Part shown: in pieces, positions 1-64,000 of the stretch
Numbering within the stretch: the stretch's first letter is position 1
Layout: the number at the start of each line of letters is the position of its first letter
From: Sminthopsis crassicaudata
Lineage: Eukaryota
NCBI RefSeq assembly: GCF_048593235.1
Contig: NC_133621.1
Coordinates: 177,741,958 to 177,805,957 of the forward strand
Reading direction: 5' to 3'
Length of the DNA: 64,000 bases
Notes under the pieces: model-generated
Told to the model about the DNA's origin: nothing
Seen by the model: only the letters and a program-made list of their open reading frames with translations
Databases searched by the model: none
Translations under genes and position numbers: made by a program

Positions 1-1114
1 TTGGTTCTTAAAGGAGGTAGTACTACCATATAACAATATTCCAGATGTTTAATTTTTCATTTTAGACACAATAGATCAGTATGCAAGAATGGCTTCACAA
101 GATGCACATGGTCTAAAAAGGAAACTGGCAGAAGTAGAAAGAGTATTAAATTAAAAGGTCGGGAGACATGGTTTACACTCTCAGTTCTAGTACTAATGAT
201 GATATTACTTTGGGCAAATAATTTTCTCTCTATAGCTCTCATTTATAAAATGAAGGGGTTAAATTAAGTGATGTCTAAGATACTCCCTACACTGAAATTC
301 TATTTTTTAAATTAAGCTAATTAAATGATTATGCAGTTATTAGCTTACCTAAGACCTTTTCAAAGGAATATGAGAAAATTATCTTAGCTGATGTAAATGC
401 TAATTTCTGGAATACAGACAAAAATGGAAATACCATGAAATTAAATCTTTGAATTTTTCTCCTGATTTTAGAAAATCATCAATATAAAAACCAAACTAGT
501 ATTTTAAATCCTTTCTAGAAGCCTAGCAACTTATTGGTATAGTTTAAAAAAATAATCTTTAGGTCACTGTTGTACTAATATAAAAATCAGCCCACTCAGT
601 TGAGGAGAAACAGATGTGTAAATACAGTAATTATCCATGTAAATTATCAAAGAGGCAATTAGGATTAGTGAACTGAAAATTGACCCTGGAATCAGGAAGA
701 CTAGAAACCCACTTCTGCTACTACAAGGGTAAGTCTCTTGAACTTTTAGTGCCTCAGGCAACTCTCCACTACATTAAGGATGGCCCATCTGCAGCAGAGA
801 AAAGAGCTATCACACCAAGGAGCATGGCACCAATGAAATAACAGGTCTGGAAAACAAATGCCAGCAACAAAAGATCAATAATATTGTTTTAAATTATCAA
901 AATAAGTATATACATTTAATGTTTACAATGCTATTTAAAATTTTGAAAGTAGATTCAATAAGATTTTTTTTTAATTTCATGGTGTTTAGTTATGCTAATG
1001 ATAATAAAACATGTTGAAATAATCTGAGTTAAGTACAAAGCTTTGATGTCTTTTCAGTAACTAGGCTAATTTTTCATCCAGAACTGTAGAAGCATATATG
1101 CAAATTTTCAGATT

Positions 1115-1246
1115 NNNNNNNNNNNNNNNNNNNNNNNNNNNNNNNNNNNNNNNNNNNNNNNNNNNNNNNNNNNNNNNNNNNNNNNNNNNNNNNNNNNNNN
1201 NNNNNNNNNNNNNNNNNNNNNNNNNNNNNNNNNNNNNNNNNNNNNN
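1115..1246. other. Assembly gap
   Basis: Run of N. Confidence 1.
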
Positions 1247-1254
1247 AACAATAA

Positions 1255-3375
1255 AAAAGTCACATTGGAGTGGAGAGATTTGAGGCAGGTATACTGGTCA
1301 GAAGGCCCTTGCAACAATACAGAGGTGAGGTGATGGTGACTTTCACCAGCTGTTGACTGTATAATGGAAAGAAGGGAAAGTATTCAAGGAATAATACTGA
1401 GGTAGAAGCAATAGAATTTTGCAACAGATTAGATAACTGAAATGAGTAAAAGTGAAGAGTCAAGAATGACTCCATGAAAATGAAAATAATGGTACTCACA
1501 ACAATGATAAGAAAAATAGGAAGAAGGAAGGGCATGGCAGAAAAAGCAATTTGAGTTTACTTTTGGATATACTGAGTTAAGATGTCCACAGGACATCCAA
1601 TTAGAATTGCAGTAGTATAAGTCAGGAGAGAGGTTATGGATGGATAAATAGGTCTGAATCATCTGCAGAAATAATTGATACCATAAGAACTGAGGAGATC
1701 ACTAAGAAAAATAATAGAAAGCAGAAGAGAAGAGGGCTAAGGAGAGAGCTGTGGAGTAAAAAAAAAATTAATAGGCACAACCCGTTTGACTGAAAAGATG
1801 CAATTATACAGGTAATTAGGAGGAGAATTAGAAAAGAGCAGTGTAATAAAAACCAAGAAAGAATTAATAAAGAGGTCAAAAATAATGCAGGACTGAGAAA
1901 TAGTTATTAGATTGGGCAATTAAGAGATTATTAATAATTCTGTAGAGAAGAGTTTCAGTTGAATTATGAGATTAAAAACCAGACTGGAGAGAGTTTAGAA
2001 GAGAGCAACTAGAAGCATTAATTGTATTGGGCATTCTCAAGTTTAGCCACGGAAGAGAGAAGGGATATAGGACAGTAACTATAAGGAATGGTCAGAACTA
2101 ATGAGAGTATTTTTTTTTTTTTGCTTAGGCAGTTGGGGTTAAGTGAAAGTATTAAGTGTCAGTCTGAATTTGAACTAAGGTCCTCCTGACTTCAGTGATG
2201 CTCTTTCCACTATACCATTTAATTACCCCAAGGGTATTTTTAAAGATGGGAAAGGGATGAGTATATTTGTAAACAGAAGGAAAGCAGTCATTGGGCAGGG
2301 AAATAGTGACAATTAGTGATACAATGGAGATGATGGGAGAGAATATTCTCAATAGTGCATATAATGCATAAACTGGAGTTTGCTTTGGTAAGTAGAGGTG
2401 GCATCTCTTCATCTGAGAACAAAGTTGAAGGAAAAAACTAAAAGGAGAAATCATCTGACAAAGAAGATGGAGCTCATACTCTCAATTTTTTTTTGAATTT
2501 TTGAAATATGAGGCAAAGTCTTCAGCTGAGACAGGGATGATAAGGGGTACTGCAAGAGCCTTGATATGGGTGAAAAAAATTGGAATAGTCACTATGATAA
2601 TTGAGATAAAAGAATGTGTGTTCAGTTAGGAAAATGGAAAAAGATTGCTTTGTTGCAGTAAAGGTCCAGGAAAAAATAGGAAAAGTAATTGTATTGTTCC
2701 CAGGTAGTGTGGTTTTATATTTTTCTCCAGCTCTGTTCAGCAATAAGAATGAAAGCAATAGATGGTAAGAACAATCTAAAGATGGGACTTGGCATAGTTT
2801 GAGCAATGATAAAAGCACAAGGGACTTCAATGGAGAGGAGAGAATTAAATGGGTTCAAATTCAAACTGAAATGGGGTCCATTAAACTGTATATAATGAGA
2901 CCTTTGGGTATAAGTTGATTTAGAAAATCACCTTACTTTTACCTGTGTTTGATTGTATTTTTACTTGTTTTTAAAAATATTTCTCAATTATATTTTAATC
3001 TTGTTCAGGCTATACTTGGGAATGTTTGAGGATGCATATATCCCATCGGTAGCATATTTGACATTAATGGGTTGAGATAGTGAAGGCAGAAAACTGAACT
3101 TTGATCATGAGATAGCCTAGAAAAGAATTGAGGCATTGGAGGTTATTATGAAGATAAAGTTATGCATTGCAAGATAGAGAGAAAAAATAAAGTGATAAAA
3201 GATGATAATTATTAAAGAAATTTTATAATTCATGGGCATAGAAGTGGAAAATTTGTGGATGTTAAGTATATAACCATGTCTGTGCATGAATGAGGTGGAA
3301 TGTAAGAATAAACAATATTGATGATGTCAAAATGAATAGATTGAGGAATTCGCACTTTCAGGTATTTGAAGGAGT
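1255..3375 (-). mobile_element. Long degenerate L2 LINE
   Basis: Purine-rich L2 text (gatttgaggcagg, gagatgaccacaggacatccaattagaa-like, ggagatcact) over about 2 kb; ends approximate. Confidence 0.6.
2110..2229 (-). mobile_element. WSINE1-like SINE with internal deletion, inserted in L2
   Basis: T tail, ggcagttggggttaagtga then jumps to agtattaagtgtc; gtattttt repeated on both sides. Confidence 0.75.
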
Positions 3376-4236
3376 ATCAGTATGTATTCTGAAAACCCAT
3401 GGTATGAGGACAGGATTTGGAGTAAAGAGAAAGATACCTTTGTCCTAAAGGTATCATGGGATTCACTAGATAATAGCGACCAGAATGTTGATTGGACCAT
3501 AAATTTAGATTGAATGAATCTCTACGTGGGAGAGATTTCTGAGATATGCCTGTCAGTGCAAGTGTACTTACTGTAAGTAAGGTGAGAGCCAGGTAAATGA
3601 ATTTTATCAATGGCTATTTTCCTCGGTAACTTTAACCAGTCAATCAACTAATCACTCAGTAAGCATGAATTAAGTACCTACTATAAGCAAAATACTAAAC
3701 TAGGTGCTAATGATTTTAAAAGTCTTTAAGTAGAGCTCATCCTCCTTTGAAAATCATCAGTTAATTTAACAAATATGGAGAGAGCCTAACATCAAAGACA
3801 ACACAGAAAAGTAACTCTGATTTTAATAATGTAGCTTTAGATAATCTTATCACTGGCTAGTTAAGGTCACTTTATAGTTTGAAGATATAAAAGGGGCCTT
3901 TCCGCCTTTATTTAGCTTTTTTGAAATTTTACATACATATATACATATATATTTACTACTACACAATCATGTCAGAAGGGAAGTGAAAAAGAATACTTTA
4001 TTCACAGCTGGTTCAAGTTTTGATTTAACTACTTATTATTTCTGTGACCTTAAACTTAATCTCTTTAATTCCTTTTTCTCATCTATAAAGACTTCTTATA
4101 GCCCTACATCTGATTCTATGATCATACATATCATGTATATCTACAAAACAGGTTTTATATGAATAAAGTTATATAAATGTGTAGAGGTGAAAATGTTTGG
4201 AAATTTTAAGTATTAATTTTTTTGTTTCTGTGTCAG

Positions 4237-4419
4237 GTGACTGACCATGTGGATGGTAAACATGTCATTGTTCAATTTCATGAATGGCAGGCAGGAACTG
4301 GACTAATTCTTTCTAGAGCCAGAAGACTTCCTATTGCCACAATATTTACAACTCATGCAACACTGCTTGGAAGGTACCTCTGTGCAGCTAATGCTGATTT
4401 CTACAATCACCTTGATAAG
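4237..4419 (+). CDS. GYS2: GYS2 coding exon 4 (183 bp)
   Basis: cag|GTG...AAG|gtaaaa; [63 protein letters not shown]3 glycogen synthase motifs FHEW and FTTHAT; liver-isoform wording. Confidence 0.97.
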
Positions 4420-4837
4420 GTAAAATAATTCTCTCATTCCTTTCTTCCTCTTCTTGTCCCTTTGTTATTTTTAATGATGAATGATTAGGATGATTGATTC
4501 TGATTTTGCTGAGATCAGATTGCAGAACTCACCTTCTAAACAATCAGTGTTCATAACCATGTTCCTCCTAGAAAATCAGACATCTAGTAAATGGCATGTG
4601 AAACATGGCACAATTCTAATCTTTCAAAGAATACATCATTTGGGGCTATACAATTTAAATCATTTGAAGTATTTAGAAGATTTGTGGAGGAATTCTGGGT
4701 CCACAGTTACGGGATGTCCTCAGCTTCTCCCATGTTTAAAAATGTGTTGAGTGTGATAATGTATGTCATTATCCCATGAGTGGAAAGAATGTTACAGAAT
4801 GCTCTCAGTTTCTTACTTTTATTGGTAATGCAGCTAT

Positions 4838-5022
4838 GGGGGTAGCTAAGTGCACAGTGAATAAAGTGCTGAGTATGGAGTCAGAAAAACTCTTCTTCCC
4901 AAGGTCAAATGTGGCCTCAGACATTTAGTATGTGTAAACTTAGGCAAGTCACTTAACTTTGCCTCAGTTTCCTCATCTGTAAAACGTGCTGGAGAAAGAA
5001 AGGGCAAACCACTCTAGTATCC
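4838..5022 (+). mobile_element. MAR1-like CORE-SINE
   Basis: ggcctcagacatttag...ggcaagtcacttaac...tggagaaagaaagggcaaaccactctagtatc. Confidence 0.7.
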
Positions 5023-6178
5023 CCCAGTGATTTGGAGATATAGCATACATAAGATCTGGTGGAAGTTGGAAGGCTTGTCTCTTTCTCTTGTCCTAGTGAT
5101 ACTACCTTTATCCACGCTCTGGGCATCAGGGAGATTCTAGGTTTGAGCCTAAGTTTGAGCCTTCTCTCCTCCCAATCCTAAATAAATAAGTGGCTGGGAT
5201 TTCATATGATGTATCAGTATTTGTTATGTCCTTGTAATCCTTCTGGAGATAAATATGACATGTAGGCAATGGAAGGAAGGGTATAATGAAATCTGGAATG
5301 TAATTCAAAAAGAACATATCCATATATCCCTTGGTAGTCACACATTTATTTGTACTCACCTTAAAATATGAACACAAAATCGTTCCATTTGGCATCCTTC
5401 CATTTTACTTGACCAATTGGATGGTTTGCCTTTCTGCATATTTATTTAGTTCTTCAGAATAATAATCTATGTGGTTCTAATCTCAAATCTTCTAATAGCT
5501 AAACCAGGTAAATTATCTCATCTCCCTGATGCATAGATTTTTCTCATGTATCAAATAAGGAAGTTGTAATAGAGGAACTCCTAACTCTAGTAGTTTATGA
5601 TAATTCTAAGAACAGTTCTATGCAAAAGAACACAGGTGTGTTTGGGGGTTGGGTGGATGGGAGTATGTTCAGATAAGAATGGAAAGTATCATTTTCATTT
5701 CAAAGGTATTCTTCATTTAGAAAAAGCTCATAACAAAAAAACTTAGCATTCATAAAGCAATCAGTGACAGCTTCCCTGGATAAAAAAGGTCATCAGACCC
5801 AAAGGTCAGATGATAAATGTAGGAATTCATTTAAAATATACTCATTTAGGAATTGATAGGCAGCCAGGTCTTCAGAGAATTTTCTAACTGCTTTCTAGAA
5901 GGTGATTACTAAGGTCAAACCAGTGATCTGTGACAAACCTGACGTTTGTGTGAGACAAGGTATCTGAAGGGCACAAGACACTTTTTCTTTAAAATCAGCC
6001 ACAGTATGATAAATAATAACAATAGACTGTAAATCAAATTACTTCTCCTTCAGAAATGTTTTTCTCCATGTGGATGCAATAAAGGACATTCACATTATAA
6101 TTTTTATTCTTTTGGGAAAAAGAAATAAGCTTATCCTTATTTATTTTATATTGCTTATTTTATATTACTATTATTTAT

Positions 6179-6746
6179 TTATTTACTTTTGTTCTGCTGG
6201 ATTATGGTTTTTTGTTATAGCTTTTTATTTACAAGATATATGCATAGGTGATTTTTCAGTATTGACAGTTGCAAAACCTTTTATTCCAATTTCTCCCCTC
6301 CTTCCCCCCATCCCCTCTCCAGATGGCAGGTTGACCAATACATGTTAAATATGTTAAAGNNNNNNNNNNNNNNNNNNNNNNNNNNNNNNNNNNNNNNNNN
6401 NNNNNNNNNNNNNNNNNNNNNNNNNNNNNNNNNNNNNNNNNNNNNNNNNNNNNNNNNNNNNNNNNNNNNNNNNNNNNNNNNNNNNNNNNNNNNNNNNNNN
6501 NNNNNNNNNNNNNNGGTGTACTAAAAGAATCAGACTTTGAAACAGTGTACAATTAGTCTGTGAAGGAAATTAAAAATTCAGGCAGACAAAAATAGAGGGA
6601 TTGGGAATTCTATGAGGTGATTCATAGTCATCTCCCAGAGTTCTTTTCCTGGGTGTAGTTGGTTCAGTTCATTAATGCTCTATTGGAACTGATTTGGTTC
6701 CTCTCATTATTGAAGAGGGTCACATCTATCAGAATTGATCATCATA
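6179..6746 (-). mobile_element. 5'-truncated L1 3' end (interrupted by N gap)
   Basis: Terminus agctttttatttacaagatatatgcat; TSD TACTATTATTTAT at 6166-6178 and 6747-6759. Confidence 0.8.
6360..6514. other. Assembly gap
   Basis: Run of N inside an L1. Confidence 1.
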
Positions 6747-7149
6747 TACTATTATTTATAAGAAAATTAAAAATAGTATGATACAAAAGACAAAATTCCT
6801 ATAATGGGTTTAAATTCTATTTTAGGTGACATATAGAAGAATATCAAGTGATATACATATATGCTTTTAAAATACAGTAGTGCCAAGTGGTTTATTGTTT
6901 AGTTTCTCTTTGAAGGTACCTGAACCAGCTCCATAGCCCCACTTAAATTGAGTAGGAAGGCAAACTAAGATATGATAATAGATAAGCACAAGAAAAATAT
7001 TCAACTTTTATATAGATTGAAGGAATGACTTATGTTATTTAAAATATAATCAAAACTGATTAAAATTGTTTTATTTGCCTCTTCCCGGGGACATTGACAT
7101 CACTTCATAAAAATATGTCATCTAAAGGAATATTGTCAGTTTGTGAAAT

Positions 7150-8135
7150 TTTTTTTCATTAAAATTTTTTTAATTTAAAATTCTCAATTCCAAATTCCAT
7201 TTTTTCCTCTCTTTTTCCCATTCCTGAGATGCCAAGAAAGATAAAGGTTATTCATGTGCAATCATGTGAAACATTTCCATGTTAATCATTTTGAACAAGA
7301 AGACTCAAATAAAAAAAAAGTGAAAAATAGCATGCTTCAATCTATATTCAAACATTATCAATATACTTCATCATTACTCCTTTGGGATTGTCTTGGATCT
7401 TTGTTTTGCTGAGAATAACTAAGTCATTCACAGTTCTTTAAAATCATTCACTTATTGCTATTACTTTGTACAATGTTCTCCTGGTTCTGTTTATTAAGCC
7501 ATGTGTTAGGTCAAGTAAGTCCAGATTTTTCTGAGATCATTCTGTTTGTCATTTCTTATAACAATAATATTCTATTACAATCACATACCACAGTTTGCTA
7601 ATTCATTCCCCAGTTGATGGGCATCCCTTCTATTTCTTAGCTAATACAAAAAGATCTGTTATAGATTTTTTTTTGTACAAATAGTTCCTTTCCTCCTTTT
7701 TTGTATCTATTTAGAACATAGACCTATCAGTGGTATTTTCAAAAGGTATACACATTTTATAGCCTTTTGGTCATACCACTAAATTGCACTCCAGAATAGT
7801 TGGATCGATTCACAATTCTACCAGCACTGCATCAATGTCCCAGTTTTCCAACATCCCCTTCTATCTCCAACATTTTCCTTATTTGTCATATTAGTCACTC
7901 TGCTATATATGAGGTGGAACCTCAGAGTTGTTTTAATTTGCATTTCTCTGATCAATAGTGATTTAAAGTATATTTACATATGATTATAGATAGCTTTGAT
8001 TTCTTCATCTGAAAACTGTCTGTATATATCCTTTGAGTATTTGTCAACTGGGGAATAACTTATATTTTAATAAATTTGACTCAATTCTCTATATATTTGA
8101 GAAATGAGGCTTTTATCAGAGATACTTCATACTTG
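7150..8135 (-). mobile_element. Older L1 3' region
   Basis: Reverse-strand L1 3' UTR and ORF2 C-terminal text (aaattgcactccagaatagttggatc; cctcagagttgttttaatttgcatttctctg); ends approximate. Confidence 0.75.
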
Positions 8136-10623
8136 TTAATTTGTTAAGGCGAAGAGGAAAGTCATTTTTTTCACCTTTACCTCCTATCAGTTTATTCAGC
8201 TGTCCATCATACAACCTCCCAACCATAATGACATAGGAATATCTCTATAGCAAAAAAGCACCTCGTACTTTTTTTTGCTTTTATGGTCCATTGTCTTGAA
8301 TGTACATAGAGCTAAATGATTTCCCAGATAAAAAGGTGTGGGGGTAGTGCTGTTTCAGAGGGAGGAGAGGTAGAAGTATCTTTAAACATTAGTGCTCTTG
8401 ATTCTGTTTTCCCATTTCCAATCAAACTTCAGGATACTTATCCCTAAATAAAGGGTTACACCTCAGGTAATCAGATAGTATACTAGCTAGAGCACTAAGC
8501 CTGGAGTTAGGAAGATCTGAGTTCAAATTTAGTCTCAGATACTAGATAGCTATGTGAACCAGGACACTTAGCCCCTGCTTGTCTCACTTCCTCGTACACC
8601 AGAGAAAGAAATGGCAAAACACTCCAGTGTCTTTGCCAAGAAAAATGCTATTATCACCTCAAATTTTCTGATAATTATACTTACCTGATCAAGTACTCAC
8701 TCAAACCCAGTTCCATTAGTCCTTCTCAATACAGAACTTAGAGTAGTAGAGCTTGAAGTAATTTGAGATATCATATATTCCAAACCACTTGTTTCAAAGA
8801 TGAAGAAAAAACTGAGGCCCTTAAACAAGTGGATTACCCTAGGTCACAGACTGTTCATTAATAGGGCAAGAAACTAGAATTCATCTCTTCTGATTCACAA
8901 TCCAGTGACTTCTAGACCTCTTTTTGTTACTCTACTTCACTTCTCAATCATTGAATTTGTTGTTCATTTTCTCCTCTGATTCTTGTGACCACTTTTTTGG
9001 GACTTTTATTGGGAAAGATACTAGAATAGTTTGCCATTTCCTTCTCCATTTTACAGATGGAGGAACTTAGACAAAAAGAGTTAAAATGCCTTGCCTACAG
9101 TAAGTGCTTAAGGTCAAATTTGAACTCAGAAAGAGAAGAAAGATCTTGACTCTGGGCCCACTATGCACCTAGCTTACCAACATATGTCTGACTAAATCAG
9201 TAATCTAGTTCATAATAAGGAAGAAGTGTAAAACTTACATGGCCCATCTTAATGCAACCTTATTGGTAGTGTTGGGAGTAGAGACAGATTTAATATAAGT
9301 CCAAGATTTTTTTATAGTAGAAAACTGCATTTGAAACATTCTAATAAACCACTCAAATACTGAAGAGCTATGATTCAGGACATATCAGGCCAAGAACACT
9401 AACTTATTATAAGCAGCAGCTTATACCAATGAATAAGATGGTAGATTGATTCTCCACCTACATGTAGCAGTGAACCAAGTACATTACAAACTGTACTCAC
9501 TGACTCACTGAGTCTCTAAGTGGCAGAGGTATCTTTAGATACCTCTTTAATTAATTACATAGAGCAGGGGACATTATTTTCACTTTAAAGGTAGATTTTT
9601 AGTATCTACCATGCCATGTGATCTTCAGCAAGAAACTTGACCTTCCTCATCTTTTATTTCCTAATCCATAAAACAAGGGGAATCCTTGCAGTTACAATAG
9701 GCTGTGAGCTTCTAGCATTACCAGGCAAAGCTTAAAAACAACAAAATTATAGAAGGAACCTCATTAAAGTGATAAAAAGGCAGTGAAAGAGTTTAATAGT
9801 ATCCACCATGACATATGAACTTTTTATATTGTTAACACTCAAATAAAAGTGAGACAATTAATTTTTATAGTTTCTTAAGGTTACCAAGAAAGTTAGACAA
9901 TAGCAGTAGGATCTAACAATTTATTTCTATGTGAATAGCTAATAGTAAAATGCTCTACAATTAATTTAATGAAGCATAAGGTGATCATGCAGGTCACAAA
10001 CTTAGGATAATCATTTTACTTCTATGAAATATGATTAATTATTATTCCTTATGCTGAGTTGAATTTTAGTATCTAATGTTTATGGGCAATATCCTCAGAC
10101 ATTATGAGACTTTAAGATCTCAAGGGAAAGAAATAGTATAATTTCTTTTTTTAAGCATGGGAGATGAATGTACTAAGTAATTACAGAGTATTAATATTAT
10201 TTAATTTTTTGTTAAATAATTTAAATAGGAAGTAAAGAAATAATTTTTGTAGTTCCTGAAAGGTCTTTTAATTACAAACTCCCTTGCAAGCCTGGTAAAG
10301 CTTAAGAATCTCTTCTCAGAATTATGTTTTGAAATCATAAAATAAAATATATAGAATTCCAAAGGAAACCAGTAATATTGAAATACAGTTATCAAAGTAT
10401 ATTTTTAAAAATAGGCTTAGAGGCCTCAAGTTTGAAATCCCTGATTTTGCTGAACCTTCGAGAACAACATCTTTGATCTCATTCTAAAAAGTAAGGTTCT
10501 TTCTTTCTTTCTTTTTTTTTTTTTTTCTATTTGATTACATTTGTTTCAATGACTTTCTGTAGGTCTGTGGACCTAAGATTCATAGAGTAAAAATTATTAC
10601 TAGGGAGGAGGAAATGTGGAAGA

Positions 10624-10625
10624 GC

Positions 10626-10660
<35 letters not shown>

Positions 10661-10679
10661 CGCGCGCGCGCACGTGCAT
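10624..10679. repeat. Compound (TG)13(CG)9 microsatellite
   Basis: 56 nt of uninterrupted purine-pyrimidine alternation. Confidence 0.95.
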
Positions 10680-12133
10680 TGTTGGGGGTGTTGTGTGGGG
10701 ATGCCTGGGGGAGATGTAGGGTGACTTTAAGAAGAAAGAGGGAGCTGGTAGGTATCAGAATGAAGAGGAAAAATGGCATTTCTCTGGATGCCCATATGTT
10801 AGTTTCATATTATGAGATAAATACATTAAAAATGTTAATAATATCAGAAATCTACTTGAAAGATCTCTTGAGATCATCAATTATCCATATTTCATGCCTT
10901 AAGAAACACTATTCACTTACAAGTTTGAGGGTTATAGACCTTGATAAAAATTTAATGTGAGACAGATAACTTCCACATTCTACAAAAAGGAGGGCTAATA
11001 TATTCCAGTGATTAAGTGAACAGTGAGACACAAGAAGACAGTTCTTGCTTAGGAGCAGGAAGGATAGATTTTAAATACTTCAGTGAGTGAGAATAAATTT
11101 AAAAAATATGATTCAAATCAGATTGATACCAGTTTATTTAGGAGACTTAAGTTAAAAGAATGGAAGTGATAAAGAAAACCAGTTAGGGAGAAAGGATACA
11201 GGCTAGTAAGTTAGTGTCAGATTAGAAGATAATATAACAAAGTGTACCAGGGAACTGAGTTATCAAGCACAATTGGTCTCTAAATCTTTTTTTCTTTTTT
11301 ATTATAGCTGCTTATTTATGAAGGAATGAGCTTATTTACACATGCTCATAGTTTATTTACACATGCTGTCATAGTCTGAGAGGACCTCTCCTAATTAAAG
11401 CATACTTTCCAGGTCATGTACTCATATAACAAATCTCAGGGTCACACCTGAGATGGAAATTGAGTCTTCACCTCAGGGTGACAATATCTAGGAGGTTGCC
11501 CTTTATCCAGCTGATTCTCCTTTGGTCCACCACCATTCCTATGCCTTGTGGTTCTCAGACAATCTGTATTGCTTGGTACAACTATTCCTGATCTGTCACC
11601 TGACTCTAGACCATCATTCTACACTTAAGGTCCCATTACCAAGAAGCTTATCTATTGGCACCCAGCTTTCTCTATTAGTGGGCCCCTATTCTAATGCCCA
11701 GGAAAAGATGGATGGGAGGAAAGGCTAATAAACAGCTTGTCTTGGTAAGATAAGTTTGTCTATTGGCTAATACATTAGCTTCACAGAAACTGGAGCATTT
11801 CACATGTATTTCTGTCAGCACTAATAGTTTGGTTTTCGGTGCTGGAATAGAAACTATAACAACATACAATTTAGATTTGTTTCCTGAAGCTCTCAGCATA
11901 TGAGTGGACTTGTCTGATGCTTGGTTTATAAATCCCACTCCTCTCCCACCCTCACCCAGTTAAATTTTCCCCTAGAATTAAAAATTCCTACTCATGGTTT
12001 TGATAAGACTTGAAACATCACAGACACTTTTCCCTTATCAGAGTGCCTCAAATAACAAATGCAATGAGAAAGATTTGTTCTACTTCTATGGAGGAGGTTC
12101 AACAGAGGCAAATGTGTGTATTTTGTTTAACAG

Positions 12134-12278
12134 TTTGATATAGATAAGGAAGCTGGAGAGAGACAGATTTACCATCGGTACTGCATGGAGAGAGCTTCTG
12201 TTCATTGTGCTCACGTGTTCACCACGGTTTCTGAAATCACTGCCATAGAAGCTGAACACATGCTGAAAAGAAAGCCTG
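12134..12278 (+). CDS. GYS2: GYS2 coding exon 5 (145 bp)
   Basis: cag|TTT...CCT G|gtaatt; [48 protein letters not shown]; not in ORF track. Confidence 0.97.
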
Positions 12279-12680
12279 GTAATTGTCATCTACATGGTCT
12301 GTTACTACATGGTCTGTCACAGGGCTCCGAAATTGATGGATAAAGTGGTGGAAACATGGAGGGACCGGGAAGAATGATATGGTACTTCTTACTTTCAGCA
12401 GCCAGGTGGTACAGTGGGTGGAGTTCTGGGCTTGATATCACTGAGATCAAAATACAAATTCAAACTCAGATACTTATTATCTGGGTGACCTTGGCCAGGT
12501 CACTTAATCTCTTCCTGTCTCTGTTTCCTCATCTGTAAAATGAGAATATTATTTGTAAGGCATTTTTCAAAACTTAAGTTGCAATGTGAATTCAAGTTAT
12601 AATCATAACTAATATTATTTTCATTCACATCCATATATTCAATTATAGATGATCATTTGAACAAAATGCCATTTTATACC

Positions 12681-12950
12681 CTTGTTGTGGTGGTTGTTTA
12701 GTCATTTCAGTCACATCTGGTTCTTTATTTACCCCCCCCCCCCCAACACACACACCTTTTAGGAAGTTTCTGGGCAAAGATGCTGGAATGCTTTGCCATT
12801 TTTTTTTTTTCTAGCCTATTTTACTGATAAGGAAAATGAAGCAAACCTAGTTAAGCCCAGGGTCATACAACTAGTGTCTGAGGATGGACTTGAACTCAGA
12901 TCTTCCTGATTCTAGACCTCATATTCTATCCATTGCACCACCTAGTTGTC
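12681..12950 (-). mobile_element. MAR1-like CORE-SINE
   Basis: ttgtttagtcatttcagtcac 3' end, CORE and tRNA head; 12-bp TSD CCATTTTATACC at 12669-12680 and 12951-12962. Confidence 0.8.
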
Positions 12951-13689
12951 CCATTTTATACCACATAAAATAGTATAAAATACCATTCTCTATGCATATA
13001 TAGAATAATATATACTTAGACATTTTATACATTTCTGAGATCATTTACATGGGTGCTCTCTTCCTATGCAGATCACAACATCTCTACATCTTCTCATTTT
13101 GGATAATTTTGATTCATGTTTTTCAATAAATCCTTCTGAAAGGGCCCACTATTCTCTGCAGCCCTTCCTCTTTTTTTAAAAAAAAAATATATCTTAAGGA
13201 TATTAATGCAATAATTTAACTTTCTCATTACATCTTATTTTCATTTTGTGATTGCCTTATTTCTTTTTGAAAGCAGATCTTTGATGATGTCCCTTAGTTA
13301 TGCATATCATGTACATAATTCTTGTTTTCTGCAGCATTTAATGGAAATTATTAGATTTTATCCATCCTTTAGATTATAATCTCTTTGAGGACAGGGACTG
13401 TCTTTCTTTTTATTAATTATATCCCCAGCATTTAACATTGTGTCTGGCAAATAGTAGATGCTTAATAAATAATTGTTGGATTGGATTAGAAATCACAATT
13501 AAACTATTTGTAGTATAAAAAGTGAATTGTCACAATGAGTTTAAGCCAGAAAATTCTATTTAAGGAAACTTAAACCTGGACCTTCACCTGAAAATGGAAA
13601 TCAAGATTACTTTTTAAAAATAGGTCAATCACTATGAGAACTCTTTTCTTGGCTTCTCCTTACCTTTTCAGTCTCCTTAAACGTTATCC

Positions 13690-14125
13690 CCCTGTACATG
13701 TTTTATAATCCAGCAACAATAATCTCCTTGCTTTTCCTCAAACATGTCCTGCTCCTTCCAACTCCATGCATTTTTACTGGCTATCCCTCCATGCATGGAA
13801 TGTTCTTCCTCTTTCTCTGAGACTCCTGGCTTCTCTTGTATCCTTCAAGTCTCAGCTAAAAATCCCAATTTCTTCAAGAAACTTTTCTTGATCCCTTTTA
13901 ATGCTAATACAAAACTTCCTTTGAGCTTATCTCCAATTTATTTGTACATAATCAATTGGATGTCTCCTCATCCATTAGGTGGTGAGTCTTTGAAAACAGG
14001 GACTTGGTTTTTGTTGTTTTTTTTTTGTTTTTTTTTTTTACTTTTTTTTTTTGTATCCCTAGTGCTTAGGACCATATAATACCTGACATAGAGTAGGCAT
14101 TTAATAAATGCTTATTGACTTGACT
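13690..14125 (+). mobile_element. L2 3' end
   Basis: catgcatggaatgttcttcc...tgtatccctagtgctt...taggcatttaataaatgcttattgacttgact. Confidence 0.7.
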
Positions 14126-14310
14126 CCTACATTCTTCAATTCACTGTATTGTTCTTGCATCTTTAATGACATACTATGTGCCTGACATGGTGCAAGGCCC
14201 AAAATGTGCAAATACAAAGAACAAGACCGTCTCTACGCTCAAAGAACTTACATTAGCTGCCCTTTCATCTGGATTTCACTCTTCTACTCCACTGAATGCT
14301 AGATAGTATG

Positions 14311-14358
14311 ATATATATAGAGAGAGAGATATATAGATATCTCTCTCTCTATATATAT
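14311..14358. repeat. Perfect 22-bp inverted repeat with 4-nt spacer
   Basis: ATATATATAGAGAGAGAGATAT-atag-ATATCTCTCTCTCTATATATAT. Confidence 0.93.
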
Positions 14359-15559
14359 AAAAGCACTTTGAAACACCACAAAAATGTAAGTTATCAACAT
14401 TATTATTATTGTTATTATTGAACCTAGTCTAAATTCATCAATGACTACCCTATTACCAAATATATAATTTCCCTTTTCTCTCTATGAGAAATACACATAA
14501 TATTTGTTTCTAGTATTTTTCTTAAAAATAATTCTTCCTTTGACTTCTGTGACTCTGGTTCTCCTTAAGACTCTCCAATTGTTTCTTTCCTCTTTCCTTA
14601 ATTAGATCCCCTTTATTCTCTTGACTCCTAAATTTAAGCTCTGTCCTTAGTCTTATTTTCTCTGTGCATATTCCATGAATGGGTTTCAATTATTACAATT
14701 TTGCCTGAATCTCAAATCTCTCTTTACTTCTTTTACCTCCATCTATATCTGTCTTACCTCTTACTCTGCCTTTCTTACATTCTAGTCTCTCATTTCCAAT
14801 CATTTTTATCTAGTGGATATTTTCCCCTTCTATATCATTTCATAATCATTATCACCTCTCACATTGGTTATTACAGAATCTTTTAAGTCTACTGACTTCC
14901 TGACTCCACTTTCTCTTCCCTTTCCACCCTCATCCATCTTATATGCTGTTTTAAAATCATAATTCTCTATGTCTATTGCATAAAATCTAAACTTCATAAC
15001 TTCTCCACAATTTTGCCCAAAGTAGTTTTCCTACCATATCTCTGACTACTCTTTTACATGTACCATACTTTTCAAATAAATGGGATTAACCTTTACTTCT
15101 TAGTCAAAGTTTTCACTTTTACACACAGCTCTCTCTTTGTTCATTTCTTTTGTTTGTGAGACATTTCCCTCACTCTCTCAACTTTTTGAAATCTTATCGA
15201 TCTTTCAAGGCTCAGCTCAAATGCCACTTAATCCTTTGTCTCCTATGTCAAAAGTAAGCTTTGCCTCCTATGAAATCCTCTTACTTTTTGTTTTGACAAT
15301 ACTTATGACATTTACTATAGCTGGTCTCAGGTTACATTTATTTGTGTACATATCTTATCTCCCCTGTTAGTTTGAAGGTTACCTGTGATAAAGTTTTAGT
15401 ATTAGAAAAATGCCTTGCACACTGTTGTTGTTTAGTAAATGTTCCCTGAATGAACACATTATTCTGTGACTGAATAACTTCTTAACAAAAAGTCTTAGAA
15501 TAGTAGGGAGAGTGAAAGAAGCCTTTCTTCATCCATCATTGTAGAGAATCAGTGGGACT

Positions 15560-16345
15560 GCTATGCTGTTTTTAAACTGGAGGAAAAAGGATAGGCTAGA
15601 AAGATGTTTAATAGAGAGAATCACAAGATGTAGCAATGGATTAGATATGTGATGTGAGAGAAAGTGGGAAGTTAGAATGACTCTCAGATTGTAAACTTGG
15701 GTGACTGACTAACTAGAAGGATGGTAATGCCCTCAAAAGAGACAGGGAAATTCTGAAGAGTATTGAGTTCTGGGGGGAAAGATAATTACTCTTATTCTAG
15801 AATGATTGAATTTTGCATGCCTATGAGACATCTAGTTTAAAATGTCTAATAGGAAATTAGTGATGTGGGATTAAGGCCCAGGAGAATGACTAGGATTAGA
15901 AAAAAAAAGATCTGAGAATCATCTGTGTGGAAATTATTGAATTCATGGTTGTTGAGGAGAGTGTGTGAGTGGAGAGGAAAGATGAGAGAGAATGTATAGA
16001 GAAAAATGAGAAGAGGTTTAAGGAGAAAGCCTTGGGAAATACTCACAGCTAGGAGGTGGCTTGTGAATGATGATCCAGTAAAGACAACAAAAGAAATGGT
16101 TAGACAAGTATAAGAAAAATCAAGAGAGAGTAGTAATATCTAGAAGAAAAGAATAGTTGACAGGGACAAATATTGTAAGAGGTCAAGAAGGATAAAGATT
16201 AGGAGGAAAAATCCAACACAGTTGACAATTAAGGGATCATTGGTAACTTTGCAGAAAGCAGTTTCTATTGAATGAAGGGTCAAAAATCAGATTACAAAAG
16301 CAGTTTTTTGTGTTATGTAATTTAATGTAATTTTCTATATAATTT
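15560..16345 (-). mobile_element. L2 fragment
   Basis: tggattagatatgtgatgtgagag...gaatgactctcagatt...ggtcaagaaggataag...cattggtaactttg. Confidence 0.6.
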
Positions 16346-16369
16346 TTGCATGGAAGAAAAAAAGAGACA

Positions 16370-16520
16370 CTAAGACATAGAGAAACACATGTACAGAGAG
16401 AAAGATAGACAGAGAGTCTATGAGAGGGAGAGAGAGAGAGAGAGAGGAAGTGACTAAGAGAAAGAGGAAGAGATAGAGAGAAGGAAAGGAAAAGAGTAAG
16501 ACAGAAGGAGAGAGAGAAAT
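16370..16520. repeat. GA-rich low-complexity tract
   Basis: (GA)n core at about 16428-16446 within a purine tract. Confidence 0.8.
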
Positions 16521-17854
16521 GCAAGAGTAGAACAATTGCTTTACATACATTCCCATTCCTCCTGACAATCCTATGAAATGTTCTCCCTATTTTACAGTTG
16601 GAGTTAAGTGGCAGGCCATATAGCTCATAAGTAAAAAAGCTGGAGGGATATGTGAATTATAGCAATATAGCAATTATGGTAATAATAAATTTAAGGATAG
16701 TAATAAAGTACCAGAAAGTATTGGAAAGTAAATAAATACTGAAAAAAATGAAAAAGGAGTAAAAATCTTAGAGTTATCATACAATCAAAGCAATCTCTGC
16801 CCAGATCCATGTGATCCATCATAGCATAATAGAAAGAACAAATCTTCAAATTCCTGTATATAAATTGTTTTTAGACCTTAAAGTCTATATGAGTGTTAAT
16901 TACTATGGTTCAAAACTAGAATCTGAACTTTACTACTCTAATGTAGTCTCGAGGTTTGATTCTGAACCTTTTATGACCAGTGACATTTCAGTCAAATTCA
17001 CCTCTGACTACTGAGAGAAAGGTTAGGACTGAAGTTGTGAAATCCTTGGACACTCATAACATAAAAAGGTCAATGGATCTTTGTTGATCATTAAACCAGA
17101 AAGGCTTTCCCAAGGGCATTCTTCTTAATTCTGGCTTCATATATTTCAGCTGTGCTTGTATTTTTATTCTAATCTCTCCCACTCTCAAATTAATGTTGCA
17201 GCCACAGCAGCAGCTGAAAGTGAGTGAGTGAAAGCCTACACAGTGAAAGAGAAATAGAAATCTGAGATAACAGGCAATTAATTAACCTTTTAATGAGTAC
17301 ATACTGTGTTCTGGGTGCTAGGGACAAAAAAGACAAAATCCTTACTTTTGAGAGGCTTACATTCTACTGAAGTGATATTTTAGATAAAAATTCAATGATA
17401 CTGCCAATGAAGTACACTTTACCAATCTTTTGAGGGTGCTGAAAAATCTGGAATATTTGCCCCTATAGTGGGATTTACAATTTAAAATTTAGAAAAATTT
17501 TTTTCAGGAAAGTAAATCTAAAACATCCTCTCATTAGACTATTCTTAAAGTAGGCTTGCAGCCTGGTGATGAGTGAGAAGAACAGAGAGGGATGGAATAG
17601 GAGCTGAGGATCTCCTTTTGTTGGAGGAATATCTCAACTGTTTCTCAGGGCCATTTCCAGTGGATGAAGAAGATTAAGTAACTGTCCCAGGGTCATGTAG
17701 CTACTAAATGTCTGAGGCTAGATTTAAATTCAAGTCTTCCCAATTCGGTGTAGAACTCTATCCACTGAGCCACCTATTGTCCCATTATTCTTATAGTCCA
17801 ATCTCCAAGAAGCTGCAGAATGCTTAGTTGTCACATCATGTAAAACTTTTTCAA

Positions 17855-18206
17855 TAGGGGCTAAAGCAGGTTGAGAGCAACCAACAAGCCTCAAAACCAT
17901 TGGTGAGTTAGGTAGATGTCCACCTTTAGTATATGAAGACTTCCATGGCAGAATGGGTTGAACGAGAACAATTTGTTCCAATAGCCATGAATGCAGGAGA
18001 AGCTCTAAGAGCTTAGTCAGGCATTGAAGATGCCAAGGTTATCCACTGCATTCCAAGCCATGGTCAGTCATCTTGACTTCTGTCTTGCCATTGGACTTTG
18101 GTGACTTTGGAAGAGATAGTGAGGCTGACAATCTTTAAATCATGTACAAATCAGGACATCATCAGTGATATCAGTGGTCCTCTCCAAAACAAAGGATGAA
18201 CAGCAA
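17855..18206 (-). mobile_element. RTE-related (RTE_Mdo/WALLSI4-like) 5' fragment
   Basis: gatgccaaggttatccactgcat...cttgccattggactt...ggtcctctccaaaacaaaggatgaac; a short + strand copy of the same end lies at about 48225-48290. Confidence 0.62.
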
Positions 18207-18239
18207 ACGGTGAAGGTCAATAAAATAATGGGAGAAGAT

Positions 18240-19200
18240 TTTTTTAAAAAATCTATTTTGCTATTTCTTGGTTTCTCATAGCTTCACTGATTTTTCCCTT
18301 GTCCAATTCTAATTTTCAAAGAGTTATTTTCATCTTTGAAATACTGACTCTCCTTTTCTAATTGATTAACTTTTTTTTTTCATAATCTAGTCTTGTTTTT
18401 CTTGGATGGTTATTTTAAAATCTTTTCCTTAATGTTTCTCATTTGATTTTAAAATTTTTTTGAGTTCTTTTATAAATTCTCTATGGGCAGGGAGCCATTT
18501 CACTTTATTCTTTGGGGTAGAAGAAGCTCTTTTTACTTAAATATTCTCCTTTGAATATGAACCCTGGTCTTCCCTTTCCCATAATATATTTCTAGGGTGA
18601 GGGTTTTTCTTCTTTGATGGTTTATTTTTTTAAAATAAGAGGTATTAGTGTAAGCATTTCTAATCTTGGAGTAGGTGGATGGTGCCTCAAGTTTCACTAG
18701 AATTCTCCCTTCTGACCTGGAACCTTAAACCAAGAGCTTCCTCCAGCAGGTGCCTGCAACCAGCAGAGACCTTGCCTCACTGCTTTTGCACTTACTGGGT
18801 GCTGTTCCTTCTGCCCCAGGGCACTGTTTCAGCACATCTGAGCCTGATGTTCCTGATTACCCAAGGTTCCCTCAGTCTTATCCCACTCAGACTCCATAGT
18901 TGTCTGGAGGTGAAAGTCTCTGTAGTTCCTGCTGAAGTTCTTGCCACACACAGCTAGCTCTAGGGCTCCCCCCCCCCCTTGAAGTTTTCTGTGAAGCTAG
19001 CTTAGAGGTATTTGTAATCTCAGCCTGGGGTATTTCTTCAGATCTTTTTGGGTTGTACCAGGAGGACTCCAGTTCTGCCCCAAATCTTCTTGACTCCATG
19101 TTTGCTCTGGGGCAAAAATTTGTTCTTTTTGTAGGGGAAATCTGGAGATCTTGAAATTTACTAACCCACTCCACTATCTTTCCAGAATCTTCCCCCGAAG
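18240..19200 (-). mobile_element. L1/HAL1 5' UTR and ORF1-start fragment
   Basis: Visibly homologous to 22860-23790 (gggcagggagccatttcac versus gggcaggggaccatttcac); ends in ccactatctttccagaa, resembling a reversed L1 5' terminus. Confidence 0.65.
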
Positions 19201-19854
19201 AAATTATTTTTGCTTCAATACCCTTCTCTCAAGATGAACCCTAGTCTTCTCTATTTACAAAGAGACATTTTATGGTTAGATTCTTTTTTTTTTTCCCTGA
19301 TCAGATGTTGCCACTAGCCTCAAGTCTTCCTTCAGTTCTCATCTCTGACTGAGAACCAAAATCAAGGACTTTGATCTCCTCTCATAGACAATGGGTCCTA
19401 GCCCACTGCTTCTGGACTCATCAGATTTGTGTTGGTTCTTTCTCATCCAGGGTATCTTGGCTTCACATGCTGAACTTATCATCCCTTATCAGTAGAGATT
19501 CCCAATCTTTCTGGATTTATAAACTGAACTTCCTACACTGTCCTGGAGATAAATAAATATCCACCCCAGTGGTTGGGGTGGAATCCATCTCCCAACCCTG
19601 AGAGTCTCAAAGCTCACAACTTGTTTAAGAGGAACTAACTTAGAGGGGTTTACTAGTTCATAAGAGCTAAACTTCCATCCTGGTATCTTGCTGAATCTTC
19701 TCTGGTTGTCCCTGGAGGATCACTGTTCTCTCCAATTCTAATTTATTTATTTATTTAACATTCTAGGTTCACTCTGAGGAGCTATTTGTTTATGGGGGAG
19801 ATAGACTCCTGGAATTTTCTGACTTACCCTGCCATCTTCCCAGAATTCTCTCAT

Positions 19855-22800
19855 TTAATAAAGTGTTTTGCTCTTAATAGTATTTCTCTCCATTACTTGT
19901 AAAGATAGTTTTCGATATTCATTTTTGTAAGATTTTTAGCTCCAAATTTTTCTTCCTCCCTTCTCCCTTCCCAAGACAGCTTGTAATCTAATATAGTTTG
20001 TACATGTATAATTATGTTAAACATATTTACACATTAGTCATGTTATGGAAAAAATATCAGAATAATAAAGAAAAGTGATGAGAAATAAAAAATAAAACAA
20101 AACAAAAAGAAAGTGAAAATAGTGTGCTTCAATGTGCATTCTTCACAGTTCTTTCTCTGGATGTGGATAACATTTTCCATCACACATCTTTTGGATTTGT
20201 CTTGAATCATTGTATTTCTGAGAAGAGCAAAGTCAATCATAGTTGGTCATCTTATAATGTCACTGTTACTATATACAATGTATATTATATACAGATCTAT
20301 TAATGGTATTCCTGGATCAAAGGGTCTGAAGACTTTTATAGCTCTTTGGACACTATTCTAAATTGCTCTCCAGAATGGTTAGACCAATTCTCAACTCCAC
20401 CAACAATAAATTAGTATTCTATTTTTTTCTACATCTTCTCTAAGATTTATTATTTTCCTTTTCTGTCATATTGCCAATCTGATAGGTGTAAGTTAGTAGC
20501 TCAGAGTTGTTTTAATTTGCATCTCTCTATCAATAGTAATTTAGAACATTTAGGCTTTAATTTTTTCATATGAAAACTGTTCATATCCTTTGACCATATA
20601 TCATTTGGGAAATGTCTTTTGTTCTCATAAATTTGATTCAGTTCTCTATTTATTTGAGAAATGAGGCCTTAAATAGAAACACTATAAAAATAGTTTCCCA
20701 GATTTCTGTTTCCTTTCTAATCTTGGTTGCATTGGTTTTGGTTTTTAATTTAATATATTAAAGATATCCATTTTACAGTTTATAATGTTCACTATTTCTT
20801 ACTTGATTATAATTTCCTTCTTTCTCCAAAGATCTGACAGTTAAACTATCTCTTTCTCTCATAATTTGCTTATGGTATCTTTATGTCTAAATCAAGTACC
20901 TATTTTGACCTTATCTTGGTGTTGGTTTGTGCCTAAGTTCTGCCATACTTTTTCCAGTTTTCCTAGTAGATTTTGTCAGATAGTGAGTTATTCATGGAAG
21001 CATTTAGAAATATAAAATATCTCCCAAGAACTTCTTAAGCTGCATCCTATAAATTTTAATGTTGTCTCATTGTTGCTCTTTTTAATGAAATTATTGTTTC
21101 TATGATTTGTTATTTGACCACTCATCCTTTAGGAATAGATTATTTAGTTTCCAACTAATTTAAATTTATCTTTTCATAATCCTTTATTATACATGACCTA
21201 AAAAGGATGTATTTAATATTTCTATCTTTCTGCATTTGATTGTAAGGCTTTTATGCCCTAATACATGGTCAATGTTCATGTAGATGCCAAGTACTACTGA
21301 GAAAAAGTTATATTTCTTTCTATCCCCATTCATTTTTTTCTAGAGTTCTATTGTACCTAGTTTTTCTAAAATTTCATTCACCTTCTTAATTTCCTTCTAA
21401 TTTATTTTGTGGTTAGGTTTATTTATTTGAGAGGGAGAGGTTGAGGCCCCTCCCTAGTAGAGTTTTACTACTTCTTTCTCTACTCACTTAACTTGTCCTC
21501 TAAAAAAACGAAACAAAACAAAAGAGAACGTTGTAATGTGTCTAGCAGAAAATCAGTTATGTATACAACAAATTACCAGATCAAGAAAGTATATATATAT
21601 ATATATATTAGTAGAAGAAATTATACTCATGAATGCCCACTTTTTCTTTACTTCCTTGTAAACTGTTCTTTAGTTTTCTATTGTGCACCTTATTTAGTTT
21701 TCCTTACTTTCATTCTCCCAACATACCCAAACAAGCTACAGTTAAGGAAAGATATATTTATATATACATATATACATACACTCATTCTTTAGGATTAGAG
21801 AACGTCCCCCCCATATATAGGTCTTTCCTGTCCCTGCTGTCTCTTTAAATTCTGCTTTATAACTTGTTTTGTTATTACTTAACCTCCCCCTACCCATGGA
21901 TCCCTCTCTTGTCTTTTTCCCTTACCCTTTACTTTCCCATCTGCCTTATTTCTTTATAGATTTTGGAGTGTTTTATACCCTTCATAGTGTATATATAGTA
22001 TTGCCCGATGTGAGTAGGTTTTCAGAACTATGAGCTCTCCTCCCCCGTCTAATGCCTCTGTGTCTATTCTTCCTCTGCAACTCATTTGTATAACATTATT
22101 ACTATTTTTACCTTGACTCTTCCAGTTTTTCTTTTGAGCTACTTAAGTGAATCTTAAACATCTAGTATCCATTTTCCCATGTTAAAACAATATAAACAAT
22201 TTGTCTATGTTTAATCAATATGTTAATGTTAAGTTCCTCCAAAGTGACCTTTCATGCTGACTCTTATATGTTAAATTTTTCTATTAAATTTAGCTTTGGT
22301 TGATAGAAAATCCTGAAAATCTGCAAGTTCACTAAAAATTCATTTTTTTTTCTCATTCAAAATTATAGATATTTTTTATGATTTTTTGGTTGCAGGCCTA
22401 GTTCTTTTGCTTGTCTGTAGATATGATTCCAGAACCTGCAATCTTTTACTGTAACTGCTGATAAGTCTTGTACAATTTTAATTGCAGCTGCACCATATTT
22501 AATTTTTTTTTCTTGTTTCTTACAACATTTTCTTTTTAATCTGGGATTTTTTGAAATTTGGCAGTTATATATATATTCCTGTGTGAAGGGATCTCTTTGA
22601 AGTGACCAGTGGTCTTTTTGTTTGTTTGTTTGTTTGTTTTTGTTTTTTCTATTCCTACTTTCTCCTCATGTTCTTTCATTCTAGGACAATTTTCTTGGAT
22701 TATTTCCTGCATTATTATGTCAAGATCCTCTTTTTGGTCACAACTTTCTGGTAGTTCAATTATTATGTTTTCTCTTCACAATCTGTTCTCCAGATGTGTT

Positions 22801-23790
22801 ATTTTTCTTATGTTTCACATTCTTTTCTATCTTCTCATTCTTTATAATCTGTTTTGTTATTTCTGGGTCCCTCATAACTTCACTGGCTTCCCCTTTCCCA
22901 ATTATAATTTTTGAAGAATTATTTTAATCTTCAAGACTCTGTACCTCCTTTTCTAATTGCTTAACTTTCCCCCCCCATGAATTTCTTGTTTTTTGGTTTT
23001 TGGGGTTTTTTTGGATGGTTTTTATTTTTTATTTTTAGCTTTTTAAGTTTTCACTCAATATCTCTAATTTTAAAATTCTTTTTTAATTTCTTCTATAAAT
23101 TCTTCCTGGGCAGGGGACCATTTCACCTTACTCTTTTGGGAAGAAGCTTTTTTTTTTAAACTAAAGTGAACCCCAGTCTTGCCTGTTCCCATAATATGTT
23201 TCAATGGTGGGGTTCTTTGTTTTTTGCTGATTCGTTTTTTAAAAGAAGTATTAGTGTAAGAACTTTTAAGTATGGGATAGGGGGATCATACCTCAAGCTT
23301 CTGTTCAGGTCTCTACTCTGACCAGAAACCTCAAACCAAGAACTCCACCCTCCAAGTACCCACAGCCAGCAGTGTCCCTGTCCCACTGCCCTTTGTATTC
23401 TCCTGGGTCTGGCATTCCCAATCAATCGAAGTTCCTTCAGTCTTTCCTGACTCAAACCCTAACTGGACAGAAAGTCCTGGCAGTGAAAGTTTCTCTGGTT
23501 CCTGCAGAGGCTCCCAGTCACACCCAGCTATCCTGAGGGCTCCCAACTTGACTTTTCTGCTAAGCTAGCCCAGAGGTGTTTGCACTTCAGAGAAATTCAT
23601 CTCCAGCCCTGGGTCTTTTTTTAGATCTTCTGAAATTGTATCAGGCAGGCCCCTATTCTGCCCCAGGTCTTCCTTCTATTTATTCCTCAAGTTTCTCTGA
23701 TAGATTATTCTCTATGTGCTATTATTTCACCAGAAAGGACTCCAAGATTCTGCCTGAGACCTCTTTTCTCTCTACTATCTTTGAATAATA
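19855..23790 (-). mobile_element. Degenerate L1 with 5' UTR, ORF1, EN and 3' end but no RT region
   Basis: 3' end/ORF2 C-terminus about 19855-20990, EN-like about 21005-21480, ORF1-like about 22270-23000, 5' UTR-like to about 23790; segment calls from recalled L1 text. Confidence 0.65.
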
Positions 23791-24589
23791 TCATTATTTT
23801 GTATTGATTGCCTGCAGAGCATATTTAGCTTTAATCCCTCTCCAGACTTCCAGTTCCTCATTACCAATTGCTACTTTTATGTCTTGAATTGAATGGACCA
23901 AAGAGATCTCAAAATCAACATAAAAATAAAATTATCTTACGCTAGATTTTATTTCTTTAAACTTTCTAGTTCCTGTTGAGAGCACTTTTGGGATCACAGA
24001 AACTATAACCTAGCAGCATTTTGGACTCTTCTATCTCCCTAATTTGCTATATCCAATCCATTGCCAACTCGTTACTGTTGTTTTTCTTCAGCCTCCATAA
24101 TTTCTCTCATATCTATCCCCTTCTTTGCTTTCACATGACCATTGCTTTATTTCAGTTTCTCTTCACTCTCACATGTTGCAGTAATATTTTAATTGGACCT
24201 CCAACATTCTGACCATATCACTTCCCTCTTCGTTGACAGTATCCTTCTTAAGAAACTTCTATTGCTCTCTATTGTTTCTAGGATAAATCAAATACTCTTC
24301 ACCTTGGCCCTTAAAGATCTTCATAGTCTGGCTCTCATTAGCTCATTTTGTAGTTTTCTCTTGCACTATCTTTCAACATAAGGAATCTATCCATTAGCTT
24401 TCTCTGGATTCTGAATCCCATATCTCACCTATTTATATTGTATAGATTATATGATATACTCCATATTGTCCTCTCTTAGAATTCTTTGTATTTTTCAGGA
24501 TTTGATTGAAGCAAAAACTGGTACAATAGGAAATATGCTGAATTTGTAATCAAGAGAAACTAAAGGTTTTTCTGTTTCATGAGGGATTA

Positions 24590-25195
24590 CAGAATCTCAG
24601 AATCAGAAGAGATCTTAAAGGCTGTTTAAACCTACCTATATCTAATTAGAAATCTGTACTTATCAAGTGTCATGGAATCTTTATTTGATAACTCCCAATG
24701 AGAACTATTTCCTGAACTAGTCCATTCTATATGATGATATCTTGAATTGTTAGAATGGTTTTCTTTATGTTGAATTGAAATCCAGTTCCTTGCAGTTTCC
24801 ACTGCTTTCATCCTACTCTCTTAGGCCAAACAATACAAGTCTAATATATCTCTACTTGACAATCTTTTATATACTTGAAGGCAGTTAACATAATCTTGCT
24901 TCAGTCTTTCCTCCTCCAAGTTAAACATTTGCAATAACTTTAATTGAGAGACCTTATGCTAGGAACCAATTTGCTTGCCATCCTGCTTACCCTTTTGTAT
25001 ATATACTTAAGTTTATCAGTGGCCTCTCAGAGCTACTATTACACTGAAACCTGAATATGGGACTCTAGATGGAGACTAACTAGGGTCGAATGCAGCAGGA
25101 CTATCACTTTCCTTCTTTGGATGTTATGCTTCTATTAATATAACCTAAAATCATGTTGGGTTTTTAGGCTGCAACATCATACTATTGTCACATAA
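24590..25195 (-). mobile_element. L3/CR1 remnant
   Basis: ttagaatggttttctttatgttgaattgaaatc and gcaggactatcactttcc-type CR1 text; ends about 40 nt before exon 6. Confidence 0.55.
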
Positions 25196-25232
25196 TTACC
25201 TTAAATTCCACTGAATCCCTCTGCTTTTCCAG

Positions 25233-25350
25233 ATGTTGTTACTCCAAATGGCCTGAACATTAAGAAATTTTCAGCTGTGCATGAGTTTCAAAATTTGCAT
25301 GCTTTGTACAAGTCCAGGATCCAGGATTTTGTTCGTGGTCATTTCTATGG
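25233..25350 (+). CDS. GYS2: GYS2 coding exon 6 (118 bp)
   Basis: cag|AT GTT...TAT GG|gtatgt; (D)[38 protein letters not shown](G); phase matches exons 5 and 7. Confidence 0.97.
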
Positions 25351-25429
25351 GTATGTATTTGGAAACAGTATCAGAAGTCTTGGAACTAGAAGAGGCCATA
25401 GAAATAATTTAGTTCAATCTGCTCACTTT

Positions 25430-25812
25430 TTTTGGTTTGATTGCCTTTTTTATTAAAGCTTTTTATTTTCAAAACATATACACTGATAACTTTTCAACAC
25501 TAACCTTTGCAAAACTTTGTGTTCCAAATTTTTCCTTTCTCCCCCCAACCCTTCCCCAGCTGGCAAATAATCCAATATATGTTAAACATGTTAAAATATA
25601 TATGTTAAATCCAATATATGTATACGTATTTATGCAATTATCATGCTGCACAAGAAAAATCAGATCAAAAAGAAACAAAATGCAAGCAAGCAACAGCAAA
25701 TAGAGTAAAAATGCTATGTTATGCTCCACACTCAGTTCCCACAGTCCTCTCTCTCTGGGTGTTGATGGCTCTCTTCATCAAAAAAAATTGGAACTGGACT
25801 CAAGCATCTCAT
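25430..25812 (-). mobile_element. 5'-truncated L1 3' end nested in a MIR-like SINE
   Basis: Terminus tttattaaagctttttattttcaaaacatat; 17-bp TSD TTCAA(T/C)CTGCTCACTTT at 25413-25429 and 25813-25829. Confidence 0.82.
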
Positions 25813-26830
25813 TTCAACCTGCTCACTTTACAGATTAAGAAACTGATGTATCTAGGTCTCACAGGTAGCAAGTGGTAGAGCTAAGATTTGAACTCAGGTC
25901 TTCAAACTCCAAGTGTTAATACTTCCCCATTGTACCAGTATGTTTTCTCTAACTCAAATTAGACATGAACTTTAATAGGTATCTAGCACACAGAAAACAG
26001 GATTATAACCATTGATGAAAAATCAGAGTTCCACACTTTCCCATTAATCTTTTCTTTTTATCCACATAGGTTATATTTAATTTGGTCTAGAGCCATGATT
26101 TCATGGCTTGAAGGAGTTCCTGGTTAGAAAATTCCTTTTACCAATACAGATAGTCAATTGTTATTCAACTTAAAGTCTTAGAAAGTTGTCTAGGAAATTG
26201 AGATTACATGACTGCACCAAACACAAAGTCAGTATGTAGTAGAGGCAAGACTTGAAGGAAAGTCATCCTAATTCACAAACTGATGACTAATTCACTGTAA
26301 CTTACTGAGTTATAGGCAATATCTTTATAGAAAACTGTATTTAATCCAACACTAGTTGGTATAAATTTCAGTTCTGGATCTCCAAGACCCACTAAAAAAA
26401 AAAAAAGAAAGAAAAGAAAATTCAGCAAAAAAAGGTCTCTATTTTTTTTTTCTATCATTTGTAAAATAAATAGATTTTAAGTGAATCTCTTTTCATGAAT
26501 TCCATTGTAATGGAAGGGATTTTTTATCCTTCTGCCACAATACCCTTCATAATCATAGTAGAGTGTTTATGGATGAAAAACAACTTCTATTTAAATCAGC
26601 ATTAAATCACTGTCAAATCCTCTGAGATTCATTTTAAGAGTTTTTGCCTGAACTCTTGGCACTCCAACATTAATAGTTCAAAAAAAAATGTGCCAAGAGA
26701 CTTACATAAGGGTGACAAATCTTTCTCAAAGATACTAAGAATCTCAAACGAAATTATAAGAGAAATGGATACTAGTTATGTCATTTTCCGGCTTTATATA
26801 AATATAGTTTATTGTTTTGTTTCATTTCAG

Positions 26831-26951
26831 TCATCTTGATTTTGACCTTGAAAAGACTTTATTCCTTTTCATTGCTGGGAGATATGAATTTTCAAACAAA
26901 GGAGCTGACATCTTCTTAGAAGCTTTATCCAGACTAAATTTCCTCTTACGG
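26831..26951 (+). CDS. GYS2: GYS2 coding exon 7 (121 bp)
   Basis: cag|T CAT...CGG|gtaaga; [40 protein letters not shown] (GRYEFxNKG motif). Confidence 0.97.
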
Positions 26952-27438
26952 GTAAGAAAGCTCTAGGTTCTGAGATATGGCACAGTACTTATGGGTAACA
27001 TTATTTATTTTTCTAGATGAGTAGAGTGACTTTTATCACTACCAACAGAGTTTTCATGAAAATACAAAATTATTCAACTAGGAGAATCCTACTTTAATTC
27101 TGATTCTACATTTCAGGTTATTTATTAAGAAGGTCACATTATCTATTTGAATATTTACCTTCCATTGCAAAAATTCTTGCTTTTACTTGAAAGATACTCT
27201 TCAAAGTTATATTGAGTCATATTTAGGACAAGCATATTCTAAAGGAAGCCTGTCCCAATTGCCCTTAATTCTAATGCCTTCTCTCATAATGTTGATTACT
27301 TTCTATTATTCCTGTGCACCACTTATTTGTAGTTTCTTACATGTTGTCTTCCCTTTTAAACTGGGAGTTCTTTGGAATCAGTGTTTATCTTTTGCTTTTC
27401 TTTATATCTCCATTGCTTTGCACAATGTCAAGAACAGA

Positions 27439-27691
27439 GTTGTTGTTCAATCGTTTCAGTCACATCCATTTCTTCATGACCTTATTTAAGGTTTTCTTGG
27501 CAAACATCTTAGAGTGGTTTTCCATTTCTTTGTCCAGTTTATTTTACAGATGAAAAAAAAAAACAGAGGCAAATAGGATTAAGTGACTTGTCCAGGGTCA
27601 CATAGCTAGTAAGAGATCAGATTTGAACTTAGAAAGATGTGTCTTTCTAACTTCAGTCCAGGCAGTTTATCCACTGGGCCACCTAATTTCC
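27439..27691 (-). mobile_element. MAR1-like CORE-SINE
   Basis: gttgttcaatcgtttcagtcacatcc...ggttttcttggcaaac...aagtgacttgtccagggtcacatagctag. Confidence 0.75.
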
Positions 27692-28179
27692 TGCCTGTAC
27701 ATAGTATGCATTTAACAAATGATTATTAAGTTATTGACTGGCATATAAAGTTTCTGTACTAAATACAACTACAAAACATGCAACCAATAAAACCAAGTAT
27801 AGAAAGTTAAAACACATCAAAATCCTATATGTCTTGAATCTTTTAAAGTCATATCAAGTTTGTTGCTGAATATATCCTTTTCCCTTTCTCACTTGAGGAA
27901 CCATCTCAAATCTATTCTATTCAAAATTGCCTACAAACATACTCAGGCCTTAACTGTTAAAATATTTTTACTCCATGCTGCCATACCCTCAAATTCTTAT
28001 CCTATTTGTCTCTTCCTTTTAATGACTAAAATCCTGTATCTTATAAGTCTAGTGATTTTTTTTTTTAGTTTTTAGTTCTTGTTTTTCTTAGTTTTTATCA
28101 TTTTTAACATCTATAGTTTTCATTATCACTTACTACTTTACTTCCATCTGAATACTTTCTGCATCTTTTTTTTTTTTAA

Positions 28180-29560
28180 TGAGGAAGCAAATAGATGTTG
28201 AGATTAAAGATCTGAATGAAGAAATGCTCAATGGGCCTAGGGAAGAAAATAATCAAGAATAAAAGTAGAAAGGAGGGGTAAAAAGTCTAAGAGAACTCTT
28301 AAAGTGTAGAGAAGGGAAAGTGATAGAACTCTCAATTTTCTCAATAAAATGATTACTTGAATCACTGAGAGGAAAATGGGTTGATGTGGCACTGATGACT
28401 TGAAAAGAAAGAAGAAATATTGGACAGTAAATGCAAATGATGTTGTAAAGATTCAAACATGGAAAAAGTAAAAACATTGGCTTTTATAAATCATGACTTA
28501 GTTGAGATTTTTTTAAAAAATAAATTTGTAGTGGACCTTCTCAGTATAGTAGTGGGATTTTTTTCTAGAAGTGTTCAGTAGCTCATGAGCTGAAGTGAAG
28601 ATAATGGATGATGAAGTGTTCCAGGGAAGAGAATTTGCAGGGAAGGAATAATGGAAGGAGAAGTTGGGGGAGGGATTTAAGGGTAGAAGATGATTTGACT
28701 TCTTGTTGATAGCATCAAGACCATGAAGAGAGAAAAGTGATGTCAGACTAAAATTAATAGACTGCAATATCAGAAAAGATTTGGAGATCACAATAGGGAT
28801 AAATGAGAGATGCAGCAGAGATGAAACAGAGGAAGAAATTGAAGAACAGAAGATTATCAAGATCATGAAGATGGAATAGTTTGGGATGATGGTGAATTCT
28901 AACACGTGCTCAGTCAAATGAGTGACTGAGGTAGAATTGAGATATAGGTTATGACAGTTGAGGAGGCTGATTTACTAGAAGACTAAGAAGAACTAAAAGA
29001 TAGAAATGTAAGCATTTAAATCTCCAAATGTGAGAGGGTAAATTTAGGGGTATAAATGAAAACTGTAACCCAGGCATATTTGAATAGGAAGGGAAGCCTA
29101 TCTGAAAGCTCATGGATGATTTTATCATGAGGAAATGGACAAGGTAATACAGATGGATCATACCAGATATAGGATTGGAAATTCTAGTGGAGAGGAAGCA
29201 ATAAATTGACTCTTGCTTTATTTTAGTTTTTGGCACATGATAGGGAAAAAAACTTGCACTTGAAACTGCAAAAAAAGGATGAGGTGTACTCTGGAGAAAA
29301 CTTTTTTTTTTGTCAATCCAGGAAGCTAGAGAATGCAAGAAGAGATGTATGATAATGAAGTTTGTTAATGATAAGAAGTTGTTTCAGACAGCACAATAAA
29401 AGGGGAGAGCAAAAGAGAATAGTGACCAGGTACAAATAGGAATGAGCCAAAATGGTGAATATTGGGAGAGAAAAGGTGACATAAAAGAACTTTTTTTGCC
29501 TTGTGACTCTGAATCATAGGAATAGAATATCAAGAAGTGAGTTTGCTAACAATAAGACAG
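28180..29560 (-). mobile_element. L2 ORF2 remnant
   Basis: Purine-rich decayed L2 text (ttgagatttt, gatcatgaagatggaatag, gtagaattgagat); ends approximate. Confidence 0.5.
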
Positions 29561-29945
29561 GAGAAGCACCAGTTGATAAAGATACTTAATTGATTAAAGC
29601 AGAGTATATACAGGAGATTCAATATTGAAGCTATAATAATTGTTTGGTATAATGTTCTAATCCCTAATTTTTTCCACTTATCACTTTATAAAATTATAAT
29701 TTGAAAAGCCAACTTGGAAGGGAAAAAAAGCCATCACTAAAGTGATCTATGAAAGGGAAACTCAGAAGACTAAAGAGGGCTTACATTTGGTTAGGAAATT
29801 AGACACTAGGGATTGCAAATGAGGATCTTTGCTATTTAATTGGTTGAAATATAAATTCTATTTTCTAGAGTTTAAAAATCAATTTGCTATACTTTGTATT
29901 TTATCTTTGACACTTGGCACTTCTTGTTGCTTTTTCTTTTGTCAG

Positions 29946-30052
29946 GTACACAAAAGTGATGTCACAGTTGTGGTGTTTTTTATTATGCCTGCCAAGACAA
30001 ATAATTTCAATGTGGAAACCTTGAAAGGACAAGCAGTGAGAAAGCAACTATG
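29946..30052 (+). CDS. GYS2: GYS2 coding exon 8 (107 bp)
   Basis: cag|GTA...CTA TG|gtaaac; [35 protein letters not shown](W). Confidence 0.97.
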
Positions 30053-30284
30053 GTAAACACTGTTCTTGTTAATGTTCTTGAGTTCTAAACTTGAAAAGAT
30101 TTTCTTTTAAAAATTGTTCTATACTACATATTCTTGAGTATACCTTTTGTGGTTCAAGATTATTAAAGAATGGATTCCACTTGAGTCTTGTTTAGTTGAT
30201 GCATTATACTGAATTATGGCTATTTATATGGCTGGAATGGACTGCCGGGAGACATTTTGTGAGATACTTCTTTAATAATTGATT

Positions 30285-31300
30285 AAATTGTTTCTGGCAG
30301 CATGGTAGAATGAGAAGTTTGGAAGGAGAACAACTCTTCAATGTGCCCAATAGAAAATAGACAGGTAAATGGAACTATGAAAGAACTTCAGAAAAGACTT
30401 CAAAGAAAGAAATAATAAAAAACAACAAAATGAACAAGGAGATAAAAAATAAAATCTCCAATGCAGTAATATTAAAGATAGAAAAATCCTTCTAGAAGGA
30501 AAAATAATAAATTTCTTCAAACATGACCCAGAAAAGAGCTGGATTTAGTATAATATACATTAAATTGAGTTTCTTATAAAACTGACACTTTAAAAGAATG
30601 AAATGTTTTTAAAATCTGATAAAAAAAAAGATGAAAGAGAAATATCAATTAGTAATGTATAAGAATTAGTCTCTATAGAAACATACCAAGAAAAATTAAT
30701 AATGAAGGTCATCAATATGGAGAAAGTGGTAGTAAATATGGATTAAGAACATGGAATTGATAAGAAATAAAATTTTCATTTTGGGATTCAAATCGACTAA
30801 CTATGGCCAAAGGCTATCTCAGCTGGGAAAAAATTTGAAAAATTTACAAGAAAAGATGATAGTCTTAGAAAACAGTTCAAAGAAAGCTTGAGTCATCAGA
30901 TCAAGAGGAAAGTATCGGGGTTAAAGAGCCCAACTACCATTTTCAACAAATTGCATAAAAATATCTTCCAAAAGTATTAAGTTTAAATCCACCTGTGGAT
31001 GGATACAATTCATCCTGTGCCATAAGAAAAATATCTCAAATTCAACTCACCAGGCACAATTTATTAAACTAGTTTCATTGATTTTAATTTTGAAAAAAGG
31101 ATTTTACAAGTAGTTAAGAATAATTTGTCAAGGAATCCCAGTTTTAGCTACATAGGCAAATATATACAACATGGGAAAAGAAAAGAAAAATCTAAAATAT
31201 GATTTAAGTTAAAAAAAACTAGGCCTTAAAATGCATATTTTTATTTTTCATAGCATCTCTGAATGTTTCTATAAGAAAAAGAGAAACTAGATGATATATA
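30285..31300 (+). mobile_element. Very degenerate L1/HAL1 ORF1-like remnant
   Basis: A-rich purine-skewed tract with ORF1-like text; no intact frame. Confidence 0.45.
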
Positions 31301-31959
31301 AATAAGCTCAAGAAAAAAATTCTGGATAATTCTTGCTCTTTCTCTCTCATCACTTGGCTACTCATATTCCTCAATGGCTCCCTATTTCCTCTTGAGTAAT
31401 AGATTGTACAAAATACTCAGTGTAGTTTCAATTGCCTCTATACTCTGTCTCTCCAACTCCTCCAACCTACTTTATTTCCATTCTCATTCTTCTAACTATC
31501 CTTCATAATACTGTTCTAGAAGATCAAACTGACAAGATTCTAATTGTTTTCTGTACAGTGAACTTTCATTCGCCGCTTCTGAAACTTTGCATAAGTGATT
31601 CTCCATGTCTATAATGTACTCTTGCTTCCTTCTATTTCAGCGTCCCTGGCTATACTTCAGATTCAGCTCTTTCTTTGAACCTTTCCTAATCCCCAAAGTT
31701 GTGATATCTTCCTTTTGAAATATATATTTTTTATTACACTGGACACATTTTGCATTTATTTTTATACATATCTCATTCTTCCAATAAAATGCAAGCTCCT
31801 TCAGAGCAGGAACTGTTTTGTTTCTAATATTTGTATTTCTAGTGCCTAATACAGTGCATTGAACATAATAGACATTTTTAAAGTATTGAGGTTTTAAGTT
31901 TTTAATTGACAGAGTTTTGGTGACAAATGGCACAATATGTCCAGTATTTTTAGAAAACA

Positions 31960-32500
31960 AAATAGAATTACACAATAATTGTCACCAAAAAATGTGTACA
32001 ATCCTTTGACCCAGAAATACTAACAGATTATATCCCCAAGTAGTTTATTGCCAGGGAGGAAAAAGACACATCTACATAAAACCATTCTTAGTAACTCTGT
32101 TTTATAATAGCAAAAAGTAGGTGTCAAATGACTGGCGAATGACTGAGTAAAGACATTATGTGGAAATTTAAGGAAATGTTATTGTACCCTTAAGAAGCAA
32201 CAAAATATGATAAGTTACTAGAAATGTGAGACTTATATGAAATGATGCCAAATAAAATAAATGGAACCAAAAGAACAACTTGTACTCATTACAATTATCT
32301 ATTCAAAGACAACAACAGTAACAGCAACATGTTCATATCAAATTCACTGATAAAGCAAAAAAAAAAAAAAAAAAAAGGAATCACAAAAAGATAGTATATG
32401 TGATAGCATACAAAAGTCAACATATACATTTTTGAATTGGTGTTAAGAATCACTAAACAAAGGAACAATGTAAACTGCAATCATTTACAATCCATTTTTC
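31960..32500 (+). mobile_element. Old L1 ORF2 C-terminus/3' end
   Basis: cctttgacccagaaatac and aatgactgagtaaag-type L1 3' text. Confidence 0.6.
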
Positions 32501-33070
32501 TTTCATTTCACTTGTTCATTTTTATGTCCTCAATTTAATATATGCACACACAGAAATGCATGTATATATGTGCATATATTTGAATTCCTGTACTAATAAA
32601 TGGAAGTTAAAATTACAGTTTTATATAAAACTTTGTCTAAATTCTCCAGTTTGGGATAGTTTAGGTGTGAGATTAGATTAGATGGAGATGCAAATAATGG
32701 GAAGCACTATAGAAAATAGGAAGAGTTAGTCTTAATTCTCTGCTACCAGCACAAATTCTTCTTTTTCATTTAAAAATATTCATTGTAATTCCCCCTCCCC
32801 CCAAAAATTGTTTTCTCTCTAAAGTTTCTGGATTCATACACTTCCCTCTAGATCAGTTCATAGAAGTATTCCTACTTCCCTCTTATGACATGATAATATT
32901 TCATTGAATTTATACACTACAATTTGTTTTGCTATTTGCCAACAAAGAGACTGTCGGTATATTTTCAAAGAAAGTAAAATAATGCCTTTTATTTTTCATA
33001 GCATTCAAAAATTTAAATAAGAAAAACTGTGATACCAAAAATTAATTTTGAAATATTTTATTTTAAACAG

Positions 33071-33130
33071 GGATACAGCAAATTCAGTGAAAGAAAAGTT
33101 TGGAAAGAAACTCTATGATGCACTACTAAG
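33071..33130 (+). CDS. GYS2: GYS2 coding exon 9 (60 bp)
   Basis: cag|G GAT...CTA AG|gtagat; DTANSVKEKFGKKLYDALL(R). Confidence 0.96.
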
Positions 33131-33381
33131 GTAGATACTCTGAGCATATTGCTTCAAACATTTTAGACTTTTTAAAACAATTTATATTCAGAATATATAA
33201 CATAAGAACTATATGTAATACCATGTATGAAGACTTTTGTAAATATGTGCTAGGTCAGTTTAACCAGGATACTATATATCCCTCAATTTGATATGAACAG
33301 AATGAATTTTCTTTAGAAACCTAAATTAAAATGACCTTTAAACATGCAATCAGATTATTTTTAAAAAGATATTCCTTTTTT

Positions 33382-33603
33382 AATTAGAGTAGGTAATGAG
33401 GAAACCAAACTATCACTCTTTGCAGATGATATGATGGTATACTTACAGAGCTCCAGAGAACCAACTAAAAAGCTATTAGAAATAATTCACAACTTTAGCA
33501 AAGTTGCAGGATACAAAATAAATCTACATAAATTCTCATCATTTTTATACATCACCAACAAAATCCACTAGCAAGAGATACAAAGAGAAATTCCGTTCAA
33601 AAA
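33382..33603 (+). mobile_element. Isolated internal L1 ORF2 fragment covering the RT active site
   Basis: IRVGNEETKLSLFADDMMVYLQSSREPTKKLLEIIHNFSKVAGYKINLHKFSSFLYITNKIH*QEIQREIPF; FADD at 33419-33430. Confidence 0.92.
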
Positions 33604-34098
33604 TATTCTTTTTTTTTAAATTTTGGGTTCCAATTTCTCTCTATCTCTAGACCCTCCCTAATGTGTGGAGAAGGTAAACAATCTGATACCCATTATAAAC
33701 ATGAAATCATTATGCAATCAAATTCTAAATCATCTTTGGCTTTGTCAAGGTTTTTACAGGGTGGACTGAGTTGTTGTCTGAATACATGGAGAAGCTTCTC
33801 TTTTAGTTAACTTGTGGTAAAGATGGTAGTTTGAATAAATATTGATAGATGCAGGGTAAATGAATAGTTTGTTGTTACCAATCCAATTTAAACTAGTTAT
33901 CACCATAGAAAACTTTGTTTGGGGCCGATAGAGCTTCACTCTGGTGAAATGTGCCAGAAATAATGACTGAATCATATTCAGGGGTGAAATTAATTTCTTA
34001 GAAAGTTAATTTAAATGTATCTTGAATAAGTAATAAAATACAATGCTCTGTCTATGGGAAACCAGTTTTTGTTGAAAAGGAATTTCTCCACACCTTTT

Positions 34099-34243
34099 TT
34101 TTTTTCCCCTGAGGCAATTGGGGTTAAGTGACTTGCCCAGGGTCACACAGCTAGGAAGTGTTAAGTGTCTGAAACCAAATTTGAATCAGGTCCTCCTGAC
34201 TTCAGGGCCGGTGCTCTATCCATTATACCACTTGGCTGCCCAC
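34099..34243 (-). mobile_element. WSINE1-like SINE, full length
   Basis: T tail, gaggcaattggggttaagtgacttgcccagggtcacacagctaggaagtg core; 13-bp TSD CTCCACACCTTTT at 34086-34098 and 34244-34256. Confidence 0.88.
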
Positions 34244-34332
34244 CTCCACACCTTTTGCAAACTCTGAATCTTAATTGGGAATTGCTTTAAATTAGTATCA
34301 GTTTGCTATATTCTGCATATTTTCCTCTGTAG

Positions 34333-34411
34333 AGGAGAAATTCCTGATTTGAACAAGATCCTGGATCGAGATGATGTGACAATTATGAAAAGAGCCATCT
34401 TTTCTACTCAG
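34333..34411 (+). CDS. GYS2: GYS2 coding exon 10 (79 bp)
   Basis: tag|A GGA...CAG|gtaaaa; [26 protein letters not shown]. Confidence 0.96.
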
Positions 34412-34509
34412 GTAAAAAAAATAAAAAAGGTTTTTCCTTGTTTTAGTTTTACTAATTTGAACCAGAACAAAAATTTGTATTTTAAAATATAAGAGGTTTA
34501 AAATCCTGT

Positions 34510-34540
<31 letters not shown>

Positions 34541-35370
34541 CTGTATACACATGTATATGTGCATATATTTATTTTTTTAATTTATTTATATGTAATTTTA
34601 AAATAATTGCATTTAAGAGATACTAGGAATCTGAATGTGATAATATGGCACTCCCCATATATTACCACATTTATGTAATGAAGGAACCAAATATTCTCTT
34701 TATACAAATGAATGTATAATCTAAGGATTATGCAAAACATTACTCTAAGGACTAGCTTTACCTTAACCATTACCATTAACTAATTTTCCATTATACAATT
34801 TGTCACTACCAGCAGCAATTTCCAATCTTTGTGTCTGAATTTGGCACAAACTTTAAAAAAATCCTCATTTGGTGGTTGTTTATTGGGTCTGTACAAAGCC
34901 TCACTACTGAACGAAAGATTTTTAAATGTAATTTTTAAAAAATATTTTTATTAGGAACTTAATTACCAACAAAAGCAAACATTCCAATATGCAAGAAAAG
35001 AGAATTCTGTATGAAATCATGAAATCATGTATACAGATTGTTTTTAAAGTTTATATAAGACATAATGAAAATGAATACCAGTTCTACAAAAACAGCACAT
35101 TCAGAGTTATCTTTCAAAAGTGCTCATCATATGGCAATTCAACATTGTCACCAGCCAAAAGCATCAGAACAAATTTCAAGGGTTGTTTGACCTTATAATG
35201 GTTACAGTAAAACTTGGACTGCTGAACTCCAGTTTAAGTGGAGGGGAATCTTTTTGATTGTTTATGGGGGGCGGGGGGAGATGATGAAAAAAGAGAGTCT
35301 TTAATTGGGCCTTTAATTGCTCAAGTAAATAGCCTCAGTTTGACAAAATATTCATAAGTTTTGCTGAAGA

Positions 35371-35568
35371 NNNNNNNNNNNNNNNNNNNNNNNNNNNNNN
35401 NNNNNNNNNNNNNNNNNNNNNNNNNNNNNNNNNNNNNNNNNNNNNNNNNNNNNNNNNNNNNNNNNNNNNNNNNNNNNNNNNNNNNNNNNNNNNNNNNNNN
35501 NNNNNNNNNNNNNNNNNNNNNNNNNNNNNNNNNNNNNNNNNNNNNNNNNNNNNNNNNNNNNNNNNNNN
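35371..35568. other. Assembly gap
   Basis: Run of N in GYS2 intron 10. Confidence 1.
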
Positions 35569-36479
35569 CTCTCCTCTAATGAACTGCCATAATGTAGCAC
35601 CCCCATAGTCACTTTCTGGTTTCTAGAACCTGACAAAATTCTCCACCTATTCCACCACTGCTTACAACCAGCTTTATCAATGTAAATTTTAAAACTTGAA
35701 AACAGGAAAAACAAATTTGTGAGCCCACTCTTTTGGCATTTAGTGCCACTACTTCAGCAAAAGGCAGCAATCTAGGAAAGAACAAAGGGCCATGAATGAG
35801 CAACTCAGATGCACTAACTAGGACCTGGAAGACTTGGATCAAAGCAATGAATCTGAGATTTTGGGACTATAGCTAAGAAAACTTCTGCAACATGGAAAAG
35901 GGAAAGCCTTCTGTTTAGTGGCTTGAAATGTCAGTGTTCTTGAGCAGCTTACTATTCCATGGCCAATTTCCTTTCTTTTTGAGATTCTTGGTTGAAATCT
36001 TCAATCCTCGTTTCTTTCATGAGCCTTTATATGCAGGATATATCAAATGTTCCCTTCCAATAAGAATCTGCTATGCTCTCCATAGGATATTTTGGGGATG
36101 TAAATCCAACATGGCTTCTCTGGAAGGACAAGATCATGACATGAAGGACAGCATGAGTGTATATGTGTGGGGGTGGGGGTAGGGGTGGGTGTGTTGGTGT
36201 CTGGGTGTGTATAGTGGGTGAAATTGGAATCTTAATCAAAAGGCCTGGCTTCAAGTCTCCTTTGTGACTGATTAAATCTCTTCATTGCTCAACTTCAATA
36301 TTCTTATTTGCACAGTGGAAAGATTATTTCTATAACCTTCCTAGTTATGAGAAAAGTACTTTGAAAAGCTAATAAGTGGATACTATTATAATGAAGAAAG
36401 GCTGATAATCAGCTATTGCTGATTCCAATAATACATAGATTATCTTTAACACAACTTTTTCTTTATCCTATACCTCTAG

Positions 36480-36713
<234 letters not shown>

Positions 36714-37078
36714 TGAATTAAAATAATCCATAACAAGTTTTTATTAAAGGACTACAGTGTCCTAGGTTCTGTGGTGCTGGAGATACAAAGACAAAAAATG
36801 AAATAACCTTTTCCCTCTAGAAGCTTATGTTCTACCAAGGGAGAAAACTCTTACATATATTATTCACATAGAACATAATAGCTCTATACATATGAACATA
36901 AAGCTAAATGGATTAGAATCTTATAGTAGATGGTCCTTACCAGTTTTAAGGAAAATAAAGGATTCTAAGAGGCCTAGGGGAGGAGGGAATACACTATAAA
37001 TGGAATGCCAAATGTGAAGAATATCAAGAAGCCAGAGAAAGTGAATCACAAGGCTAGAAAGGTAAGAGGAGGCCACAC

Positions 37079-37110
<32 letters not shown>

Positions 37111-37232
37111 GTTAAAAGTTAAAGAGGTTTTACATATTACATTATTTGATCATAAAGGCAACAAGATATCTTTGTACTTTAATTTCTTCCTTCCTTTTTT
37201 TTTTTTTTCTCATGTGAGTTTTTCTCAACTAG

Positions 37233-37361
<129 letters not shown>

Positions 37362-37794
37362 TAGTATTATTCATAAAGATATATGTATATGTATATGTGT
37401 GTGTATGAATGCACATGCACATGGGTGCATGTTGAAAGCATACTGTCAAATGATTTACATGTCCACTTTCCTTAAATGCTTTTTTTTTTTTTTTTTTTTT
37501 TTTTTTGGAGGGGGAAATCTTACCTTTAAAATTTCTGTTATAAAAATGGCTTGCTGATTCAGGAAGATGAATGGAATATTATCAGAAATGAAGGTGATAT
37601 TAAAAAAACATAGCAAAATATTTTTTAAATAATATGTAATCAATGACATACAGCTTGCACCAAGGTGCTTTATTATTATTATTATTTTAAATAACATAGG
37701 ATTTATAGTCAATTTTCAATTAGTTTGTGGGGTTAATAAAAGAATATAGGATTGACCTAGAAGTGAAGGCAGAGGAAAGAAGATACCACTGTCA

Positions 37795-37947
37795 GGGAGA
37801 GTGTAGTGGATAGAGAACCAGCCCTGAAGTTGGGAAGACCGGAATTCAAATCTGATCTCAGACACTTAACACTTCCTAACTGTGTGACCCTGGGCAAGTC
37901 ACTTAACCCCAATTATCTCAGCCAAAAAGGAAAAAAAAAAAAAAAGG
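37795..37947 (+). mobile_element. WSINE1-like SINE
   Basis: tagtggatagag (A box), gaattcaaatc (B box-like), CORE segment ctgtgtgaccctgggcaagtcacttaacccc, A tail. Confidence 0.85.
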
Positions 37948-38477
37948 GAGGCAAGGACCAGAGAAAAATATTTTTCTTTCTTTGCTGGCCTTTGTTTAGA
38001 AACTCTGAAATGCATAAGATATAGGCATAATAATATATTTTATCTTTTAATACCATAATAATTCAGACTTCTTTAATATGAAAAAGGGATAAAAAATTTT
38101 ATGTAGATTTTCTATATCTCTGAGTGTCACATCCCTAGTCCCCATAAAGTGGAAGAGATAATTGCATTCACTATTTTATGCATTTCTAGTTTTCATCCAT
38201 TACTATAGATAATTACTGACTGTAAATAATAATAATAATAATAACTCACATTTAAATAGTGCTTTAAAGTTTATAGAGTACTTTACATGAATTACTTTTT
38301 AATCCTCACAATAAGCCCAAAAAGGTAAATACTTTAACAATTCCCTTTAAGATGAGTAAGCAGAGAAAAGTACATAGCTAATAAATGTCTGAGACATGTT
38401 TTGAACCTAGGAATTTCTTAATTTAAATGCACTTATTCATCGATATACTTTAATATATTAGTGGAGGGAAGTTTAGC

Positions 38478-38625
38478 TTTTTTTGTGGTTCATTGGCCTC
38501 TTTGCCAGTCAAGAGAACCCTATGCATCCCTTTTCAGAATAATGTCTTTAAATACATAAAACAAATCATGTAGGCTTACTAAGGAAACCAATTATATTGA
38601 AATATATCTATCAAGATTAAAAAAA
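38478..38625 (+). mobile_element. hAT/Charlie-type DNA transposon remnant
   Basis: cccttttcagaataatgtctttaaatacataaaa...ctaaggaaaccaattatattgaaata; second copy at about 10275-10405. Confidence 0.55.
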
Positions 38626-38850
38626 AAAGTTTATGGCTCAGATTAAAAACCCATTAAAAACCCAGGATATATACTTTTAAGTGAAATATAGCAACATGAT
38701 GCAATGGTACATCTTATACATACAGGAATTGTTCTGTTCTACAGTCTATTCTTGATGCCATTACTTCATTGGTTTTTCAGGGATCCAGTAGCACTGTTAC
38801 CTTTATCACCAAGATAGATCACTTTTTAGCTGGAGCTATGATGTCTAATT

Positions 38851-39727
38851 TTTTTTTATTTTTTTAATTAATTTTTATAATTATAACATTTTCTTTGACA
38901 GTACACATTCATAGGTAATTTTTTTTTACAACATTATCCGTTGTACTCCCTTCTGTTCCAAATTTTTCCCCTCCTTCCCTCCACCCCCTCCCCTAGATGG
39001 CAGGCATTCCCATACATATTAAATATTTTATAATATATCCTAGGTACAATATATATATGTGCAAAACCAAATTTTGTTGTTGTTGTTGTTGCAAAGGAAG
39101 AATTGTATTCGGAAGCTAAAAATAATCTGGGAAGAAAAACAAAACAAAACAAAACAGTGCTCACAGTTTACACTCATTTCCCAGTGTTCCTTTTCTGGGT
39201 ATAGCTGATTCTGTCTATCATTGATCAATTGGAATTGGATTAGCTCTTCTCTATGTTGAAGATATCCACTTCCATCAGAATACATCCTCATACAGTATCA
39301 TTGTTGAAGTGTATAATGATCTTCTAGTTCTGCTCATTTCACTCAGCATCAGTTGATGTAAGTCTCTCCAAGCCTCTCTGTATTCCTCCTGTTGGTCGTT
39401 TCTTACAGAAGGATAATATTCCATAACCTTCATATACCACAATTTACCCAACCATTCTCCAATTGATGGACATCCATTCATTTTCCAGTTTCTAGCCACT
39501 ATGAAAAGGGCTGCCACAACATTTTGGCACATACAGGTCCCTTTCCCTTCTTTAATATTTCCTTGGGATATAAGCCCAGGAGTAGCACTGCTGGGTCAAA
39601 GGGTATGCACATTTTGATAACATTTTGGGCATAATTCCAGATTGCTCTCCAGAATGGTTGGATTCTTTCACAACTCCACCAACAATGTATTAGTGTCCCA
39701 GTTTTCCCACATCCCCTCCAACATTCA
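38851..39727 (-). mobile_element. 5'-truncated young L1 (ORF2 C-terminus + 3' UTR + tail)
   Basis: T-rich tail at left; ORF2 C-terminal text (VAALFIVARNWKMNGCPSIGEWLGKLW); 14-bp TSD TATGATGTCTAATT at 38837-38850 and 39728-39741. Confidence 0.92.
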
Positions 39728-40295
39728 TATGATGTCTAATTAAAAGACAAAAATTAATTTCATATCTAAAACAAAGAAAATAATGACTTTTTGGTCAGAT
39801 AATTAACCAGAAATATACTTCTTTATTTGTTTAGAAACCATTTCCTTTGTTATTTGAAAGGAAGAAGTTTCAGGAAAAAAAATCAATTTTAAAATCAATA
39901 GCAAAGGAACTGTTATATCTTTGTGACACAATAATACTTGTGAAATTATTAATTCTAGATCCAGCTAAGGTAAATTAGGGTAGCTAAATGATATTGTGGA
40001 TAGAGTACCAGGCCAAAGTTCAAAGCTGGCCTCAGACACTTACAAGTGGTAGAAATCTATTTGCCACTATTTCCTCATCTCTAAAATGATCTGAAGAACA
40101 AAATGGCAAATGCCCAACAAAGAATCAGATTCAATGAAATAACTGAATACCAACCACATAAAGACCCAGATAAAGGGAAGGCAGAGGTTTGGGAATTGTG
40201 GACAGCAGATTTGACAAGAACAATGAAGAATTTTAAAAAAATATTTAGTATTTTTAATTTTTAGAAAATTGTCTTTTTAAAAAGTGAATACTAAT

Positions 40296-40332
<37 letters not shown>
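40296..40332 (-). pseudogene. 3'-truncated U6 snRNA retrocopy (U6 nt 1-37)
   Basis: Reverse complement GTGCTTGCTTCGGCAGCACATATACTAAAATTGGAAC equals the U6 5' end with one C>T; flanked by AATACTAATGTTC at 40287-40299 and 40333-40345. Confidence 0.93.
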
Positions 40333-41653
40333 AATACTAATGTTCAAAGAAGTATAAAATGCAGGGTGAAAGGCCTTTCTGCTTCTGCAATAGAAAGGGT
40401 AAAAAAAAACTGTTGGCCTTTATAAATGAACTTAGAATATAATCTCACTGTTCAGTTTTCTTCTAAGAAGCAAGTTAATCAGTGTTTGAAAACTCCCCTC
40501 CCCCCCCCAAAAAAACCCCAAAAAACAAAACTTCAGATTCTTGAGAAAGTAAAGAAGATTAGTGATATATAGGATGTGGTAACCTATTCAATTGACTTTC
40601 TGTCCCCTAAAAGAAGTCAGAGCACTATTCACATTAATTAGTTAGTTCAACTTCAGTGAGTTTAGCTTCATTTTTGAATGGTTTATATTGGCACATGAAG
40701 TTAGTTACTGTTGAATATTCCACACAAATCTCTTAAGCCAGTTTCTAATGCCTTATTTTCCTTTTAATTTATATTAACAGATATTTTGGTTTTTCATTTA
40801 TCATAATATCCTTAATATTTCTCAAAATTAATCATTGAATATAAAGGAAACATGTAGCTGATTAAAAATGATCCTTTAAGTAATATATTTTTATGGCCCA
40901 AATATATGAGTGTGAACAAATATATAAACTAATTTTATTATCATTTACTTTGCATATATAGGTTTCTGTGTTATGCGTAGGAATATATAATAAAAAACAA
41001 GAGCCTGATTTTAATGAATGTATCATCTAATTATCTGTAGACCATGTAGAGAGAAAAAATGTATATATATGTGTATGTATATTATATACACACATATATT
41101 TTTACTGAGAGACAAAGTAAAGATTATATAAGTATTTTGAGTTTTAGGGGTTATAGAAAGGCTAAACTCTCCTTAACCTTACCCTAAAATTTTGCCCTTT
41201 GACTAATTCTTGGACTTTTACAATCAGTTTCTAATCTAAAATAATTAACAAATTGTCTTGAATTTTATTAACCACATTTTCCCCTTTATGCATTAACTAT
41301 TTATTTTTCAAAATCCTTACTGTATTGATAATTATGCTGTGTAATCTCTCCCTGGAAACTCAGAAATATTAATTAGTTTTCTTAGTACCTAAAGTTCAGT
41401 CTCCCCTATTTTTATTTTTAATCTGAAGAGAAGTACAAATTAATTTACAAAAACCTAAGATTCTAAGAAATTTAATTCTCTTTTAAGCCTCTTTTTTGGT
41501 TCATATATTTGATTCTATAGAACAAAGAAATCTTAATGATATGTGACCTCTATCTTGGTTGAAATGTACATTTTTTATGAACATATCACATATCTTCATA
41601 GACTTAAGACTGAAAAACATACAACTAATACAAAAAATTTTTAACAACTTTGT

Positions 41654-41892
41654 TTTGTTGTTGACGTGTTTTAATCCTGTCTGCTTCATTGTGACCCCAT
41701 TTTGAAGATTTCTTGGCAAAGATATTAGAATAGTTTTCTGTTTCCTTCTCCAGCTCATTTTACATTTGAGGACTTGAGGCAAATAGGGTTGTGACATACC
41801 TGAGTCACACAGCTAGCACGTATGTGCTCAAATTTGAACTCTGATCCTCGTGACTCTGGGGCTGGTTCTTTACACTGAACCATTTAGCTGCC
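41654..41892 (-). mobile_element. MAR1-like CORE-SINE
   Basis: gtgaccccattttgaagatttcttggcaaagat...catttagctgcc. Confidence 0.72.
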
Positions 41893-42558
41893 TTAATTTT
41901 GATTTGCTCTCATATAAATAAATGGAGGTCTGTTTCAGAGATAGTGTATAAACAAAATTGTGCTATATTGTTTTTCTATCTAAATATAATTAATCAAGAT
42001 TAAAGAAATAATCCAATCTTATACTTTACCAAAATTAACATCTTCACTCTATTCTTTACATAGCTATTTTATGTGTTCTGGGCTCAGATGACATTCAGAT
42101 TTACCAAACAAACTGAGGGCTATTCTTTGGTAGTGAAGATGAAAATGGTTACTTGAAGTTAAAATTTTGATTTCTATTAAAATTAAAATTTTATTTGTAA
42201 GATATAGGGTAACACCAAGTTTTATGAATATTTTTACAGTTTAAATGTTAAAAAAAAACCATTAAATTTGTTCTGGCTTTGATTAGGACAAAAGGGAACG
42301 AACTTCAGTCTTCTGGTGCTTGTGGAGGAGGAAAGGGTGACAGTCAAGGACAGAAATGGGGAATGCTAAAAATATACTTTGCCTACTTCACAAATTTAGG
42401 ATTAGGTCTATGTATGATATCAGTAAGCAAATGCATTCTAGATGAAGGAAAATGTTAACCACCATTCCTATTTAGATCAAAATTTTTTTTGTTATTAACT
42501 AGATGAAAACTATGGTCTATTGTCTGCAAAGGATAATTCTGTTCTAAGTATAAAATAG

Positions 42559-42825
<267 letters not shown>

Positions 42826-43628
42826 TGAATCACTATCATCTCTCTCAATTTCTCTGTTTCTCTTTCGCTCTCTGTTTCTCTCTTTGTTTCTGTCTCTCTC
42901 TGACTCCCTCACTCATACTCTCTCTTGATCTGTTTTTAGTTTGTATATCTGATTCTATAGAATGAAGAATACCTTTAATTAATATTTATATTCTTAGTTT
43001 AAATGAAAATAAGATTCAATCTATTGCTATAAATAAGACAAGGTTTTAAATCTTAATTCTATATCCCAATATCCCAAATAGGCCATTTTCATTAGGATGG
43101 GCAGCTTATTATATAGGCAGTTTATAGAGGAAAGCTTATTGAATTTGGATTCGGGAGTTGTGGGTTTGAGTCCTTGTGCTGCCCTTCCTGCTTCTGTAAG
43201 TTTCAGTAAAACAGCCTTTCTGGGACTTCATCTATTCAGTAAAATTAAGAAGATTAGATGATCTCTAAATTACCTTTCAAGCTTTAAATCCTATGGTCTC
43301 TCACTTAATCTAACAATTCCTTTTTTTTTCCTGTGTATCAGCTTTGCCCTCTACTGTTCAGAATCAGTATTAAAATAACCAAAGTGTGTATGGTGGGGAG
43401 GGGAGGATTTGAGTAAATTGATAAAAATGCCCTCTTGGTAGCTCACATTAAATTGGATTACCAGTACTACTTTATTAAAGTAATCAATTTGTTATTTAAA
43501 TGTGTTTTCCCATTAAATAGGCACTCCACCAAAGAACATAGAGAAAGGGGTGTGGGATAGGCAAGAAGGAAAATAGATGGTTATCTAAGGGAAGGAAGAA
43601 GGAAGAGAATAATACAATCAGGGCATAA

Positions 43629-43895
<267 letters not shown>

Positions 43896-44710
43896 TAGAT
43901 TTTAAACTAGATTTAAGCTGTCAGGTCCTTTCTTTAGGCACAAAAATGGTGCAGAGTCTTTCCCTTGACCAACCCTCTCTCTCACTCATTCCCTAAACTA
44001 TCACCTTTCAGGATCCCAGATTTTACCACTATGCTGGGCTATACTGTCCCAGGTGAGTGTGCCTGATAAGATGTCAAGCTTTAAAGTGGGATCAGTGTAA
44101 GTCTGTAAGGAATCTGCATCTAGTGTGCTGAAGGGGGAAGATGCTGGATGCCATCTTTACTGCACAACTAACTCAGTCACATTTGTTTCTATTCTTATTC
44201 TCTCTGCCATTCCTTTCCACTGGAATTCTCCTGTATTGTTAACAAACTCCACATTTATCCTAAGAGCTTTTCCTTTCATGTTCTTTCTGTCTTTTCTGAA
44301 ACCTATCTTTCCCTTGAAGAAAAACCATCTCTTAGTATCTTCTTTAAGGATTGAACTTTTTTCTCACTTGTCTATCATACTGGGCCAGGAGAGAGTTTGG
44401 ATACTCCTTGTTTTCCATTTCCACTTTCAGTTTCTTCATCTGTCATTATTATCCAGAAGACACTTCATTTCTTTGAAAATTCACTCCATTCTGCCTGATC
44501 TTTGTTGCTGTTATCTTTGGACCTCCAGGTATCAGTCTCTCTCCCCAATTAAGTTCAATATTTGGCTCTAAATTTTTTTTTTTTTTTTAACCTTGATTCC
44601 TTCTAGATGTTCTCCTTTGAATACAATGACATCTTAATTCCTCAACTCTTATAACCTCTTTCTTTGATCTACCTGAACCAGGCATAGAAATGATTAAAAC
44701 CTAGGACAGT

Positions 44711-45345
44711 TACTAGGATTTGTATTCCAAGAAAATCTTTAAAAAAGGAAAAAGGATTCACATGTGCAAAAATATTTGTAGCAACTTTTTTTGTGGTAGC
44801 ACAAAATTAGAAAATGAGTTGATGTTCATAAATCAGAGAATGGCTAAATAAATTGTGATAGATGAAGGTAATGAAATATTATTTTAATAGCTTTTTATTT
44901 ACAAGATATATGCATGGGTAATTTTTCAGCATTGACAGTTGCAATGAACTATTATTTTTTATAAAAAATAATGAACAATCTGATTTTTAGAGAGGCCTGG
45001 AAAGATTTACAAGAACTGATACTAAGCAAAACAAAAAGGACTAGGAATATATTTTACACAATAACAGCAAGAATGTGGGAAGAACTATGAAAGACATGGT
45101 TCTTCTCAATGGTTCAGTAATCCAAAGCAATCCCAATAGACTTTGAACAGAAAATGCCATCTGCATCCAGAAAAAGAACGGAGACTGAATGTAAATCAAC
45201 ACATGCTATGTTCACTTGTTTTTTCTGTTTTGTTTTTTTTTAATCTCTCCCATGGTTTTTCCTTTTTGCTCTGATTTTTCTCTTCATAAAGTAATATATA
45301 TTAAAAATAAATAAACTTACTAGGAAAAATATAAAAAAAAAAAAA
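44711..45345 (+). mobile_element. L1 3' region with poly(A), carrying a nested insert
   Basis: ORF2 C-terminal text (cacatgtgcaaaaatatttgtagcaac; agagaggcctggaaagatttacaagaactgat); AATAAA and A tail at about 45306-45346. Confidence 0.8.
44886..44942 (-). mobile_element. 57-nt L1 3' terminus nested in the host L1
   Basis: Near-identical to the terminus at about 6216-6270; 16-bp TSD AATGAA(A/C)TATTATTTT at 44870-44885 and 44943-44958. Confidence 0.85.
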
Positions 45346-45639
45346 ACTTAGGCCAGGGGTTTCCAAATTTTATATAACAATATCTCCCTTATCCAGGTGC
45401 AAGCTAATTTTTTTTTGGAGTTCATTTATGTCTTTCACAATTTTCCTTCTGAGTTTGAATTTTTTGGTATCTCTGCCTTTTAAAAATAAAGTTGGACATA
45501 TATCTTTGTAAATACTCATTCTTTATTCAATTTTGTTGGCATAATATTGAATGTAGTCGTTTTAAATAATTTTCTTTAAGTCCTCTCTAATTTTCTTTTT
45601 GTAAATTCTTCAGTCATGAAAACTATTGAAAAAATTTTA

Positions 45640-46140
45640 AACTCAGGGATTAATAGGGAGATATTGGAGATTTTTGAGTGGGATCAGGGGTGATCTGCTT
45701 AGAGTTGTCTTTTAAAAATATCAGTGTGATAGATGTTTGGAGAATGGATTAGTGAGATTAGAGATTGAAGGGAAGGAGATAATTGAAGAAAGGACCACAA
45801 TAGTCTACACAAAAGTTGATGAAGTCCTGAACTAAAGTAGAGGCTATGTTAGTAAAAGAGAGAACAGATTAGAACAGAAATTAGATTTTGAAGAATAAGT
45901 ATAGATAAGACTTACAACCAATTGAGAGATAATGTTTGAGGGAGAACAAAGTGTTAAAGATGACTCTGAGATTACAAATCTGGTCAAGTATAAGTATGGT
46001 AGTGTCATCAATAGGTACAGGCAAATTTATATAAGAGAAAGGTTAAAAAGAGATTAAATATGAAATGTTATGTTTCCGACATGTTGAAATGAGATGCTTA
46101 CAAGTCCTTCAAGTGATGATGTCCAGCAGGAAGTAGAATG
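45640..46140 (-). mobile_element. L2 fragment
   Basis: ggagatttttgagtggga...gagaatggattag...aagatgactctgagatt. Confidence 0.55.
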
Positions 46141-46214
46141 GAGTTCTCAATACAAGTCAACTGTATAAGACATCTGTCAACAATGTTAATGCAATCTCAC
46201 ATTAAGGGAAACAT

Positions 46215-46420
46215 TTTTTCTAGGAATAAGTAGTTGATGGTCTCACTGTCTTCTATCCTGTCAGTCCATAATGTAAGTATCACATTTACTTTTGGATGCT
46301 TCAATTTAGGAAGAACAATGATCAGAGAGCATTTAAAGAAGGCAATCAAGATGGTGAAAGACCTTTAGTCTATGGCATGTTAAAAGAACTGGGGATGTTT
46401 GTCCTAGAAAAAAGAAGGTA
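46215..46420 (+). mobile_element. L3/CR1 3' fragment
   Basis: aaggcaatcaagatggtgaaagacc...aaagaactggggatgtttgtcctagaaaaaagaagg. Confidence 0.65.
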
Positions 46421-48743
46421 GGGAGAGTTGTGTTCAGTATTTTTAGGGGAAAAAAAACAGAAGCAAAAGAAGAATTGAATAGTCTGCCTTCCCATTTCAT
46501 TTACTTTGGTCTATCCTAAGTAGTTGCCCTGTCCCTTTTGGGATCTTGCTCTTGCTTCCAACATAACCTTATATGTTTTTTGCTTTTGTTTTTGTATTTT
46601 GCTATCTTAATCATGCACTACTAATTTTAGCTTTTTCTGAGCACTTAGGTAACTTTGACACTATATTTACAAAGGAAGATACTACTCTTATATGATCGCT
46701 TTCCGTGTCATGCATGCTTTTGCTTGTATCTTCCAAAAGGGTCTTTTAAAATTATGAGGGGATGAGATCTCTATTGAACCACATCAGTCTTTCAAGTGCT
46801 CTAAGTTCAGGGACTTTTAAATTTTTCTCTTTGTATCCCCAGCAGCTAGGATAGTGTCTGGCATTTAATAAATATTTGTTGATTGATTGATTTAAATAAT
46901 TCTCCCTTTTTGTTCTTAGTTCAACTTCTACAGACATTTAGGACATTATATTTTGCTTTTTATCTGAATACTTTGAAATTTGCTTTCCCAACATTTGAAG
47001 TGTATAGTAGACTATTTTCTATCATGATAGTAGACACTCTTGCCCAAGGCTCTTTTCATTTGACCTTCTCTTAATTTAGCCCTGAAGTGATCAAAATCAA
47101 GTTCAGTATAATAGTCCTTTCATTTCTTCCTTCATATTCTGTAATTTGTATCTATGCCTTGACTTCTAACTTGATTTATCTTATTCTGAGCCTTGTGGGA
47201 ATACCAATTAAATGATTTGTGATGATCCTGAGATTCACAGGAAGGAAATTGAAAATGTAATATCTAAGTTATGGACTGAATAAGATAGAATATAATAGAA
47301 TCATCATTGTCCCTCCCTGCAAGTCTTGGGGAATACTTAGTGTCAATAAAGAGAAAGCCACATAACAGGATAAAGGAGCACATTATTTATATACTGACAT
47401 AAAAGGTTGACTGCTTCTTTTCCTTTCCACTAGCTCTGAAAACAATATGTTCTGATTGGCAAGCAAAAGATGCTGGATATGAGGCATCTGCTTCTGCATT
47501 GGAACTATTGGGCTTTTATAAATAGACCAGATTGTAATCTGCCACTTACTACTATATTCATTAGTGAATGAGATTGCTAGAGATAAGATTTATGAAGATT
47601 ATGACTCTGGAACGGGGGGGGGGGGGAATGGAGTAATTTATAAAAAAGATCTTGAAAACTGAAATTCTCAGAAATTAAGTTCAATTAGAATGGTAAACTG
47701 AGAATGGAGACTGGTCCTCAACTCACAAATATATGAAAGTTTCCCCTCATTCCTTTCCATGAACTACAGATGTAGATGATTCAGGAATATCTCCAACCAT
47801 TCCCCAAGATTTGGTAGGGTAAGCGGAAGGAGGCTTATTATATGGCTAGAGATGAATGGTTTCATGAAGGAAAATGTGACCCATTTGTTTTTATTTTTTC
47901 TTAGATAAATTATGATCACAGTATGTTAAGTAAATCTGAGTCTGATGGATATGTTATAAACCAGAAGAAATGAGGCTAGGGATGAGAAAAGCACTATAAA
48001 ATTGATTTTAAGTCATGTTTCTCACCATGGGATATGAATACTACGAGGGGGTATGGGAAGTTGATCAAGGAGCATGAAGAATTGGGGTAAATAATCATAC
48101 TATTAATACAAATTCATACATTTTATTTCTTATGTATATATGCATGGTAAACACTAGAATTTACTTATTTTTATGTCAATGGAGTTACAGGAAGGTTTAT
48201 TAAAAAGATATTGCCATAGTGTTTGCTGTTTGTTTATTGTTCTTGAAGAGGACTATGACTTCAGGGAGGTGATGTCATGACCAAGAAGTAAGGAGATTGA
48301 AAAGCTTAAGAAATATAGATCCTATATTTTTACATTTTGAGTAATATGTGATTTCTTCTAATAATTAAATTCTGAAACTGACCAGTTATATTGCTTGAAG
48401 CCATGGGTGAAGCTGGCTAAGCAGGATAATAACATGGACTTTTATGGAGATTAATGTGCAAGAAAGACTGACAGAAACTTGGACTTTTGGCCCAGTTAGA
48501 AAGCCATCTAGTGGGCAACTCAGATCTTGCATTTTCTTTTTAAATAAAACAGCCTGGTACTTACCTTTGCTGATTTAAAAATGGCAGCATGTTAACAAAT
48601 TTGCATTCTTGGTAGTGCCATGAGTACCACAGATGTGAAAGAGGAATGAAATTTTTATTTTAAAAATGTTTTGAAACTCAGATATATGAAGAACATGAAA
48701 ATTATATTTCCTTAAAAAATGTAAAATTGTTTTTCTATTGTAG

Positions 48744-48836
<93 letters not shown>

Positions 48837-48983
48837 NNNNNNNNNNNNNNNNNNNNNNNNNNNNNNNNNNNNNNNNNNNNNNNNNNNNNNNNNNNNNNNN
48901 NNNNNNNNNNNNNNNNNNNNNNNNNNNNNNNNNNNNNNNNNNNNNNNNNNNNNNNNNNNNNNNNNNNNNNNNNNNNNNNNNNN
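48837..48983. other. Assembly gap
   Basis: Run of N in GYS2 intron 15. Confidence 1.
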
Positions 48984-49539
48984 AGATATTGCTACTGATA
49001 GCATTTAATTATTGACAAAATCAATATACACTACTTTTAGAACATTCAAATTAAAGCAGATCAGAAGAGAATGAATATTAGGATGGATGACTGTGTGGGC
49101 AAGAAAATAGGATTGAATGGGAATCAATAGTATAAGTTGAAGGTTTTGCCTTGGTGAATAGAACAGATACTTCTTTGTAAGAGACTAGAATAAAGGAGGA
49201 GAGAATGCTGAGTAGTGTTCCTCACTTGGTAGACAGATCACTCTCTCATTTCTCTGAAGAAGCTGGGGAAGGACTTATTTTTGAAACCTCTAATCAACAA
49301 ACATGCCTGTCCGAGATAGAGTAAAATTAAAATATTAGCTATGGTTAGTCTCTGGTAGGAATAATCAGGGCAGGACTGGGATGCAAGTGAAAGTCCTAGG
49401 AATCAGGACAAGTCCATCATTGGAATAGAAGCACAACATAGCTGAAAGTTGGTTAGCTCCCTCCTCTTTACAATGATGCAAGTCAATTTCAAAGAATTTG
49501 TGATGAAAAGAAAAAATTCTGTCCGTTTCCAAAGAGAGA

Positions 49540-49750
49540 GTACCAATGAACTTTGGATAAAATTGAAGAATAATTTTCTCATTTTGTTTTTTTTTCCTTT
49601 TTGTGTGTGATATGGCCAATACAGAAATATATTTTTGCATGATTTCACATACATAAGTGATAATTTGTTACTTGCCTTCTCAATGGCTGGGGGAGGGAGA
49701 GAAAGCATTTGAAACTCAATTTTTAGAAAGATAATATTAAAAATAAATCA
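49540..49750 (+). mobile_element. Old marsupial L1 3' UTR end
   Basis: gcatgatttcacat...gccttctcaatggctggggagggagag...aaactcaatttt; the same family text occurs reversed at about 33610-33715. Confidence 0.6.
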
Positions 49751-50666
49751 TTTTAAAAGGAGAAAAAGACATTTAGCTACAAATTCCCTTTATAAAAAAT
49801 CAGGTTCTAAATATGCAAAACATAAAAATTTTATGAACAGATTAGTGGACACATAAAGGATGCATGTCTGAGCCCATTTAGAATCAGGACATTTCCCTCC
49901 AGTGGTATATCTTTGCAGTAGACTTGTTCAATGGCTGTGGCTCATTGTGGGATTCCAGCTGGAGGAAAATCTGAGGCTTGCTCCCAATGTTCCATGATCC
50001 CTTTATCTGGGCCCACACCTAGACATTTCCTCAAAATTTCTGATCATCTGCCACCTGCCATTGTTCTCCCTCCTTTTTGCTTTCTTTTGCTCCATTCTGA
50101 GCTTTGCTATTCAACTGTGTGTGTCACAAAACTCAGCCCTGTATAAGACTTTGCCCCAATTAATCTCAGGGCCTTTGCCTGGGCCTGCAGTTGTGCACCT
50201 CTCTAGCAGAGAGCACAAATTTCTTTCCTCAAGGGGCTACTTTCTAGCTCTTGTGGAGGGGTGTAAATATGACTATTCCACTTAACTGTAGTTATAGCTC
50301 AACAAAATATTTCAGGGCTTGAGTGTCATATATTTTAAAATTTTCCACTATACAGCAGAGTCCATAGCTCCAGTTTTTTCATGCCATTAAAAAAATTTTC
50401 CCCAGGCAATAAGCCTATAGCATTTGAATATAGAAGTTTCCTATTAAATTCCATTATAGCTATAGGTGATATATTTCCAAAGGAAGTTTGATGCGAGGAT
50501 CAGAGGGTAGACTTTGACTTCAATACTAGAAAAAATTACTTTGTGCTTCTCAAATGGTTTTTTAGAAGGAGGTTGGAAAATAATAATCACTTATAAGATC
50601 CCAAATATTCATTTAAAGAAGCATTTTTGTCTTCATCAATATAGTCAGTGTAAATGTAGTTGTCTG

Positions 50667-50915
50667 GGAGGTAATAAGGTAGAATGGAAGCTAGGTCCTG
50701 AAGTCAGGAAAACTCATCTTCCTGAGTTCAAATCTAGTCTAAGACACTTACAAACTGTGTGTGACCCTGAACAAGTAATTTAACACTGACTACCTTAGTT
50801 TCTCATTTGTTAAATGAACTGGTGAAGAAAATAGCAAACTACTCCAATGTCTTTGCCAAGAAAACCCCAAATGGGGTCACAAAGAATCAGACATGATTGA
50901 AATTAGTGAACAATA
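50667..50915 (+). mobile_element. MAR1-like CORE-SINE
   Basis: gagttcaaatctagtctaagacac...tttgccaagaaaaccccaaatggggtcacaaagaatcagacatgattgaa. Confidence 0.78.
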
Positions 50916-51728
50916 ATTTAGTTGTCTCATAAAACTTCATTAAGAAGCTATTCAAAAAGACAAGTAATCTTTATTTTGTTTGGATGCTCAATATTAAAAT
51001 GAAACCACAGTAACCCTTATTTCAATAAAAATTTTTAATAAATCTGAGGAATTTAATGTTTAATCATACACAGTAGATGTATCCTTTTTTCAACACAGCC
51101 AGTATTGATAAAAACAGGTATTCTACCATTAATACCTATTCTAACAGCAATATGGGTAAGGGATGTGGAAGGACAGTTTTATTTAAAAAAACTAAACAGA
51201 GTTGCTTTTGTCAAAAGAGCTGAATAGATTCAGACTAAAAGGTATCATTGTCACCTTTAAGTGTGTCAACCTCCCATTCATAACATTTTCCTGACCTAAT
51301 AACTAACTCATTACAAAAAGGATCTATCAACAGAAGAGAATTTTAAGTGATCAACAGGGGATCATCCATTTAGAGCAGGAAGCAGTCTGAAAGGCTGCCT
51401 AATCCTATCCCTTCCTTTCACAGATGAACTGGAACCCAAGGTCATCAATTTTAAAAATTGGCTTTATTTAGGTTAAATAAATAATTGGCCTGATATTTGA
51501 ACCTATTCAAATCCAAATCTAGCACTCTTTCCACTGAAGTAGTAGACCTTTCCTGTTTTTGGTTACTCTATTGATCAATCTCTGAAGTCAGAATAAATTA
51601 CAGATTAGTGGTACCTGGGCAGATAGCATATGAAAGAATTCTATTAAGTAGACTTGTGCCAAGTGAGGTATAGCTCAATTTTTATAAAACTAGGAATACC
51701 TAGTAATTATAATGTTTGTTTCTGCCAG

Positions 51729-51944
51729 ACCCAAGGTTTTAAATTTCCAAGGCCTTCTTCAGTGCCACCTTCACCCACAAGCTCTCAACATTCCAGTCCT
51801 CATAACAGTGATGTAGAAGATGAGGATGAGAGATATGATGAAGAAGAAGAAGCTGAAAGGGATCGGATGAATATCAAATCTCCCTTTTTTCTAGGTCAAG
51901 TCCCCTATGAAAAGAAAAAGCAACATGGGGAACACAAGAATTGA
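51729..51944 (+). CDS. GYS2: GYS2 terminal coding exon 16 (216 bp incl. TGA)
   Basis: cag|ACC; [71 protein letters not shown]; SxxxS phosphosite ladder and the GYS2-type C-terminus. Confidence 0.97.
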
Positions 51945-52204
51945 GTCTCTGTATTCTTGGCTATTCCTGGCTCTTTATCATGTAGAGAACTGTAACAGAA
52001 CTGTAATAGAACAAAACAGAAAGTACATAGACATTAGGGAGCACCACATATTAAGGAACTTAAACTAACAAAACTAAAAAATTCTTTATAGAAATAAACT
52101 TTAGAGAAAGTATCTTTTCCTTAGTGATGATGGAAAACTAGTCACTACAGAAAAAAGGCAGAAGAGACAAAAAAAATGTGGCAATTTGTTTCTCTCATCC
52201 TCAG

Positions 52205-52210
52205 AATAAA
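52205..52210 (+). terminator. Candidate GYS2 polyadenylation signal
   Basis: AATAAA 261 nt after the stop, followed by a GT/T-rich stretch (ttgttttgttttg); alternative AATAAA at 52093-52098 and 52921-52926; the site used cannot be determined from sequence. Confidence 0.35.
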
Positions 52211-54298
52211 ACACAATAAGCAAAATCCATTGTTTTGTTTTGCTGGACTTTATTTATTTAGATATTTCTCCCAGTTTCTCTACGTAAATATGATTAGTCA
52301 GTAAACTTAAAAATTTGGAAAACAGTCCATCAAGAAAAGCTGACAATATTTTTAAAAAATGCTTCTTTTAACATTAAAATGGTTCTCTATTTTTTTTTTT
52401 GAGGATCATAACAAAGTATCACCTATAATGTGCTAAATACAAAAATATAGTAATTGCCTTCCTACCAACTCAAAGTATTTTTTTCAAAGGGTCCAGACTC
52501 TAATAGTGCATGCTCCAGAGCTGATGATTTAAAAGTGAATCAATCAAAGAGTATTTATTGTAATTATTAATTGCCAGGTCCTATGTTAAGCACTAGGAAC
52601 TTAAATATAAAAGTAAGACAGTTCCTGCTCTCAAGGAACTTATAGTCTACTTGGGGTATGTATGAATTTTGTCAGTGCCTACACAAGAAAGGATTTCTCT
52701 TTTTAGCTGGTATAACTCAGAGTCTCATTATCTACAGGAAAATACCCATCTTTGGGCCTGAAGAATTAATTTTCAATTCAAATATAACTCCCTACAAACC
52801 AAAATTCATTTTCAAAATAATAATGGAAGGTATAAACTCATATATAAACTAGTACAAATAATTTTAAATTTCCTTAAATAGAAACCCTAATTCTTTGCAT
52901 AGGCCTCTTCTTCCATAGGAAATAAATGACAAAATCAAAATACACTAATATTCTGTGAATAATAATACTAACAAATGTGAAACCAACAATGTAAAAAAAC
53001 TTAACATCCATTTATTTTAATAACCAAGATTTACATTTTATATACATTATTTCTAGTTTTCCTCAACAACAATCCTATGAGTGCCACAAGTATTATCCCC
53101 ACTTTTATAGATGAATAAACTCAAACTTGAGAGATTATAAATGGCTTACTTAACTATTAAATATTAAGCTCTTCTGAGTCCAAGTCCAGGTGTCTTTCTA
53201 ATAGGCCGTGCTGACTTATCTTCAATTTTTATGGGTATACAAGATTAAAGTAATTTTGTTGTTATTAAATTTATAAAACTGAGCATGTCTGCTTCATGGT
53301 AGCAGTAATGGTTTTCAATCTCTATACGGCATGTTGAAACATACTATCGAATTATATAGATAAATATCTCAATCCTTTGTTGTCCTTTATTTTAATTGAT
53401 CGATGAGTATTTAATAAGAATGGATGAACAGATGAATGGGTGGTATCCATATTTATGGATACAAATAGAAATGACAAAAAAATCACAATCTTTGCTTTCA
53501 ATAAACTTATATTCTAATAGAGGTAAACAATATATATATGGAATAATAAATTCTATTGAGGGCAGAAAAATACTTACAAGATGGCCTAAGAGCAAAGTGG
53601 ATGGTAAAGCTAGAGAGTGAAGCAGAAAGGGGAATGGTAATACCTGGAAGTCTGGAAGACATAATGGTTATATAAATGACAAAGCTTTGATACATTTCTT
53701 TGCTCACCAAGATGAGGTAAGTCACACTGAACCTCAGTATGGAGGAGATGAAGTCTTCTTCAATATGTGTTTCATTTTTTTTGACACAAACAGAATTATG
53801 ATATAGTCCTTCGTCCACCCTGCTGCCATCATTGCTCCTCCATCATTCTCACAGCCCCAGGATGAAAAGGAGACAGGGCAAGTCTGTAGCTGTCACCACA
53901 ATGGCCCTTACCATGACTGAGCCCCTACTAATATCAAGCACTCTGTTAGGCATTGGATATATAAAGACAAAAATAGTTTCTGACCTGGAGAAATCACATG
54001 TACACTTATAAGTATATATTAAATTTATACACAAATAAGTATGTGATAATTATGTATTATTCAGGTTTTATATAAGATAGGACATTTGTGTTGAGCTCTG
54101 GCTGTTCAGGGGTTGTTCTGTGAGTGCTTAATAACTGCCAATCATTTTTAGATAGGAATTGTATTCACATAGTTATCAGGTTGAGGTATCGTGAGCATAT
54201 GCAATTTCTTATAATGCAGAGTTTTTCTTTGTTGGCTGACATTAAAATATACATAGATACACGAGAACAGATAATACAGATGTATGAATATGTATATA

Positions 54299-54527
54299 AG
54301 GCAGCTACTAAACCTAGAGTCAGGAAATCTCATCTTCTTGAATTCAAATCTAGCCTCAGACATTAGCTCTGTGACCTTGGGCAAGTTACTTAGCCCTGAT
54401 TGCCTCAGTTTCCTTTTCTTTAAAATAATTTGGAGAAGAAAATGACAAAATACTCCAGTATTTTTGCCAAGAAAACCCCAACTTTAGGGTCACAAAGAAT
54501 CAGGTTTGACTAAAAACTACTGAACAA
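54299..54527 (+). mobile_element. MAR1-like CORE-SINE
   Basis: gaattcaaatctagcctcagacattagctctgtgaccttgggcaag...tttgccaagaaaacccca. Confidence 0.78.
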
Positions 54528-55428
54528 TATATGTATATATTATAATATACATAAACATACACATATGTAATGTATTTATATATATGTATGCACAAATGTT
54601 CATTTTTGTAGTGTAGTACAATAGAAAAAAATATTAGATCAGGAACAGAGGAAGCTTGGTTCTGATCTCAACTTAATCATTATGTTATATATTACTTAGA
54701 CAAATCATTTCCAAAAATAGACCTCAGTTTCTGTAGCTGTAAAATGATAGAGTTAGCTAAATAATTCTAAGGTCTTTTCTAATTCTAATGTTCCATGATT
54801 CCATAAACATAAATAGGTAATGGCAGGATTTTTAGGATTTTAGAATTAAAACTAGCTTTAAAAGTTCTATTATAAACGTTATTGACAATACTAGTGGGAT
54901 AATTTTATAGAGGTAAGCTTTAAAGCAGTGTTATATACTATGAGGTTTAATGGTTGGAAACACTTGCTCTTCTTTTCATCTAAAGCCCTTGCCTGAGGAA
55001 TAATAAATGTTGATCCTTTCATCTTATACCTGGCTCAAATAAGGCTATGCTTTTCATTATATGTTTATATTTAGTAACTATATTTAGTTTAGTATGTTAA
55101 ACTAAAAAGTTATATAGGAATATTTTAATGGAGCTATTTTGGGATGTTTAATATGAATAATTCTAAGTAGACAAAATTATTTTGAAAACTTAATAAAGTT
55201 GCAATTGGAAGAAAAAAATGTATGTATGCCCTTTCTTTTCTATTGAAGGGAATTACATACCATGATAGTCAAGAATAAGACTATTGAGAAATGTGAAACC
55301 TGAATTCTAGTAATTTCCCAATTAGTTAGGAAAGACTCCTTTTAACAAAGCCAGTTTGGGTGGTCATGGAAGAAAGAGCTCAAATGGCATTCTAATATCC
55401 TCAGCCATGGCTAGCAATGGCAGCAGCT

Positions 55429-55520
55429 GAGGAAGAGGAGGAGGAAAAAAGGAGGAAAAGGAGGAGGAAGAGGAAGAGGAAGAGGAGGAGGAGGAGAAGG
55501 AAAAGGAAGAGAAGGGAGAG
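55429..55520. repeat. (GAG/AAG)n polypurine repeat
   Basis: About 90 nt composed only of G and A. Confidence 0.88.
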
Positions 55521-58184
55521 ATCCTTTATCCAGCATAGATTTTCAGAAGTAAACTTAATTTATAGAAGAAGAGACAGCAGTAGTCCTAGGGTCAAGAAAT
55601 CTGTTTTATATACCTATATGCTTAGAAGTCATGTAAAAATTTCTCGAGTAAAAAGGGGTCACAAGTGGAAAAAGTTTAAGAAGCTCTGATTTAGATTGTC
55701 AAATCCTGAAATAAATCAGACTCATAAAAGTGGGAAAAGGCATTTTAAATTAAGACAAAAGGGGTCATAAGACTGAGACACTGCCATGAATCTGAGTATG
55801 GGGTATTCAGAGGGAAAAAGTATAAAAAGGTTTTAAAACATTCAGGAGGAAAGAAGGGAGGGGGGCATGTGAGGAATTAGACCTGGCCATGCTACCCTTG
55901 ACAATCTAAGCAAGGAAGTCTGCTTCATTCTGGTCGTTTTTACTCTTCATGATCCAATTTGCCTAAATCTTGATGAGGGGTCTAAAATACTAGGCCAAAT
56001 TAGTTTCTGGATAAAGAATAAAGCAGGATACAGGATAAAGCAGAGCCCAGATTCCCAAGGTGGAGCCCAGTCCAACATATTTGAAAGTAAAGTGCCTTAG
56101 GAGTAGGAAGGCAATGACATTCCTGAGATTATTTTTGTCAGGATGGCTTTTTGACAGAGAAGAAAACATTGCATTTGATGTTGACAATATTAAAATTAAT
56201 TTTCCTGTCAAGACACTGCTCCCAGCGCTGTTGTCCCTGGTGGGGTGAAGCTGGAACATTGATGGAAAGATAGGAAGCCCCAAATATTAAGGACCTGGTA
56301 AAGGAAACCAAGACCAGTCCAGACTGTTCTCCTCTTAGCCAAGCTAGGGTCAAGGCCCTAGCTGAAATGTTCTCTTCTTATTCACAGCTTGTAATCATCT
56401 ATTTAATCTGTTGCATTGGTATGCTATTTTTTTAGAAGAACCTTTGGGTGTGACCAAATTTCTGGAGCCAGTCTGAACACTATTCCTTTATAATGTTCTT
56501 ACATGTCCTATGTAGACATGTTCCTGTAATTTATTTAAGGGATCAACAGAAATTTCTAAATTGACTGAAGCCTTTTCACTATAGTTGTAACACCTTTGAT
56601 TGATTTACTCAGTTTAGTGGAGTTCTATTCCCACCAAGGTGAGATGCCACAATAGCATTTTTATATAGTACTTTGAAACCTTTAAAATGCTGTATAAATG
56701 TTACCTATTGATATTGTTATTGCAGCTATTGTTATTTGATTGATTTACTCTATTGACCCACCATTTACAGAGGAATCATTAATAATAATAACAATAATAA
56801 TAATAGTGTTTATATAGGACTTTAAAGTTTGCAAAGGGCTTTACAAATATGTAATTTTATCCTCACAACAACTCTGGGAGGTAGGCACTATTATTATCCC
56901 CATTTTACAGATGAAGAAACTGAGTCAGACAGAGATTAAATAATTTAATGCAAGATCACAAAGCTAGTAGTAGTGCCTGAGGCCAGATGTCAACTCAGAT
57001 TTCTTGACTCTATCCAAGGTACCACAAAATTCCTGGGAGGTGGTTGGTTGGTAATTATCTTTCTGGAAGTTAGCATCAAGTTAGAATATGTCTGTTACAG
57101 TGTGACCATCAGTCCATCACAAGCTCAGAATGCTCTATCAGTTCAGGCACAAATAATCCAAGTGAGTATTTGGAGTCGATTAACAAAATTTGCATGTCTC
57201 ATGGGTTTTTTTGAGTCACTTTTTGCTCATAGAGCACAACACTTTCTTTGCTGAAGGCCCACCCTGCTGTGTCCCCTGTTACACAATCGATTGCAAGTTT
57301 TTCAGAGAGACCTTGAGAATGACCTTGTATTGCTTCTTCTGATCTCAGGTGAGCATTTGCCCTGTGTGAATTCTCCACAAAATAATCTATTAGGTAAACA
57401 TACATTTGGCATTCAATGGCCAGCCCATCAGAGTTGTGCTCTCTGCTATAGAATGTGAATGGTTGGAGGTTTAGTTTGAGAAAGGAGCTCAATGTCTTGT
57501 TCCTTATCCTGCCAAGTGATCTGCAGAATCTTCCTTAGGAGGTAGAGAATACAAATTGGCCTTGATAGAATTTAGTCTTTCTTTGGTTTCAACCAAGGAT
57601 TGCACACTTTGTGCACAAATCTAAGAGCTAAGAAATGAACAAATCTAAAAAATTGATGTTTCATACTGAGAGCTGAACTTTTAAATGAACACTGGTCTAC
57701 TTATTGGGGAGCACTAAAGGAGACAGTCACATAGGTCCACCTAGAAACAGCCATGCTTGAAGGCCACGTGGCATCTGTAAATCTTCAATGTGATGGTAAC
57801 TGAGTCCCTCTTTTCAGACTAGGTGTGTGAGGGGCTGGGTTTTGAGGTTACAGCTTCTTTTGGTTGATAACTAGGAATATATTCGAGATGAACCATACAA
57901 GTGACTAGTACCATGAAAATATTTTAATAGTCACTGATTGAGATGTCAACAAATTACAAGAAAGATCACTCGGAATATATTTGAGCTTTGAAATTTAAAA
58001 TACAATGACAAATTCAAAGTATGACATAATTTTGTGATCTAAATGAAGTATATAATAAAGAAAAAAAGAAGTAATGTTATCTGTTAAAATTATTTTTCAA
58101 TAATTATCCTTAAAAAACTGAAACTGAGATTACATTTGTAAGTATATATTCCTTTAGAATATAGACCATGTATAGACCATGTTT

Positions 58185-58190
58185 TTTATT
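58185..58190 (-). terminator. Candidate SPX polyadenylation signal
   Basis: TTTATT on + strand (AATAAA on -), about 55 nt past the SPX stop codon. Confidence 0.35.
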
Positions 58191-58244
58191 CACATAAATA
58201 ATGGCTTCAACAGAAATGTAAGGGGAATTTTTTAGTAAATTGGG

Positions 58245-58309
58245 TCATTTTCTCCAGTTTAGTAAATTATCTTCCAAGAATCTTGATTGATCAAAGTTTA
58301 CTGCTCTAG
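58245..58309 (-). CDS. SPX: SPX terminal coding exon 6 (65 bp incl. TGA)
   Basis: minus strand ttttcttacag|CT AGA GCA GTA AAC TTT GAT...TGG AGA AAA TGA; (A)RAVNFDQSRFLEDNLLNWRK* versus human DEEKNFDQTRFLEDSLLNW* (recalled). Confidence 0.92.
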
Positions 58310-59678
58310 CTGTAAGAAAATAAAATAAAATTATAAATTTTGTTTTAAAGCCCAGTACAATCATCAAGGAAATATTATCTGAGTTTAAGGTTCTATGTCC
58401 CCAGATTCTATCTCACCTTCTTCTTCCTCCTCTCCTTCCTGCAAATATTTATCCATCTTGACTTTTCAAGGGTTTTCATTTTGTTAATCATTCTGTCCTT
58501 CATTTACTTTTCTGCCCTTTGGTTCAACAATGTTATATTTTTCAGTTCTTCAGCTTCTTCCATTTCCTTCATGGGCTTACAACAGGATTCTTTCAAAATT
58601 TTTTCTGACTAAACTTTTCCTAGCAGAGATCAGCTGTTTCTAAGCCTTTAGTGATCATTTTAATCATTAAAGATTCCCAAGTTTGACTTCTGATCGGCAT
58701 AGTTCCACCTGACCATTTCCTGCCATCATTGCAAACTGAACTTGACTTTCTAAATTTTTTCATTTTCTAGTGATGGTGTTACCTTCACTTTTGTAATAAT
58801 ATCTCATATGTTTTTTTTTTCCATTTCACTTATAATAAGCCTCTTAAAGTTCAGAGGGAATCATACATCTGAAGCTAGCAGAGACCTTAAAACCATTATG
58901 ATCATCTTCTTCATTTTGCAGTTGAGAAAATGGAGGCACAGAAAGGTACAGATAGCAAGTGGTTGGAGCAGAGTTTGAACACAAATCTTCCTTACCCCAG
59001 GTCCTGTTTCCTATCTACTATGCCACACTGAATCAGTGTGGGTCTGCAACAATAGATCATTAGCAAAATGTTCCTGCTTCCCATACAACATTTTTATTGG
59101 TTTTCAGATTCAAGAAATAGTTACCAGATCATAGTAGACATCTACTCAACCATTCATTTTATAGATGAGGAAACTAAGGTCTAACAAAATTAGACATTTT
59201 GTCTAAGATCCCACAACTACTAAGTGACAAAGTCAGCTTTTGACCTCTGCTTCCCAGATTACAAAGCCCATGCTTTTTCCACTGAGCCATTCCTGTGATA
59301 TAAAATTAGCTTTAGATCGATATATCCTTTATATTTGCTCATCTCTGTGTAACAAAATCATTATCCCTAGTGGTACCCCTCTTAAAAATACAAATTATCA
59401 CTTTAATTTCTGAAAGGGAGACAAAAAATATTCTGAAGTAACAAGTTCTAGGGTGTGATAAATTATTAAATTCATATTAAGCTATATAATCCGAGGAAGG
59501 AATTTTTTGTTTTGTTTTATTTGTTTTGAAGAATTATTATAACAAATATTCTAGCCTCTTCACAATAAACATTGCTATGAATTTGGGGGCTATAATTATA
59601 AAAATTAAAAAATTAAGGGAGTTCAAACAAGAATGAAATTACTTCAAAAGGTCTGATTGTCTTGGAAGGATTCATTCT

Positions 59679-60090
59679 TGGAAGTGGATATCTTCAATAA
59701 AGAGAAGATCTAATTCAGTTCCAATTGATCAGAATCAGCTACACCCAGAGAAGGAACACTGGGAAATAAGTGTAAACTGTTTGCATTTTTGTTTTTCTTC
59801 CCAGGTTATTTTTGCCTTCTGAATCCAATTCTTCCTGTGCAACAAGAAATTTGGTTCTGCACCCATATATTGTATCTAGGATATAACATGTATGGGAATG
59901 CCTGGCATCTAGGGGAGGAGATGGAGGAAAAGAGGGGAAAATTTGGAACAGAAGTGAGTGCAAGGGATAATTTTGTAAAAAAAAATTACCCATGCATATG
60001 TACTGTCAAAAAAAGTTATAATTATAAAGTTAATAAAAAAATAAAGTATCAAAAAAAAACCATCAAAAAAAGAGAAAAAAAAAAAAAAGA
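59679..60090 (+). mobile_element. 5'-truncated young L1 3' end in SPX intron 5
   Basis: 3' UTR text shared with the 38851-39727 copy; patterned A tail; 13-bp TSD AAGGATTCATTCT at 59666-59678 and 60091-60103. Confidence 0.9.
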
Positions 60091-60111
60091 AAGGATTCAT
60101 TCTATATTTAC

Positions 60112-60198
60112 CTTCTTCTGGTGGTTTCTGTAGGGACTCAAAGAACATGGCTGCAGCTTCAGAAATAAGTATTGGGTTTGAACTTTGGCTGCGCTTTT
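60112..60198 (-). CDS. SPX: SPX coding exon 5 (87 bp)
   Basis: minus strand cag|AA AAG CGC...GAA G|gtaaat; (E)KRSQSSNPILISEAAAMFFESLQKPPEE versus human ERRSPNPQLLTIPEAATILLASLQKSPE (recalled); phase 1 at both ends. Confidence 0.9.
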
Positions 60199-61319
60199 CT
60201 GGAGAAATAAAATGTAAACAAATGTTCTCATCACATAATATTAATAGATTATTAATAATTAGATTAATTAGATAACATTCACATAGTGCTTTCTTTGCTT
60301 TACAATTAATTATTACTTGATTTGATCCTTGTAAGGATCCTGAGAGTTAAATAAACAATTTTACAATTTCTGTTTCTTAGCTGAGGTAATTTGGGCTAAT
60401 GGGTTCAAATGACTTGCCCAAAATCACACAGCTAGTAAAGTATCTGAACACATTTGAACTCAGTTCTTTCTGATTCCCAGATCTACATCAACTGCACAAT
60501 TTGACTTCTTCATGAATAGACTGATCCAATAAATATGGTGAAAAGCAAAATCTGTATAAAATAATAGATTTTCAAGGCTCAGCGGGTGGCTCCCTTATTT
60601 TATTTAATATACCAAATTTTGAGCATCTGAATGGCTTCAGTGGATAGAGTATGGGACTGGGGAGTCTAGAAGAAAGGAATTCAAAACTGTGAGCAGGTTG
60701 CAATTAACTGCCTTTGGCCTTAGTTTCCTTATCATAATGAAAGGAACTGGCCTTGATAGCCTTTAAGCTTCCTTCCAGCGCTAAATCTATGATTCTATTA
60801 AAGGACTTAGGACACTTTCTTGGAAATTTATACTGTGACAAAACCTAGAGTAATTTTTCATTGTGAAAATTTAGAGAGGTAATATGATATATTGAATAGA
60901 ACCAGTATTGTATGAAAGAACAAGTCTGAGCCTTTCCTATCTATCTGACTAGGATCTTTTAGATAAAATCATGCTCTGGAGAGTGCCCTATATCTTTTTT
61001 TTTGTTGTTGTTTAATATGTTTTCAATTCTGATTTGATGAAAAATTCATCAACTCACTACGAGTGTGATAACTCTTCATTTGTAATAATTGTTAGTATAT
61101 AAAATAGATGTGTCTGATAAATGCTAAAAATAATGTTAAACTTAACTTGGCATAAGGAAAACTGTTTTCTTTATGAAATTTGATGTAGGAAATTTTAAAT
61201 CTGAAAATCAGTGGCAATACTATAAAACAAGAAGTTTGTATAAATTGTAGATCTGTGAGGTCCCTTTCAGATCTAAAGTTCTATGATTCTAATTGCTTTG
61301 TTTAACAATAAAAAAATTT

Positions 61320-61460
61320 TGGCTAACTAAGTGGCTCAGTGGATAGTGCACTGGTCTTATAGTCAGGAAGATCTGAATTAAAATCTTGCTCTCACATTTA
61401 TTAGCTGTGTGAGCCTGGTTAAGACACAGATTGCCTCCTTAAAAAAAACCAAAAAACAAA
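61320..61460 (+). mobile_element. CORE-SINE (WSINE1/MIR-like)
   Basis: ggctcagtggatagtgcactgg...gtcaggaagatctgaatt...gattgcctcc plus A tail. Confidence 0.65.
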
Positions 61461-63730
61461 ACCATGAACAAAAATTACAAAATGCTTGGATATCAATTTA
61501 ATCTCATCCAAGGAAAACATATTGAATACTTGTCAAGTACTTAGTATTATATACGATATGTTCTGTACTCACTGGTAGGCATTCAGTAATCTAATATTTT
61601 TCCATAATAAGTGGAAAGTTCACTGGTATAAATGCTGAAATTTGGTGGCAAATTCCTAGCTGTTCTGCCCTAAGTTACAATTTCAATAAGGATGTACCAC
61701 AAACAGCAATAAAAACATGTGTGCTACAATTCTTGCTTTTCCACAATATTTTAGGACACTATTTAGTACTACATAGGACATTTTTTTTTTTTTTTGCAAA
61801 AGTGGAGATAGGTGTGCTTTAATAAAAAAAAAAAAAAAAGCCCAACGATTTAATGCTTACTGTGAGTAGTTTTGAAAAGATCATTTTAAGTAGGAAAATT
61901 AGGAGAGGAAGTAGGAATGCATCTGAAACTAAAAATCTGGCTACACCTATTATAATAGTGTCATAGGTTAGCTAGCTTTTCTTCTCTTCCTGAATATTTT
62001 TCTCTTCCTGAAATGGTTGCCTAACCTCTCTGCGATTAAATATGAACTTCTCCATTGAGATTTCAAAGTCCTGCACAATCTGGACCCAACCTGCCTTTCC
62101 AGTCTTATTATTTTTCACTTTTATTAATCTCTGAACCAGATAACTGGCCTTCTTGCTGTGCAATGATACATGAAACTAGATCTACCCCCTAGCTCTCTTC
62201 CATGCATGGGAATACCCAAGAGGCATTTTTGTGCCTCTTAGAGTCTCCCCTTTCATTCAAAGCTTTGCTCAGGGTACACCTTCTACCTGAACCCTTTCTT
62301 GACCAACCTTAACTGCCATTGTCTCCCCTTGAAATCTCTACCTTGTATTATTCTAAACATACTTATTATGTAGATAACATTTGACCCCCAAAGAATGTAA
62401 GTGCTTTAAAAAGTTTATTTTTGTATAATATCTCCAGCACTTTCCCATCTCAGATGCATTATAGTAAGTAGCTTAATAAGTGTTTGTTGGTTGACATTTT
62501 CATATATAATATATATATAAATAGTATGCATATATAACATCCACATATAATATGAGATACAATATAAATATATCCATGAATATATATAGATATATATAAT
62601 ATACTTGTACATAGATATAATATGCACAGTTCATTTGTGCAGAAAATATGCAGTGAGTTAACTCCTTCCCTTCAATATGGATCAACATCTGTTCTGAAAC
62701 TTAAGAGTCTGAAATAGTTTAAATGACCTGTCCAAGATCATGTAGTTGCTATTGTATCAGAGGAAGGACTGCAATCTAAGTCTTTCTGACTGCAGTACTG
62801 GCTTTCTATTCACTATGCCACCTTTATCTCATTATAAATATGCTGGCACTTAAATCTTATGCTCAGTATCAACCTTTTCAAACACAGAAGAATAGATCAC
62901 ATTTAGACTTTTAAGAATGAAGTTTAAACAAAAGTTATTTTAATGAAGTAACAATGTTATTTTTCCTAAACATCTAAGACTACTCCTCCTACCACATTTT
63001 AAGCACATCTGCTTTTGGTTACCCAAATATCTTACTTATCTGCCTGTTGATTTTGGCACATTTTGCAAAACTGTCTGATTTTCATCCCTGACTGCTCCCC
63101 TTTATGACTGCAGTTGTTTTGTAGTTGGTAAGATAAACAGTAACCACAAGAAAATACCCCACTTTAGCACAGGGCTAAGTTATCTTTTCTTGTGGAAATG
63201 GATTTTTTTGGGGCATGAAACCTATCTCCTTTCCTTGATATAGTTCTTAGCACTGTGCCTCGCACATAATAAGTGCTTTATAAATATCAGTTGACTGATT
63301 GATAGGATCAGTGGACAGCCCAGTGAATTTGATTCAATATATACACAATTCTCATAATTCTCATACCAACTCTACACTTATTTTGTTACATTACTCTGAT
63401 TTCCCAATTTCTGTTTTTTTAACCTGAAAATGAAGTAATTGGACTTTATGGTTTCTAAAATCCTTTCTTTTCCAGTCCAACATTTTATGATGTAGTGAAT
63501 CACAGCAAAGTATGCTCCCCCTTTCTAGGATGCAGTGGAAAGAACACTGGTTTGGAGTCAAGGGACCTTGGTCACTTGCTGATCCTGAATAAGTTATGTA
63601 ATTTCTTTAGATATCAGTCCCTTCTCCCTATGATGAGTTTTAAATTATTGAATTATCTAATAATCAGACAAAATAATTTCTGCTGTTCCTTCCAGCTTGA
63701 AAGCATCTGGTGTCTTTGTGTTTCTCTTAC

Positions 63731-63793
63731 CCAGCTGTAGTCTGTTGTAGAGATCTTTCCTCCTGCTCTCCTCTGAGATGAAGTGGCGGCCTT
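63731..63793 (-). CDS. SPX: SPX (spexin) coding exon 4 (63 bp)
   Basis: minus strand tag|AA GGC CGC CAC TTC...CTG G|gtaaga; (Q)GRHFISEESRRKDLYNRLQL, aligning with human QGRRFISDQSRRKDLSDRPLP (recalled); convergent position after GYS2 matches human synteny. Confidence 0.93.
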
Positions 63794-64000
63794 CTATAAG
63801 ACAAAACAAGAAAAACCTATAGTAGTTTCAAATGGCTTCTGTGGGATGCTGACTGCAGCTTTGGAGCCGGGCAGGCAAATTGAATGACTTCTCTCTTATA
63901 CTTATACAATGTGTAAGACACACACTGAGGAGGATGGCTTGGCCCTACTAAGTAACAGGGAAGGGAACAGAGAGAAATAATCTCTGATTTCACTTGATAA

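Follow-up and report, generated by a model that had tools for sequence, protein, structure and literature searches.

The window analysed in this study, a stretch of 64,000 nucleotides from the genome of the fat-tailed dunnart (Sminthopsis crassicaudata), contains two genes in convergent orientation. Most of the window is occupied by GYS2 on the plus strand, where six or more exons matching glycogen synthase (PF05693, lowest E-value 4e-29) were identified between positions 4210 and 51941, including an acidic C-terminal exon at approximately 51648-51941. Runs of N are present at 1115-1246, 6360-6514, 35371-35568, and 48837-48983. The gene on the minus strand is the spexin gene SPX, of which exons 4, 5, and 6 lie within the window. 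The region from 52245 to 64000 is 100% identical over 11,756 bases to locus L001 of the same species (GCA_048593235.1, CM109185.1), and this locus also provides exon 3, located approximately 440-500 bases past the end of the window.

Exon 4 (63731..63793, minus strand) is composed of 2 + 60 + 1 nt, namely the last two bases of the codon for Gln14 of the mature peptide, 60 nt encoding GRHFISEESRRKDLYNRLQL, and the first base of a Glu codon. Read on the minus strand, it begins with AA GGC CGC CAC TTC ATC TCA GAG GAG AGC AGG AGG AAA and ends with CAG CTG G, followed by the intron 4 donor GT (gtaaga; 63729..63730), and its frame translates to EGRHFISEESRRKDLYNRLQL. The intron 3 acceptor AG (63794..63795) follows a pyrimidine-rich tract and is kept in 11 species. 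Because exon 3 (L001:6606-6663) ends in AAG GGG ACT C|gtaagt and exon 4 begins with AA, the Gln14 codon is split as C|AA; the same split across GT...AG is found in the dunnart and 10 other species and agrees with the published gene structure, in which the Gln14 codon lies across the junction of exons 3 and 4, the two exons that encode the 14-mer (PMC6593056). Directly after the acceptor, the codons GGC CGC CAC (63783..63791, minus strand) encode Gly-Arg-His, as read from the sequence, from the RefSeq model XP_074124965.1, and from the codon alignment, with Gly as the amide donor, Arg as the single basic residue at P1, and His at P1', where most vertebrates have Arg. The next basic cluster downstream, AGG AGG AAA (Arg-Arg-Lys; 63756..63764, minus strand), is an alternative cleavage point, and an R/K-K pair occurs there in all marsupials aligned. 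The preliminary description of this DNA, which was made from the letters of the window, had named the gene SPX, placed the mature-peptide exon outside the window and a split Gln codon at the exon 3/4 junction, read Gly-Arg-His (63791-63783) immediately after the exon 4 acceptor as a monobasic site, and pointed to SRRK as the next basic cluster (Arg-Arg-Lys at 63764-63756). All of these readings hold: exon 3 of L001 confirms the split codon and the position of the mature-peptide exon, and neither Gly-Arg-Arg nor Gly-Lys-Arg stands at the C-terminal end of the 14-mer in the dunnart.

Exon 5 (60112..60198, minus strand; 2 + 84 + 1 nt) encodes (E)KRSQSSNPILISEAAAMFFESLQKPPEE, opening with a Lys-Arg dibasic site (60196-60191) and including the stretch SEAAAMFFESLQKPPEE. 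The coding part of exon 6 (58245..58309, minus strand) encodes (A)RAVNFDQSRFLEDNLLNWRK, an exact match to residues 99-119 of XP_074124965.1, and ends in ...FLEDNLLNWRK before the stop codon TGA (58247-58245). A polyadenylation signal, AATAAA, was read from the sequence at 58185..58190 (minus strand), approximately 55 nt past the stop codon. The precursor thus terminates in ...LLNW-Arg-Lys-stop (Arg-Lys at 58248-58253, minus strand in the dunnart), and every marsupial with a full-length model has this extra Arg-Lys, whereas the spexin precursors of placentals, birds, reptiles, and frogs stop at ...NW. A carboxypeptidase would be expected to trim the two additional residues. The 5' leader of the dunnart gene, which lies beyond the window, contains a short upstream frame, MERCPLTGKI followed by a stop codon (L001:5904-5936), 5' of the SPX start codon. 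The models of the bilby (P0009) and the koala (P0024) start at the ATG homologous to this upstream frame and have no signal-peptide exon; this start is probably an annotation artefact.

Several lines of evidence identify the minus-strand gene. The stop-free frame of exon 4 alone matches the Pfam Spexin family (PF15171) at 33 bits, against a cut-off of 27, and corresponds exactly to residues 50-69 of the RefSeq protein XP_074124965.1. The frame of exon 5 scores 21.9 bits (cut-off 27), and a homology search with it returned one protein, the 119 aa spexin XP_074124965.1 of Sminthopsis crassicaudata. The window exons were searched singly, and full-length comparisons were made with this database protein (P0001), which is the same as the translations of all three window exons, scores 133.7 bits against PF15171, and carries ...KGTQGRHFISEES... 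across the exon 3/4 junction with G-R-H included. Moreover, the PF05693 exons belong to GYS2 and run convergently with SPX, and the gene in the window is therefore the orthologue of spexin SPX1. In the human genome, SPX adjoins GYS2 in the same convergent arrangement.

Comparison with other species shows that the Gly-Arg-His site is not peculiar to the dunnart. A search with the dunnart protein retrieved spexin from eight other marsupials, and in the resulting alignment of nine species in five orders, none of the nine has GRR, while frogs, a turtle, and placentals in the same alignment do. GRH is found in Sminthopsis, Sarcophilus, and Antechinus (Dasyuromorphia), in the bilby Macrotis (Peramelemorphia), and in the opossum Monodelphis (Didelphimorphia); GRQ is found in the brushtail possum Trichosurus, the wombat Vombatus, and the koala Phascolarctos, all Diprotodontia; and GQQ is found in Dromiciops (Microbiotheria). 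The last of these was read in a single assembly of Dromiciops gliroides, in which the exon 4 codons GGA CAG CAG (L004:2653-2661) give Gly-Gln-Gln, a site without any basic residue, and the rest of the spexin precursor is intact and conserved. In the wombat, the genome has a normal exon 5 encoding KRRQSLNPIPISEAVTMFFEFLQKPPEE (Vombatus ursinus, L007:10879-10962), whereas in the RefSeq model P0016 (93 aa) exon 4 is followed by other sequence; the gene seems to have been modelled wrongly, rather than the protein being truncated.

A second search, started from a placental protein and represented by the best 120 of its 302 matches, brought the set to 142 proteins. Among its 130 non-marsupial entries, eight are models in which exon 4 is skipped or the frame continues into an intron, leaving 122 with canonical splicing, and 115 of these 122 have GRR. 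The other seven read GRH (Peromyscus leucopus and the bats Saccopteryx leptura and Rhynchonycteris naso), GHR (Apodemus sylvaticus and Nycticebus coucang), GRP (a seal cluster), and GCR (the kakapo). In the armadillo, FLS is read where FIS is expected past the cleavage site. The 31 full-length representatives at 50% identity with a G-x-x site all have GRR except for two fish paralogues with GHR. Likewise, a scan of 1.84 billion representative proteins found GRR in lizards, birds, and fish, and GHR or KHH only in percomorph spexin-1b-like paralogues. Monotreme spexin was not found by the dunnart-protein search, among the best 120 of the 302 placental-seed matches, or among the named representatives (lizards, birds, a caecilian, and fish). 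The preliminary description had treated the change as one of "this lineage", and this part of it does not stand: none of the nine marsupials has the second Arg, and GRH recurs in a few placentals. That GRH is already common in marsupials, a circumstance it had listed as counting against its own reading, can be seen in public protein records.

GGC CGC CAC is also read in Antechinus flavipes and Sarcophilus harrisii, each assembled independently, and the identity of the codons in separate dasyurid assemblies excludes an assembly error or a private allele in practice. An assembly error or rare allele was accordingly ruled out: three dasyurid genera share the codons, and the bilby and the opossum share the residue. 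A novelty confined to dasyurids has next to no probability, being refuted by the marsupial alignment and codons, with nothing in its favor beyond the single window.

The history of the lost Arg was reconstructed at the codon level after SPX loci from six further marsupials and four outgroups had been added, the opossum and the koala being represented by their proteins. The codons for Gly, Arg, and the P1' residue are GGC CGC CAC in dasyurids, GGC CGT CAC in the bilby, GGT CGT CAA in the brushtail possum, and GGC CGT CAA in the wombat, and the site reads GGA CAG CAG in Dromiciops. Among the outgroups, elephant and armadillo have GGG CGC CGC, the turtle has GGA CGT CGA, and Peromyscus leucopus has GGC CGC CAT. 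Since CGC is found in two basal placental lineages, a single G>A transition at a CpG would explain the His codon CAC, and the outgroup codons CGC CGC of elephant and armadillo support the CGC>CAC change of CpG type proposed in the preliminary description. That the opossum shares His with two Australian orders, with Gln as a second step, would place Arg>His on the marsupial stem. The likeliest history, which we infer from these codons, is thus Arg>His on the stem followed by His>Gln transversions, giving CAA in diprotodonts and CAG in Dromiciops. The second Arg of G-R-R would have been lost once, through the CpG transition, and never regained; His would have been kept in the opossum, dasyurids, and bilby and replaced by Gln in diprotodonts, and Dromiciops would have lost the first Arg too.

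The mature peptide also differs from the published form. The canonical tetrapod 14-mer, NWTPQAMLYLKGAQ, does not occur in the marsupials aligned: M7I and A13T, encoded by exon 3 outside the window, are present in all nine species, dasyurids add A6T, and the koala adds Q14E. Dasyurids therefore differ at positions 6, 7, and 13, and the other marsupials at 7 and 13. On the other hand, Trp2, Tyr9, Leu10, and Gly12 (exon 3, L001) are invariant in the alignment; the legend to Fig. 2 of PMC6593056 lists the conserved positions of the 14-mer. Published work describes the spexin 14-mer as the same in every tetrapod (PMC7044129), and the abstract of PMC6593056 describes variation only at position 13, in teleosts. 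M7I and A13T in marsupials, with A6T in dasyurids, contradict the published identity in all tetrapods. Met7 and Ala13 belong to a set of four residues reported to control potency at GALR3 but not at GALR2 (PMC4764904).

Marsupial SPX is under purifying selection and is not decaying. In each of the seven marsupial loci, the exon lengths, GT-AG splice sites, reading frame, and signal peptide have been preserved, and pairwise Nei-Gojobori dN/dS among the seven marsupials, summed exon by exon, ranges from 0.10 to 0.56 and is mostly about 0.3. At the cleavage site itself, the Gly codon (GGC, GGT, and GGA) and the Arg codon (CGC and CGT) show synonymous turnover, with the residues kept in eight of the nine marsupials; this pattern would fit a continued use of Gly-Arg, and the counts for the two codons alone (approximately 3-4 synonymous changes vs. 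one replacement) are not statistically significant.

Taken together, the Gly-Arg-His site is best explained as a genuine, fixed, and ancient substitution in marsupials, which probably still make the amidated 14-mer, perhaps less efficiently; we assign this reading as a whole, including the amidated product predicted from the sequences, a probability of roughly 0.6. Prohormone convertases would cut after the single Arg, K-G-T-Q-G-R|H, with Lys at P6, a small Gly at P2, and a non-aliphatic His at P1'. The cut would leave ...Gln-Gly-Arg, from which carboxypeptidase E (CPE) would remove Arg to give a Gly-extended intermediate of mass 1718.899, and PAM would turn the Gly into an amide, giving in dasyurids NWTPQTILYLKGTQ-NH2 with a monoisotopic mass of 1660.894. 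The efficiency at G-R-H might be somewhat below that at G-R-R. The empirical rules for monobasic sites reportedly set out by Devi in 1991 call for a basic residue at one of P4, P6, or P8 and exclude aliphatic residues at P1', aromatic residues at P2, and Cys in the vicinity. The dunnart site complies with these rules, with Lys at P6, His at P1', Gly at P2, and no Cys within 20 residues. A cut between Arg and His also has a familiar counterpart, as the first residue of GLP-1(7-36) is His and its release is an R|H cut. The site from which GLP-1(7-36)amide is released is monobasic (PMC6497767). Furthermore, the Fig. 2 legend of a spexin review notes rat spexin as an exception with GHR in place of GRR (PMC6593056), and as the peptide is studied as active in the rat, the full GRR is dispensable there.

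A difficulty for a monobasic cut is P4, which is Thr and not Arg, the strongest helper for monobasic cleavage. GHRH, NPFF, and RFRP, which are amidated peptides from G-R-X sites, all have Arg at P4. The general point on Arg at P4 of monobasic sites is made in PMC4062910. The same Thr is in keeping with a different outcome, in which the site is bypassed and the precursor is cut at RRK (63764-63756), yielding a 23-residue non-amidated form (the 14-mer plus GRHFISEES) with a mass of 2704.361 Da, or is left largely uncut. Such an outcome seems to us unlikely, at perhaps less than half the weight of the amidated 14-mer. Dromiciops, with GQQ and no basic residue at the site of a precursor that is still intact and conserved, and the koala, with Glu replacing Gln14, speak for it and against the monobasic cut, and together suggest that a strict need for the cut may be relaxed in marsupials. 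The FISEE...R/K-K stretch is as conserved as the 14-mer among marsupials; however, the FISxxS stretch is equally conserved in GRR species, and its conservation is therefore no argument for an extended spexin. In eight of nine marsupials, Gly and Arg have persisted through synonymous turnover even though the Arg codon contains a mutable CpG. Both this retention and the known monobasic precedents weaken the suggestion of the preliminary description that processing is less efficient or that an extended peptide is made. The literature is divided on the importance of spexin amidation. Amidated and non-amidated goldfish spexin are both active, and transfected cells reportedly secrete spexin mainly as the full-length protein, whereas spexin analgesia in the mouse was reported to need amidation (PMC6593056). 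Galanin, a related ligand, accommodates an extended C-terminal tail, but docking models put the C-terminal residues in the receptor pocket (PMC8285161).

Two further readings concern the gene as a whole. The clade may have remodelled spexin signalling, with stem loss of the dibasic site and replacement of Met7 and Ala13, followed later by the changes in Dromiciops, Q14E in the koala, and A6T in dasyurids; the ligand would then be differently processed (extended or non-amidated) or have a shifted selectivity between GALR2 and GALR3, possibly co-evolving with its receptors. We consider this doubtful, slightly more so than the bypass of the site. Alternatively, SPX might be decaying or under relaxed constraint, the eroded site and changed peptide marking an early loss of function, as the accumulation in one clade of the dibasic-site loss, M7I and A13T in all species, A6T in dasyurids, Q14E in the koala, and R>Q in Dromiciops could suggest. 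However, the frames, splice sites, and signal peptide of the seven loci are intact, dN/dS of 0.10-0.56 is well under 1, and Trp2, Tyr9, Leu10, and Gly12, which are critical for the receptor, do not vary, which makes decay very improbable. A pseudogene was rejected on the same intact exons, splice sites, and dN/dS values.

A genuine and ancient substitution with probably retained amidation remains the preferred reading. The site is an annotated, clade-wide state and no lineage-specific lesion; it is ancient, shared, recurs elsewhere, and is probably compatible with normal processing. A literature search found no paper linking spexin with any marsupial, and what the literature on spexin and monobasic processing discusses is confined to the usual flanks and to GHR as the exception in the rat. 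Both the altered 14-mer and the disappearance of the dibasic site across the clade thus appear to be undescribed in the literature, while the sequence itself is already in RefSeq and UniProt. Marsupials break two generalisations about spexin, the 14-mer identical among tetrapods and the conserved dibasic flanks, and do so under purifying selection. They offer a natural experiment on the weight of G-R-R and amidation, and on the role of positions 7 and 13 in GALR2 vs. GALR3 selectivity, and two of the species, the dunnart and the opossum, are kept as laboratory animals.

In comparison with the canonical SPX1 precursor of placentals, birds, reptiles, and amphibians, in which the 14-mer is flanked by RR/KR and GRR, the dunnart gene shares the exon layout, the split Gln14 codon, the GYS2 neighbor, and PF15171, and keeps the N-terminal RR, the RRK and KR sites further downstream, and the C-terminal LLNW. 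It differs by the His at P1', which makes the site monobasic, by A6T, M7I, and A13T, and by the extra C-terminal Arg-Lys after LLNW. A natural loss of one Arg of GRR is likewise seen in the GHR of rat SPX1, given in the Fig. 2 legend of PMC6593056, and of Apodemus sylvaticus and Nycticebus coucang. The rat, however, loses the first Arg, which leaves His beside Gly after the cut, whereas the marsupial G-R-H loses the second and would present a clean Gly-Arg end to CPE and PAM. The N-terminus of GLP-1(7-36)amide (PMC6497767) resembles the dunnart site in its single Arg at P1, His at P1', and an upstream basic residue at an even position, and PC1/3 cuts there efficiently in vivo. It belongs to another precursor, has its helper basic residues at P7/P8 rather than at P6 as in the dunnart, and the cut makes an N-terminus rather than an amidation substrate. 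The teleost spexin-1b-type paralogues (tilapia Spx1b, PMC7044129; Sphaeramia orbicularis, P0193; Thunnus, P0186) share Met7>Ile with marsupials. Those of Sphaeramia and Thunnus parallel marsupials further in the erosion of their C-terminal signal (GHR and KHH), and tilapia Spx1b is active on Galr2b (PMC7044129). The teleost paralogues are duplicates specific to their lineages and coexist with a canonical Spx1a, whereas marsupials, as far as the searches show, have the altered gene alone.
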